Assembly: GCA_025603075.1 (NCBI GenBank)
Contig: MU626360.1
Span: forward strand, 1-64,000
Length of the DNA: 64,000 nt
Origin: Neoconidiobolus thromboides FSU 785
Taxonomy: Eukaryota > Fungi > Entomophthoromycota
Reading direction: 5' to 3'
The number at the start of each line of letters is the position of its first letter. The stretch's first letter is position 1. The notes under the pieces are model-generated. The model saw only the letters and a list, made by a program, of their open reading frames with translations, was not told the origin of the DNA and did not search any database. The position numbers were made by a program, and so were the translations under genes. Positions 1 to 64,000 of this stretch are shown piece after piece.

Positions 1-1457
1 AGTGACTTGTTTTTACCATCAATACCAAATTTAAACCAGAATAAAGACATTATTAAACCTGTACCTAAAAAACCAGCAATACATACTGCCGATCCAACAA
101 CATTCTTGGCCCCAGTAGGATCATATATACCAAGTAGAATATAAGGTGCTACAGCTGCAATTACTCGACCTGCAGCTACTGAAACACCAATACCAGTAGC
201 ACGTAGATGAGTTGGAAAAGCTTCTGTTATAGCTGGATATACTGTACCCATAACAGCAAAGTAAGAAAAGATATAATAACAATGAGCACCTTGAATAGCA
301 GCTTTGACATTAGGAGAATAATAAGCTGGTATAATTACTAAAGAGGCAATAATAGCATTGGTATAAACAATTGGTAAAAGGAATTTTCTACCAATTTTAT
401 CAATCAAATAAGCAGCAATTAAATAAGAAGCAATAGAACAAATAGTTCCATATAAGTAAGTCAATGAAACATCACCATCTTTGATATTAGCATCATTAAA
501 TACACCTAAGGACATGAGATTGGATTCACCATAATCAGCAAATGCTTGAGAGAAGTTCATAACCATACCAAATGCACAACGGAATGGGTATTTGACAAAT
601 AAACTTTTAACAACAGCAAACCAAGACATTTTTTCATGTGGTTTATAAGCAATCTGATTCTCACATGGTGGAGTATCATATTTATTATTAGGTTGACCAG
701 CAGATGTTTCAATAAATATGACTACTTCTTCAGCTTCTTGATAACGAGATTGAGCTAATAACCAACGAGGAGATTCAGGAAGTTTATGTCTAACAATTAA
801 AACAAAAATAGCAGCTGATCCACCAACAGCAAATCCAATTCTCCAATTATATGCTCTATCAACATAAGTTAATATAGGATATTGAATAGCATTAGCAACT
901 AAAGCACCTACAGCCCAAAAGCTCATTACAATTGTATTCACTTTACCACGATGTTTTGATGGGATAAACTCAGAGATTGTAGAGTTCACAGCAGTATATT
1001 CAGCACCTACACCAACAGCAGTCAAAAAACGGAATACTAAAAAGAAAGGATAATGGAATGAAGCAGCAGTAATACAAGTCATTAAAGAATAAAATAAGAT
1101 AGTAACAACAAAGGAAAGCTTTCTACCAAATCTATCACCAAAATAACCAAAACCTAAAGCACCAACTAAAGCACCCATCAACCATACAGTAGTAATAGCA
1201 CCTGCTGCTTGTGCAGTGATATTGAAATAAACTTTTAGATTATTAAGCATAGAAGATACAATAGTAATCTCAAAAGCATCAAATGCCCAACCTACACCAA
1301 GGATAACAGTCAATTTTGTATGCCATCTAGTCCAATTAAGATTATCTAGACGTTTGAATAAGTGGTTTGGGTCGGAAAATTCCTTGATGTGATCATTAGC
1401 CTCCTTTTGAAGTAGACTTGAGCCATCTCTGTTTATTTCCTTTTCTAATTTATTCAT
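1..1457 (-). CDS. Major facilitator superfamily transporter (sugar/organic-ion-like), 3' end runs off the window
   Basis: Open, intronless frame from ATG at 1457 (MNKLEKEINRDG...) to the window edge; absent from the ORF track because there is no stop in the window. Motifs: LGVGWAFDAFEIT (TM1), GYFGDRFGRK (motif A), FRFLTAVGVGAEY, EFIPSKHRG, LPESPRW; ends ...FGIDGKNKSL at the edge. Confidence 0.9.
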   Translation of the reverse strand, partial: MNKLEKEINRDGSSLLQKEANDHIKEFSDPNHLFKRLDNLNWTRWHTKLTVILGVGWAFDAFEITIVSSMLNNLKVYFNITAQAAGAITTVWLMGALVGALGFGYFGDRFGRKLSFVVTILFYSLMTCITAASFHYPFFLVFRFLTAVGVGAEYTAVNSTISEFIPSKHRGKVNTIVMSFWAVGALVANAIQYPILTYVDRAYNWRIGFAVGGSAAIFVLIVRHKLPESPRWLLAQSRYQEAEEVVIFIETSAGQPNNKYDTPPCENQIAYKPHEKMSWFAVVKSLFVKYPFRCAFGMVMNFSQAFADYGESNLMSLGVFNDANIKDGDVSLTYLYGTICSIASYLIAAYLIDKIGRKFLLPIVYTNAIIASLVIIPAYYSPNVKAAIQGAHCYYIFSYFAVMGTVYPAITEAFPTHLRATGIGVSVAAGRVIAAVAPYILLGIYDPTGAKNVVGSAVCIAGFLGTGLIMSLFWFKFGIDGKNKS

Positions 1458-2080
1458 CTTTTTTCCTATTTGTATTAGTTTTAAATAAAATAAAATGAAA
1501 TTTATATCTTTGTTTTATTATTACACTTTTTATATTTAACTATAATTTCTAGCGAGAATGACTTAGATTCCTTCTGATTGGCTATACCCCTCATATATTT
1601 TAATTTTCATGTTTTTTTGGATCAACCAAACATTTAGTTGATTACTAACGCACTTTCTAGACACCGAGTTTTATACCTTTAGCTGTCCTTCTATCACCTT
1701 GTATTGATTTCATCTCAAAAGAAACTAACAGTAAAGAAAGTATATCATTAATAATATTATATTAATTATTTAATCTGCTTTGAGTTGCTATGATACCCAT
1801 GATTAAATGGTTGAGATGAAATGTACAAACTATAGAATATATTGTGCTTTAAAAAGCTAATATGTGAGCAATAGATATCTTCTCTTTATAAATAAATGAG
1901 TTCAATAAAGCCAAATATGCTTTTAGAAAATAAAGTATAGCTATTATAATATTTTAATTAAAATATTACAAAAATTATTTTATCTACTTTTATTCAATTT
2001 TAATTTTTGAGTTTTCTTAATTTAAATTTACGCATTTTTAGTTGAAATTAAATGTCTCCAAATTTTATTTCTTAATTTCA

Positions 2081-2974
2081 ATGTTTAAAGAACGTTCCTT
2101 AAACCGTAGAAGTACTCAGTTAGCACCAAAAAAGCCATTTTTACCACAAGGGGAGGAAGATGATAATTCATTAAGAAAATTTAACTCGGTTGAAGATCTT
2201 AGAAAAAGGGCCCTAAAGGAAAGTAATTTACAAAATAATAAAGAACAAGAAGTAGAAAAAGATAATGAAAAAGACCATTATTCTCACTATTTTAAAAGAT
2301 ATGAAATTATGATAGAATTTGCCAATTTACGTAATCATAATCAGTGCCCCAATGGTGTTTATGTAATACCACTACCTGAGAATATAAATATTTGGTATGG
2401 TGTATTATTTATCCATAAAGGCTATTACAAAGGCGCGGTTTTAAAATTTCGTATAGATATACCTATTTCTTACCCAAACAGCTCCCCAAGCGTTACCTTT
2501 TTGACTGATGTTTTTCATCCTTTAGTGGACAAAAACGGCCAGCTTAATCTTGAATTTAAATTTCCATCATGGACTCCTAGATATGATCATATAATTGATA
2601 TTTTAAAATTTATAAAATCATGTTTTAAGGTAGCTGTACTTAATAATATAACCGAAGAGGCAACTTTTAATAAGCAGGCTTATCAACTTTATAACAATGA
2701 GCCACATTTATTTGCCCGGTTATCACAACAATGTACTAGATTATCACAATCTGAACAGGTAGCCTTTGAGAATCCAGAAGAAGATAATCCAATAAATTTC
2801 ATCCCATTGACCAATAATAAGTTTGAAGAGCTATATCCGCAATTTTTAGGGCCAACGGGATCCAAAATTATACACGGAACTAGTAATAGTCTGAAGCAAA
2901 CTTCATCTTTAGACAATGTCATTAGTAATATTAAAAAATCAGTTTCAACTAATATCAACAAGTTGTTTGATTAG
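2081..2974 (+). CDS. AKTIP: AKTIP/FTS-like ubiquitin-conjugating enzyme variant
   Basis: GVYVIP...IWYGVLFIHKGYYKGAVLKFRIDIPISYP...VTFLTDVFHPLV matches the AKTIP/FTS UEV pattern; no catalytic Cys after HPLV (DKNGQLNL). First ATG at 2081. Confidence 0.8.
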   Translation: MFKERSLNRRSTQLAPKKPFLPQGEEDDNSLRKFNSVEDLRKRALKESNLQNNKEQEVEKDNEKDHYSHYFKRYEIMIEFANLRNHNQCPNGVYVIPLPENINIWYGVLFIHKGYYKGAVLKFRIDIPISYPNSSPSVTFLTDVFHPLVDKNGQLNLEFKFPSWTPRYDHIIDILKFIKSCFKVAVLNNITEEATFNKQAYQLYNNEPHLFARLSQQCTRLSQSEQVAFENPEEDNPINFIPLTNNKFEELYPQFLGPTGSKIIHGTSNSLKQTSSLDNVISNIKKSVSTNINKLFD

Positions 2975-3800
2975 GTTTTTTAACTGTCCACTGTCTTGCT
3001 ATTACTAAATATTTTATTAAAATTAGTGTTTGGTTTTTTTGCCCCAACTAATCAAATTACTTCTTTATCAGTTTATTCTCCTTTTTTATCTTAACTTACA
3101 AAACGTTAATATAGTATTTAATACAACCATACTTGGTATTAATAGTATTTTAATTAGAATAGTATACAAACTGTAAAAGTTATAATCTAGCTTTATATAT
3201 TTTTATTTCAGAGTAATAAATTTGATTCTCCTTGCTCTTCAACCTATATATTATAACCAAGTAATCCTATAAATGACACTAAAAAATATTAAGTCTACTA
3301 CCTGTTCATTATTGAAGCATCATATTTGAGCCAAAAACCTTTAAGTTTAGGGACTATTAAATCCCTACTATTATACTTTAAAGAATCTTTGAAATTTAGT
3401 ACAAAATTAATTTTTAGAGTCCAAATACTATTTATGTTTACAGCCAACGTTTGATAATATGCCACTCATGCATGTACCTTTGTAGTACAATTATTAACTC
3501 TGTTTGTAACTTACATTCAAATATTGCCCAAATAAAAAATTTGACAATTGTTCTTATTTGATTTTTCAAGGTTTTTTATCAGTGATTATGAAATAAAAAG
3601 ATTTAATGCTAAGTAAATTAGGAATAAGCAGGGAAACAGACTGATTGGGCAAATCAATTAGTAACTATTGTCTATTAAAAATTGTATAAGCCAATAATAT
3701 CATTTAATTAAAATCAACTCAATTTAAAACCATTCTTTTTTATTACAATAGTATATAGAAGTTAATAAAAGTATAGCACTAGTTCAATAACATTAATAAA

Positions 3801-6800
3801 ATGGATTCTGACGACGAGTTTTTTGATGAATGTCCAATTTGTTATGAAGAAATAGACATTAAAGATTCAAATTTCAAACCTTGTCTATGCAGCTTTAAGG
3901 TATTATTAATTCTTTTTGATTCTTTTAAATTAATCCAAAAAGATCTGTTACTTCTGCTATGATCGTTTAGTGGCTAAAAACGAGCCATGCCCTGCATGTC
4001 GTAGAGAATATAAAAAAGAATATATAACTTACGAACCTATTTCGGAAGAAAAGTAAAATAATTAAATTTTACAAAAGCAAATTTAAACATTTAATAGAAT
4101 AGCAAAATACGAAGCTAAAAAAAGAAAGGAGCTTGGTTTGGATGATGATGACAAAAAATTCATGAGAAATGCTAGGATAACGCAGTATAATTTAGTATAT
4201 ATACAAGGGCTCCCAGAAAAATATGCAAATATTGAAGTAAGTTTTAAAAGTTTAATGGTAGTTTATTAATATCATTAGAACTTGAAAAAACATGAATGTT
4301 TTGGACGTTATGGAAAAATTACAAAGCTTGTATTTGCTAATAAGAAACCTGAAACAGATAAAAATGGAAGTTTGTATATAACTTACTCTACTAAAGCTGA
4401 AGCTGAAAATGCAATTCGAGAAATCCATAATCATCCCATATTTGGAGGAATAACAAAGTAATATTGCAAGATTGTTTTATTTTAGCTAATTTAAACTTTA
4501 GAGCCTCATTTGGTACTACAAAATATTGTAAATTTTACTTGAGGAAAATACCTTGTCCAAACAGTGGATGTCTTTATTTACATGATAAACAATTACCTGA
4601 AGAAGTTGGCACAAATGCACACTCAGCTCAAAGGTAACTTGAATAATATTCGTTGTTTTTTTAACATTTAATATTTTAGTAAAATAAAACATACAACCAT
4701 AAAAAATACAACTGGAAAACAGAAAACTAGTACTTTATCAATGGTATCTATTCCACAGGCTAAAGCAAAGTCTACTGGTATTAATATTTCTTGTTGCTTA
4801 CTTATGAAATTAACTATTTTTAGGATCAATGTTACCAAAATCTGTGGGTTGGGCAAAAGGAACAGCCTTTAATTCACATGAAAATGATACCAAGTCAGTG
4901 CTTTCTCAAAGTAATGAGTTTCCGGATTTACGAGCCGCTACAACAACAAAACCAAAAGTTGTTCCGCCTGTTAAGAAAGCTGCCAAAGCTCCAGCAATAT
5001 CTAGGCCTACAACCTCCATACCTGAAACAATTCCATCAAATGACTCTGAAGATGAGCGTTTTGAAAGTGAAGATGAAATAATCAACGAATCAAATCCAAT
5101 CTCTGGTTCACATGAAGGTGGCGATAGTGAACCTGTATCACATAATAATGAAAATATACAACCATCACCAAATAAAGTTACTGATCCCACTATGGAAGAG
5201 AATAAAGCATCGCCTGTGTCTTTAATTAATATTGAGAAAGCAGCTGATCTAGAGATAACGGCTCGCTTGGAAATCAAAGATGTCGAAGAGGGAGTTTCAT
5301 TAGAGCATTCTACAAAGGAAATGCCTGCTGAGGATAACAAGAATTTAGAAGTGGTTGAAGAAGCTGAGGGCGAGAAAAACATCGAACCATCAATAGAATT
5401 AAAGGATACAATAACTGTTCAACGTCCGGAATTCAACCGAGGCCCATCTCCACGTTCTAGTTTTAGTACATTAAAAATAGATGATATTAGAAGAATAGAT
5501 TTCCCAAGAAGATGTACAATACATTATTTCAAGGATCTCAACAGTACAGATAATATAAATCCAATCTTAGAGAGAAGTATAGATCAATTAGATTATAGGC
5601 ATATAAATACACCTGAGAGTCTTAATGTTAGTAATATTGATCTAAACCAAGATATAATAACATCACAAAATAATACAAACTATGTCAAAGAACAAGCTAA
5701 AGTTACTGCTTCGATAAAATTTGTTGAAAGAATAATTGATAGTCCAAACTCATCTTATGGTCAATCCCATATGTTTGAAGTTCAACCTAATCTTGAAGTT
5801 GGTTTAGTTAATGGAAGGGAAGAGATATCTCTTGATGAACTATTCCAAATAGCTACTCCAATGTCTCAAATTGCAGAACATCAATACACAAATGGTGATG
5901 AAGAGGTAGAAGGAAAGAACCAAAATCGAGAACAGGTTAGTAGTAATATAAATTTGGAACAATACCAAAATATAAATAGCAATAGCATAGAAACTGAGCA
6001 ACCTTTACCTCCTAATCATAGCCAAAACTTTAGATATATGCATCCAGGAAACAGTAATAATCCAGCTCATATGTTACCAAATAATTACATAAGCATGGAC
6101 AGTAAAAATCAGCATCAAAATATGATAGGACCTCATAATCAGGCAGTAATGAATAGCATTGAATATCAAAATAGATATAATTATAACCAAAATGTTCCTG
6201 TTGATCAAAATGTTAAATCTTTTGAACATGTGGCCCATCGTCCTGAGTATAAATTACCTCAGGGAAATGAAATTTCAGCTCTACACCCAACCAATATGCC
6301 TATGCATCCTCCACTTCAACGCCCATACTACCCCATGGTTCCTCCAAATCAAGGCATACCACATGGTTACATACCGCGACCTGCTTATCATGGCCCTATG
6401 GCCTATCCGCTTCCAAGACCCAATGTTATTCCGATTCCACCTCAGTTGCCTCCTATGAACCATATGCCAAATCATCCTTTTAATGGGCATATTCAATACC
6501 CATCCTTAAATAATATGTATATGAATCCAAACCAAATGCACAACTATGGTCCTCACAGTGAAAGCCCACGTTTATCAGGGGAGGGCCCAGAAGGAGAGGA
6601 AGATATTGTAGATTTAGATAACTCAGAGTCTCAAGAAAGTAAGGTAGCTAATATTAAAAAAGAAGGTATTTAAAAATATACATTTTTTTTCAATGTTTTA
6701 ATTATTATAGAACTTTCTACAAATATTGATAAAAATTATGTACAAAATAAGGAATCAAATTTAAATATTGAAAATCAACTTGATAGTGTAACATTAAAAA

Positions 6801-8051
6801 CTAACGCAATTAACAAAACTGCAGATCTACAATTAGAAGATAAAAAAATAAGATTTATTGAAGATTTATTATTTATCAGTAGCAAATCACAAATACCCGC
6901 TGGAATGCCAGTTCAAGATTTTATTTTGGCAGAAGTAGTAGGATCTATCCCACATTATAAACAGACTCCTTTTAGCTCATCTTTGGAGATTATTACAATT
7001 TTGAAAAAAGTGGTAAAAGAAAGACTAATGCCTCAAATTAACTTTGATAGGTACAATTTTACAATCGCATCAAATGATCGAATTATGCTATCTATTAATC
7101 AAATAATTGAACTTCCAAATCTACCTCAAGCAAACAATGACATACATAATCAAAATGAAGTTAGATCAGGTAAGCTAGATTTCCTTAGTATTTAGGTTAG
7201 TAATTAATATCGATAAGATGTATTAACTCACCTTTAAGTAGATAATGAAAAAGTAAATGCTAGCAAAACTGGGACAGAAGCAACCCTTGATAATCCTATA
7301 CAGGATAAAATAACTGTGGAAACTAATGTAGTAATTCATAATCCTTTATTTGAATTTATTTAATAATTGAATTTAGGACTCAACCAAAGATCTAAAAAAG
7401 AAGGCTACTTTTGCTGACAAAGTCTTAGAGCACTGCGAAACTATGAAAACTGGAGTAAAAAATAAACCCATCGAAAAAACTAATGTTCTTAGAGAGAACG
7501 AATCAGTAGAAGCTTTAAACAAAGATGAATCAAAAGTAGTCAATAATGAAGAAAAGATAGCAAATAATTTAGATATTAAATCTAAAGAAGAAAGTGGGCA
7601 AAAGAAATTTAAATTCACAAGCAACCCTCTATTTGAGATGAACTTTAAACCAACTTTAACCACCCTAGAAACTCCATTAACTAATGAGCAGTTAGAAATG
7701 ATCTATAATGGATTAGGATCTACTTATGATTATTTATCTACTTCCCTAAACACCCTTATTAGCACGGATAAATCATTAAATAATTTACTAACTCCTACAG
7801 TACCCGAAAAAAAAAAGGATAGCTTACAAAGTAAAAGTGATAAATTAATGGTATTGCTTTTAAAGAAAGAGGAAGAAGAAGCTATATACCAATATTTTGA
7901 AGTGGATGCTTCCAAATCGGAATTATTATTAAAGAACAACAAATTTAGAAAAGATGTTAAAATGTTTCGAATTGATGCGTTAAAGATATTAGCTGTGTAT
8001 GAAGCTATTGCTTCTACTTTTCAAAATATTTTAATGATTGAGATATTTTAA
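3801..8051 (+). CDS. NOT4: CCR4-NOT E3 ubiquitin ligase NOT4/MOT2 with long low-complexity C-terminal region (spliced)
   Basis: Spliced by hand: RING CPICYEEID..FKPCLCSFK|ICYFCYDRL...CPACRREY; RRM NLVYIQGL...FGRYGKITK; zinc finger FGTTKYCKFYLRKIPCPNSGCLYLH. GT-AG introns join these in frame to ORFs 4829-6673, 6905-7195 and 7443-8051. Confidence 0.85.
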
Positions 8052-8287
8052 ATTATTTCGTTATTATTTTTACATTTTCCTATTTTTTATTTCAATAAAG
8101 CTTTTTCATCAAGTGTTAGATTATTGTTTACTAGAGTTTAATTTATTACATTATAAGTTTACTGTATCAAAGTTTTCACTTTTATTCTAAAGAATTATTT
8201 TAAACTTAAATAGATAAGTAGAATACAAGTACATAATAAATTCTAAGGATTTAATTTAGGTTAAAAATAGTTATAGTTTATAGATAT

Positions 8288-8386
8288 GGGGATAAATTTT
8301 TTAGTTTCATTCCTTTTTCCATTTTTTAAGCGCTATTTGAGTGGAAAGATTGTTAGTAAAACTCTTAAACAAGAAAATACATCTCC
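8288..8386 (+). mobile_element. MITE-like element copy 1 (strand = arbitrary orientation F)
   Basis: GGGGATAA...ACATCTCC, flanks ATAT/ATAT. Confidence 0.85.
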
Positions 8387-8547
8387 ATATATTAAAAAAA
8401 CATTCTGCTTTAACTATTAACTGCTCTATTCAGCTTTATCCATATGTCTTCAACTTTAAATTAAATAAACATTAAGCATAAATCAAAATACCACCCTCAA
8501 TCGTGAAAAAGAATAAAAAAGAGTTTTGAATCTATTGTTAGATACAT

Positions 8548-8641
8548 GGGGATGTGTTTTTTTGAGAATTTTACTAACAAATCTTTCCACTCAAATAGCA
8601 TTTAAAAAATGAAAAATAATGAAATCAAAAAAAACGTCCCC
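8548..8641 (-). mobile_element. MITE-like element copy 2 (orientation R)
   Basis: GGGGATGT...ACGTCCCC, flanks ACAT/ATAT. Confidence 0.85.
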
Positions 8642-8758
8642 ATATAGTTTAGCAATTTATTCAAAAAAATCAAAATCGCAATACTACATCAATCTAGAAA
8701 AAAATTGATAGGTGTAAATTAACCACTTTTCTATCTTTGTTTTTATTTTCTAATATTT

Positions 8759-8856
8759 GGGGCTGTTTTTTTTGATTTCATTATTTTTCCGTTTTTTAAG
8801 CACTATTTGAGTGGAAAATTTGTTAGTAAAATTCTTAAACACAAAAATACAGCCTC
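8759..8856 (+). mobile_element. MITE-like element copy 3
   Basis: GGGGCTGT...ACAGCCTC, non-palindromic direct TSD ATTT/ATTT. Confidence 0.9.
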
Positions 8857-9061
8857 ATTTAATTTTTTTGATGTAAACTAAAGTTCGAAATAAAATGCCA
8901 CTACTGGAAACTAAGTTTTATAATAAGTAGAAATTTAATAACTTGCTTTGATACTCATATTTCGACATCTAATGACGTTGATAAAATGATCGAAAAATGG
9001 TTGAGGTAGGAGTATGTTTTAATATGAGATTACAACCTTTGGACTATTGTTTATCTTTAAA

Positions 9062-9990
9062 TTAACTAAGGCTTTTATATACAGCTATGATTATAATAAT
9101 TATAACTACAATAATAATTGCAGCAAGTATATATTTTTTCTAATAAAAATAAGCAATTATAAAACAAAAAAAATATCGAATACCTTTCTTGAGCTTTTAG
9201 CCAATTGAGTTGCTTGTACAAGCTGTTCATTAACCTCAACCAAATTTTCATTAGCTTCTACAACATGAGCTTCTATCTTTTCAATCAATATCTCTTGCTT
9301 TTCAACCATATATTGCATTTCATGATATAAATTATTCAACTCTTCAATACTTTTAACAATTTTTTGAATATCCATATGCCTATCTTGTACTTCTTTTAAT
9401 GCTCTTTTGGCCTCTCCCCCGCGTGCTGATTGTAAGACCGATTGTGCAAATACTGATTCATTATTGTCTCCGTCAATTGCTTCTTTAATTTCTTCTTCAG
9501 TTGCCTCTGGACGTACAATACGATATTGTCTTTCTATCCTTGCTTTTACTTGTTGACGATGCTTTTGTTCAACTTTTTGATAACTAGTAATACTATCCAT
9601 AAACTGTTTTTTTAAAGTATTGTATTGAGTTTTACGAATATTATCTTCAGAAGGATCAGTCAACTTGGTATCAATTAAATGTTGTAAACAGGTTTTTATC
9701 AGTTGCATTAAAACATGGGCTTCAGATGTCAATTGGTCTGTTTTATCACTGTGTTCTTTCTTATGTTGGTCTGATGCTACGTTTAAGGCTTGTTCATTTA
9801 AAATACTTATTTTTGCTATTATGGATTTAAAATCTTTAATATCACTTTTGATTTTCGAAATATCTGATAAATAAGAGGAATTATCTTCTGGTATGAATGA
9901 GAGAGAAGTTTGATAAATATTAGTCATTTCTAAATTATTGGAATTATTTTTAGTGGCTGCCTTTGCTTCTGCTAACCTGTCTCGTCCCAT
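9062..9990 (-). CDS. SSO1: Plasma-membrane syntaxin (Sso1/2-like Qa-SNARE)
   Basis: MGRDRLAE N-peptide, Habc domain, SNARE motif (EVQDRHMDIQKIVKSIEEL...). A 44-nt GT-AG intron (9140-9183) leads to the TM exon KKYILAAIIIVVIIIIIAVYKSLS*. Confidence 0.9.
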
Positions 9991-10036
9991 TTTTAATTAT
10001 AGAAAATATTGAAATATCAGGAGGTTTAATATAAAA

Positions 10037-10335
10037 ATATTGAAAAAGGTTTTTGAGTAGTTTTTAAATGAGCTATTTTGGGTTCATATAGGACTAATAA
10101 CAAATTTATTGGAAATATTAGTTGTTACTATACTCTTAAAGAACATAATCATTATTAGCTTAATTCGGTAATTTACTCTAAATATATTGAAAAAGGTTTT
10201 TGAGTAGTTTTTAAATGAGCTATTTTGGGTTCATATAGAACTAGTAACAAATTTATTAGAAATATTAGTTGTTACTATATTCTTAAAGAACATAATCATT
10301 ATTAGCTTAATTCGGTAATTTACTCTAAATATATT
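10037..10335. repeat. Tandem duplication, 2 x 147 bp
   Basis: TGAAAAAGGTTTTTGAGTAG... starts at 10041 and again at 10188; only about 4 substitutions between units. Confidence 0.95.
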
Positions 10336-10737
10336 TTTAACATTTTTATATCCCTTTTACAATGATTTATTTTAAATCTTATCTTTGAAATATCCTTAAC
10401 TATAAGCTTTGTACAGGTACCACACCAAGTTAATATTTGCGGATTATCCGAGAAATCTTTCATCTTTCTCTCTATTCGTAGAATGCAGGATTGCCTGGAA
10501 TAAAATTTTAATTTTGCGTGACAAGATCGAGTAAGGACAAGAAAGGAAAAGACATTCGCCTTCTTTGGACGAGTAGTCTATTTGTTGGGTTTTATTTTAT
10601 AGATTATACTTGGGAATTTTGCTCTTTCGAAAGCAAAAAACTATAAATTTATTTGAAGTGTTGCTACTTTACCAATTTAAACATGAACTGGAGATTTAAG
10701 TTGCAGTTGCTAGATATAAAAATAGAAATAACTATAT

Positions 10738-10834
10738 GGAGGTGTTTTTTTGACTTCATTATTTTTTCCATTTTTTAAGCACTATTTGAATGGAAAATTT
10801 GTTAGTAAAATTTTTAAACACAAAATACATTCCC
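10738..10834 (+). mobile_element. MITE-like element copy 4
   Basis: GGAGGTGT...ACATTCCC, flanks ATAT/ATAT. Confidence 0.88.
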
Positions 10835-11104
10835 ATATCTAGATTCAGTTAGTTCAAAAACTAAAATGCCCAATTCATGTTTAAATTGAGTCAGTAGTGC
10901 AATTGTAATAAATTACTCCCTAGTAGAGTATTTCTGTTAAAAATCACATATAGTACTATTGTGGTGTATTTGGTTCTAATAAAAAGATTCTTTAAATCCC
11001 TGTATTCAACGTTATAACGATCAAACTATTATGTTGAGTGCATTTTGCTCAAAATTTTATAATTTTGCTAGATATAAAAATATACCTAAGATCCTATTTC
11101 ATAT

Positions 11105-11203
11105 AGGGAGAGGTATTTTTTGATCCCATCGCTTTTCCATTTTTCAAGCGCTGTTTGAATAGAATAATTGTTGGTAAAAATTTTAAACAAAAAATATACC
11201 TCC
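11105..11203 (+). mobile_element. MITE-like element copy 5 (diverged; left end approximate)
   Basis: Core TTTTCCATTTTTCAAGCGCTGTTTGAATAGAA; right end ATACCTCC followed by ATAT. Confidence 0.75.
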
Positions 11204-11607
11204 ATATATAAATTTCAGAGCTATATCAAACTATTCCATCGTGATCTTTACGTTCCCTTCTTTACTATTGCCTGATATCCGCTTCATTTATCTTCTAAGA
11301 AATGGCCACCCTTGCTACAAACAATCTAGAAATAATAGGATTTAAAACTGGAACAAATAAAGATCACTATATTTAGTAACCGTGTTTATTTCAATTTATT
11401 TATTTTAAATACAATACATCTAAAGTTATACTGCGTCGTCTATTAATTATTTGACTATCATTATCGGCTCATCATATTGCTCCCTAACAAGGACAATAGT
11501 GTTTCTCATTATCTTATTTCTTACTGCTTGATATATCATACCTATTAAGGCGTAATATATTACAGTACCTCTCTTGGGCCATTCATCAGTCAATTTTATA
11601 TATATAT

Positions 11608-11705
11608 GGGAGTGTTTTTTTGGCTTCATTACTTTTTCCATCTTTTAAGCGCTATTTGAGTGGAAAAATAATTAGTAAAATTCTTAAATACAAAAATACA
11701 TCGCT
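11608..11705 (+). mobile_element. MITE-like element copy 6
   Basis: GGGAGTGT...ACATCGCT, flanks ATAT/ATAT. Confidence 0.88.
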
Positions 11706-12008
11706 ATATAATACTTTATATTTCATAGAGTTACACATATGAATCCAACGGTTGATTTTATTAAAAGTCATTTTTTTGATAAGAAACCAAGCTCATTTCA
11801 TGATTTCTACTAAAATAATAATATTTAAAAATAACAATAGAAATTTTGAAAATTATTTAATTATTTATTTAGTATACATGTTAGTAAAAGCTAATTACAT
11901 AATCTAAATTATCAACCCTTATTGCGATTGATCCTGTTTAAGATCAATTGATATAAAACTAGTACTAAAAATAAGGCTATATCTATCCATTAATCATTAT
12001 TTCCTCGT

Positions 12009-14060
12009 TTATATCTTAAAAGCTTGAAATAATAAATTGGCAGCATACTTCTCCTTTTTGTTGAAAAGATAGCGATCCAATGAACCAGCGGGTACTTTTA
12101 AAGTATCAATCTCTTTGAGTTTTAAGGAAGAATTCGAGCTTCCATTTTTTCTATAAAATGAAGGTGAGTAAATTTCATTCTTAGTGCTTTGTTCTTGTAA
12201 TAATTGGGTATAATGCTGGTATCTTAATAAATTTTCGTTATATGTAATTACTGGAGATTTCTGTGGATTTGATTCTGGACTTGAATTCGTGGATGAGCTA
12301 TTTTGAGTCAAAAAGTTTGATTTAAGCTCCAAATCAAGCATTGCTTTACCACTTTTGGGGGTTAGTTTATAGCTTAAAGTTTGATTTAAGTTTAGTACTT
12401 TTTTAATTTCTGACCTTGAAATGTTAATATTCGTAAAATTCACTAATTCCATTTCTTCCATTGAATTGTTCAATGAGTGATATGTAGAATCCCTGTCCTT
12501 CAATTGGTATTCCAATCGCTTGATTCGCTCTTTTTGCTGTTGATCCAATTTCTTATATTTCTCTATTTCTTCTAGTAAATACTGATTTGAATTTTGATTT
12601 TGGTATGTTATTAATTGTCCATAATCGCGCTGTAATAGTATTAATTTCTGTTTACTATGACTCAATTCTTGTTCTAAACACTTAATTCTTTTGATCAAAT
12701 AAGTTGAAGATTCGTCTATTGATATTAATATTAATACAAATAAATGTTTGAATAATATGAATTACCTCTTTTTATAATACTAGCCTCTTTTTCAACTGGG
12801 GCGGTGTTCTTTACTTCATTTGCGTTTATTGTTTCCTTCAATCTTACTATCTCATCTTTTAATTGTGCTATCAATTGTTTATCTTGGTAAGCATCGTCGA
12901 TTTTGTTTTTATGAGGGTTAAGTTGAATCTTCTTAGCCCTTGTTGCATAGTTTAGTGTATTCTAAAATAAATACCATTAATATTAGCAATTGATATAGCT
13001 TCAATTATTTACCAGCGTTTCATGATAATCCAATCGGTTATTATTGATACATGCTACCATTATCATCATATTTTTCTCTCCTAGACTATCTTGCAATAGT
13101 CGAGTTAATTTACTATCTAAATAACGTTAGTAAAAGAACCAAGCACAATAGTATTTTATACCTCTATACGGAATGTGATTTTTTTTATTTTTTGACTTTA
13201 CAGAAAGTGCATTGATGACATTACCTAAGGCTAAAAGTCCAGAATTAATAAAAATTCCCTCTTTTAGTTGGAGGTCTACAGCCCCAGTTTTAGTAATCTA
13301 GGTGATAAGAAACAATAGTTAATACCTAAATAAAGAGGAATTCAAATATAAAATATACCCTTTCCGATCCTGCCAAATCTACAAAATTGAGTTTGGAGCA
13401 AACTTTTGTAGTAGTATTAAATAGCTGTAGTGAAAAAATAGCATGCGATCTCGAAGAGATATGATTTTTATTTGTGGATCCAGTAGCCCGATTTTCAATC
13501 CCAAACTTTAAACAATCCAATATTTCTTCTAAATTATGACATTGGAACTCTTTAGCATTATACCAAATAATATTGCCATTTTTGTCTTGCCTTATTAATA
13601 TTTCCTCTTCCACATTATCTTGACTATTGAAGTTGTATAACAAATCTTTTACTTTTTCATTATAAACTTCTAAAAATTGAATTTTAATGCTATACTCTTT
13701 TAACTTTGGTAATAAATCAATAATAAAATTTTGAATTAGCCCATATTTCTGAATTTCTTGATGTTCAGTCGAGGTCCCTAAAGTGTACGTTTTCCCAGTA
13801 CTCGTTTGTCCATACGTAAATAATGTTAAATTATATCCTTCAAGCATATTGTTTATGTATGGTTTCAAAACACCTTGATAAATTTGTCGTTGATTTTGGT
13901 ATTGAAATATTTTATCAAAAGAATATTTTAATGCACCGGCGTTTAAATCATTAGGTGACTTGATGATTATCTCTTTATCATCGTGGTTGATAAAATTAAG
14001 GTCATCTATCCTTGTACTTCTTATTCTTAAATAAACTTTGATTTTAAGGGAATTAGTCAT
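12009..14060 (-). CDS. Kinesin motor protein with N-terminal motor domain and coiled-coil tail (spliced)
   Basis: IKVYLRIR, P-loop [11 protein letters not shown], switch I SSRSHAIF, switch [11 protein letters not shown]; later exons [24 protein letters not shown]|[25 protein letters not shown]; then coiled-coil ORF 12009-12698. Confidence 0.9.
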
Positions 14061-14901
14061 TGTAATATTAAATTTAAAAATAAACTATCAAGCTCTTAAT
14101 CATTTTATTTAGTACTATTTGTTTTTTATTTACTCGTTTCATAACTGTTATGTTTTTAGTTAACTTTCAAAACGAGATTTATTTTAAGTAACTAAAATCC
14201 AATCAATTTGCATCTACTTTGCTTTTTACTGGCTAACTATTTATTTACTATTCAAAATATTAATTCAAACAATTATAAATTCAAAGCATCTAGAACAATC
14301 AACTATATCATTTTACTTCAAGTTTTCAAATACAACTTTTTAAAGCTTGATCTTTTAAAACCTTTTCCTATATAACTTTTTTGAAACAAATGTGGATTTG
14401 GCTTTTAGAACCAAATCAATAGATAATGCTAAATATGGTAAATCAAAAAAATTAATAGAAGCCAATTAAACCATTTGTACTTTGCAGCTGATAAAACTCT
14501 ACCCCAAATATTTTAGACAAGTTTGACAATAAGTATTAAAAACATTTGTTATAAATAAGTAGTAAAGGGTTTTTCGCAACCCTTCTTTCGTATTTAAAAA
14601 AATACTTACAAGCTAATTCTATAAAAACTAGTTTCAGAATAAGCTGAATTTCAGCTAAGAATTACTATCTAAAGCAATATACTGCAATACTATAAAGCTT
14701 ATTGTAAACGCAGTGAATTTTACAATACATTTGATATTTAGGACAAATTTTCTTTGGTGGTTATTTCCTAAATTTACCTGAATCATATAACATTGAATTT
14801 TAGCAAGTGTATAATAATCTTTTAAAAATTTACAAAAGGAATCCACTTTGATGCAAAGTTAAAATAAGTATTAATATTTTATTATTAATTGTTTAATTAA
14901 A

Positions 14902-14974
14902 GCCTTCTTGGCTCAGTTGGCAGAGCGTCCGCCTAGTAAGCGGAAGGTCATTGGTTCGATTCCGATAGAAGGCA
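14902..14974 (+). tRNA. tRNA-Thr (AGU)
   Basis: Acceptor stem GCCTTCT/AGAAGGC; anticodon arm TCCGC-CT AGT AA-GCGGA; T loop GGTTCGATTCC; 73 nt. Confidence 0.95.
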
Positions 14975-15952
14975 TATTCATATTTTCTTTTTACTGATTT
15001 TCACCCTACCAGCCTGTCTCAATAAAACTTTTAAGCTTTTATAGTTTTTTTTCGACAATAATCGAAAGTGGACAAGATTAAAATCTAGTACAAAAGTTTT
15101 TCAGTTAAAACTACACTAATCTTAATTATGATATTTTGCAATCATAAAATTTTTTCAAAGTTTGGTTAATATTTTTTAAAACAGCTATAATAGGACAAAA
15201 AGCCTGTAAATGCTGAGATTTTATGGTCACACAGTATTTGTAGCTTATTACTATAAAAGCTTTTTATCGTAGTAATTTTATTTTAAATTTATATAGAATA
15301 AGATTTTCGGCAACTTTAAATAAAAGATTCAACAATAACATCACATCTATTTACTTTTAAAGTTAAAATTGTGAAGCCTGGTACTCAATGATTGGAGTCA
15401 AAAACAGCTATTGCCTGGTTGACTACACTGTAAGTCGAAAGGTCTTAGTTCATGTGACTAATATAGACTTAGATTATGAAGAATACCACATAATAGGCTA
15501 CAGACCATGTAAAACAAATACAATAGACAATACTAATATAAAATCTACGTAAAATACTATTAAGTAAACTTAGTGGCTTTATTAAATGTACGAGATATCA
15601 GGGAATAATTTAGTTAAAAAGCCTCGGAGCTACTATGTTCTAGGGTCTCTTTTATATTCCAACAAGTATGGATATCAAAACGGGGAGATAATATCCTTCG
15701 GAGTCATGGGATAGAAATTCACATAACAAATCAAAATAAGAGCATGGGATTGATTGCCTTTAAACTAGAGAGCATAATAGCTTAGGTGATTATTGTGCTA
15801 TAGTTAACCATGAGGCTGACAAAGTGATATTTCACAACTAAACATACTTTTTTAAATGTTAGTATAGAATTTACGCAATTTATACAATTTTTTTAAAAGA
15901 CTTTTTTATTGCTATATTTATTTTGTTTTCAAGTAATTTTTCTTAATTATAT

Positions 15953-16049
15953 GAGGCTGTTTTTTTTAGTTTCATTATTTTTCCATTTTTTAAGCGCTAT
16001 TTGAGTGGAAAGATTGTAGTAAAATTCTTAAACAAAAAAACACATCCCC
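15953..16049 (+). mobile_element. MITE-like element copy 7
   Basis: GAGGCTGT...ACATCCCC, flanks ATAT/ATAT; nearly identical to copy 13. Confidence 0.9.
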
Positions 16050-16066
16050 ATATACTAAATTCACAT

Positions 16067-16160
16067 GGTGATGTTTTTTTGTGTTTAAAAACTTTACCAA
16101 CAGTTTTTCCACCCAAATAGTGCTTAAAGAATAAAAAGGTGAGGTCAAAAAAACACCTTC
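16067..16160 (-). mobile_element. MITE-like element copy 8
   Basis: GGTGATGT...ACACCTTC; 17 bp from copy 7, opposite orientation. Confidence 0.8.
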
Positions 16161-16471
16161 GTATATTAAAGCTATAGTCAATAATAATCCTATTTATTAG
16201 CTTTCGTTTCTTGTTTTCTTTAAACCATTAATTTTATACATTACTTGATTAAGTTTATTATTGATAATAATAAACTTTAATCATCTTTATTTTATTTTAT
16301 TTTGTTACAGAATCCTATAAATTTTGGATTATTATAAATACCTGTTAAAATTAATATAAGTGAATTATAATATTTATTAAAAATCCAATAAGAATAAAAC
16401 AATTAAAATAAGTTTTTTAAGTTAAACTTTTTTTTATTCGATTTAAGCTTTTTAAATTCAACTAACTATAC

Positions 16472-16634
16472 AGCGGTGTTTTTCCTGATTCATCACTTTT
16501 TCCATTTTTTTAAAGCACTGTTTGGGTGGAAAGGCTGTCAGTAAAATCCTCAAATATATTAAAGACTTGTAAATTTAAAGCTCAAAACCTAGGTTAATTT
16601 TTAAATAAATTCCGGAACTGATTTGGACATCCCC
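16472..16634 (+). mobile_element. MITE-like element copy 9, long variant with about 65 extra internal bases
   Basis: AGCGGTGT, family core to about 16553, unrelated sequence, then ACATCCCC at 16627-16634; flanks ATAC/ATAT. Confidence 0.65.
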
Positions 16635-16656
16635 ATATGAACTAAAATTAGTATAT

Positions 16657-16754
16657 GGGGATGTTTTTTTTGTCTCCATTACTTTTTCCATTTTTAAGCG
16701 CTATTTGGGTGGAAAAATTATTATCAAAATTTTTGAACGAAAAAATATATCACC
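16657..16754 (+). mobile_element. MITE-like element copy 10
   Basis: GGGGATGT...ATATCACC, flanks ATAT/ATAT. Confidence 0.85.
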
Positions 16755-17360
16755 ATATTTTATATTAATTATAAATTAAGTATGCTTTTAGATTGATTTA
16801 TTACTAGTTTAAATACATAAAACCTACTGGTTTAAAACTAATAATATACATGATTGCCTTATGAGTTATAGATTGCTTTTATTAAATATAAATTATAAAG
16901 TGAATAATAAAATCAAAATAATCCATCTATGTAGATTTTATGACTTATATTTTTAATTGGTTTTTTTATATCAAGTCTTATGATCTATTTATTCAATTTT
17001 TAATCTGATAAAGGATTCATTGCAAATTTGAATATCCCGTATCTAATCGTTATATTATTATCCAAGGATTTATCTTTATTTGATTTTTTTCACTGATAAT
17101 CTTGCAAGTATAAAAAAGAGAAAAAATATAAATTAAAAATTTCGGGCAAGTGTTAAAATAAGGTGTCAAAAATTCTAAAAGCAAGGATTAACTAAAAATA
17201 GCTATTATAATGACTACATAGTTTATCTCTGATACTTCATAGCCTTATTACGTTATTTGTTAATTGATTAATGTTGCTATTTACTCATAAATTTGTGCAA
17301 TTTAAATTATTTAGAGTAAAGTGCGAAGTTAAAAGATATTAATATTTATGAATTTGAATA

Positions 17361-18407
17361 TTAAATAGATAGTTTATTAAAACACTTTAATTTACAGTCA
17401 AAGAACCTTGTATCTAGAAACGTTTCTTTTTTCTTTAACAAAAAATAGCCTCTAGTTTGATTAGTTGTTGAATCTAAACTTAACATTGAATCAAATAGCA
17501 ATTTTAAGTCTACAAAAAATGGAGGGTATTTAAACCTAATTGTTTCAAGAGTTAGATCTAAATACAAAATTAGATATACTAATTTAGTTTACCTAGCCAT
17601 ATCTAAAACTAATACTTTATCAGTAATGGGATCATAAGCTGCGATTGGTGAAAAATGGCCTGTCCCTGTTTGACCTAAGGTTTTACGATAAAAATTTAAA
17701 ACTAAGCTTTCATTTTGTGAGCTACAAACTCTTTTTATATCTAAGCGAAATTTTTCTAAATCTAGGTTATCTCCACGCTGGCTTTGAACCTTGCAATGTC
17801 TTTTAGAAATACCTAAAAAAAGAACTTTTAGTATATAGACTGTAATATGATACTTTTACTTACAATGAAATTGATCAAACGTTACACCATTTTTTAGTAT
17901 ATATTCTGTAGGTATACATGCTTCCTCTAATACAACACCTTCATCATACCTAATGAATAAAGTATTATTAAGCTGCTATTTTTAATATATAACTAGTTAC
18001 CATCTCCAAACTCCTTTCCATTGTTTTAAAGGATCGATCCCCAAAGCGTTTAAGCACATTACTAGAGAGCTTACACCACAAACTAAAAATTATAAGCTGA
18101 AGTTTTAAGTATTTGGGATAATATTACATGCAGGTTCACTTTGAAAAGAGAAATGGCCAACTGTATTAAAATAAGCTTCGGTATATCCAGATTTCATAGA
18201 GTTTTTGAAGTGATCTTTTCCTTCTTTACTACTCAAAGCTATTAAGTGTTTTGGTAATGGTTTTTGATAGTAACTCAGTGGTATATCTTTATTATTATCT
18301 GTAGCTAATTTGGCAGCGATCGGCGAACTTGTAAAAACATTGTTTGTATGTTGTAGGATGGTCGATAAACTAGATATTCTCTTAGTGGTCTGTTTTAACG
18401 AATTCAT
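17361..18407 (-). CDS. PCS: Phytochelatin synthase (catalytic domain only, about 280 aa, 5 exons)
   Basis: YYQKPLPKHLIALSSKEGK...FQSEPA|FCGVSSLVMCLNALGIDPLKQWKGVWRW|...GQTGTGHFSPIAAYD...VLVLDMAR|FKYPPFFV...RGYFLL. Catalytic Cys, His and Asp present; GT-AG introns located. Confidence 0.92.
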
Positions 18408-19823
18408 ATTTTAATAAATAGTTAGTTGATATAAAAAATAAAAAGAGATAAAATTTTGATTTATTAATAAATCAATTTTCTTTTATAGCTTAGCATTATC
18501 AGTTTTTCTATTATCTGATTTTTTTTATTCGATTTAAGCCAATTATTTTGATGTAACTTGATAAGTTAATTACAATGTGATTTAAGTTGATTCATCTGAT
18601 AATTTTTTTCATCTGATAATTTTTCATCAGATATCTTTGTAGAACCCAGCTTAATTTTATAATAAATAAAACTTAAAAATTAATCTTACTGAATAAAGGT
18701 ATTGTTTACATATTATAAATTGTTAAACCAATATTAATAGAAATATGATTTAAATTGCCATTTTATATCAAAGTGTATCTAAATTAGTAATAACTGCCTA
18801 TAAGTAGATAGGCTCTCTAGGTCTATTAAGCTTGATTATAATCTCTTAATATTAAAGTTATCAGATATAATCAACAGCAGTTTATTAGTAAAACAACTAC
18901 TAATAAGATCTTAAACCAATTATGAAGTTATAATTCTTTGATATAAGTTAAAAATATCAGTACAAGTATAAAATGACCCATATTAAATAAACCAATAGCT
19001 TTAACGTATAACTGCGTTTTTTACCTATTTCCTTTTTTGCTATTTTAAAAGTTGAAATTGATCTGCTAATGCAACTATTTAAGTTCAAATGTGCGCTAAT
19101 AAATGGCAAATTTTGTAATTGATTATTTGCTTATCATAATAGCTTGACACCTACTATCTAATTCTTGTTTTAAAACAAGCAATTAGCTAATACTTAACCA
19201 AGTTTGAACAGGATACTGTTCAATTAACTTCTAAACTTAAAGAAATAGCAAAAAAGGACAATCAGTAAAAAATATACCCATATGTATAATTTAACTTATA
19301 GCCACACCAATTACTTGCAAAATTAAGAATGACTTCATTTGTAAGATAGATTTTTAGAATTGTAATATCAAATTTTTATCTGTTGAATATCAGATTAAAA
19401 GTATAGACGGAACTTTATATTTATATTAAGTATTTTAAAAAATATCAGTGGTCAAAAAAATATATAATATTTCACCTGCTTGCAAATTTTGTTTTCTGTT
19501 TAAAGAAAAAGGTTTTTTAAATAAGTTTATTTGTAAGCTTTTACTATAGCTTTGTATCATTAAATGTACCAACAAAGTATAAGCCATACAATTTATATTT
19601 GATACTTGAATACAATATTTATTTACAATTAAGGCTAAATTTTCAAGTTCTTATTTATTACAATATAGCATTATTTTGCATCATTTTGGAAATAATGATT
19701 GATTCATGTTTTTTATCATTATAAAAGGAATAATCTCATATTATCATCATTAGAATTAGATGGATATATAACTTATGTTAAAGTTAAATTGATAAAAAAG
19801 TTATTTTGAAAAAGCCAATGAAC

Positions 19824-19920
19824 GGGGATGTATTTTTGTGTTTAAGAATTTTACTAACAAATTTTCCATTCAAATAGTGCTTAAAAGATGGAAAAAGCGA
19901 TGAAGCTAAAAAACACCCCC
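19824..19920 (-). mobile_element. MITE-like element copy 11
   Basis: GGGGATGT...ACACCCCC; flanks GAAC/AAAT (TSD degenerate). Confidence 0.85.
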
Positions 19921-20055
19921 AAATACAGAAGTGATTAAAAATGATTAAGGGAAAAAATAAAATACTAAAAGCAGACTTTAGGTAAAAACAGCTGCACGAA
20001 TTGTAAGTCATTGTTTACAGTTTTAACCTAGTTCATTTTCAAGAGTAAAAGTAAC

Positions 20056-20119
20056 TTCCTCATGGGGAATCGAAGCCCAATCGCTCTGGTGAAAGCGAAA
20101 AACATCAGCCATTAGACCT
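20056..20119 (-). pseudogene. tRNA-Glu (UUC) relic, 5' acceptor strand missing
   Basis: Minus strand reads GGTCTAATGGCT...TTTTCGCTTTCACCAGAGCG...GGGCTTCGATTCCCC ATGAGGA A: D-arm, CT-TTC-AC anticodon loop, T-arm and 3' acceptor strand are present. No complementary 5' strand; anticodon stem mismatched. Confidence 0.6.
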
Positions 20120-20613
20120 TTAATCTGTTTCAGTCTACCAATAAACGTTTACATGCCTTTTGACTCGGTTTCCTATACTTTGATAACAACTTAATCCACT
20201 TAACTAACCTTCAGTTAAATCCCAACTACTGGACCATAAAGAGCTAATATTAATGTTAAAAGTTTAATATAGCCTGTTTTTGAAATAAAGTTAATTAAAT
20301 ATTTTAGCCATTGGAGTTTATGTATTCCTTCTAGGTTTTTAAATAGAAAGCGTTCTAAACTCTTTTAAGAATATGACATTTTACATTATTTAGCTTGACA
20401 ATGGTACTAATATTCGATTTTGTACTATTTATATACTTAATTATATATATATTAGATATTTATAAGCTAATATTTTGAAGAATGTTAAAAGGTAACAAAG
20501 TTTAGATAATACTCATGACTAAATAATGGATAATAATAAAACAGATAAAGTAAGATATATAATTATTTATTTTTTTCAAAAAAAGGCTATTTAACAAATG
20601 CAAACAAGCGAAC

Positions 20614-21528
20614 TTAGCAAAAGTTGCTATCGATCAAAATACCAAAATACTCTACATGCGAAGGAAGGTCTAATACAACCCTAGGTACACCAAGGGAACA
20701 GTTAGGATCTTCTAAGGCTGTGTTAGAACAATAGTGAGGCCCCCTTCTATCTAAGTAAATTTCGTTACCATGATGGGTATAATCCAAGACTATTCTTGGA
20801 GGGAGCCTTGGTATCAAGTCAGCAAACTGAACTACTCGCGCTGTTTTTAACGGTTTTGAGTTATACCATCTAGCAAAATTGGAGTTCCCTACACGCGTTT
20901 GGCCATAAGTGAATAAGGAAATACGTTCCCAATCCAAGTCAAGGACAGCTTGGGTTCTAGCAGCTGCTAGAGAAGCTATCGAGCCACCCATAGAATGGCC
21001 AATGAATTTTATATTGTAATTCTTGTACTCTTCTTGTTGTAGCAATGAATCAATGATTTCCAAAAACTGTTTAGATACAGAATCCATTGCTCGATAAATA
21101 CCAAGATGAACACGTATTTTGGTATCTCCAGCGTCTGGGAATTGAGTGTTTAATAGATAAGTGGTATCCAATAGGTTACTGATACTATTTAACCCACGAA
21201 ATACTATAAATATTGATTTATCGTCTTCATCAATACCTACATAGCCTTGAATTTCAAATAAAAAGTCACTAAACGCTTGTATAAATTTTGTATTTGGAAG
21301 AGTATCACATAACCTACAATCCCAGTTTTTTATTTTATTAGGGTTGCATAGACCACTAGCCGCGTACCATACATTTCTTTTGGCTTCTTTTATAGTCGCT
21401 CTTTTAGTAACATATTTTAGACCCAAGCTATGATCTGCTATAGCTAAATCGTATATCTCTTCAGAGGTTATTAATTGGGAATATATAGTGTGAAAAGTTA
21501 AAAAGAATAAAAATAGAAGGGAGTTCAT
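20614..21528 (-). CDS. Secreted class 3 (Rhizomucor-type) triacylglycerol lipase
   Basis: Signal peptide; IVFRG; VHLGIY; nucleophile motif GHSMGG; TYGQTRVGN..FA; DLIPRLPP; YTHHGNEIY; Cys pair near the C-terminus. Intronless. Confidence 0.92.
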   Translation of the reverse strand: MNSLLFLFFLTFHTIYSQLITSEEIYDLAIADHSLGLKYVTKRATIKEAKRNVWYAASGLCNPNKIKNWDCRLCDTLPNTKFIQAFSDFLFEIQGYVGIDEDDKSIFIVFRGLNSISNLLDTTYLLNTQFPDAGDTKIRVHLGIYRAMDSVSKQFLEIIDSLLQQEEYKNYNIKFIGHSMGGSIASLAAARTQAVLDLDWERISLFTYGQTRVGNSNFARWYNSKPLKTARVVQFADLIPRLPPRIVLDYTHHGNEIYLDRRGPHYCSNTALEDPNCSLGVPRVVLDLPSHVEYFGILIDSNFC

Positions 21529-22827
21529 TATTAATTAGATAAACTTATTTCTTTTCTCAAAAAAATAATCAAAAGTTATGATAAATAAAAGAATTGAAGT
21601 ATTATATATATATTAATTACTTCTTTAATCTAGTGCCATGCTTTCCGTTATTTAAACTGCTCTCAATATTAAAACTCAACATTTCTTTCAACGGGTAGAA
21701 TTTGCTACTCTATTTTTGGAAACTGAGCATTAATCGGTTTAAATTTCGAGTATACAGTTACTTCAACTCTATTTAACTTAATTTGCGAAGACTTTTAGAA
21801 CTGATTATTTGTTTATTTAGCTTCTTTTAACCTTAATTTGCAAACTTGGTATATTTTATCTAAAAAAATTCTTAAATGAACAGTTAAATATGTCACAATA
21901 AAGTTGCATCAATTGAAATTATTAAAGGAATATTAATTGGTAGTTAAAAATATCACTCTACGTTACAATCTAGAAATTGAGATTGAAAATTTAATGCTCC
22001 TATTAAACAAGTTGACATTAAATATAGCCATCATTTTCAAGGCAATTTTTAAAATGGAATTCAATGTTTAAAGATGTTCTGGCCTTCAAATCCAAAGTTT
22101 CTTTGGTAAGCCTTATATATCCTTTAACTACTATCGATTCTATACTATTTGAACATTAAACTGACTAAAAATCACTTTTACAATGTCATCATTAAAATGC
22201 TTTTTATTACAATTAATGCCTATTTATAGGTTTATTTTCTAATGAGAAAGTTTATGTCAAGAACTATACAAAGCACATATTAGCTAAATTAGTACCCCAA
22301 TCATTTATGCCTTATATTATTGAATTTGTACTTAAAAAGTAGATAAAATACTAAAGAAATTATGTTATAACCTATATAATAGGACAACATATTTCAATTT
22401 GATTTTATAATATATCTGTAATTGAATTAACTTATATTCAAATCTACCTTATAATTACTATAATGACTCAGACATTTAAGAAGCAAAACTTTTAAAGTCG
22501 AACATTCACTAAGTTTAACTCCATATAAACTTGAAAGTTTTATCATCACAAAACTAATGTACAAACTAAGAGATGATGCCAGTATTATGAAACTGAAGCA
22601 TTAAGGTGTTAATAAAACATTATTATCAGTAAATTTTAAAAGAATTTTTTATTAAGAAAAATGTTACAAGCTAAGCTTAATTTTTATTGATTTTTATTAT
22701 AATTCATACTGCTAATAGCTTATACTATTACTTTGTTATATAGATTTTTAAAATGATATAACAGCTAAAATATATATATTTGATGATGAAACTTGAGGAT
22801 GCTAAAAATAATTAATAACCAAAATAT

Positions 22828-22926
22828 GAAGATGTATTTTTGTGTTTAAGAATTTTACCAACAAATTTTCCACTTAAATAGCGCTTGAAAAATGGAAAAA
22901 ATAATGAAACTGAAAAAAACACTCCC
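22828..22926 (-). mobile_element. MITE-like element copy 12
   Basis: GAAGATGT...ACACTCCC, flanks ATAT/ATAT. Confidence 0.88.
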
Positions 22927-23968
22927 ATATTCTTCAAAAATGTCTTAATTATAGTTCTAGACAAATAAATATAAAAAAATACAAATGAAAAATAGTTGAT
23001 TTTTTATAGCTAATAATTAATTAAAATACAATAAAATTAAATAAAACCAAACTAGAATATAGTAACATTCAATAGTTACAAATATAAGAGGTTTTATTCC
23101 CAGGACCTTTATTTCCATGGTGTGTTTTTGATATTAGTAGATATGGCAAACATACACTATCTACTATTTCAAAACAATGTGATTTGTATTAAGTTTCAAA
23201 AAAATAAAGACAAAGCGTAATACATCATAATTACCTGATATTCGATATAAATTTCCGACCTAATGTTTATTTAAATAAACTATTTATTAGATCTTATTTT
23301 TATATTTTTTATGTAAACAAGATTAAATTAACCACAATGCTATGCCTGAATTTACGAATCAGAGATAAATTATTGTATTTACAATTATTAAATAATTCTC
23401 TTATTGTTTATCTTTACGTTATTTAAAAACTTTGAGTTATTTAACAGAATTTTGTACAAACTTTGTTTTGTAAGCTGTAATAGCTACTGGAAAGTAAATT
23501 AAAATAGTGCTAACAACCCAAAATTATAGTAATAAAATTAAAATCGAGATCATAAAAGAGAGATCATTTCAATGAAAGATGATTTCAAAATAAACTAAAA
23601 TATTTATTTGATGAAAAATAGGAGGTAAATAAAAGGTTAATTTAAACTAATCTAATATCATAGCAAATAGCATAAACATAAATTAAGGTAAAATACTAAA
23701 AACTTGCTTAAAAAAAAGATATAGAAATAATAAACAGTGGTGACAAAATGACGACATAAAGAAGGTCAGACGGCTAATAGGTGGATTTAGAAAAAATAAT
23801 AAATAAATAAACAAACATTTCACAACTAAAAATAACAAAATATTTATTATTATGAATCCTACAATTTATAACATTACACAAAACTTGAAAACAAAAAAAG
23901 TGAAAACACAACTCAAATGAGCTTACTAATAGATTATGATTTTAATTTTTTCCTCTATGATACCAAAA

Positions 23969-24625
23969 TTAGTGCAATAAGCTTATTCCAACCATTGATA
24001 AACTGAACAAAATCGAACTACAAATTGAAACTGCTGATGAGTCAACGTTGTTGAGGGCAGTATTCATTTTTTTGGATGTCACTACCAATACCACTGTAGA
24101 AGTAGATGAAATCTTTTTACCACCAATTTGAGTGGTTGTAACTCTAGTACTTGTTATTGTACTTTCACTATCGCTAGAATCCTTTGATTCCTTATCGCTA
24201 CTTTTATCGTCACTACTGGTTTTACTATTTTTATTATTTTTGCTATCGGTAGTAGTATTGCCCCCATTACTCGTACTAGTATTACTATCATCTGTGCTAG
24301 TCTCAACCTCTTTACTAGTTTTTTTTTGCGTGGTAGTTGAAGATTCGGACGAAGAAGACTCAGAGCTTTTGCTACCTCCACTTTTGGCATTTATATCTAC
24401 CCAATCAAACAAACATTTATTGTTGTCTCCATACTCAAAACAATGAAATACATCTTTGCTCTCTTGCTTCCAACATGGTGGACAATCGACAGTACATACA
24501 GAGCTTTTATCACCACCTCGGTAACACACTTTACCATTGGTATCTGGTATTGATAAGCCATTAATACCTATGACTAAGCTGGCATAATAGATTAAGCTAT
24601 TGGTAATAAAGGATTTAAACAACAT
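23969..24625 (-). CDS. Secreted, probably GPI-anchored surface protein: small 6-Cys domain plus Ser/Thr-rich stalk
   Basis: First ATG at 24625 (MLFKSF...), signal-like N-terminus; CYRGGDKSSVCTVDCPPCWKQESKDVFHCFEYGDNNKC; S/T/K/D-rich linker; hydrophobic C-terminus after NNVDSSA. Confidence 0.7.
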   Translation of the reverse strand: MLFKSFITNSLIYYASLVIGINGLSIPDTNGKVCYRGGDKSSVCTVDCPPCWKQESKDVFHCFEYGDNNKCLFDWVDINAKSGGSKSSESSSSESSTTTQKKTSKEVETSTDDSNTSTSNGGNTTTDSKNNKNSKTSSDDKSSDKESKDSSDSESTITSTRVTTTQIGGKKISSTSTVVLVVTSKKMNTALNNVDSSAVSICSSILFSLSMVGISLLH

Positions 24626-25436
24626 TTTAAACAAACAAAACAAAGTAATTAAAGTATAATAAAAAGAAAAGTGAAGTTTTAGTTATCTATTTTAATTGCT
24701 TTTATGCATTTTTTTTGTTGATTTAATCTATTGACATTAAATTTAACGCTTGACCAGTTACTAGCTATTTTTGTTCGTTATATTGCCTAATTAATTAAAA
24801 TCATTTGCATATAAAATGATCAAGTATGTGAAGAGCTTATTGGTTAAGAACTTTGTTGTTACATTTTTACTAAAAAATACGCTCCTATTTAATAACAAGT
24901 ATTTTGTTATCATCTTACTTATCAATGGTACCTCAAGTGTTAGTACGTTCAACATCTATTAAAATTTTGATTAACTTGGGGTTTATTACTATATACTAAA
25001 TGGTAGAAGGCAATAAAGTAATAAAAATAACCCTTTTTAATAATATAGTTACATAATAGTTCCCTTTTATGCATTTAATAGATTAGAAAACAAGTTAATA
25101 TTATTAGTTTAGTCAATTCTTAGAATTTTTCTTGGCGATAAACTTATTTTTAAGCTGTGCCTATATCATTGGCTGATAAAAATGCCGCTTAATAGAGTAA
25201 AAATAGATAAGCCAAAACAAAAAAGTAGAGTCTTAAGGTACATCAATTAAAGAACATTTAATTAAAAAGTTGATCACTTGGTATGCGTAGTATTTTCATG
25301 GATTGATTTTTGAAAATGGCCTAATAAGTCAAATTAATCTTAAATCATGTGCCTACGATATAATCACATTTATTCATCATCTAATGTTTAAATCTAGTAA
25401 GCTAAAGTACAAAAACTGTACTAAAAACAATAAGCA

Positions 25437-25509
25437 GCTTCTTTGGCGCAGCTGGCAGCGCGTGAGTCTCATAATCTCAAGGTCGTGGGTTCGATCCCCA
25501 CAGGGAGCA
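25437..25509 (+). tRNA. tRNA-Met (CAU), elongator type
   Basis: Acceptor stem GCTTCTT/AGGGAGC; anticodon loop CT CAT AA; T loop TTCGATC; G1 start, unlike initiator tRNA. Confidence 0.92.
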
Positions 25510-25677
25510 TTTTTTGTCTTTTTCATACATAATGATCAATGTAATATACCAAAGAAAAATATAAAAACATCAAATTAGTTTATTTGTAAGTGTCAATCAA
25601 ACCGCAGAAGTAAAGAAAAAAATATGATTAAAGTGAAAAAAAACAAAGATAAACAAACAAAGCATCGATATTTTTTT

Positions 25678-27369
25678 CTAAATCATAAGCACCTTAAGTC
25701 GATTTCGTACCCCAGCAATTTTAGAATCTAGAGAATCTAGTTGTTGCTCTAATTCGTATTGCTTTAATCTTAATGTCTTAGTTACTTTACTGATAGGGAT
25801 TTTAGAATAAGCTTGCGTCACTTTCTTTTTTTCTTCCATTAATTGATCTAATTTATTATTTAAATAATCCAATTCACTCTCTTCATTCTCTTTATACTCC
25901 ATCGTTGGTGAGGATAATGGTGTATCATTCATACTGCTACTAGTTTTTATTAGTTTGATTCAAATTACTATTGGAAGTTTTATACTTACCCTTCCTTAAT
26001 GTTTTCACTATTATCGTTGTTTAAACTATAAACGGAGATATTAAAAAACACAAATATCAAATAAATAAAAGACTACCTTAAAGTAAGTGAGTGTCTCTTT
26101 TTAACTTCTTCCTTGATAATTGGGCTTAAAAATACTTGGAATTGTTCAACTTTATCCTAATCATAAATGTTAGCTATCGGATTGTTTAGCTGTTGTCTGA
26201 TTTACTTTAAGATCCTGATTCTCTTTTTTATAATTTTGAATATCCTTTTCATATTTCTGAACTTTTCTATATAAATGTTTAGTATAAAATCCCTTATTTG
26301 TAATGTTTAATCTTACTCTTCCAATTCTTGGATTTTACTCAAGTCTTCCTCGTTATTCTAAATAAATTTATTAAACACACTATTTTATATGTTATAATCG
26401 ACTTGCCTTGTTTTCTTTAACTGTATTTTCAAGCTCACTACACAAAGCTGGTTAGCGTCTCAATAATACGTTAAAAGTATAACTTACTTAACCTTGACTA
26501 AATTTAATTTATAAACTGCTTTGAGTTCAGCCAATTCCAATCTAATAGAATCATTTTGATCCTAATAATGTAAATATTTTTTCTGATGACTTAATAAACT
26601 TTACTTTTTCTTCTTTGAGCCAAACTTTAAGTTGATCTCTTTCTAAAGTAAGCGAAGCTTTAATTTCACTTAACTCAGTTTCTTTAAATGTAAGGTCTAA
26701 AATCATCATTAATAACCTTCATATTATTATTGTCTTTTATTTTTACTTTCAACTCTCTTTTTATTGTGCATATAATTAGTAGTAATATCGTCCATCTGTT
26801 TTAATAATTTCTTATTTTCTTCTTCAAGTTCCATATTCTAAATAGAAGCGATTACATTAAAAACAAAATATACAACAAGAATAATTACCTTTAAACTTAA
26901 CTCCTCCTTTTCGTCCAAAACCTCTTGTAAATTATTACTCTCTTCTATCATATCGAACTCTTGTTTGACTTGTAACTTATTTTCCAAAAGTTTAATTTTA
27001 TTTAATAAACCATCAAGCTCTTTTTCTAATATTTGAATCCTCTCATTTTTCTCTGTTTGCTTCTTTTCCCCTTCCTTAACCTTGACTTCATAACTCTCTC
27101 TTTCTACTGACATTTGTCTCACTTTCTGCTGTAACATTTGTAACTCTTTTTCTTTTTCAAAGTTTACTTCGATCGGACTGGTCTTATTATTTTTTATACT
27201 AAAGGGTTTTTTTTACTCAATAGCTATTAATTTAACTTTGATGTTATCAAAATTACCTAAATCCACTATCATGGCTCGCAATTTCTTTAATACTTAAGTC
27301 CTGGCTGCTTTTATTATCGACCTTCATCAACCAGTTTCCGGTTTTAAATTTTAATTTACCAAGGCCCAT
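25678..27369 (-). CDS. Coiled-coil protein of unknown function (spliced)
   Basis: ATG at 27369 (MGLGKLKF...) splices in frame to ORF 26838-27137 and, through further short exons, to the terminal ORF 25678-25932. Heptad E/K/Q/L-rich throughout. Middle exon boundaries not all verified. Confidence 0.65.
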
Positions 27370-27919
27370 ATTTGTACTCTTTTAAATATTAATCAAAGCT
27401 AAAGTAGATGTTACTATTATTTAGTTTAGTTTGTACAATATTTAACTAAGTGGAAAGCAATTATAAAGAAATTAAGGATGTTGATTTTAAGCTTGAATTT
27501 TTTTTCTTTCCCAATAATAACACCGAGCCAATTAAACTACTGCTTCTCCGTTTTTTTAATTAAATCGTTTTTGAACTGTTTGTGATGCTACTGTTTGAGT
27601 TAAATTGCTTATTAAGCGTTATGTCAATGATTAGCATTATAATTTTAAAAAAATAAAATAAAGATAATACTGATGAAATCAGTAATAAATTTTATAATGA
27701 AGCTATTGATTATTAATGAAGGCAGTGTAAACAATAGTAAAAGTAATATAAATAATAATTATATTAGCAATAAATAACTTTAAAACAAGTTTAATTGAAA
27801 ACTTATAACTTAGACTTTAAATCCAAATAAGCGAAAAATTAATACCCAAACAAAAAAGCAAAAAAACAAAAAATAAAAGGTTATTGAAATTTTGTTTCTT
27901 ATTTTTAAAAAACAAATAA

Positions 27920-29053
27920 ATGCGCAACCGAAGTGAAGATAGCAACGAAAATAGTAGAAGAAGAGGCAGGGATGATGAGCCTAATATAACCTCAGTAGTA
28001 GGATCCAATCCAGATTCACCTTTATCTATTGCATTACAAGAGCTACTGTCAGCCATAAATGGTAATAGTTTACAAGCTGGTTATCGTAGTCGTAATTTAC
28101 GACAAAGAGGCAGAAGTGGGAGTACTAGAAGAATACGTAAAAAAATGATGTTACCAAAGGATAAAAGTTTAGCTATTATATCTTCTTCATTTAGAAATTT
28201 ATCAAGCCGTAGTACAACAGAATATACATTGCATTTTGATGTAATTAAATCAGATGGTGGAGAGCATAAGTAAGTGTTTATTTTTAATGAATTGGGAAAG
28301 ATTGTTAAGATTTAGTAGCCATATATATTCGATTAATAATATTTTAAGTGAGGATAGTGGGGTTTATAGGTAATATTAAGAAAATGATAATGATTAATGA
28401 TGATAACTAAAATATTCTAGTTCCCAAAAAAAACAGAATGTAAATGTATTATTAAAATTTAATCCAGGGATCACAGGGGTAGCAGATCCAAGCTGTGTAA
28501 TCACAAAAGCAACTGCTCAATCCCCCTTTGAAGGATTTACTGCGCCTTGTAATTTATTTTTTATCTATTAGTTTATATTGATCTTAAATTTATAAGGTAC
28601 TGAAATAATTTTGTTTTTAAGTCACAAAGCGATTCAAATAGAAGGTATTTTATTCTTTTCAAGTTAATATAAAAATTATTTAATAATGGCACAAGATTTA
28701 TATTAATATGATTTTCTTTTGTCAGATATGGAAAAATACGATGATATAAGCTATGAAGAATATAGACAATGTGTAAAAGAACCAGAAAAGCACCCATGGA
28801 GGGTTAAAGACTTGCCGGTTGATTCCTATATTATATTAGACAAAGATAAAAATTACGTAAAAACACAGACTATACCATTTAGGTAACAATAATAACATCA
28901 TCGCTTAAAAAACACATTTATTTACTTATGATTTAATTGAATAGAATGGCACGTTATATCGGACTCAAATTGATTCGATCTCAAGGAGATTTAGGCAACA
29001 TTGATTTTCAGTATTTTAGTGTTAAAGGTAAAAAAGAATCAAGAATAGGTTAA
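27920..29053 (+). CDS. Uncharacterised conserved fungal protein with a predicted beta-sandwich domain (spliced)
   Basis: Exons encode FDVIKSDGGEH, NILSEDSGVY, QKKQNVNVLLKF, EGFTAP, and a final exon MARYIGLKLIRSQGDLGNIDFQYFSVKG...*. I recall this pattern from a hypothetical fungal family (DGG...NIL.D..VY...NIDIQ); not verified. Confidence 0.6.
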
Positions 29054-29128
29054 ATGAATCATTAATTTAAGAGCTAGGTTTTTCTGGCCCCCGTTCGTTT
29101 TCTAAGGCAGATATATGCTAAAAAAAGA

Positions 29129-29174
29129 TATAATATAGTATAATATAGTATAATATACTATTATATTATATTAG
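29129..29174. repeat. AT-rich 10-mer tandem (TAATATAGTA x~3) followed by its partial inverse
   Basis: taatatagta taatatagta taatatacta ttatattata, lying between two convergent stop codons. Confidence 0.6.
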
Positions 29175-29190
29175 TAGCTATTTTTTTAAT

Positions 29191-30067
29191 TTAATTTAAT
29201 AAATTCATTGGTTCAATTTCTAAACCTTGTATTTTATCTTTAGTGTTTATCGGTTGGGATTTAAGATTTAACTATAATATGATAAATGTATTAATATTAA
29301 ATTAGTAATAAATAAATTTACTTTATATGGAAATACAAATTTATCTTTAGAAGTAATTGGAGGTATATGCTCTTTAAACTGATCCATGGTATGTATAATA
29401 CTCATCAGTATTTTTTTAATTTGTCTTTCTTTATTAGTGTTATTATAATTAGCGTTAGTATGATCTATTAAATTATTAGATTAGATTATTATACTAGCAT
29501 AAATAGAATTAATTTGCCATTCAATATTAAACTCCAATGCTCCCAGTCTACTTCTTCTTCTGTTACTGAAAACCAGGCCTTTCTATACTTGCGCTCCATT
29601 AAAGTTAGTTCAATCTAATATATAAATTACCAATTATTTCTTTAATAACTTTTAATCCTTACCAGCCATAGATGCTCTTTATCGATTTTGATCCTATTTA
29701 TTGCTTCATAAGTTATACTCTCAATCTTACTTTTTAAAGCCTCATCTTTGACTTTTAACTAAATTAACATTACTATATTGCTTTCTTTCAATATTATTAT
29801 ATTGCTTAATTACATAATGTAGCTCATTTTCGCTTTCTATTGGTTGTATAATACCAAATACACGATGAAATAATATGGTATTTAAAATAGCTAATATTTA
29901 TAATATAAATATCCCAATATTACTATCTATAAGTTAATACTAACCTAATAAACTTTCTTTATCTATAGCAATCCATTTTTCCTAATTAAACAAGCAAGTC
30001 AATTTATGCTCTTATTCTTCGCTTAACTAAATAAATTTACTAAATCAATTTTAAACTGTGCGACCAT
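29191..30067 (-). CDS. ATG101: Autophagy protein Atg101 (HORMA domain), multi-exon; not in ORF track
   Basis: Spliced: MVAQFKIDL|EKWIAIDKE|..ILNTILFHRVFGIIQP..|...RKAWFSVTEEEVDWEHW...HIPPITSKDKFVFPYK|L...*. TILFHR, the WF finger (KAWF..EEEV.WE.W) and HIPPIT are Atg101 hallmarks. Confidence 0.85.
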
Positions 30068-30365
30068 GATATAAATAATAAAAGAACAGAAATAAATTGA
30101 TTCTTTTAATTTTTCTAATTGCTTGTTTTAACCGTTTCTTTTTTAAGCTAAATATATTCCATAAAACTGAAATGAAACAATAAATTGAAATTATTGGCTG
30201 TTACTGGATTTAGCCAATGATCAATTAAAATACTCAAATAAAGGGATGACCTCACAATTAAATACAAATTATGAAAAAATGAAAAAATGAAAAAACAAAA
30301 AGCTATAAATTAAAAGGAAAACCAACTTTAAGCTATTTATTTTGTATTTTTAAAAACAATCAAAA

Positions 30366-32385
30366 ATGTTATTATTGCTTCGTAATTTAAAATTAGTTAA
30401 AGCCCAAAACAAAGTGTTAAGCTCTTTGATTAAAAATAATAGCTTTAGTACTACAAAGTCAGTTAAAAACGTCATTCAACTTCATAATGAAAGGGTAAGA
30501 TTACTATTTGTTTTTATTGTCATTATTGAATATTTATTTAGCTTATGAAAAATACGTTGTTAAATGAAATCAAGTCAAGTCTTGAGGATGACGGAGGCAC
30601 TTTTTTAGTAAACGGTGAGATTACATACAAGTATTTATATCTGGCAATATAGTTAAAATAAAATTAGATCCATCAACTCAGTCTCCACTAGCTAAAGTAA
30701 AAGAGATGGGTAAAAAAGAGGGAGAAGACAAGATCAGGGAAAGTTATGATTTGTTTCATTCTCCTTCGTGGAAAGAACTGGGTATTAAAGTACTATTGGT
30801 TTCTCATTGATATCAAGTACTAATTCATGATTATAGCAAAGGCACGATAAGTTACGACAATTATATGATTTAATGATCAAAAATGAAAAGGAGTTAGCTA
30901 CTATCATTACTTTAGAAAATGGAAAGGTAATTTTATTTGACTCAATAAAGGTGTATTAATTTAATGCTTTTATTGTAGACATTTAATGAGGTAATTATTT
31001 TAAGCTAGTTGTTATATGTAAATTAAAATACTAGTCAATCGGTGAAGTAAGATATGCTGCTTCTTTTATAGAGTGGTTCTCAGAGCAAACATTACGTATT
31101 GATGGAAGTGTCATTAATTCCGAGAATAAAGATTCAAAATATTTAGTAGTAAAAGAACCGGTTGGTGTTGTTGGGATAATTACACCTTGGAATTTTCCAT
31201 TAGCTATGATCACTAGGAAATTTGGCGCTGCTTTTGCTGCAGGTTGTACAACAGTAATAAAACCAGCCTCTGAGACCCCGTTAACCTGTTTAGCATTTGC
31301 TAATTTATTGAAAAAAGTTGAAATACCTGAAGCCTCTTTTTCTGTCATAACTACACATGAAAGCACTAAGGAGATTGGAAAGTTATTATGTCAAAGTGAT
31401 TTGATTAGTAAAATTTCATTTACTGGATCAGTAAGTTGTTATTTTTATATCATAGTTGATTCATTTACCATATACTTAGACTATGGTTGGTAAGTTATTA
31501 CTAAGAGATAGTAGTGATACTGTAAAGAAAGTAAGTATGGAGTTGGGTGGTAATGCGCCTTTTATTGTGATGGGTAATTCTTATATACCATACCATTATT
31601 ATATTGATGCAATATTTTAAATTAGAAAACTCTGATATTGGCAAAGCAGTGCAATGTAATCATATTATTATTATTTTTTAATAGTTACATAATAATTTTA
31701 TTAGGCTTAGTTCAGGGCAAATTCCGTAACTCTGGGCAGACATGTGTTTGTCCGAACCGAGTTTATATTCAAGATACTATTTATGATGCGTTCTTAAATA
31801 AACTAACTAAGAAGGTTGAAGAATTAAAAGTAGGTAATGGATTTAAAGAAGGAGTAACTGTAGGCCCATTGATCAATGAAAAGAGCATAATTAAGATAGA
31901 GAAATTGGTTAAAAATAGTATTGAATTAGGAGCTAAAATAGTATGTGGTGGGAATCGAGTCAATGATAATGACGTTGAAGGATATTTTTATCAGCCAACA
32001 ATAATCAAAGATGCTAATCCTAAGATGGATATCTCATGCAATGAAATATTTGGTCCTGTCTTAGTGTGTTACAAGTTTAGTAGCTTAAAAGAGGCAATTG
32101 AGTTGGCTAATGATTCAGAATACGGGTTAGCTGCTTACGCGTTTACTAATGATTTAAAAGAGGCATTTGAATTAGCTAATAAAATTCAATCTGGCATGGT
32201 TGCTATCAATGCAGGTAGTGTGTCTAGTACTTTGGCACCATTTGGTGGGGTTAAGCACTCTGGGTTTGGAAGAGAAGGTGAGTAGCTTATATTGATGATT
32301 ATGAATGCTAATAGTAATTTTTTTAGGCTCAAAATATGGGCTTGATGACTATCTTAATATAAAAACGGTCAATTTAAACTATTAA
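30366..32385 (+). CDS. UGA2: Mitochondrial succinate-semialdehyde dehydrogenase (ALDH5-like), multi-exon
   Basis: [80 protein letters not shown]|[10 protein letters not shown]; basic presequence-like N-terminus. Confidence 0.92.
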
Positions 32386-32459
32386 ATAAATAAAGATCAA
32401 ATGTATGTTAGCAAAGATATTATTTTATATTATTATAATGTGCCGAAATAGAATAGCAA

Positions 32460-32533
32460 GCTCGTATGGCGCAATTGGCTAGCGCGTTCGACTGTTAATC
32501 GAGAGGTTGCTGGTTCGATCCCAGCTATGAGCG
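32460..32533 (+). tRNA. tRNA-Asn (GUU)
   Basis: Acceptor stem GCTCGTA/TATGAGC; anticodon arm TTCGA-CT GTT AA-TCGAG; T loop GGTTCGATCCC. Confidence 0.95.
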
Positions 32534-33148
32534 ACAACCATGATTATATTTCTTTTTTTATTAAAATAAAGTAATGTTATATTTTAAGTAGTTTTTCATA
32601 ATATAATAGATTGTTTGATAGTAAGACCATAGCAGTCATTTTTCAAATAACGAAATCGAATATGCCTTTAAATGACTTATTGATTTATAATATAAATTAA
32701 TCAATAAAAATAGAAGGGCATGAAGCCAAACCTCATGTCTACTATAGTACCTTATTAAGAGAGCTTTTATAAAACCATTCTTCGGTCCATACATTTTTCA
32801 ATTCATATCAAATGGATTGTAAAATAGGGTATGAAGGCCCCTTTTAATATAGTAGTCTTGCGTGAACCCTGTGATAGTTCAAAAAACAGGTATTTAAAAG
32901 TTAGTTAAAAGTGATGTGGAAAGGCTCAAGGTAAAAGCCAATGTAATTGATGTTATAATTTAGTTCATGAGAATCTGGATAGATTAATAAAATTCTAGTA
33001 CAGTAGACTTTTACTAAGGGATTGGCAAAAAAATCCATAACCTAATGAATTTTCTAAGTTATTATAAAGTAACTAGAATTTGTTTTGGATTTGGAATAAA
33101 ACGTTATAATTATTTATTTAATACAGATTTAAAATATTTGGAAGTTTA

Positions 33149-35354
33149 TTAAATGGCAGCAGTTTGTTTCTTTAACCAACTTAAAGTAAAATCATCATCT
33201 TTAAGGAGTGGAGATAAAGTATTATAAACTCTTTGATGGTAAGAATTTAAATAATCAACTTCAAATTTAGATAATAAGTCCTTATTAATCAATTTAGTGT
33301 GAATAGGAACCTAAAAAACAAGATACATTAACATTCATCATATTTGTTGTCACAAAATAAAATTTACCAAAGTTACATTTTCAAATCCATAATATTCTAG
33401 ATTACCAAAATTCTTTAAACCTTTTACTTCTTTAACAATCAGTATATTTTCAGTACGAATACCAAATTTGCCATCTTCATAATACCCAGGTTCATTGGTA
33501 ACAGTCATATTAGGCTGTAATGGGATATCTAAATAATTTCTACGGAATCCAATACCTTGTGGACCTTCATGAACGTTGAGGTAAGATCCTACACCATGTC
33601 CAACACCATGACGGAAATCTAAACCACTACGCCATAATGGAGCACGGGTAATGGAATCTAAATGGAAACCTAATTATAAAAATTAAGAACCAATTGTCGA
33701 TATTAAATAATATTCTATTTACCAGTTGTACCCTTTGGAAAAGTTTGAGTTTCTAAGGTAATAACACCTTGTAACACTCTAGTGAAAGCTTCTTTTTCAA
33801 ATTCTGTTGGTGAACCAAAATGCCAAGTACGTGTTACATCGGTAGTACCATCTCTATTGAAGAAAAAATATGTATATTAAAATCCATCTAATAAAAAACT
33901 AAACTAGAATGAAGAATTACTTATATTGAGCTCCTGAATCACAAAGATACATTTGGTTAAGTTGGATTTGATCACATTTTTGATGAGTTGGATGATAATG
34001 AATGATTGCTCCATTAGGTCCAGTAGATGAAATAGTAGCAAAAGAATCCGAAACAAAATCTTGATTGACTTTTCTAAATTCTAATAATTTATCAGCAGCT
34101 TCAGCTTCAGTGATTGGATTTTTAGAATAATCCGATTTGGTAAGTAAATCTTCTAAATAAGCAAAATATTTGACTAAAGCAACTGCATCACGTACATGAC
34201 AATTTCTAAATCCATCTAATTCAATATCATTTTTAATAGCTTTTGCTAATACTATTGGACTAACTCCTAAGGATACATTATCTTTTCCTAGACTTTCTAA
34301 TAATGCTAAACTGGCATTTTTAGGCAATAATATCTTTTCTTGTTTTATAGTGGTACTTAATGTAGTTAAATGTTTTAATATTTCTTCATATTCTTTAATT
34401 ATTACTTTATCACCTAAATATTGTTTAATCTTGTCATTAATTTGTTCTTTATGAATATATAAAGTAACTTCATCATGAGTAATAGTAGCATAAGCAAAAA
34501 ACACTGGATTATAGATGATATCAGAACCTCTTAAATTAAATAACCAAGCAATTTCATCTAAAGCAGAGATAACTAAACCAGAGTATTGATGTTGTAATAA
34601 TTTGGATCGAACTAACTTCAATTTATCTTCAAAAGAAATACCTGAATATTTCAGTTCTAAAATTTCAATTTCATTTTTAGTTCTCTTTGGCTGATTGTTC
34701 CAAACTTGATCAATTAAATTCTCTTCAATAGAAACCAATTTTAATCCTTTGTTCTGAGCATTTAAATTACTTTTAACTAACTCAGCTTCTGAAATGGAAA
34801 TTAGTTTTGAATCAACACCAACCCTTCCATTTTCTGGTAATATACTTGAAATAAAATCATACCATAATGGGGTACTACTTTCTCCTTGTTTTTTTAGTTC
34901 CCAATTGCTATCCAATTGCTCATTAGCTTGTAAATAATATCTTCCATCGGTAAATAAATAAGCCTTTTCTAATCCAATAATAGCAATACCTAATAGGAGG
35001 AGAGGATTAATTTGTCTGAGTTATAAGAGAATGTAGAATAATTTGAAATTACCTGCAGATCCATCGAAACCTGAGATATAACTACGACGTGCATCAACAT
35101 CCGCAGTGTATTCACTCTATAATAGATAAGTATGGTATAATAATATATGAAATTAAGATTACTTGGTGAGCGTCACCGGAAGGTACAATATAAGCATGAA
35201 TGTTATACTCCTGTTTTTTCATCAATTGACGTAATTGATTGACTTGTGAACTAGTATCTATTGGACTCATTGTCGTTATTTTTCTTATAGAGAGTAATGG
35301 ATTGAAGTAGAGTTTGGGTTTTAAAAGAGTTTTGGAAAGAAATGAAAATAACAT
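33149..35354 (-). CDS. FRA1: Xaa-Pro aminopeptidase (aminopeptidase P, M24B; Fra1/XPNPEP1-like), spliced
   Basis: [98 protein letters not shown]. Confidence 0.92.
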
Positions 35355-35618
35355 GGTAAATAAATTGAGGTGTTTATGAATTGCTTTTTTTCAAGATGGG
35401 AAAGAAGATTATTGGATAGTGATTTCATTTTAGTCATCTATTACGTGGATGGCGTTTTATTTGTTAAGTTTTTATTTTTTCTTCCGAATTGTGTTGCTGA
35501 TTTTGAATGGAAATTACATTTCAATAATAGTCACTTTAGTTTATTAATTATATATAGTAGTAATGACAGAATGAAACAAAAATAATGAGTTAGTATATTT
35601 TTTATTTATTTATTTAAT

Positions 35619-36407
35619 TCAACTAAACTTTACACAATCCAAATTATTTTGTAAAAATAATTTAGCTTTATTTTCTTTTTCTAATACTTTAATACTTTCT
35701 TTTAATAATAACAAGGGTATATTAAAAAATTCTATAATAAATAAACAAATAAAGTTAATATATACTCAATATTATTATACGAATACTATTATATTACCTT
35801 CATTCTTATGGTCTTCATCATCAATTAAATCCATTAATAAAAAAGTTTTATTATTTTGACCGTTATCCTTTACCTGTTAAAAAAGAAACAGACGAATTAA
35901 TTTATTGTATTATAAAAGAATTAGCAATAATATCTATTACCCATTGATAAATAATATCAGCCCATTCATTAGGTTTTCTCCATAATATAATAAATTTCTC
36001 ATCTTCGAATAATACTAATTTACATTTATACATCTCAGTTACAATCTCTTTTAAAAAATCTAAATTCAATTTTCCTAATGAAGAAAATAACATTAACATT
36101 ACATTCTATATTTTTATAGAATAATATAAATATATATTGGAACTTACTTCCTATTTTTTTATTTTCGAAACATTCCATCGATATATCTTGTTTATTGAAT
36201 AAATTTATGTCTAACAAAAATAGACGATGATAATAATAATAATTTAGTATTATTTGTTTCCAATGTTCTATTTGTTCTTCTTGTATTTTAGGCACTATTT
36301 GTTTACTATATTTAGGTTAGCAAATAAGGGTTGAAAAGAGTTGGGGTAATACTAGATTACCTAAATAAAGGCGGAAAATCAAAGATCTTTGGATATTGAA
36401 AACTCAT
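35619..36407 (-). CDS. VPS25: ESCRT-II subunit Vps25 (spliced)
   Basis: MSFQYPKIFDFPPLFS|KQ...QIEHWKQIILNY...FENKKIG|RKL...FIILWRKPNEWADIIYQW|V...; FPP.F, W..IIL.Y and W+.P.EW are Vps25 motifs. Confidence 0.85.
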
Positions 36408-36571
36408 TTTATAGAAGGGGTTAGTTAATAAAAGAAAAAAATAAAGCTGTGAATGCTTCATAATTATTCGATTTTAATTGGGTGATGGTATTTTCAAATT
36501 TTAAATTTCACATTAATTTCTAAAGAAATATTAATTTTTGTTTTTTTATTTGATTGTTCAATATTTCAATA

Positions 36572-38451
36572 ATGGAAAAAAATAAAGAAGACGTTATCGA
36601 GGATACTACACTCATTAATAAAATCAATAAAAAACTAACTTATTATTATGATACTGACTACCCAATAAAAAACTTTTTATTGATAGTATTAGTAGCCCTA
36701 TTACTTCGATTAACTGTAGCGTTAGGTAACTACTCAGGTAATTCAACACTCTTCTCACATTTACTTCTTATCCACTAACAATCCCCTTTAGGCTTTGGAA
36801 AATCCCCTTTATATGGTGATTTTGAAGCCCAACGACATTGGTTAGAAATTACTTTAAATTTAAAACCTAAAACATGGTATTTTTATGATTTACAATATTG
36901 GGGTTTAGATTATCCACCAGTAACAGGATATCATTCTTTACTATTAGCTAAAATCGGAAATTATATTAATCCAAGTTGGTTTGAATTAGTTACTTCTAGA
37001 GGAAATGAGGATAAAAATTTAAAAATATTTATGAGATTGACAGTAGTTTTTAGTGAAATATTGACTTTTGTTTTACCATTGTTTATGTTTGTTTTGGCTT
37101 GTATGGATATCAAAGCGAAAAAAGAATTGCAATTAAAATCGGTAAATTTATTTATTTATTATATTTAGTTACTTAATTATATATATTGTTATAGTTATTT
37201 ACTCTATCATTTATATTATTTAACCCTTTATTAATCATTATAGATCATGGACATTTTCAGTAAGTAAAATATAAAATAAATTAAAATAAACCAAATTAAC
37301 TTAATTCATTACTTTAGATATAATTGTGTTATGTTAGGATTCTTAATCTTTAGCTTATATTATATTCAACAAAAGGATTATATTAAATGTAGTGTATTTT
37401 TTTGTTTGTGCGTTGGATTTAAACAAATGGCATTATACTATTCATTACCGATATTTGCTTATCTATTAGCCAAATGTTTATTTCCAATGAATTTAATAAG
37501 GTTAATTAAAATTGGTGCTACAGTTATTGTTACTTTTGGTTGTTTATTATATCCTTTAATTTATCAAGAAAATGATTGGCTAGATATTATAAAGCAAGTT
37601 TTTATTAGAATCTTTCCATTACAAAGAGGCTTATTTGAAGATAAAGTAGCTAACTTTTGGTGTAGTTTGAATATTTTAATTAAATTAAGGAATTATTTTA
37701 AAGTGGATGAATTGGCTAAAATTAGGTAAAACTAAACTTTTTATACATTAATAAGATTATAAACGTTAACTATTTATAGTGCTTTAACAACTTTAATCAC
37801 GTGTTTACCCTCATTTTATAAATTATTAAGGAAACCTTCGATGCCCAGATTATTACTAACGTTAACTATCCACTCATTTTCGTTCTTCTTATTTTCATTT
37901 CAAGTACATGAAAAATCTATCTTGTTACCAACACTTCCCTTGTTTTTATTTTTATTTGTTATTAAGGCTTATGATATTAAAAAATGGAATACTACAATTA
38001 CAAATGAAAATGTGGTATTGTTTACTAATGTAGCGATGTTTAGGTAAGAATTTATATGATTTCATTAGTAGTTACTAATGACTAATATATTTTTTAGTTT
38101 ATATCCCTTAATTAAAAAAGATAATTTAATATCCGAATATTATGGATTAATTCTATTTTTCAATACATTATTTAACAATACTTCTATAACTAATAGATAT
38201 AATGTAAGTTTTTTATCTATCCATCATACAACTCTCATAATCAAATTCATCAACCTTTAATTTTTTAGTTGATTTACCTACCGATTATTATATGGCATAT
38301 AGCAGAATTGTTTTTATTACCTCCAACAAAATTACCCGATATTTTTACTGTACTTAATCAAGCGTATGCTTCAGTTGTGTTCTTAGGTTTTTGGCTGATA
38401 TTAAATGTTATTTCCTTCTACAAACCAGTAACTAAAAGTAAAAAAGAATAA
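36572..38451 (+). CDS. ALG6: Dolichyl-P-Glc:Man9GlcNAc2-PP-Dol alpha-1,3-glucosyltransferase (spliced)
   Basis: GDFEAQRHWLEIT...WYFYDLQYWGLDYPP, IDHGHFQ|YN, FKQMALYY, RIFPLQRGLFEDKVANFWC, FSFQVHEKSILLP. Confidence 0.93.
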
Positions 38452-38965
38452 TAAAATAAAATAGCTAGCAATAAAAGTAAATAAAAAAATTAATATATTT
38501 TTATTTGATTTAAAATTCGCTGAATGTAAGCTGTACAGAAATTAAAATTACTGTTATTGTATGTTATGTTTGGATGATAAATTTTATAAGACTTTATTAG
38601 CATAAATGACATAGCTAAAGATTATGTCAAAATGACTGTTAATTGGAATTATTTATAGTAAATGCTTAATATTAGTAGAGGAATTTAATGCCAAAATAGT
38701 TGTAACTAAATCACAATCACTATTAAGTAGAATTATGATCATTATGTACTGAATTGAAATCGTTATGATAAACTTTATTGTTTCGTTGAATAAAACTTAA
38801 TCCATTATGCATTAAAGTTATAGTAATTTTACACAAGTATTATTCAACTAAGCTGGGATTAAAAAGTATATAAAATGGATATAATCAATCCTTTGCTTAA
38901 TCTAATTTATAAAGTTTAAAATACAAGTAGATCTAACCTTTTGTTTTCTTCCATTTCACTTCAAT

Positions 38966-40297
38966 ATGAGTTTAACCTTTGAGTTTCTATCTGAGATTTT
39001 ATTAGAAGAAATTTTCAAATATGTGAGTCCAATCGAATTATTTAATCTACAATTCTTAAACAAATATCTATTTAAAGTTGTTAACAATGTTATTAAATTC
39101 AATTTAACTTATTCAATTTATAATGGATACAAATTTAAGGAATACTATGAGTATCAAAATAAATTTATTAAGGAAAATGGAGGACTAATGAAACATGTCA
39201 GTATAGAAGGTAGGACGATTGAATGCTTAAAAGATTTTTTGAATGTAACATCTATAGAATATACACAACTATATAATAATGAAAATAATGATCAGAACAA
39301 CAATAAACTAAAGATGCAACTACCAGGATTAAAGAAATTAGTTATACATTCATCTAATTACGCACAAACGTTGATGTTCTTTAAAGATTACTTAAAGCAA
39401 CTTGAAGTAGTTCAGATTAATAGTCATAATTTTACTATTGAAGATATTATCACAAATTTGAATCCAGCCAAGTTAGGATCACTTGTATTAAATGCAAATG
39501 GTAGTTCTTTATACCTTCAGGGATTAGATATTATCAAAACAAAATTCAATAAGCTAAAGAAATTACAATTGAAGGCAGATAAATATATTTATTCTAGTGA
39601 GAATAACCCAAAAATAAATTTCACTTCTAGTTTAGAATTGAAAATTGAAGGAAAATTTAACAGAGATTTTAGTTTAGACATTCAATATTTTGGTAACTTA
39701 CAGAATTTAAAAAGTGTGATGTTGTTACATAGATATGGTGAATTCTTTAATAGAATAAATAAACGTGTCAACATAAAATCATTAAAGATATGTAATAAGG
39801 TTATTTTGGGGTATTTTGATTCAAGGCATTCGATTGATTACGACTTTTTAAGATTACCCAATCTTAAGCAGATTTATGTTAGTAGTTTAGATAATGAATT
39901 ATTAAAATCAATTTTTTTTTTATCAAATATTAAAACAATTCAAGTTCATGTTTTCCATACTTTTGGTTTTTATAGAGAAATGTTCTATAATATTAGTGAT
40001 GCAAATAGTAAGAATCTTTATACAGAAAAGCGTGGATTGATCCAATGTCCATTTGTAAAAGAAATTGAAGTTAATATTTTTGCTAGTTCTTATGTTAATT
40101 TTCTTCTTTTTTTATCTTTATTCCCAAACCTTGAGATACTTAAGATTACTGATTTTTATTTAATGGGTATAGTAGACACAGAAGTAGAGCTTAAACTAAC
40201 TACTCCGCTGTTATTACTTGTTACTATCCCAGATGAATCAAATTTAGCTTATGAAGAAGTGGAAAAGATCCCAATGTTAAATTGGATTAAATTGTAA
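38966..40297 (+). CDS. F-box protein with LRR-like C-terminal region (paralogue A, intact)
   Basis: N-terminal LSEILLEEIFKYVSPIELFNLQFLNKYLFKVV fits the F-box consensus; repeated LxxLxL-type motifs (LKKLVI, LKKLQL, LKSVML, LKQIYV, LEILKI). 443 aa, intronless. Confidence 0.75.
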   Translation: MSLTFEFLSEILLEEIFKYVSPIELFNLQFLNKYLFKVVNNVIKFNLTYSIYNGYKFKEYYEYQNKFIKENGGLMKHVSIEGRTIECLKDFLNVTSIEYTQLYNNENNDQNNNKLKMQLPGLKKLVIHSSNYAQTLMFFKDYLKQLEVVQINSHNFTIEDIITNLNPAKLGSLVLNANGSSLYLQGLDIIKTKFNKLKKLQLKADKYIYSSENNPKINFTSSLELKIEGKFNRDFSLDIQYFGNLQNLKSVMLLHRYGEFFNRINKRVNIKSLKICNKVILGYFDSRHSIDYDFLRLPNLKQIYVSSLDNELLKSIFFLSNIKTIQVHVFHTFGFYREMFYNISDANSKNLYTEKRGLIQCPFVKEIEVNIFASSYVNFLLFLSLFPNLEILKITDFYLMGIVDTEVELKLTTPLLLLVTIPDESNLAYEEVEKIPMLNWIKL

Positions 40298-40689
40298 ATT
40301 CAATAATTACTATAACTGCAGAATTTAGTTTATTAATATTAAAATATCCTTTACTTTATTTTAAATTAACTCTTGTTTTTAATTTATTCATTACTAATTA
40401 TTTATCATATATTAACAGAAAATATTTGAGTTAATATATAAATTGAAACTATAAAAAATTATTATTATTAAACACCTTTTATTTTACTAATTACCAATAT
40501 AAAATAATTCAATGTCTTAATAGTTTATTTAAATGCAAAGTAACAGCATCAATACTATACAACTTTAAACATATTCATAGTTAATATAATACAAGAATAA
40601 TATGTACTCAATAGCACGTCAAAATTATTTTTTATACAAAAGCTTTTGAGTTATTTATAAAAAATATAAAAAATAAGGCATTTATATAT

Positions 40690-40787
40690 GGGGCTGTTTT
40701 TTTTTAGTTTCATTATTTTTCCATTTTTTAAGCGCTATTTGAGTGGAAAGATTGTAGTAAAATTCTTAAACAAAAAAACACATCCCC
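40690..40787 (+). mobile_element. MITE-like element copy 13
   Basis: GGGGCTGT...ACATCCCC, flanks ATAT/ATAT. Confidence 0.92.
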
Positions 40788-41132
40788 ATATGCTTATATG
40801 AAAGTTTTATGAAGTGTTCGTAAATAAAAATAATAGGAAAAGTTCTAGACAATAAGACATACAAAAATGACTTAATGTATAAATTTGTCTTAATAAGGGT
40901 TAAAGTGATAGTTAATTAAAAATTATTAAAAATTATTAAAAATAGATTGAAGTTAATAATCTAAAGTCACAATATTTATAAGTTTAAATCAGTAATAGTT
41001 TTTCAAACAGAGGTTTTATCATAAATTAGTAAAAATTGACCATTTTACATACACTTATACACTTATAATGCATTTTGTTAGCTTTTTTTCATTGAAAAAA
41101 CTGTGTAAATAATAATTTAAGTATAAATATAT

Positions 41133-41230
41133 GGGGATGTATTTTTGTATTTAAGAATTTTACTAACAATTTTTCTATTTAAATAGCGCTTAGAAAATGG
41201 AAAAAATAATGAAGCCAAAAAAACACTCCC
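41133..41230 (-). mobile_element. MITE-like element copy 14
   Basis: GGGGATGT...ACACTCCC, flanks ATAT/ATAT. Confidence 0.9.
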
Positions 41231-41481
41231 ATATGTTTGTAATAAAGCTTAACCTTAGTAGTTAATTAAATGCTAAAATAATCGTAGTCAAGTCAAAGCA
41301 CTATTGATTGATGTCTTAGTTACTGTATGTTAAAGCCTAACCCACTTTTATTAAGACTTCAATATGTCATACACTAAAGTTTATATCATTATAGGCAAAT
41401 ATCGTTTAGTTGGTGTGAGATTTAAAAAATATAAAAGGAAATTGAATAAAATCTTTTGTTTAATTTAAATCACACTTTAAC

Positions 41482-42865
41482 ATGAATATAATATTTGAGT
41501 GTTTATCTGAGATTTTACTAGAACAGGTATTTGAATATTTGAATATTTGAATATTTAGACTCAGCTAAGTTGTTTGATCTATGTTTCTTAAATGGGTATT
41601 TGCTTAAGCTTACAAATAATGCTATTAATTAGAATTTAATCTATTTGATTTACAATCAACATAACGATGATGAATTTAAAGACTTTCAAGAAAGATCTAT
41701 AAGGGACAACAGATCATTAATTGAGCATATAAATATAAATGGTGATATAGTTAGATATCTAAATAGTTGTCCAAATATAATATCTATAGTCTATATTCGA
41801 ACAACTAATAATAATCATAATGATAATACCAGTGTTTTTTTATATTTTTGGCAGTAACTACAATGGAATAAAGGCTGAATTACCAGGATCAAAAGGGCTA
41901 ATCATAGATTCATCTAATTATTTACAACCCTTAACATATTTCAACAGGTATTTGAACCAAACGGAGTTTCTTAAAGTCTATGCAATACTATTGCTACAAA
42001 TATCATTAATCCTTTAAATCCAATTGTATCGAAAGTATTAATATTAAGTTTTGGTTATAAGTTACAGCTTTACAGGTTAGATATTATTAAGAAATTCAAG
42101 AAGTTGAGCTTATTATGATTACAGTTAAACAGCTCTGTTTGCACCTCTATTGTATTTAATTCTAAAATGAACTTTATTTCTAAAATTAGCAATTAGTGCA
42201 AAATTTGATAACCTTGATCTTAAATGTTTGGTGATTTAAATGAATTCATAAGTATAAACTTTTTAAATCACAGTACTCAATATTTTAATGTTGGTAATGA
42301 AACTAATAGAATGAATTTAATCATAAGCTGTAATGTTATTGCTTTGAGTGAGTTTGATTCAAATCATGTTATTCCTGATGATTTTTTAAAGCTAATAACG
42401 CTAAAAATAGTTTGTATTACTTATAAAGGCTTTGTTATGTTTAATTTCACCATTGACAAATATTCAAGGCACTCATTTTAGTAGTGTGTATTTCAATGTT
42501 GGGTATGTATTCAATAAATTAATTGAATTGGGAGCGATATTTATAATAAATAGTACGATTCAATAAATTAATTGAATTGGGAGCGATATTTATAATAAAT
42601 AGTACGATTCAATTAAATGGAGTTTTAGAAAAAAGATAATAATTAATCATTTTGGCTATTCACTCGATATATTCTTATGCTTTTATCCCTTTTTCTAAAT
42701 CTTGAGCAGCTTACAATTTCTCATTTTAAAGTAGAAGCCAAAAATACAAGAGTTTAGTATAATATCAACATTAGGTTATTACTTATTACACTTATTACGC
42801 TCAAATCTAACCTAACTTCTTATGAAGGGCTTGAAAAAATCATATTAAATTGAATAAAAATATAA
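41482..42865 (+). pseudogene. F-box family paralogue B, degenerate
   Basis: ATG AAT ATA ATA TTT GAG TGT TTA TCT GAG ATT TTA CTA GAA aligns with paralogue A. An 8-bp unit (TTTGAATA) expanded to 3 copies causes a frameshift/stop. Fragments ELPGSKGLIIDSSNY and FLCFLSLF..LEQL; internal 49-bp duplication. Confidence 0.75.
42509..42606. repeat. Perfect tandem duplication, 2 x 49 bp, inside F-box pseudogene B
   Basis: ATTCAATAAATTAATTGAATTGGGAGCGATATTTATAATAAATAGTACG at 42509 and 42558. Confidence 0.95.
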
Positions 42866-42994
42866 CAGCTTCCTTGTTAGACTTACTATATCATTTGTAA
42901 TAAAATATCTTCATGTTTTATCTTTAAATTGTTTTTTTTTACTTTACAAGATCTTATTGAACAATTGAGTATTACTTTGATTTAGATAGCATAT

Positions 42995-43078
42995 GTGGAT
43001 GTGTTCTTGTGTTTAACAATTTTTCCACTCAAATAATGCCTGGAAAATGGAAAAAGTAATGAAGCCAGAAACATCCAC
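42995..43078 (-). mobile_element. MITE-like element copy 15 (internally deleted, 84 bp)
   Basis: GTGGATGT...ACATCCAC, flanks ATAT/ATAC. Confidence 0.82.
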
Positions 43079-43738
43079 ATACATTATAGATTTTATAAGA
43101 TTAAAATTAAGACAGTTGTTTAAATAATATTCCCTTTGATCCCCTCTCTCACCATTGAGTAAGAACCTATTTGGAGATGAGAAGTAAAACGAATCTTATT
43201 TCGTCTTTTTGACTCGCTTCCTACCTTATCAGACAACTTCCTTTAATAACTTTGTCTCTTAAGTCAATAAAGTTGAGTAGTTGATTTTTGTTTTATCTAA
43301 TAAAACACTTGTGACTTTGGTCTTTCAAGAGCAAAAAAAGCAATTTTCTAACAGTACTTAAATTAACGTTTAAAAGTTATTATTATCTTTGTATTAATTC
43401 TATTAGCTGATAGTATACAAAAATAGTCAACTATTATTTGAAATGAATTTATACTTTGTTTACATTTAAGCTATTGTAAAAAATAAAATCAATTAGACAA
43501 CATTTCACTATAAAATTAAAACAATTGAATACGGAATACATAAAGATAAATAAATAATTGAAGATCTTAAATGATGAAGAAATCAAGCTATTTTGTATAC
43601 ATTTGTAACGAATTTCAAAAGCTCTCTTTATTTCTAAAAGTTAATTTTAAGTGATTAGAAATAACAAATTATTTATTCGAAATAATCTTTAGTATTAAAT
43701 AATTTAGTCAAAATCATTATAGTCAGGTTTAAGTAATT

Positions 43739-43828
43739 GGGGATGTTTTTTGGTTTTATTACTTTTTCCATCTTTTAAGTACTATTTACGTGGAAAAATT
43801 GTTAGTAAAATTCTTGAAATACATCCCC
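43739..43828 (+). mobile_element. MITE-like element copy 16
   Basis: GGGGATGT...ACATCCCC, TSD AATT/AATT. Confidence 0.9.
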
Positions 43829-43986
43829 AATTATTAAAATTAGTTTTAGTCCTCATATGCTAAAGTAATTCATTGTATAGCAAAGTTTAAGTCATTAAGA
43901 GTAATTACTACTTGATTAAGTTAGCATTCAAAAAGTATAAAAGAAAAACAAAGTGGAATCTCCTTTATTTTACAATTTTATTTGAA

Positions 43987-45021
43987 AGGAGTATAAAATT
44001 TGAGTATTTATCCAAAATTTTATTATAAGGTATTTTCAAATATGTGAACCTAATTGAGTCATTGGACCTGTGTTTTTTAAATATTTGCTAAAAGCTATAG
44101 GCAAAGCTATCAAATTTAAGTTAACTCATTCGATTTATAATCAATATAAGTGTAATGGATATCAAGGCTATCAAGAGAACTTTATTAAAGAAAATGGAAA
44201 GCTAATGGGGCATGTAAATACAGCTGACAAAACACTTGAAAATTCAAATCATTATTCAAACATTGCATCTATAGTCTATAAATAATTAATTATTGTATAC
44301 AAAAAAGGGTTTGATAATTATACCAAGATAGAAATTAAGCGTCCACAGGTAAAAAGATTAAATATGTCCTCAATAATTACACATATTCATTAACTTTATT
44401 TAATAACTATTTAAACCAACTTGAAGTGTTTAAACTTAATAGAGATAATTCCAAAATTAAAGACAGTATTAAAGATTTAAACCCAAATAAATTAAAGTCA
44501 CTTATATTGAATACAAGTCATATATTATTGTACCTTTATGGATTATATACTATTAAAATAAGATTTAATAAGTTAAAAGTGTTATATTCAAGTACTCAGG
44601 AACATTTAGACGTTAGAGAAAATAGCTCAGAGATAGGCTTTATTTCTAGCTTGGGATCAAAAATTGTAAGAGTATTTACTTTTAATTTTAATGTCGCTTC
44701 CTTTAGCAACTTATGGAATTTAAAAAGTATAGCATCATTTATTAGATAAGTGGGTTGATAAAATATGTATTTGTAGAACAAATCGAGATAGATTATTTTC
44801 ATAGCATATTTGAAAACTTCTTTCATTTCTTATAACTAACTCTATTTCTAAATCTTAAGCTATTTGAAACTAAGGAGATTTTGCCTCTTGATGTAGGCTC
44901 AATATTTGAACTTAAGCTTATTACTCCACTATTATTGTTTGGCAGTATTTTATCCGACCCAGATCTAGATTATTATAATCAAATAGAAAGTATTATAGTA
45001 TTAGATTGGATAAAGCTATAA
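43987..45021 (+). pseudogene. F-box family paralogue C, degenerate
   Basis: Start codon appears mutated (AGG AGT ATA AAA TTT GAG TAT TTA TCC AAA ATT TTA TTA TAA). Fragments FIKENGKLMGHV, IKDLNPNKLKSLILN, ELKLITPLLL, and LDWIKL* at the end. Confidence 0.78.
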
Positions 45022-45039
45022 ATCCGATAAGCAATATAT

Positions 45040-45140
45040 AAGGCTGTATTTTTGTGCTTAAGAATTTTACTAACAAATTTTCTACTCAAATAATGTGCTT
45101 AAAATTGGAAAAAGTAATGAAGCCAAAAAAAACACCCCTC
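45040..45140 (-). mobile_element. MITE-like element copy 17
   Basis: AAGGCTGT...ACACCCCTC, flanks ATAT/ATAT; begins 19 bp after the stop of paralogue C. Confidence 0.87.
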
Positions 45141-45239
45141 ATATCGTAATTATAATAAATTATCTTTCAACTTTATTTTAGTTTTTTCAGTCATTTTATC
45201 TATTGTATATTGATCTAGAAAAATATGGCAATACATTGA

Positions 45240-45768
45240 TCAAGCAATATTTAAAGTCATAGAACCTTGAAACAGTTTATTTTAATGCACAAAGTTTAAA
45301 CGAACTGTAAGATAATATAACAACTCTCAATATGTTTTGATGTTATTTATTTTCTTATAATGCTAATAAGAAACCAAAGAAAGTAGTTGAACATATTCAA
45401 AATATGAATAGTCTAATATCAATCCAGTAAGAAATAAAACATTTTATATAAAAAATCAAAATGTATATAAACTTTCAATTCAAAGTAGTGACTGAATATC
45501 TTTGTTCTCAGCAACTATGCCAAAGTTCCAGAGGCTCAAAAAAGGATATTGGTTTTATACATAAAAAGGGTAAGTTTTTAATTACTGATAAAGGTTTAAA
45601 TAAGCTATTTTTATATACCAAGTTTGGTAATTTAGTACAATTCATTAATGTTAATTTCCTTAATCATAAACATCTTGTGTTTAGGAAAAAAGCGGAAGTT
45701 AGAGGTAGATATTAAGGAATAGTTCATGATCTAGTAAGCTTTTTGCTAATAAAGTTACCCTTCAAATA
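45240..45768 (+). pseudogene. Truncated relic of the secreted beta-propeller gene at 48835-49695
   Basis: GTTCCAGAGGCTCAAAAAAG vs GTTCCAGAGGTTCAAAAAG in the intact gene. Peptide KGKFLITDKGLNKLFLYTKFGNLVQFINVNFLNHKHLVF vs NDKILVIGEGSNKIFLYTKLGILVETIDASFFELKHLVF; SSKLFANKVTL vs SSKLLVDEITL. Left boundary approximate. Confidence 0.75.
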
Positions 45769-46406
45769 ATTTTTAAGATTTATAAATTAGTAAGATAAAA
45801 CAGTTTTTAGCTCAACATAAGTCAGTTGTTTAATATTATTTTTTATTGTATTTAACTTTAGTTAAATTATCGAATATACAACTATATACCTAAGTAGCTA
45901 TGCAGCTATATAGCTAAGTAACTAAAATAAGGCTTTGTCTTTATGCAGTCACACATAGACTAGTTTAAACCTAAGAGATTCAATCTTTTTCCGATTAAGT
46001 TATTAAGGTTCTAAATTGATCACAAACATTATAAAAATAGTATGATTTGTTTTACTTTAAATATCAATTGTTTTGAAAACTTATGCTATGTATAAAATGA
46101 ACAAAATAGAATTAAACACCTTTAACATAATTTCATAAATTTAAGCTTAAATTAAATTGAACAGTTTGATTTAAGTTTTTAAATTATTTAAAGCTATCTT
46201 GTACTTTTTGATATTTCAAAATAGTTGATTTAAACTTATTTTAATATACAAATAATTTAAGTTACTAACATTTTCTAGATAATACTTTTTAGTTACGTAT
46301 CTATGAAGAAGGCTTAGTTTATTTAAGGAATTTAAAACTAAAGATTCTAATGACACTATTTAATAATTGATTTCGTTATCATTTTGATATCTTTGATTAT
46401 AAAAGT

Positions 46407-46430
46407 TTATTATTATTATTATTATTATTA
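46407..46430. repeat. (TTA)8 microsatellite
   Basis: Direct reading of the sequence. Confidence 0.85.
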
Positions 46431-46940
46431 TATTTATATTTATGTTATTAAAAAAGAATGATATTTAATAATAAATTAGTTTTATAAAACATTAATAACT
46501 CAAAAAATCAATTTAGTTATAGCTATTTAATTTATTGTGCTATATCGTATAATATCGGAAAACAGTTATATCAAAAGCATGCTATAAAACTTGATTGTTA
46601 ATTAATCTGGTTTTATATTATTTATTATTAGCTTTGAGCACTTTGAAATATAATTGGCTATTTATTAATTTATAGATTTTGATAAGATAGAATGGTAATT
46701 TAAGGGTAAGATTATGATTCAACAGCTAATTGATTGATTTATTAAAAATTAGAACTTTAACTTTTTAATAAGTTGAAGAATAAAAAGTGGCAAAATAATC
46801 TCAAAGATTCAAAAATTGGAGAAATTACTAAAATTAATACTGCTTTAACCAAATATAGAATTTTTCAAAAAAAAATTCCTCCTTGAAAATAATAAAATCA
46901 AAATTACTGGAACAAAAGGTATAAATAATTGAACTTTCGA

Positions 46941-46971
<31 letters not shown>

Positions 46972-46980
46972 AATTAAATA

Positions 46981-48084
46981 ATGAAATATTTGTTACTTAC
47001 ATCTTTAATATTAAATTTAGTGGCTAGTCATGCTACTATGGAAAAACCAGCTATTCGTGGAAATACCGAAAATTGGGGTTTCTGTGATAGTGAAGAAGGT
47101 TGTCCTGGACCTTGTGAAACACCCAAAGATAAAGTAGATTATACTTATCGTCAAAAAGAAGTTTATCAAAGAGGAGCAAAGATTCCAGTTGAATGGAAAA
47201 GACTTAATCACCCTGGAGGTTTTGTAAGACTTGCTATTGTACCAACCGAACAAAGTGATGATAAACAAGCTTTTGATCAAAATGTTTACCAATATTCTTG
47301 TTTTGAATCTAATTGTAAACAAGATGACAATATTGATGATTCTTTCCATGGTTACATGGCTGGACCTAACTTTGCTAATAATCATCCCCAATGTAGTACT
47401 GAATTCGTTATTCCACCACATTTAGAAGATGGTGATTATACTTTACAATGGATGTGGTTCTCTGGTGGCGTTAACACTGGTGATCGTTTCAGAGCCTTTG
47501 GTAATTATTATGCTTGTGCTGATTTAAAAATTCGTGGTGGAAATAAAGGTGAAAAACCACCAGTAGCTTTTATTGGTAAAGATGCTGTAACTGAAGATCC
47601 AAAACAATGTCGATTCTGGGGTAAGAATGATGAATATTCTTGTGAAAAGAGTTATGATGCAAGTAATCCAGATAAATGTCCAAGAGGTGGCCCTCGTCTT
47701 GGTGCACCTTCTGCTTTCTCTGTTGGTATTTCTGGTGAACAGTCTAATAGAGGTATCCCATTTGAAGCTCCAGAATGGTACAAACAAAAATATCCACAAG
47801 CTGATGTTATGCCACAAAGTCCAGTAAATTGGACTCCTCCAGAAAAGTATAACCCTAATCCATATAATCAAGGTGCTCCATTTATTGAAACTAATCATAA
47901 CAAACAACAAAATCAAGAACAAAAGCCTGTAGAACAAAAGCCTGTAGAGCAACAAAAAAATGGACAAGATTCAGTTTGGACCCCACCTCCAGGTTATAAT
48001 CCATACGCTGAAGGACAACCATTAGCTGGTAAAACTCCAGTTTGGACCCCACCTCCAGGTTATAATCCATATGGCCAAAATTAA
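46981..48084 (+). CDS. Secreted histidine-brace LPMO-like protein (AA11-like fold) with Pro/aromatic repeat tail
   Basis: Signal peptide MKYLLLTSLILNLVAS then His at mature position 1 (HATMEKPAIR); second His at mature position 61 (NHPGG); IPPHLEDGDYTLQWMWF; YYACADLKI; intronless. Confidence 0.75.
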   Translation: MKYLLLTSLILNLVASHATMEKPAIRGNTENWGFCDSEEGCPGPCETPKDKVDYTYRQKEVYQRGAKIPVEWKRLNHPGGFVRLAIVPTEQSDDKQAFDQNVYQYSCFESNCKQDDNIDDSFHGYMAGPNFANNHPQCSTEFVIPPHLEDGDYTLQWMWFSGGVNTGDRFRAFGNYYACADLKIRGGNKGEKPPVAFIGKDAVTEDPKQCRFWGKNDEYSCEKSYDASNPDKCPRGGPRLGAPSAFSVGISGEQSNRGIPFEAPEWYKQKYPQADVMPQSPVNWTPPEKYNPNPYNQGAPFIETNHNKQQNQEQKPVEQKPVEQQKNGQDSVWTPPPGYNPYAEGQPLAGKTPVWTPPPGYNPYGQN

Positions 48085-48586
48085 AAAGCTTTATCGTTAA
48101 TATTGTCTGTTATTTATCATTAATTAAAATATCAAAATTATTATTAATTTTTATCTAATAAATATAAATGCGTTTAATTTTTTATTTATTTAATAAATAT
48201 TTAAAAAATTAATATATAAAATACTATTTAAGAACAGAATTTTAAAATGTCTAATTATAGTCTTGAGATAATTATAACTATTAAACAACTTTAGACTATG
48301 CTATTATTATCAATTGAATATTATAAAAAACCCTTATAACCCCTCATCTCCTCGTTATCTTTTATTATTTAGAGAGGATGGTATTCTATAAAATAAACCA
48401 TAATTATAGCCACAATTCTGATTACTTAAATTATCCGAAAAAAGACTTTGAAGCTCCTAATACTTTTATTTCTTTATTGAATATTTAATTATTTTATCAA
48501 AGACTGGGTGATTGATACCTTAAATATTTTTAATAATAATCACAAACTAAACATATTGTTACACTAATATTTAAATAATATGAATA

Positions 48587-48684
48587 GGAGATATATTTTT
48601 GTGTCTAAGAATTTTATTAACAGTTTTTCCATCTAAATAGTGCTTAAAAGATGCAAAAAGTGATGAAGCCAAAAAACATCCCTC
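48587..48684 (-). mobile_element. MITE-like element copy 18
   Basis: GGAGATAT...CATCCCTC followed by ATAT; left flank AATA. Confidence 0.8.
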
Positions 48685-48834
48685 ATATCTTGGACAATTT
48701 TTTATAAAATAAAACTCTATTTTAGCTGTATGTATAATAAGTTAAAGTTAAATGTAAAAAAGATTAACATTAAATAATCAGTTTATATTAAAGTAAATAA
48801 ACATAATACTAAAGTGATATATAGTATAATTTAT

Positions 48835-49695
48835 TTAAAGAGTAATTTCATCAACAAGAAGTTTACTTGACCCTGAATTATTTCCTAATACCCATACTTT
48901 ACTTCCATCTTTTTCGCTAAACACGAGATGCTTGAGCTCAAAGAAGCTAGCATCAATGGTTTCCACTAAAATACCAAGCTTGGTATATAAAAATATTTTA
49001 TTTGAGCCTTCACCAATAACTAAAATCTTATCGTTTTTAATAGGTAAAATGGATACTACTTTTTGAACCTCTGGAACATTAGCAGTAATTGGTGCATAGA
49101 AACTTGCTTGATCATTGTACACAGAAAGTTCAAAAACATTCTTATCTTGGGCATAAAATAAGCTATCTTTTGCTTCATCCATAACGAAATGATTAAGATC
49201 TCCAAGATGGCTAAGTATTATTTTTGGTTTATCAGTACCGTCACAAGAAAATAAAATACCATCTTTAGTAGCTCCAAAGATAGCTCCACTTTTAGTCAAA
49301 GCTAAGCCTGCCACCTGTTGAGTTGATAATTCACTAAAATCACAATAAACTTCAGCACTATCGTATTGTCCAGCACCTTGTTTAGTAGCTTTATAAATTT
49401 TTCTATCATCCAAATTTGCAAAATAAAGATTATTCTCATCAAATAAGGTAGCAGTTGCTTTAAAGTTTCCTGAGCGGATAAATAAGGCTTCTTTATACCC
49501 ATTAATAATTCTAAAGTATCTACCTTTACCTTGAGATTCATTATGGAAAGAGGCATACACAGCTTTATGGGTTGGATCATAAGCAGGGGCATTTACAGAG
49601 GTATCTAGATTGGATAGCGATTCATTTAAATAATTCTTAATTTGCATACCAGTAACCAGCTGGCCAAGAACTAAGGTGAATAAAAAATATTTCAT
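48835..49695 (-). CDS. Secreted beta-propeller protein (probably 6 blades; NHL/SMP-30-like architecture)
   Basis: Signal peptide MKYFLFTLVLGQLVTG; roughly 40-aa repeats of four-strand blades (TLFDENNLYFANLDDRKIYK; GLALTKSGAIFGATKDGILF; FVMDEAKDSLFYAQDKNVFEL; ILPIKNDKILVIGEGSNKIFLY). Confidence 0.65.
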   Translation of the reverse strand: MKYFLFTLVLGQLVTGMQIKNYLNESLSNLDTSVNAPAYDPTHKAVYASFHNESQGKGRYFRIINGYKEALFIRSGNFKATATLFDENNLYFANLDDRKIYKATKQGAGQYDSAEVYCDFSELSTQQVAGLALTKSGAIFGATKDGILFSCDGTDKPKIILSHLGDLNHFVMDEAKDSLFYAQDKNVFELSVYNDQASFYAPITANVPEVQKVVSILPIKNDKILVIGEGSNKIFLYTKLGILVETIDASFFELKHLVFSEKDGSKVWVLGNNSGSSKLLVDEITL

Positions 49696-50620
49696 GATTA
49701 TTTTGAATATATGATCCTAATTTCTAATGAACTTCAATGTAACTTTTATATCTTTATATATTTTTGGTTCTTATAATATCTACTATTAATTAGAGTAATT
49801 CCATTTATTAAATGCAATTATATCACTGGTTATATATTCACTTATATTCATTATAGCATATATAATTAATTAAATGCGTGATATGATTGTTTAGTATTCT
49901 ATGTCATGTAACTTATTTATTGTTATACTATATTTCTGACGTGTTTTTCTTATAATTTAGATGTTTACAGTCCAATTCTTTTTTTGGTAAATAAAATACT
50001 CTTATTATTCTCGTGAGAAAAAAGACTATTACTTTAATAAAAAAATAATTTAGGTAAAAAAATACTAAAGACAAAAATAAATGAAAATAGTGAAAAATCA
50101 ATTTTGGCTCTACACAGACTCCTATTTAAGGCTCTAGACTTTGATAGTTATAATGCTAATATATTTGACAGTAAAATTATAAAATTGAATACTTTGGAAC
50201 TTCATAAGAAAAATATATACATATTATTAATAAATCCTTTTTAATGATAATAAATAAATACATTGACTCATTTAAAACCATATATTAATATGTAATTATT
50301 AATCATGAAATAATTCATATCTTTTCTGAATAAATCATCTTTTTGTTGAATGTAATGCCCTCCAATGCTTCACCACAATAAAAATATTAGAAGCTCAAAT
50401 TAGCTAATACAAAAGACAACAGTATATCAACAAGGTTTTTTTATTCAGATAGTTTTATTTGATTATCTACTGCTTTTAGGATAAATAACATAGATATAAG
50501 TAAATAAATTAAACTATATCCACAATTTTAGCTTTGAATATATTAAGAATACAGTAAGTTCTTTAAAATAAATTAAATTATCACATTCTATGACTATTTA
50601 CTATTTTTAAATTAATATAT

Positions 50621-50718
50621 AGGGGTGTTTTCTTGGCTTCATTACTTTCCCCATCTTTTAAATACCATTTGGACGGAAAATTTGTTAGTAAAATTCTTAA
50701 ACATAAAAATATATTCCC
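50621..50718 (+). mobile_element. MITE-like element copy 19
   Basis: AGGGGTGT...ATATTCCC, flanks ATAT/ATAT. Confidence 0.85.
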
Positions 50719-51287
50719 ATATTTTAGTAACTTGTAAGTCTCAAAAGAAAAGTCATATTTATTACAAATAAGAATAATTTTTGGATGTTTTCATGTTAAT
50801 AGATAATAATTTTGGATAATTAGTCTTTGATATTCATTAATTCAAATAATTATAAACAACTTGATTAAGTTATACTAAAGACAATATCAATAACTTTTAT
50901 ATCAAAAATATACTCCACAATACAAAATAGAATTGAAGCAAGCAATTTCTAATCAGGTTGATTTTTCCTTCTTTCTACTTAAAATTATGAATTTAAATCT
51001 ATGAATTATGTTTTATGAATTAATACTTTAATCCCTCTAAAATTATAAACGAAATATGCCTTCATTTCTACATAACCCTTTATGTATATTATATGATCTT
51101 TACTCATAACTCATAAATTTTATTACCTAAGATTTTGTGAAACATCTATTATATAATTGTATTAAATATTCTAGTTTCCCAATAACTTACAAATAGTTTA
51201 AAAGCTATTATGAAAGTCGATTTTACCGTCTGTTAAACTCAGTTCTCTTTATATAGTTTAAATATGAGTATTAAATATATAATTTAT

Positions 51288-52707
51288 TTAAAATAACACT
51301 AAAATAAAGTTATAATAAGTTAAATTTTCTTTAGATGGAACAATGGCAAATAACAATAGAGGGGTAATAAGCTCATATTTAATTATTATATACATATCCG
51401 TTAGTTTAAAATATTTATTTTCAGTGTTCTAATATTTAGGAATATGGATAAAAGAAGGAGAGATTTATTATCAAAGTATTACTAAAATGATTAATTTTAA
51501 TCTACTTTACAAATGTATATTTGATTGAGTCATATTTTTTAGTATAAAGATGAGTTTTGTTATAATTGCAGCTATTGTAGAATAAATAATAGTAAAAATA
51601 ATAGTCATGAAGATCACCAAATGTGTAATAATTTGGATATTTAATAATAATAAAATATTGAACTCGATAAGCTCATTTGTTAAGCTATTGACATGAATTT
51701 GCTTCATATTTGGTAATTTCAAAAAATTATAATATATTAATATTTTAAATCAAAAGATTCTAATCCTATAGCACAATATTTGTTTAAATTTAATATTATT
51801 ACATTTGCTTGTGGTGTCAAAAAATGCACTGATATTATCTAATAGTGTCACGCTTTTCAGTTGTTTTAAGTTTCCTGAATAACTAATATTAAAATTAAAG
51901 TGAAATTTTCTTATAATTTTTAACTCTATGTTGGAAACAAAATTTATTTTAGATTATTTTCAGTAAATAAATATATTCATGAGTACTTGATTGAACTATA
52001 ACACTTTTAACTCATTAAATTTCGTTTTAATAGCATCTAATCCACAAAGGCTCAAATATCTATTATTTGGGGATGTTTTTTTGATTTCATTACTTTTCCA
52101 TTTTTTAAGCGCTATCTAAGTAGAAAGATTGTTAGTAAAATTCTTAAACACAAAAATACATCCCTATTTGGATTTAATATAAGCAACTTTGACTTGCTTG
52201 AGTTTAAATCTTTAATAATACCCTTAATAGTCAAATTACTTTTGTTACCCCCGAATTCTTTAAACTGATTTAAATGGCTATTAAATAATTATTAAACAGT
52301 ATCAATAATTGTGTATAATTGAATAATAATAATCAACTTTCTTAATTCGGCCAGTTTAATTTCTAGCTTGATATTTTCTCCATTAAAAAATGTTTATATA
52401 TAATCAATCTGTGGAAATTATGTTTGAACAGTCATTTAAATATTCAATTGTTCTATCATTCTATCATTTAGGTTGTTATGCTTTGTTAGTGATCCATTTT
52501 CTCTAATAAGGTTATTTCGGTAGCTATTATATCTCTTATATTTATGTTGATAATAAATTGAATGAGCTAAGTTGAACTTAATAACTTTCCTTACAATTTT
52601 GAACAGATGCCTATTTAAGAAATACAAGTTAAATAAATTGATCAGGTCCACATATTTAAAAATCTCTTCTAATAGAATTTGAGATAGATACTCAGAGTCA
52701 AACTCAT
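51288..52707 (-). pseudogene. F-box family paralogue D, frameshifted and MITE-interrupted
   Basis: ATG AGT TTG ACT, then a 1-nt deletion, then YLSQILLEEIFKYV... (ORF 52436-52774). Later fragments LDAIKTKFNELKVL, LPNMKQIHVNSL, LSIFLNIRTLKI...ELITPLLLFAIVP. Confidence 0.8.
52069..52165 (+). mobile_element. MITE-like element copy 20, inserted in F-box paralogue D
   Basis: GGGGATGT...ACATCCCT, direct TSD ATTT/ATTT; excision restores the frame. Confidence 0.95.
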
Positions 52708-52818
52708 ATCGAAGTGAAATAAAGAATAAGCTCAATCTATCTTTTGCATTATTTAAATGACTAAAATAAGGCACAAAAATAATTTATACAAGTAATAGTA
52801 ATAAGTCTGTCAAGGAGA

Positions 52819-54031
52819 TTATTTGAGTTTAATTAAATTCAACATTGGGATTCTTTCAGCTTCATCATAATAAGCTAGATCCGCTTCATATGCTATAGGG
52901 GCAATAAGTAACAGAGGAGTAGTAAGACTATACTGAACTTTTATGTTTATACTTTCCAACTTAAAAGAGTCTCTAATTTTAAGAAGTCTAAGACATGGAA
53001 AAAGGGCCAAAAAACATAAAAGTGTATTAAATGAAAAGTTAAATTTATCAATTGAAATTTCTCCTATAGAATTGCACTTAATTGAATTATATTTTTTATT
53101 ATAAAGATCGTTTCCATTTAAATTAGTTTTGTTAAATATTTCCTTTACATTAAAACAAAGCTCATCAAAATAAATAGTTTGGATATTTGTTAATGGTGAA
53201 ATTAAATGTAATATGTTTTTTGAAAATTTATTGAAATAAATTTTTTTTAATGTTGGTAGCTTTGAAAAATTATAATGAATTATGTCGTTTGAGTTGAATT
53301 TTCCTAAAGAAACAATGTTGCCATTTTCAATTAAAGTTAAACTATCATCCTCATTGTCAATATCAGAATAAGAAGTATTACAATCAAATAATTTCATCTT
53401 TCTTAATTGCTTCAAATTATCTAAACATTTTATATAAAGATTATCTGATCCTCCTTTGATTGTTGATTCTATATTTGCACTAAGATTAATATAGGAATCA
53501 AATAGAGTAGGAATAAGAATTGTTTTTTTTGATTTTAGATGTAGAAATCTTAATTTCTTAAACTTTTTAATAATATCTAATCTATCAAGATGAAATATAC
53601 AATCAGAATACATTTCCAATACTTTTATTTTATATGAATCCAGGCCCTTGATATTGTCTTCAATAAGTGCAAGATTCCCATTAATTTCGGAAATTTAACG
53701 GTTAGTTTATTATAATGTTTATTGAATAATTGTGTATAAGCTATAGATACTATATTAGGACAAAAGTTTAAAAGTTCAATTGTATCATCATTTATATTTA
53801 TATGCTTTATCAATGCTCCATTTTCTATAGTAAATTTTTTTTGATAGTTGTAATATTTTCCATATTCATCATGATCATAAACCCAATGAATTAGATGAGA
53901 CTTGATGACTTTTCCAACAACTTTAAACAAGTACTTATTTAAGAAACATACGTTGAATAGATCAATTGGATCGAAGTATCTAAAAATGTCTTTAGTAAAA
54001 TCTCGGATAGATATTCAAAGGTTAAACTCAT
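52819..54031 (-). pseudogene. F-box family paralogue E, frameshifted
   Basis: ATG AGT TTA ACC TTT GAA TAT CTA TCC GAG ATT TTA CTA, then a 1-nt deletion. ORFs 53625-53930 and 52819-53619 carry the middle and C-terminal parts (LTTPLLLIAPI...ERIPMLNLIKLK*). Confidence 0.8.
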
Positions 54032-54156
54032 TTTGAAGTGGGATATAAAATAAAAGAGTTTGATTTATTTATCTTTTATACTTTTTGAATATCATACCAA
54101 TTAAATCATGTTTGTCTATAATGACTAAAACTTTGTGTAATAGACTACTAGTATGT

Positions 54157-54251
54157 GGAGATGTATTTTTGTGTTTAACAATTTTATCAACAGTTTTTCC
54201 GCTCAAATAGCACTTAAAAAATGGAAAAAGTAATGAAACCAAAACATCCCC
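54157..54251 (-). mobile_element. MITE-like element copy 21
   Basis: GGAGATGT...ACATCCCC, flanks ATGT/ATAT. Confidence 0.87.
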
Positions 54252-56088
54252 ATATAACAGACTGAAATTTATTCGATAGTACACTATCTTCATGAAAGCT
54301 AAGTACACATTAATAAAATAAAATATTATCAATTTTTAACGAAAGTTTGTGTCATTTTACATAAAAAAGTAGTAATTGACTTAAAAAGATTGATTTATTT
54401 TCAACCAAGAAATTTATCGATTTTTTGACTTTTATCTTTTAAAGCAAAATTATAAAATGAAACTTTAACTTCAAAAATCTAAAATGATGTCAAAAAGTTC
54501 TTTTAAGTGATATTAAAAGATTTGTTAGTTATTCTATATCCAAAGCTTGATGTTTATTTAAAATCTGAGGATTTTGAATTTTATACCACATTAAATTTTA
54601 AGCTTAAATTTTATATCCTTCAACTAAGCTTTAATAAATCAATAGTATTTTTGCAATTTTACACACATAAATTTAGGCCATTTTTTGAAGTCAGTTACTA
54701 CTTTTTTGTGTAAAATGACACAAACTTTTGTTAAAATTGATAACACTTTATTTTGTTAATGTGTGCTACATAGTTTTTATAGAAATGCGTGGCGTGAATC
54801 ATTTATAAAATAATGTAAACTGTAATTCTATAATGATCTGAATTTTAATCTATGAGAAGTGGAACTTCGCCCAATAATGATTGGAGTTTAGTTATAAGTA
54901 CTTAAATCATTTGTTGGGCTTAAATTTACTGTAAACAAAAATAACTTATTGATGCTAGAGCTATTTATATTTATCTATTAGTGATGATAGTCTTTAACTA
55001 ACGAAAAGCTTTATAAGGAATCCATCATCTAAACTATGCCCATGATAGTTGTATTCTATATAACCAACTTATAAATAGTCAAAACTTAATATGAAGTTCA
55101 TTATACTATATGATTTAAATTTACTTGGTCAACTATGAAAAAAGGCTCGATATCTTTAATTTAATCTTACATTTGATTATTTTATAACCAGGAATTAATA
55201 ATGTAAATTTCCTTTTGCTAATACTGTTCGAATATAAATGATATAAATTTTAAGAGTGAATAATGATTGACCATTTTTTAATAAAAGCAAACTATAGGTT
55301 TCACAAAGTGAAGGGCTATTTTTTCTAGTCTTTTCTAACAAGCTAAATGGTCTACAGTTGTATTTATATTAAAGGGTTTAAGGATTTGATTGAATTAGAT
55401 ATATACTTTTTAGTTTGAAATAAGTTCAAACTTACAAAATTAAGACTCTATTTTCTTAGCATCAACATCTAATTTACGATATTTAGATAATTTAACATGG
55501 AAAAAAGTTATACTTCAGATACAAATTAGTGCATGTCAGTAACCCAAAGCTAAAGAAGAATATCAAAGCTAGAAATATCATTTTTATTTTAATTAAAGCG
55601 CTTGAGTGATTAATTATTTAATAGTACTTTTGTTTTTTCAAAACAAAATAATATTTTTAAATGTGACTGCGATTTTGACTATAAAATTAAACTCTATTTT
55701 TATTCAAAAACTAGGATCATGATAATGTTCTATTAAGAATTTATAGAAAGAATATTGGTACTAATTTTATATTTATTATATATTTATTATATATGATAAT
55801 GAAAAACAATAAAGTATAAAGTAATAAAATTTTGTTGAAATTATTTTTTTGAGAAATGCTGACAAATAAATATTATTCAAACTCGGGAAAGCAGGTTTTA
55901 ATAAGCAACCAATAAAGAATGAGCGACATTGAAGTAAATGTATAAAAGCACGCCATATTTTTTCAAAATGAAGTAAAAAATCCTTTTTATTACACCATTG
56001 AAAGCAAAATGTATTTAAACAAAACAATGAACTATGAGTAAACAACAGTTAACATTTTTAATTTATTATTAACATTTATTTAAGTGAA

Positions 56089-57175
56089 ATGGGAAAAGAT
56101 CGTAGTGTTGGTGAATTATTGAATTTATTACAGATAAAGTTACCTATTATTGGTGCTCCAATGGCTGGAGTAAGTGGAGGTGAGTTAGCAGCAGGTGTAC
56201 AATTAGCAGGAGGTTTAGGTTTTATAGCCGTAGGCTACAATAATGAAAGTTTTTTAATTGAGCAATTAGAACATGCAGTACTCCAATTAGAGTTATCACA
56301 ACCAAGTTTACCAAACCCACAAAGAAGTTTACCTATTGGAATCGGATTTATTACATGGAAAATTCAAGAGAGTGTATTTGATTTAGCATTAAATGCGAAT
56401 CCAAAAGCACTTTGGTTTTCATTTGGGAATTATAATTCTTATTTATCTAAGGCGCGCCATTTTAATCCTAATATTAAAATTTTTATTCAGGTAGATAATG
56501 TACAAGAAGCTTTAATTGCTGCTAAAGATGGAGCTGATGTTATTATAGCACAAGGTTTAGAGGCCGGTGGTCATGGTCCTAAAGAAGGATTATCTACTTT
56601 TGTTTTGATTAGTAATATACTTAGAGAGTTTGAAAATATAAAAAATCCACCTTTAGTTATTGCTGCCGGAGGTATTGTTGACTGGCGTGGTTTATCTGGC
56701 GCTTTAGCTATAGGTGCTACTGGAGTAGTTTTAGGCACAGCTTTAACAGTGGCTAATGAAAGCTTATTAAATCCTAAAGCTAAAGATTTAATTGTTAAAG
56801 CTGACTCAGATAGCACTTTAAGTACTGGAGTCGTTGATCAATTACGCGGTATCGATTGGGATTTAAATAGATTTGGAGCAAGAGTATTAAAAAATCAAGT
56901 AACAACAGGAGAAATAAAAATCAACAAAAAGGATTATGAAAGTGCTAGAAAAGAAGGAAATTATAATATTTTGGTAATTAATTTTAATTTAGTTTTTTTT
57001 TGTATTTAGTTTTATTTAGGGTATATTTGCAGGTATGGGAGTAGGTTTAGTAAAGGAGCGCAAAAGTGCAAGGGAAATTATTGATAAAATAGTTAAAGAT
57101 TATTATTATTTACATTTACAACATCGTTCACGCCAACAATGGATCCCAGTTCCTTCTACTCACTCTAAATTATAA
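56089..57175 (+). CDS. Nitronate monooxygenase / 2-nitropropane dioxygenase family flavoprotein with C-terminal SKL
   Basis: PIIGAPMAGVSGGELA, GGLGFI, GIGFITW, IAQGLEAGGHG, VIAAGGIVDWRG, GATGVVLGT. Intron ends at 57019; last exon GIFAGMGVGLV...STHSKL*. Confidence 0.88.
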
Positions 57176-57210
57176 ATAAACTGTTTTTTTATGCAACTTA
57201 CTTATAACCT

Positions 57211-58212
57211 TTAGTTTATATTATCATCTTGTTTTAGCTCCTCATCTATAGGTATTATACTATTTATATTGTGTAATTCATTTTTTATTAAATTTAATTT
57301 ATTATATTGATTAATAAGCTGTTGTAAAGAAATCTTGGAGTCATCCATTATTTGATTTAAACTCATTTCTAACTCAATTTTCTTTTTTGTAACATGACTA
57401 TCTTTTTCAATAATTTGTTTGATTCCTTTTTCTTTTTTTAATTCCAATAATTCTTCCTTTAATGATATTGTTTCTTGTTCAATTGCATCATACTTTTCTT
57501 TAATTTCTACTTCTCTTTTTTCTGCTTGAATACAACGAATAGTAACATTCTTTAACTTGTCATTACTCTCTTTCTGTTTATTTTCAGCATCGTTGATCCT
57601 ATGATTTAATTCTGTTATGTGAAATTGAGCTTTTGATAATTCTGAGGATATAGTAGCAATTGTTTTTTTTTGTTGCTCAATTAAATTCTTATAATTCTCT
57701 AACTCAAGTTCCTTTTCTTGCTTAGGTGACAATGGTAATTTTTTTGATCTTGAATTTAAATTAAAAAGTCCCAATCCATTACCATTCCTTTCCATTTCTA
57801 AATCAGATGCTTCACTATCAATATCTTGAAAATAATTGAGCTCTAAACTGTTTTCCTTAGCTTCGTTGATTGCACTAAACCCTGATTGATAATTTGGCGA
57901 TAATTCGGACAAATAATGATTGAATGTCAGCGAACTGGACCTCGAATGTTGTCGGATACTAGGCAATTTCCTTTCATTACTTTTGTCATTCTTTAGACTT
58001 TGCGGGTTTAAATGAGACCTAGATCTTAGCTCATTAAAATTATTACTACTATTATCTAAAGGGCTGTTATTTAACTTTGGTGGAGTAGTAAAGAAAGGTG
58101 AGTTTATAGGATAATTTCTACTTTTTTCCTTCATTGTTTGATTCCATCTTTTGGTATTTGTCTCATAATTATCTGGTTGAAATTCTTTATTGTATCTTGG
58201 TAGTTGGTCCAT
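57211..58212 (-). CDS. Protein with low-complexity N-terminus and C-terminal coiled coil, unknown function
   Basis: 333-aa intronless ORF; S/N/P-rich first half, heptad E/K/L-rich second half. Confidence 0.7.
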   Translation of the reverse strand: MDQLPRYNKEFQPDNYETNTKRWNQTMKEKSRNYPINSPFFTTPPKLNNSPLDNSSNNFNELRSRSHLNPQSLKNDKSNERKLPSIRQHSRSSSLTFNHYLSELSPNYQSGFSAINEAKENSLELNYFQDIDSEASDLEMERNGNGLGLFNLNSRSKKLPLSPKQEKELELENYKNLIEQQKKTIATISSELSKAQFHITELNHRINDAENKQKESNDKLKNVTIRCIQAEKREVEIKEKYDAIEQETISLKEELLELKKEKGIKQIIEKDSHVTKKKIELEMSLNQIMDDSKISLQQLINQYNKLNLIKNELHNINSIIPIDEELKQDDNIN

Positions 58213-58303
58213 CTTTAAAAAAATAATTTCTTATTTCTCCACTTTTTAAATTTTTATTTGGATTATTGTTATACCTCACATGTGGATAACTAATGATATC
58301 ATT

Positions 58304-58350
58304 TTTGATTGGCCATACTGAGTTTAAATTGCCTCTTTAAGCCAATCAAA
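58304..58350. promoter_or_regulatory. Inverted pair of CCAAT boxes upstream of the 57211-58212 gene
   Basis: TTTGATTGGC (58304-58313) and its exact reverse complement GCCAATCAAA (58341-58350); CACATGTG at about 58277. Confidence 0.35.
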
Positions 58351-59215
58351 TAGAATTAATTTATAGTTTCAAGTCATTTACCACCATGATCGTTTTAATT
58401 TATTCTTTTATAATTAAATTAATTAAATTAATAGAAAACTTAAATATATTTAATGTTTTGAAACTTCTACATAAGAAAATACCGTAAAATATTATAGATA
58501 GCTTTGGGTTATTATTCTTTAAAAAATCCTATTGTATTTTAATTTTTTTTGGATATTGAATCAAACTCCTTTCTACTCTCTTTTATTTTCCTTATATAAA
58601 GTGAGTTCTAGACTTTTAATAAATGCATATTTTCGAAAATAATTTTTGCACTAAAGTCATAGTTTAGTCTTAGCCCTTTTGGTCTCATAGACGAGATATT
58701 TTGTCCAATTTAGTGTAGTTAGCAATAAATTCTATTTATAGCGAGTTTATTTTTTAAAATTTACTTGGTACTAAAGGGGTAAAATAACTGAGTTTAAAAA
58801 CTATAAAATAACAAAACAAATTATACTATAAAACGATAACTTGTAAATAGACTGATGGTATAAACTTCAATTTATGATAACTTAAATAGTATAGAAATCA
58901 GATTGTAAAAATAGACTGAGTATTTGTTAACTTACTACTGCTTTTATAAAGAAATATACAAAATATTTAATATAAGATGCACTTTAAACTGACAAATTTA
59001 AAATCAATGATAAATGATAACTAAATAATAACATTAATAAAGTACAGTTATATTCTTTGCTGATATTGTTCATTTGCTTATCAATACAACAGCATCATAG
59101 TTATTTTGATTTTTTCAAAACTTTAATTTTCCTTTTAACCAATAAAAACCGAACAATTTTAAGTCCATAATTGGTTTTCATTTTCAAACTTTATCTTTCT
59201 TATATTAAACAAGCT

Positions 59216-60411
59216 ATGGGATTAAGAAAAGCTAATACAACGTTCAAAGCCTTGAATCAAGTATTTAAAAGGAGCATAACCAATAATGCTAATGAAAAAC
59301 AAGCCGTCCTTGAAGAATTGGGTAAAAGTAAAGTGGCTGAAAGAAGTAACAGGATTACGATATCTACCACGGATTTAAGACCTAGTCCATTTAATATTAG
59401 TTTGGAAAGTAAACAAAGGAAAGCCGATTTATTGGGTTTGAGGAATTTTATTCCAGGAGATATAGAAAAGCCAAAGAAAGTTGAAAAGGCTGAGTTGAAA
59501 TTGGATGAGGCTAGTAATCAACTTGAAAGGAAGAAACTGTAAGTTTAAAAAAAAAAATTGAACTATAGTTTACTTAATCGTTTTTTAGTACTAGGAAAAT
59601 ACTAACTCCCTATTATCAAGATTTTCATGGTACTTTTTAATTTTACTTTTTAATTTTAAGATTTTATATTAATTTTCAGACATTCGTAATACCGATGGTA
59701 AGCTTTTCGAAGCAATAGAAAAAGAAGTAGCCGAAAAGGTAAGGTGTTTTGACTAAAAAGAACAAAAGCAATAACAGAAAACAAATCCAGGAATCCTTTT
59801 ATATGCCAAACATGGAGTTACAGCCTTTAAGTAATCAAAATGTACATAAAAAATCAAATTCAAAAGTGGAATTAATGGATATGTTGGATAAAAAAGTAAG
59901 CTTAGTTGCATTTTATTTATCTCAATATGGGGAAAATCAAGCTCAAACCTTCGTTCATCCTTTTTTAAACTTTTTAAAATCGGTACCAAAAGAAAATCAA
60001 AACGAACTACAGTTAATTGAAGTAAGTTTAATGTATAGCTGTTTAATTTAAGGTGTTTATTTATTATAGATTAATGTGTCTGAACAATGGATGAAGGGGC
60101 TTATATCACGCTTGTTTCAATCTAAAATACGTAATCAACTAAATGAAGAAAGACAAGTAAGTTTTTTAATAGTATACAATTATAATAGAGATTGATTGTT
60201 TATATCTTAATAGTTAAATTATTTATTTAAATATGGAAGTATTGAACAAGTAAGAGAAAAGTTGGGAATGGTGAATGGGTTAATCGGTTATGTATTTTTG
60301 ATCGATAAAAATTCAAAAATTCGTTGGTATGCGAATGGAAATGCCACTAGTAATGAGATTACTACTTTATTAAGTTTGGCTAAACATCTTACATTGAATC
60401 CAAGGGCCTAG
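59216..60411 (+). CDS. ATP10: Mitochondrial ATP synthase assembly factor Atp10 (spliced)
   Basis: Presequence-like N-terminus; GKLFEA; FYMPNMEL; QLIE|INVSEQWMKG; LGMVNGLIGYVFLIDKNSKIRWYANGNATSNE, the Atp10 C-terminal signature. Confidence 0.85.
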
Positions 60412-60630
60412 TACTGTTTATAAGCTCTTCATTCTATTCTTTAAATTTAAAAAATAATAATATTAGATGTTACATCATAGGTTTCATATTTTTAATGTTT
60501 TACTATTTAATTAATATTTATAATACAGTCATATTGACCTATACAAATTTTAAACAATATAAAAAGTGATTACTGTTTAAATAAAAAAAGTTAAATTTTA
60601 TTCGAATCTTAGTTACAAAGTGCTATTAAA

Positions 60631-61923
60631 TTATTCCCTTTCAAAGATAGCAGCCATACCCATACCAGTACCAATACACATAGAGATAGCTCCAAGTTTC
60701 TTGTTTTGTCTTTTAAGTTCTGGGAAGAGGGTGGCAACTTGGCGAGCTCCAGTACAACCTAAAGGATGACCAAGAGCAATAGCTCCTCCTTTTGGATTAA
60801 CTTTGTTATAATCTAAACCAAGTTTTTCGATACTGTAAACAGCTTGAGATGCAAAGGCTTCATTTAACTCAACGATTTCAATATCTTGGACTTGAACTCC
60901 GGCTTTTTTAGCAGCAGCTGGAATTGCATAAGCTGGTCCAACACCCATAATATGTGGTGGTACACCAACTACAGCTGAAGAAACATATTTACCTAAGATA
61001 GGTAATTTGAGTTGCTCAGCTTTGCTACGACGCATTAATAAGACAGCGGCAGCACCATCGGATACTTGAGAAGCGTTACCGGCAGTGGTGAAACCATCCT
61101 TAGAGAAGGCTGGTTTAAGTTTATTCAAAGTTTCAAAGGTGGTTTCTGGGCGGATACCATCATCTTTAGTTATAGTAACCTTCTTTTCATTACCTTCTTT
61201 ATCAAGAACAATGGTTTCAACTGGGATGATTTCCTCATCGAAATATCCATTTTTTTGTGCAAGTGCAGCTTTTTGATGAGAAGTAGCAGCAAATTTATCT
61301 TGTTTTTCACGTGATACTTTGAATTCTTTAGCTACATTTTCTGAGGTGATACTAATTAACAAATATAAAAATTTAAGTAACACATATATATAATAAACTT
61401 ACCCCATAGGTAAAAGAGATTCTGCAGCCTGTTTAGTAGAGTTTACAGCTTCAGAGATAGAAGTTGGTTGAGCTTGAGCACCATAATGCATGGTCATAGA
61501 TTCAACACCAGCAGCAATACCAACATCAATCAAGTTAGCTTGAATTGAGGAAGCGATGGCAGCAACAGCTTGAAGACCAGAAGAGCATTGTCGGTTAACA
61601 GAATAAATAGGAACAGAGTCTGGGATACCGGCATGTAAAGAGGCCATACGAGACATAGTGGCAGCAGTACCAGTTAATACATTACCTACAGCTATGTCTT
61701 CAACTATTTTTGGATCAATCTTACTCTTTTGAATAACAGCTTTGAATACGGCGGACAATAAGTCTTCGATATGAGTATCTTTGAAACCACCTTTACGTGC
61801 GCGAGTGATTGGGGTACGCAAAGCAGCTATGATAACTACATCGTCACCTGATTTGTGACCTACCTTAGTAGCGTTTTTGGTAGATAACTGATTGCTGATT
61901 TGGTTTAATCTTTGAGAAGCCAT
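60631..61923 (-). CDS. POT1: Peroxisomal 3-ketoacyl-CoA thiolase, one intron
   Basis: PTS2 RLNQISNQL; VNRQCSSGLQA (catalytic Cys); TAGNASQVSDGAAA; NEAFASQ; GGAIALGHPLGCTGAR; SMCIGTGMG. Confidence 0.95.
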
Positions 61924-63141
61924 TTTAAAATTAAGTTTTAAATTTCAATTGACGTATATTTATACTTTTAGTTTTAACTCCTAATTAAATTAATGAGGTT
62001 GATTGGTTGCCTATAATTTACTATTTACTAATCCTTACCAAGTATTCATTGTCTATTTGAACACTTATTGGCTGGTTCTGGATTCAATTGCAAGTGCCAT
62101 TCATTCTCTCAGCTGATTTTTATTAAGCAGTTAAGAATGGAAAACCATGTGAAAAAAGGATATTAGTTCCCTCAAGCATGGCTTCAATTAACTGAATGCG
62201 GGAGTAGCAGAGTGAGCATATTATAATAATATTTATTCAGAAGATACACTATAATACTATTCAAAAAATAGTAGTTTTAAAAGAGATTCTAAGTTTAAAA
62301 CTAATATATTAAAACTAAAATCTACGCTTAGAATGAGTTTATTAGATTTAATCACTAGCAGGTTTTAATTACTAGCAATTGTTCTCTATTGTTTAATAGA
62401 ATAATCCAATTTCGCAAAAATAAATTGTCATTTTGAAACGCAAATTTAAATTTTAGCCTTGATGTTTATATTTTCTATAATTATAGAGATTTCTCATATT
62501 TTTAGTTACTTCTCATTTAATCCACCTCTTTTCAAACTTTGTTTGTATTAGGTTTTTCCAAAAATTATTTGAATTTTTCAAAAGTTCAAAACAATAGTGG
62601 TGTAGAATTGAGATAGTATTTAGATTTTATACATTTTTATTTATATATATAATTTGTACTAATGCAACCAATGACTATATGCTTTTTAATAATAAAGGAA
62701 GGAATTTATGGAAACCTAAGATTACACAATAGAAAAAAACATTTTAAAGATCATAAATGAAAACAGTTTATTAGGCTGATTTATGTTTCAGAAATTTTAT
62801 AACTAAAAAAGCAGTCAAAGGTAGCTAAATAACCACTGCAGCGGTTGAAGAAATTTATTAAAATGAACACTGTCTTCAAACATTAAGGAAATCTACTGAT
62901 GGGACTGACAGCATACTATTTAATACATGCACAAAAAACACCTGCTATACAAAAGCCAATCTACTACATATTAAAAAAATTGAGTGAAAAGATAAGAATA
63001 TCAAGTATCCATTCTTATAATCAATTTTTTTTCAGTGTTCAACCATCTTAAAATTAAAGTCAATATTTAAATAAATTATCTATTTTATTAAAACTATATC
63101 CCGGAAAACAACATCAATATTTAATTATATCATTAACAACA

Positions 63142-63756
63142 TTAAGCCCTTTCTAATATAAAAAGCCATTTGAAATAAATCTTTATCTTGGAGATAAAGA
63201 TATGTGAATATTTTCTACAATAATCATCTATGAAATCAACCACCAAAATATGACAAAAAAATATCAAAACCAAAGGAGTAAGTAAGCCTAAGATAATAAT
63301 TCCAATTAGGCTTTGAAAGATAATGCCAAGGATTGCCCCAGTACTAATACCGACACAAAAAAATTTTAAAATTTGAATAAAAAACTTGTAACGGATAGCT
63401 AAAAGACCAAGGGTGAAACTGAATAATGTAACAAGCACTAGTAATATCACCAAAGGAACTCTAGCTTTATCTAAGGGCTCAATATTTGTTAAAAATTTCT
63501 CAAAAGTTAAATCCAGATGGGTGTTTATACTTATGAATAGTACTCCTATTGTAAGCAATATATACCAGATTACAAAAGTCACTGTTAGTATGTACACTAA
63601 ATTTTTGAAGCGTTGGGATAAGGCCAATAGTATGAATAAAATAAATAAAAGATTGAAAAACCAAAAAGAGATTATTTTTGAAGTTGGATTTATGTTAATA
63701 AATAGAGAGTATAGTACAGTCAGTATAATTTGTTTGAAGAAAAGAGTTAGAACCAT
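63142..63756 (-). CDS. Multi-pass membrane protein, possibly DUF4203/TM7S3-like
   Basis: 204-aa ORF with about 6 hydrophobic segments and FFCVGISTGAILG. The family guess is weak, and AT-rich DNA can yield hydrophobic ORFs by chance. Confidence 0.45.
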   Translation of the reverse strand: MVLTLFFKQIILTVLYSLFININPTSKIISFWFFNLLFILFILLALSQRFKNLVYILTVTFVIWYILLTIGVLFISINTHLDLTFEKFLTNIEPLDKARVPLVILLVLVTLFSFTLGLLAIRYKFFIQILKFFCVGISTGAILGIIFQSLIGIIILGLLTPLVLIFFCHILVVDFIDDYCRKYSHIFISKIKIYFKWLFILERA

Positions 63757-63958
63757 TACATAACAAATATTGATAAATAAATTGAAAGATCAAATCTAAA
63801 AGATTATTTATTTGTTTTTATATAATTCACTTCATAAAGTTCTATTAATCTAAAAGAACTTTAATAAATTAATTTTTATTATTACAAGTCAGAGCTATTC
63901 GCTCTCTTTTTGTGAGCTTTAGTTTTGAATAGGAATTGATTTATCAAATTTACTATAT

Positions 63959-64000
63959 GGAGGTTTTTTTTTGCTTCATTATTTTTTCCATCTTTTAAGC
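63959..64000 (+). mobile_element. MITE-like element copy 22 (cut by window edge)
   Basis: ATAT then GGAGGTTTTTTTTTGCTTCATTATTTTTTCCATCTTTTAAGC. Confidence 0.85.

What the first reader, a model, noticed from the sequence alone, without database searches (positions are those of the whole stretch)
46981..47560. Secreted histidine-brace protein: candidate new LPMO subfamily
Seen: predicted cleavage VAS|H puts His at mature position 1, with a second His at 61 (NHPGGFVRLAI). Also present: a beta-sandwich motif IPPHLEDGDYTLQWMWF, a Tyr pair at 160-161 (NYYACAD) and multiple Cys. Established: LPMOs bind copper through His1, a second His and an axial Tyr/Phe; AA11 chitin-active enzymes show HGGG-S-C and Y.LAWTWF...YMNCA at the equivalent positions. 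The HPGGFVR and YYACAD variants here differ from canonical AA11. Inference: a divergent copper-dependent monooxygenase, plausibly acting on chitin (insect cuticle or own cell wall), or a non-catalytic copper-binding protein like X325.
Basis: partly seen in the sequence, partly recalled or inferred. Interest (0 to 1): 0.75.

Follow-up and report, generated by a model that had tools for sequence, protein, structure and literature searches.

The report
Unclassified AA11-related LPMO family member
This gene of an insect-pathogenic fungus encodes a secreted protein with the fold and copper-binding histidine pair of the oxidative polysaccharide-cleaving enzymes called LPMOs. It belongs to a large, unnamed eukaryotic family that is distinct from every named LPMO family I could test and probably acts on chitin.

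Summary
The gene is longer than reported: one ORF at 46981-48084 (+), 367 aa. It has a 16-residue signal peptide, His17 as mature His1, His77 (mature 61) in NHPGGFVRLA, Tyr176/177, ten Cys and a Pro/Gln-rich tail.

The genome is Neoconidiobolus thromboides FSU 785. It holds five paralogues of this protein and also canonical AA11 genes.

Pfam and NCBIfam give no hit. A whole-library profile search finds 561 cluster representatives. All 99 with a complete N-terminus have His at profile position 1, behind a -3/-1 signal-peptidase site; the second His is kept in 98% and the aromatic at 176 is Tyr or Phe in 95%.

Distant relatives are fused to GH18 chitinase, CBM18 and a cupredoxin.

Verdict: a probable copper LPMO of an undescribed AA11-related family, likely chitin-active. 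No copper binding or activity has been shown. dbCAN/CAZy models could not be run. The scan also noted this same stretch in an overlapping window (s1-062773).

The parts
46981..47028 (+). Signal peptide, residues 1-16 (MKYLLLTSLILNLVAS)
   Evidence: ORF. Hydrophobic core KD 2.75 and Val at -3, Ser at -1. The same layout occurs in homologues. SignalP was not available.
47029..47031 (+). Codon of His17, the mature N-terminal His1 (first histidine-brace ligand)
   Evidence: His in 99 of 99 family proteins that reach profile position 1. It aligns with His1 of AoAA11 4mah and of the AA11 profile. Model residue 1 aligns with chain residue 1 of most LPMO structures; where the entry uses precursor numbering it aligns with that chain's first listed residue.
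47029..47541 (+). LPMO-fold core, residues 17-187 (beta-sandwich with the long loop 92-137)
47209..47211 (+). Codon of His77 (mature His61), the second histidine-brace ligand, in NHPGGFVRLA
   Evidence: His in 98% of 167 family proteins. It aligns with His60 of AoAA11 and with His63 of the AA11 alignment.
47506..47511 (+). Codons of Tyr176 and Tyr177 (mature 160/161). Tyr176 is the likely axial-position aromatic. Asn175, just before, occupies a site that is Asp or Glu in 79% of the family.
   Evidence: Position 176 is Tyr 82% / Phe 13%; position 177 is Tyr in only 56%. HMMER pairs Tyr176 with Tyr140 of AoAA11. hhalign shifts the register by one residue, so this is unresolved.
47542..47718 (+). 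Family-specific Cys-containing C-terminal extension, residues 188-246 (consensus F.GGD...C.YW..N..G.C...EPC)
   Evidence: It is part of the family profile in nearly all members; Cys210, Cys221 and Cys233 are kept in 91-98%. The sequence-level alignments to AA11 (HMMER, hhalign) end at about mature residue 170-200, although the structural alignments to AA11 chains run on to model residue 230-234. The region is modelled at pLDDT 83-95.
47719..48084 (+). Pro/Gln/Asn-rich, probably disordered tail, residues 247-367, plus the stop codon. It carries three W-T-P-P-x-x-Y-N-P motifs starting at 47830, 47977 and 48043.
   Evidence: Composition P 22, Q 15, N 12 of 122 residues. Two DNA-identical 26-nt copies occur here and nowhere else in the genome. 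There is a 15-nt tandem repeat at 47916-47952. There is no hydrophobic C-terminus, so no GPI signal. The paralogues have different tails or none.

Best explanation
The gene encodes a secreted lytic polysaccharide monooxygenase (LPMO) that uses a single copper ion.

Proposed mechanism:
- Signal peptidase cuts after Ser16, so His17 becomes the free N-terminus.
- Its amino group and side chain, together with His77, hold one copper ion (the histidine brace) on the surface of a beta-sandwich.
- Tyr176 sits in the axial-position site below the copper.
- Once reduced, the copper uses H2O2 or O2 to oxidise and break glycosidic bonds of a crystalline polysaccharide.
- The most likely substrate is chitin, either insect cuticle or the fungus's own wall.

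The protein belongs to a large eukaryotic family. The family is homologous to CAZy family AA11 but separate from it. It has its own motifs (HSxLxxPxxR, NHPGGFVRLA, [D/E/N]-[Y/F]-x-x-C) and an extra Cys-rich C-terminal subdomain. Here a disordered Pro/Gln-rich tail follows.

Shown: the sequence features, their conservation, the LPMO fold of the model, the remote homology to AA11, the separation from AA11, and the domain fusions in relatives.

Inferred: the cleavage site, copper binding, catalysis and substrate.
For: - Gene: intact 367-aa ORF. Contigs of public runs cover only 46989-48067 and not the flanks. One is a 1026-nt gapless contig; another run is a polyA metatranscriptome. This is consistent with an unspliced transcript.
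- His brace: His1 in 99/99, second His in 98%, Tyr/Phe in 95%; residue -1 is small in 98/99.
- Homology to AA11: family profiles against 4mah give E 9e-6 and 4.4e-8, aligned from His1. hhalign against an AA11 alignment gives 96.3%, E 1.6e-9.
- Separate from AA11: an AA11 HMM scores 120 AA11 proteins at 152-247 bits, the family at 29.4 or less, and this protein at 16.4. The two groups split with 100% support in the tree. The same genome has canonical AA11 genes.
- Family size: 561 representatives at E<=1e-3 and 88 at E<=1e-30. Five paralogues in this genome.
- Chitin: of 87 long members, 5 carry CBM18 and 2 carry GH18; one of the GH18 fusions also carries a cupredoxin.
- No Pfam or NCBIfam hit. 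All named homologues are 'hypothetical protein' in NCBI.
Against: - No experiment: copper binding, activity and substrate are all inferred.
- The chitin hint comes from distant relatives (about 25-30% identity). This protein has no carbohydrate-binding module.
- The residue next to the aromatic is Asp or Glu in 79% of the family but Asn here and in its clade. In AfAA11B, replacing the second-sphere Glu with Asn lowered performance (PMC12186267). Whether the two positions are equivalent is unresolved.
- Model coordinates could not be read, so the brace geometry is not verified.
- dbCAN/CAZy models were not available. Papers report dbCAN 'AA11' expansions in Kickxellomycotina and Entomophthorales (PMC9866270, PMC11105155), and these could include this family.
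- The runs laid are contigs whose RNA status is partly a guess.
Confidence: 0.6

Rival explanations
1. It is a non-catalytic LPMO-like copper-binding protein in the manner of X325/Bim1. It would bind copper at the cell surface for uptake or wall homeostasis without cleaving polysaccharide.
Confidence: 0.17
2. It is just a divergent member of CAZy family AA11 that routine dbCAN/CAZy annotation already captures, so there is nothing new in kind.
For: AA11 is the best sequence and structure match. The N-terminal H-x-x-M/L-x-x-P-x-x-R and T-L-x-W-x-W motifs are shared with AA11. dbCAN studies report AA11 expansions in Kickxellomycotina and Entomophthorales (PMC9866270, PMC11105155). No Coemansia or Kickxella protein appeared among the 120 listed canonical AA11 hits, although those genera hold this family.
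Against: My AA11 HMM gives 16.4 bits here against at least 152 for real AA11s. The best PDB AA11 score with family profiles is 29-37 bits, far below the usual dbCAN cut-off. Structural Z to AA11 is no better than to AA15 or AA9, within about 1. The family has an extra conserved C-terminal subdomain and a different spacing of the acidic and aromatic residues. Canonical AA11 genes in the same genomes can explain the published counts.
Confidence: 0.15
3. It is an active LPMO, but on a substrate other than chitin, for example cellulose, beta-glucan or another cell-wall or host glycan.
For: One relative carries CBM2. Six relatives give weak AA9 Pfam hits. The family occurs in red algae and other non-fungal eukaryotes. 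This protein has no CBM.
Against: GH18 and CBM18 fusions outnumber the others. The nearest characterised families, AA11 and AA15, are chitin-active. The host organism is an insect pathogen with a chitinous wall.
Confidence: 0.15

Closest known systems
CAZy AA11 chitin-active LPMOs (AoAA11 4MAH/4MAI, AfAA11B 9EXJ/9HDG, AfAA11A 7P3U)
   Different: Identity is only about 17-24%. An AA11 HMM scores this protein at 16 bits against 152-247 for AA11s. The motifs differ: NHPGGFVRLA instead of H-x-GG-H/S-CQ-F/V-SL, and [D/E/N]-[Y/F]-x-x-C instead of E-x-Y-x-x-C. There is a long Cys-containing loop (residues 92-137), and an extra conserved Cys-rich extension of about 60 residues that sequence alignments to AA11 do not cover. 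The two groups are separate clades that coexist in the same genomes.
AA15 (Thermobia domestica 5MSZ) and AA10 LPMOs (Pfam PF03067)
   Different: There is no PF03067 hit for this protein at E<=10 and none anywhere in the genome. The alignments cover only the core, residues 1-171.
X325 / Bim1-like LPMO-like copper proteins (LaX325 6IBH/6IBI, Pfam PF20238)
   Different: No PF20238 hit and no GPI-anchor signal. The protein is larger, and its relatives are fused to glycoside hydrolase and chitin-binding modules.

Membership tests
LPMO superfamily (copper histidine-brace beta-sandwich) | Mature N-terminus is His, created by signal-peptide cleavage | tested here: met
   VAS|H fits the -3/-1 rule. His is at profile position 1 in 99/99 homologues, 98 of them with a small residue at -1. 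Cleavage itself is inferred.
LPMO superfamily (copper histidine-brace beta-sandwich) | Second conserved His and an axial-position Tyr/Phe at the positions seen in solved LPMOs | tested here: met
   His77 is kept in 98%; position 176 is Tyr/Phe in 95%. They align with His60 and Tyr140 of AoAA11. The register of the Tyr is uncertain by one residue.
LPMO superfamily (copper histidine-brace beta-sandwich) | Immunoglobulin-like beta-sandwich fold | tested here: met
LPMO superfamily (copper histidine-brace beta-sandwich) | Binds one Cu and oxidatively cleaves a polysaccharide | not testable with these tools
   Needs protein, EPR and product analysis.
CAZy AA11 | Family-level sequence similarity to AA11 catalytic domains (as dbCAN/CAZy would require) | tested here: not met
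   Proxy HMM built from 64 AA11 domains: AA11 proteins score 152-247 bits, this protein 16.4, and the best family member 29.4. The real dbCAN model was not available.
CAZy AA11 | Tyr-Glu second sphere with E-x-Y-x-x-C spacing (E139/Y141 in AfAA11B, PMC12186267) | tested here: inconclusive
   Here the sequence is N-Y-Y-A-C; the family motif is [D/E/N]-[Y/F]-x-x-C. HMMER and hhalign disagree on the register.
CAZy AA11 | Detectable homology and closest fold | tested here: met
X325 / BIM1-like | PF20238 domain match | tested here: not met
   No hit at E<=10.
X325 / BIM1-like | C-terminal GPI-anchor signal | tested here: not met
   The tail ends ...WTPPPGYNPYGQN with no hydrophobic stretch. No GPI predictor was run.
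X325 / BIM1-like | Asp as an additional copper ligand | tested here: inconclusive
   A conserved Asp/Glu lies next to the aromatic residue in the family, but it is Asn in this protein. The geometry could not be read.
AA10/AA15 (PF03067) and AA9 (PF03443) | Pfam family match | tested here: not met
   No hit for this protein at E<=10. PF03067 is absent from the genome scan. The only PF03443 signal in the genome is a weak hit on a canonical AA11 gene.

The most novel reading that the evidence does not exclude
This protein and its 560 or so cluster relatives form an uncharacterised, eukaryote-wide LPMO family. It is found in early-diverging fungi, red algae and many unnamed protists in metagenomes. 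On biochemical proof it would become a new CAZy AA family. It would be chitin-active and have its own second-sphere layout (an acidic residue adjacent to the axial-position aromatic) and a Cys-rich C-terminal subdomain. Some members are naturally fused to a GH18 chitinase and a cupredoxin that could act as a built-in electron donor.
Probability: 0.4. Interest if true: 0.72.

Novelty: new variant of a known kind. Interest (0 to 1): 0.6.

Why it matters
New LPMO families have repeatedly changed views of how organisms attack or remodel recalcitrant polysaccharides (AA11, AA13-AA17).

This family is abundant in lineages where LPMO biology is almost unstudied. These include insect-pathogenic and mycoparasitic early-diverging fungi, and red algae. 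It is invisible to Pfam and NCBIfam and is annotated only as 'hypothetical protein'. CAZyme counts for these organisms may therefore understate their oxidative chitin machinery.

In an aphid pathogen with five paralogues, the family is a candidate for cuticle breaching or wall remodelling.

The natural LPMO-cupredoxin-GH18 fusion in a relative offers a testable model for a built-in electron supply.

The different placement of the second-sphere acidic residue gives a natural variant for mechanistic work on how LPMOs control H2O2.

Tried and rejected
- Pfam and NCBIfam scans of the protein: the only hit is a meaningless 12-bit defensin-like match.
- Apparent Kunitz/trypsin-inhibitor similarity of residues 207-240 (1ytp, E 0.41): not significant; it reflects Cys spacing.
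- AA18 as a possible home: it is the bacterial jellyroll enzyme CelOCE and is unrelated.
- Searches for 'AA19/AA20/AA21' and for LPMO with Amoebozoa: nothing relevant.
- Supplements of the Entomophthora (PMC11105155) and Kickxellomycotina (PMC9866270) papers, to see which genes were called AA11: not held, or no occurrences.
- Functional linkage with the neighbouring secreted propeller: its paralogues do not accompany the other four LPMO-like genes, so it is recorded only in passing.
- Tail motif WTPPPGYNP as a shared module: it occurs only in this gene.
- First structure model from 16 sequences: mediocre (pLDDT 69), replaced by the 89-sequence model.

Full report
**What is there**

The finding lies at the start of a single uninterrupted ORF, window 46981-48084 on the + strand, 367 aa.

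The window is AT-rich eukaryotic DNA, about 26% GC, with ordinary eukaryotic genes: an E2 enzyme, a syntaxin, a class-3 lipase, a prolidase-like peptidase and F-box proteins.

The organism can be named. One paralogue in the same assembly encodes a protein letter-identical to KAI9297706.1 of Neoconidiobolus thromboides FSU 785. A canonical AA11 gene of the assembly matches a partial (188-aa) NCBI protein of that strain at 100% identity over 93% of the query region. N. thromboides is an entomophthoralean insect pathogen (my own knowledge). The assembly is 24.6 Mb in 799 contigs.

**Checking the observation**

All the listed features are present:
- Signal peptide MKYLLLTSLILNLVAS.
- His17 (codon 47029-47031).
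- His77 (codon 47209-47211) in NHPGGFVRLAI.
- IPPHLEDGDYTLQWMWF.
- Tyr176/177 in NYYACAD.
- Ten cysteines.

No signal-peptide predictor was available, so I used conservation instead. A profile of the family was run against 1.84 billion cluster representatives. It found 561 proteins at E<=1e-3, 390 at E<=1e-10 and 88 at E<=1e-30.

Among the 170 sequences I retrieved:
- All 99 that reach profile position 1 have His there.
- 98 of those 99 have A/G/S/C/T at -1, and V/A/T/S/I/C dominate at -3.
- In 83 the His lies at residue 15-40, behind a hydrophobic core.
- The second His is kept in 98%.
- Position 176 is Tyr in 82% and Phe in 13%.
- Cys179 is kept in 99%.

This is the signature of a histidine-brace protein, not a chance pattern.

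**Fold**

A first model from 16 sequences was mediocre (pLDDT 69). A second from 89 family domains reached pLDDT 87.5 and pTM 0.89.

With Foldseek, the 50 matches shown are all LPMOs or LPMO-like proteins, 48 of them at E<=1e-3; the four AA11 entries come first.

|---|---|
| AA11 | 10.8-11.8 |
| AA15 | 10.7 |
| AA9 | about 9.2-10.4 |
| AA13 | 9.8 |
| AA10 | about 9-9.5 |
| AA16 | 9.2 |
| X325 | 8.9-9.1 |

Model residue 1 aligns to chain residue 1 in most of these; where an entry keeps precursor numbering it aligns to that chain's first listed residue. The fold is therefore unambiguous. On structure alone, however, AA11 is only marginally nearer than AA15 or AA9.

**Relation to AA11**

Sequence profiles single out AA11:
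- The 16-sequence profile hits AoAA11 (4mah) at E 9e-6, aligned from His1 to the end of the core.
- A 29-sequence diverse profile hits 4mah at E 4.4e-8. The two other AA11 chains come next; AA9 chains follow from E 2.6e-4, and AA15 and AA16 sit near E 0.1.

The same genome contains canonical AA11 genes. One example is G000:C124 (L006 1339-2307), which scores 116 bits to AfAA11A 7p3u. This gave me a legitimate AA11 query. Its homologues include several N. thromboides paralogues, large Basidiobolus expansions, Entomophthora, Conidiobolus, Piptocephalis, Syncephalis, Dimargaris, Smittium, chytrids and many Ascomycota.

Three comparisons followed:
- hhalign of my family alignment against an AA11 alignment gave 96.3% probability and E 1.6e-9 over 131 columns. 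His1, the second His and the aromatic-Cys motif were paired.
- An HMM built from 64 AA11 domains scored all 120 AA11 proteins at 152-247 bits. It scored the 170 family proteins at no more than 29.4 bits, and this protein at 16.4.
- In a joint tree the two groups are separated with 100% support. This protein falls in a 97%-supported clade of ten with its four N. thromboides paralogues and the Entomophthora muscae copies, inside a wider Zoopagomycota/Mortierellomycotina group.

So the family is homologous to AA11 but is not AA11 by any test I could run.

**What distinguishes the family**

- Consensus motifs HSxLxxPxxR, C..G..C.GPC, RNNH.GGFVRLA, TLQW.WFGG and FGDYYSC.D.
- A long Cys-containing loop (residues 92-137 here, poorly modelled).
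- A conserved extension of about 60 residues, F.GGD....C.YW..N..G.C...EPC, that the sequence-level alignments to AA11 do not cover. It is modelled with good confidence.

The second sphere also looks different. AA11 has E-x-Y-x-x-C (E139/Y141 in AfAA11B, PMC12186267). This family has [D 65%/E 14%/N 6%]-[Y/F]-x-x-C.

HMMER pairs Tyr176 with the AA11 axial tyrosine. hhalign instead pairs the acidic residue with the AA11 Glu, and Tyr177 with the Tyr, by opening a one-residue gap. Because position 176 is the conserved aromatic, I favour Tyr176. Coordinates were not readable, so this stays open.

In this protein and its clade the acidic residue is Asn.

**Substrate and function**

The protein has no recognisable binding module. 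Its last 121 residues are a Pro/Gln/Asn-rich tail with three W-T-P-P-x-x-Y-N-P motifs. Two of them are encoded by identical 26-nt stretches found nowhere else in the genome. Disordered C-terminal regions are described for fungal LPMOs (PMC10990093, seen as title and abstract only). The tail has no hydrophobic end, so a GPI anchor is unlikely.

Across 87 longer family members, Pfam finds:
- CBM18 in five.
- GH18 chitinase in two.
- CBM2 in one.
- Weak AA9 hits in six.

One protein (P0085) combines the LPMO-like domain, a plastocyanin-type cupredoxin and GH18.

Three things make chitin the best guess: these fusions, the nearness to chitin-active AA11 and AA15, and the chitin-rich lifestyle of the organism. 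Whether the target is host cuticle or the fungus's own wall cannot be told.

**Expression**

Contigs from several public runs lie on 46989-48067 and not on the flanks:
- One contig of 1026 nt matches 47000-48001 without a gap or mismatch.
- A polyA metatranscriptome holds 95-100% identical pieces.

This fits an unspliced, expressed mRNA. These are contigs, though, and the RNA label of most runs is a guess.

**Is it known?**

- Pfam and NCBIfam give nothing for this protein.
- Every named homologue is 'hypothetical protein' in NCBI. UniRef calls two of them 'Chitin-binding type-4 domain-containing protein'.
- As of 2026, papers list LPMO families AA9-AA11 and AA13-AA18. AA18 is the unrelated bacterial CelOCE.
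- I found no paper describing this family.
- dbCAN-based studies report AA11 expansions in Kickxellomycotina and Entomophthorales (PMC9866270, PMC11105155). Canonical AA11 genes in those lineages can account for this. I could not check gene lists or run dbCAN, so a looser CAZy model might already catch the family.

**Rivals**

- 'Plain AA11' fails the proxy HMM test.
- A non-chitin substrate remains open.

**Verdict**

This is a probable secreted copper LPMO from a large, unnamed, AA11-related eukaryotic family. It is a new variant of a known kind, with no biochemical evidence yet.

- No SignalP, dbCAN or GPI predictor was available.

Noticed in passing
window 48835-49695 (-): A secreted 286-aa protein lies tail-to-tail with the LPMO-like gene, 750 bp away. 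It has no Pfam or PDB sequence hit, but its Atlas model matches SMP-30/gluconolactonase/LRE six-bladed propellers at TM 0.77-0.83. A lactonase beside a C1-oxidising LPMO would make biochemical sense. However, propeller paralogues do not accompany the other four LPMO-like genes.
   Followed up: partly
window 45347-45691 (+): A decayed copy of the propeller gene (31% identity, 2 TAA stops) lies upstream of the LPMO-like gene, so the two copies flank it in mirror orientation.
   Followed up: no
G000:C124 (L006 1339-2307): A canonical AA11 LPMO gene in the same genome, 322 aa with a Ser/Gln-rich tail, scores 116 bits to AfAA11A 7p3u. At least three further canonical AA11 paralogues of N. thromboides appear in the database.
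   Followed up: partly
G000:C126, C8, C18, C44 (L002-L005): Four intact paralogues of the LPMO-like gene (41-46% identity) are all single ORFs with a signal peptide and His1. Two have long Ser/Thr/Asn-rich tails and two have none.
   Followed up: partly
P0085 (metagenomic relative, 1515 aa): A natural fusion of the LPMO-like domain (31-207), a plastocyanin/azurin-type cupredoxin (384-479) and a GH18 chitinase (770-1138). P0096 is an LPMO-like domain plus GH18.
   Followed up: no
window 47977-48002 and 48043-48068: Two DNA-identical 26-nt stretches encode WTPPPGYNP and are unique in the genome, which points to a recent internal duplication. PPPGY also reads as a PPxY motif, probably meaningless in a secreted protein.
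   Followed up: partly
window 38966-40297 (+) and 52819-53619 (-): F-box/LRR-like ORFs lie on both sides of the LPMO-like gene. Only the first gave a weak F-box Pfam hit. They look like paralogues in inverted orientation, as earlier notes of the scan say.
   Followed up: no
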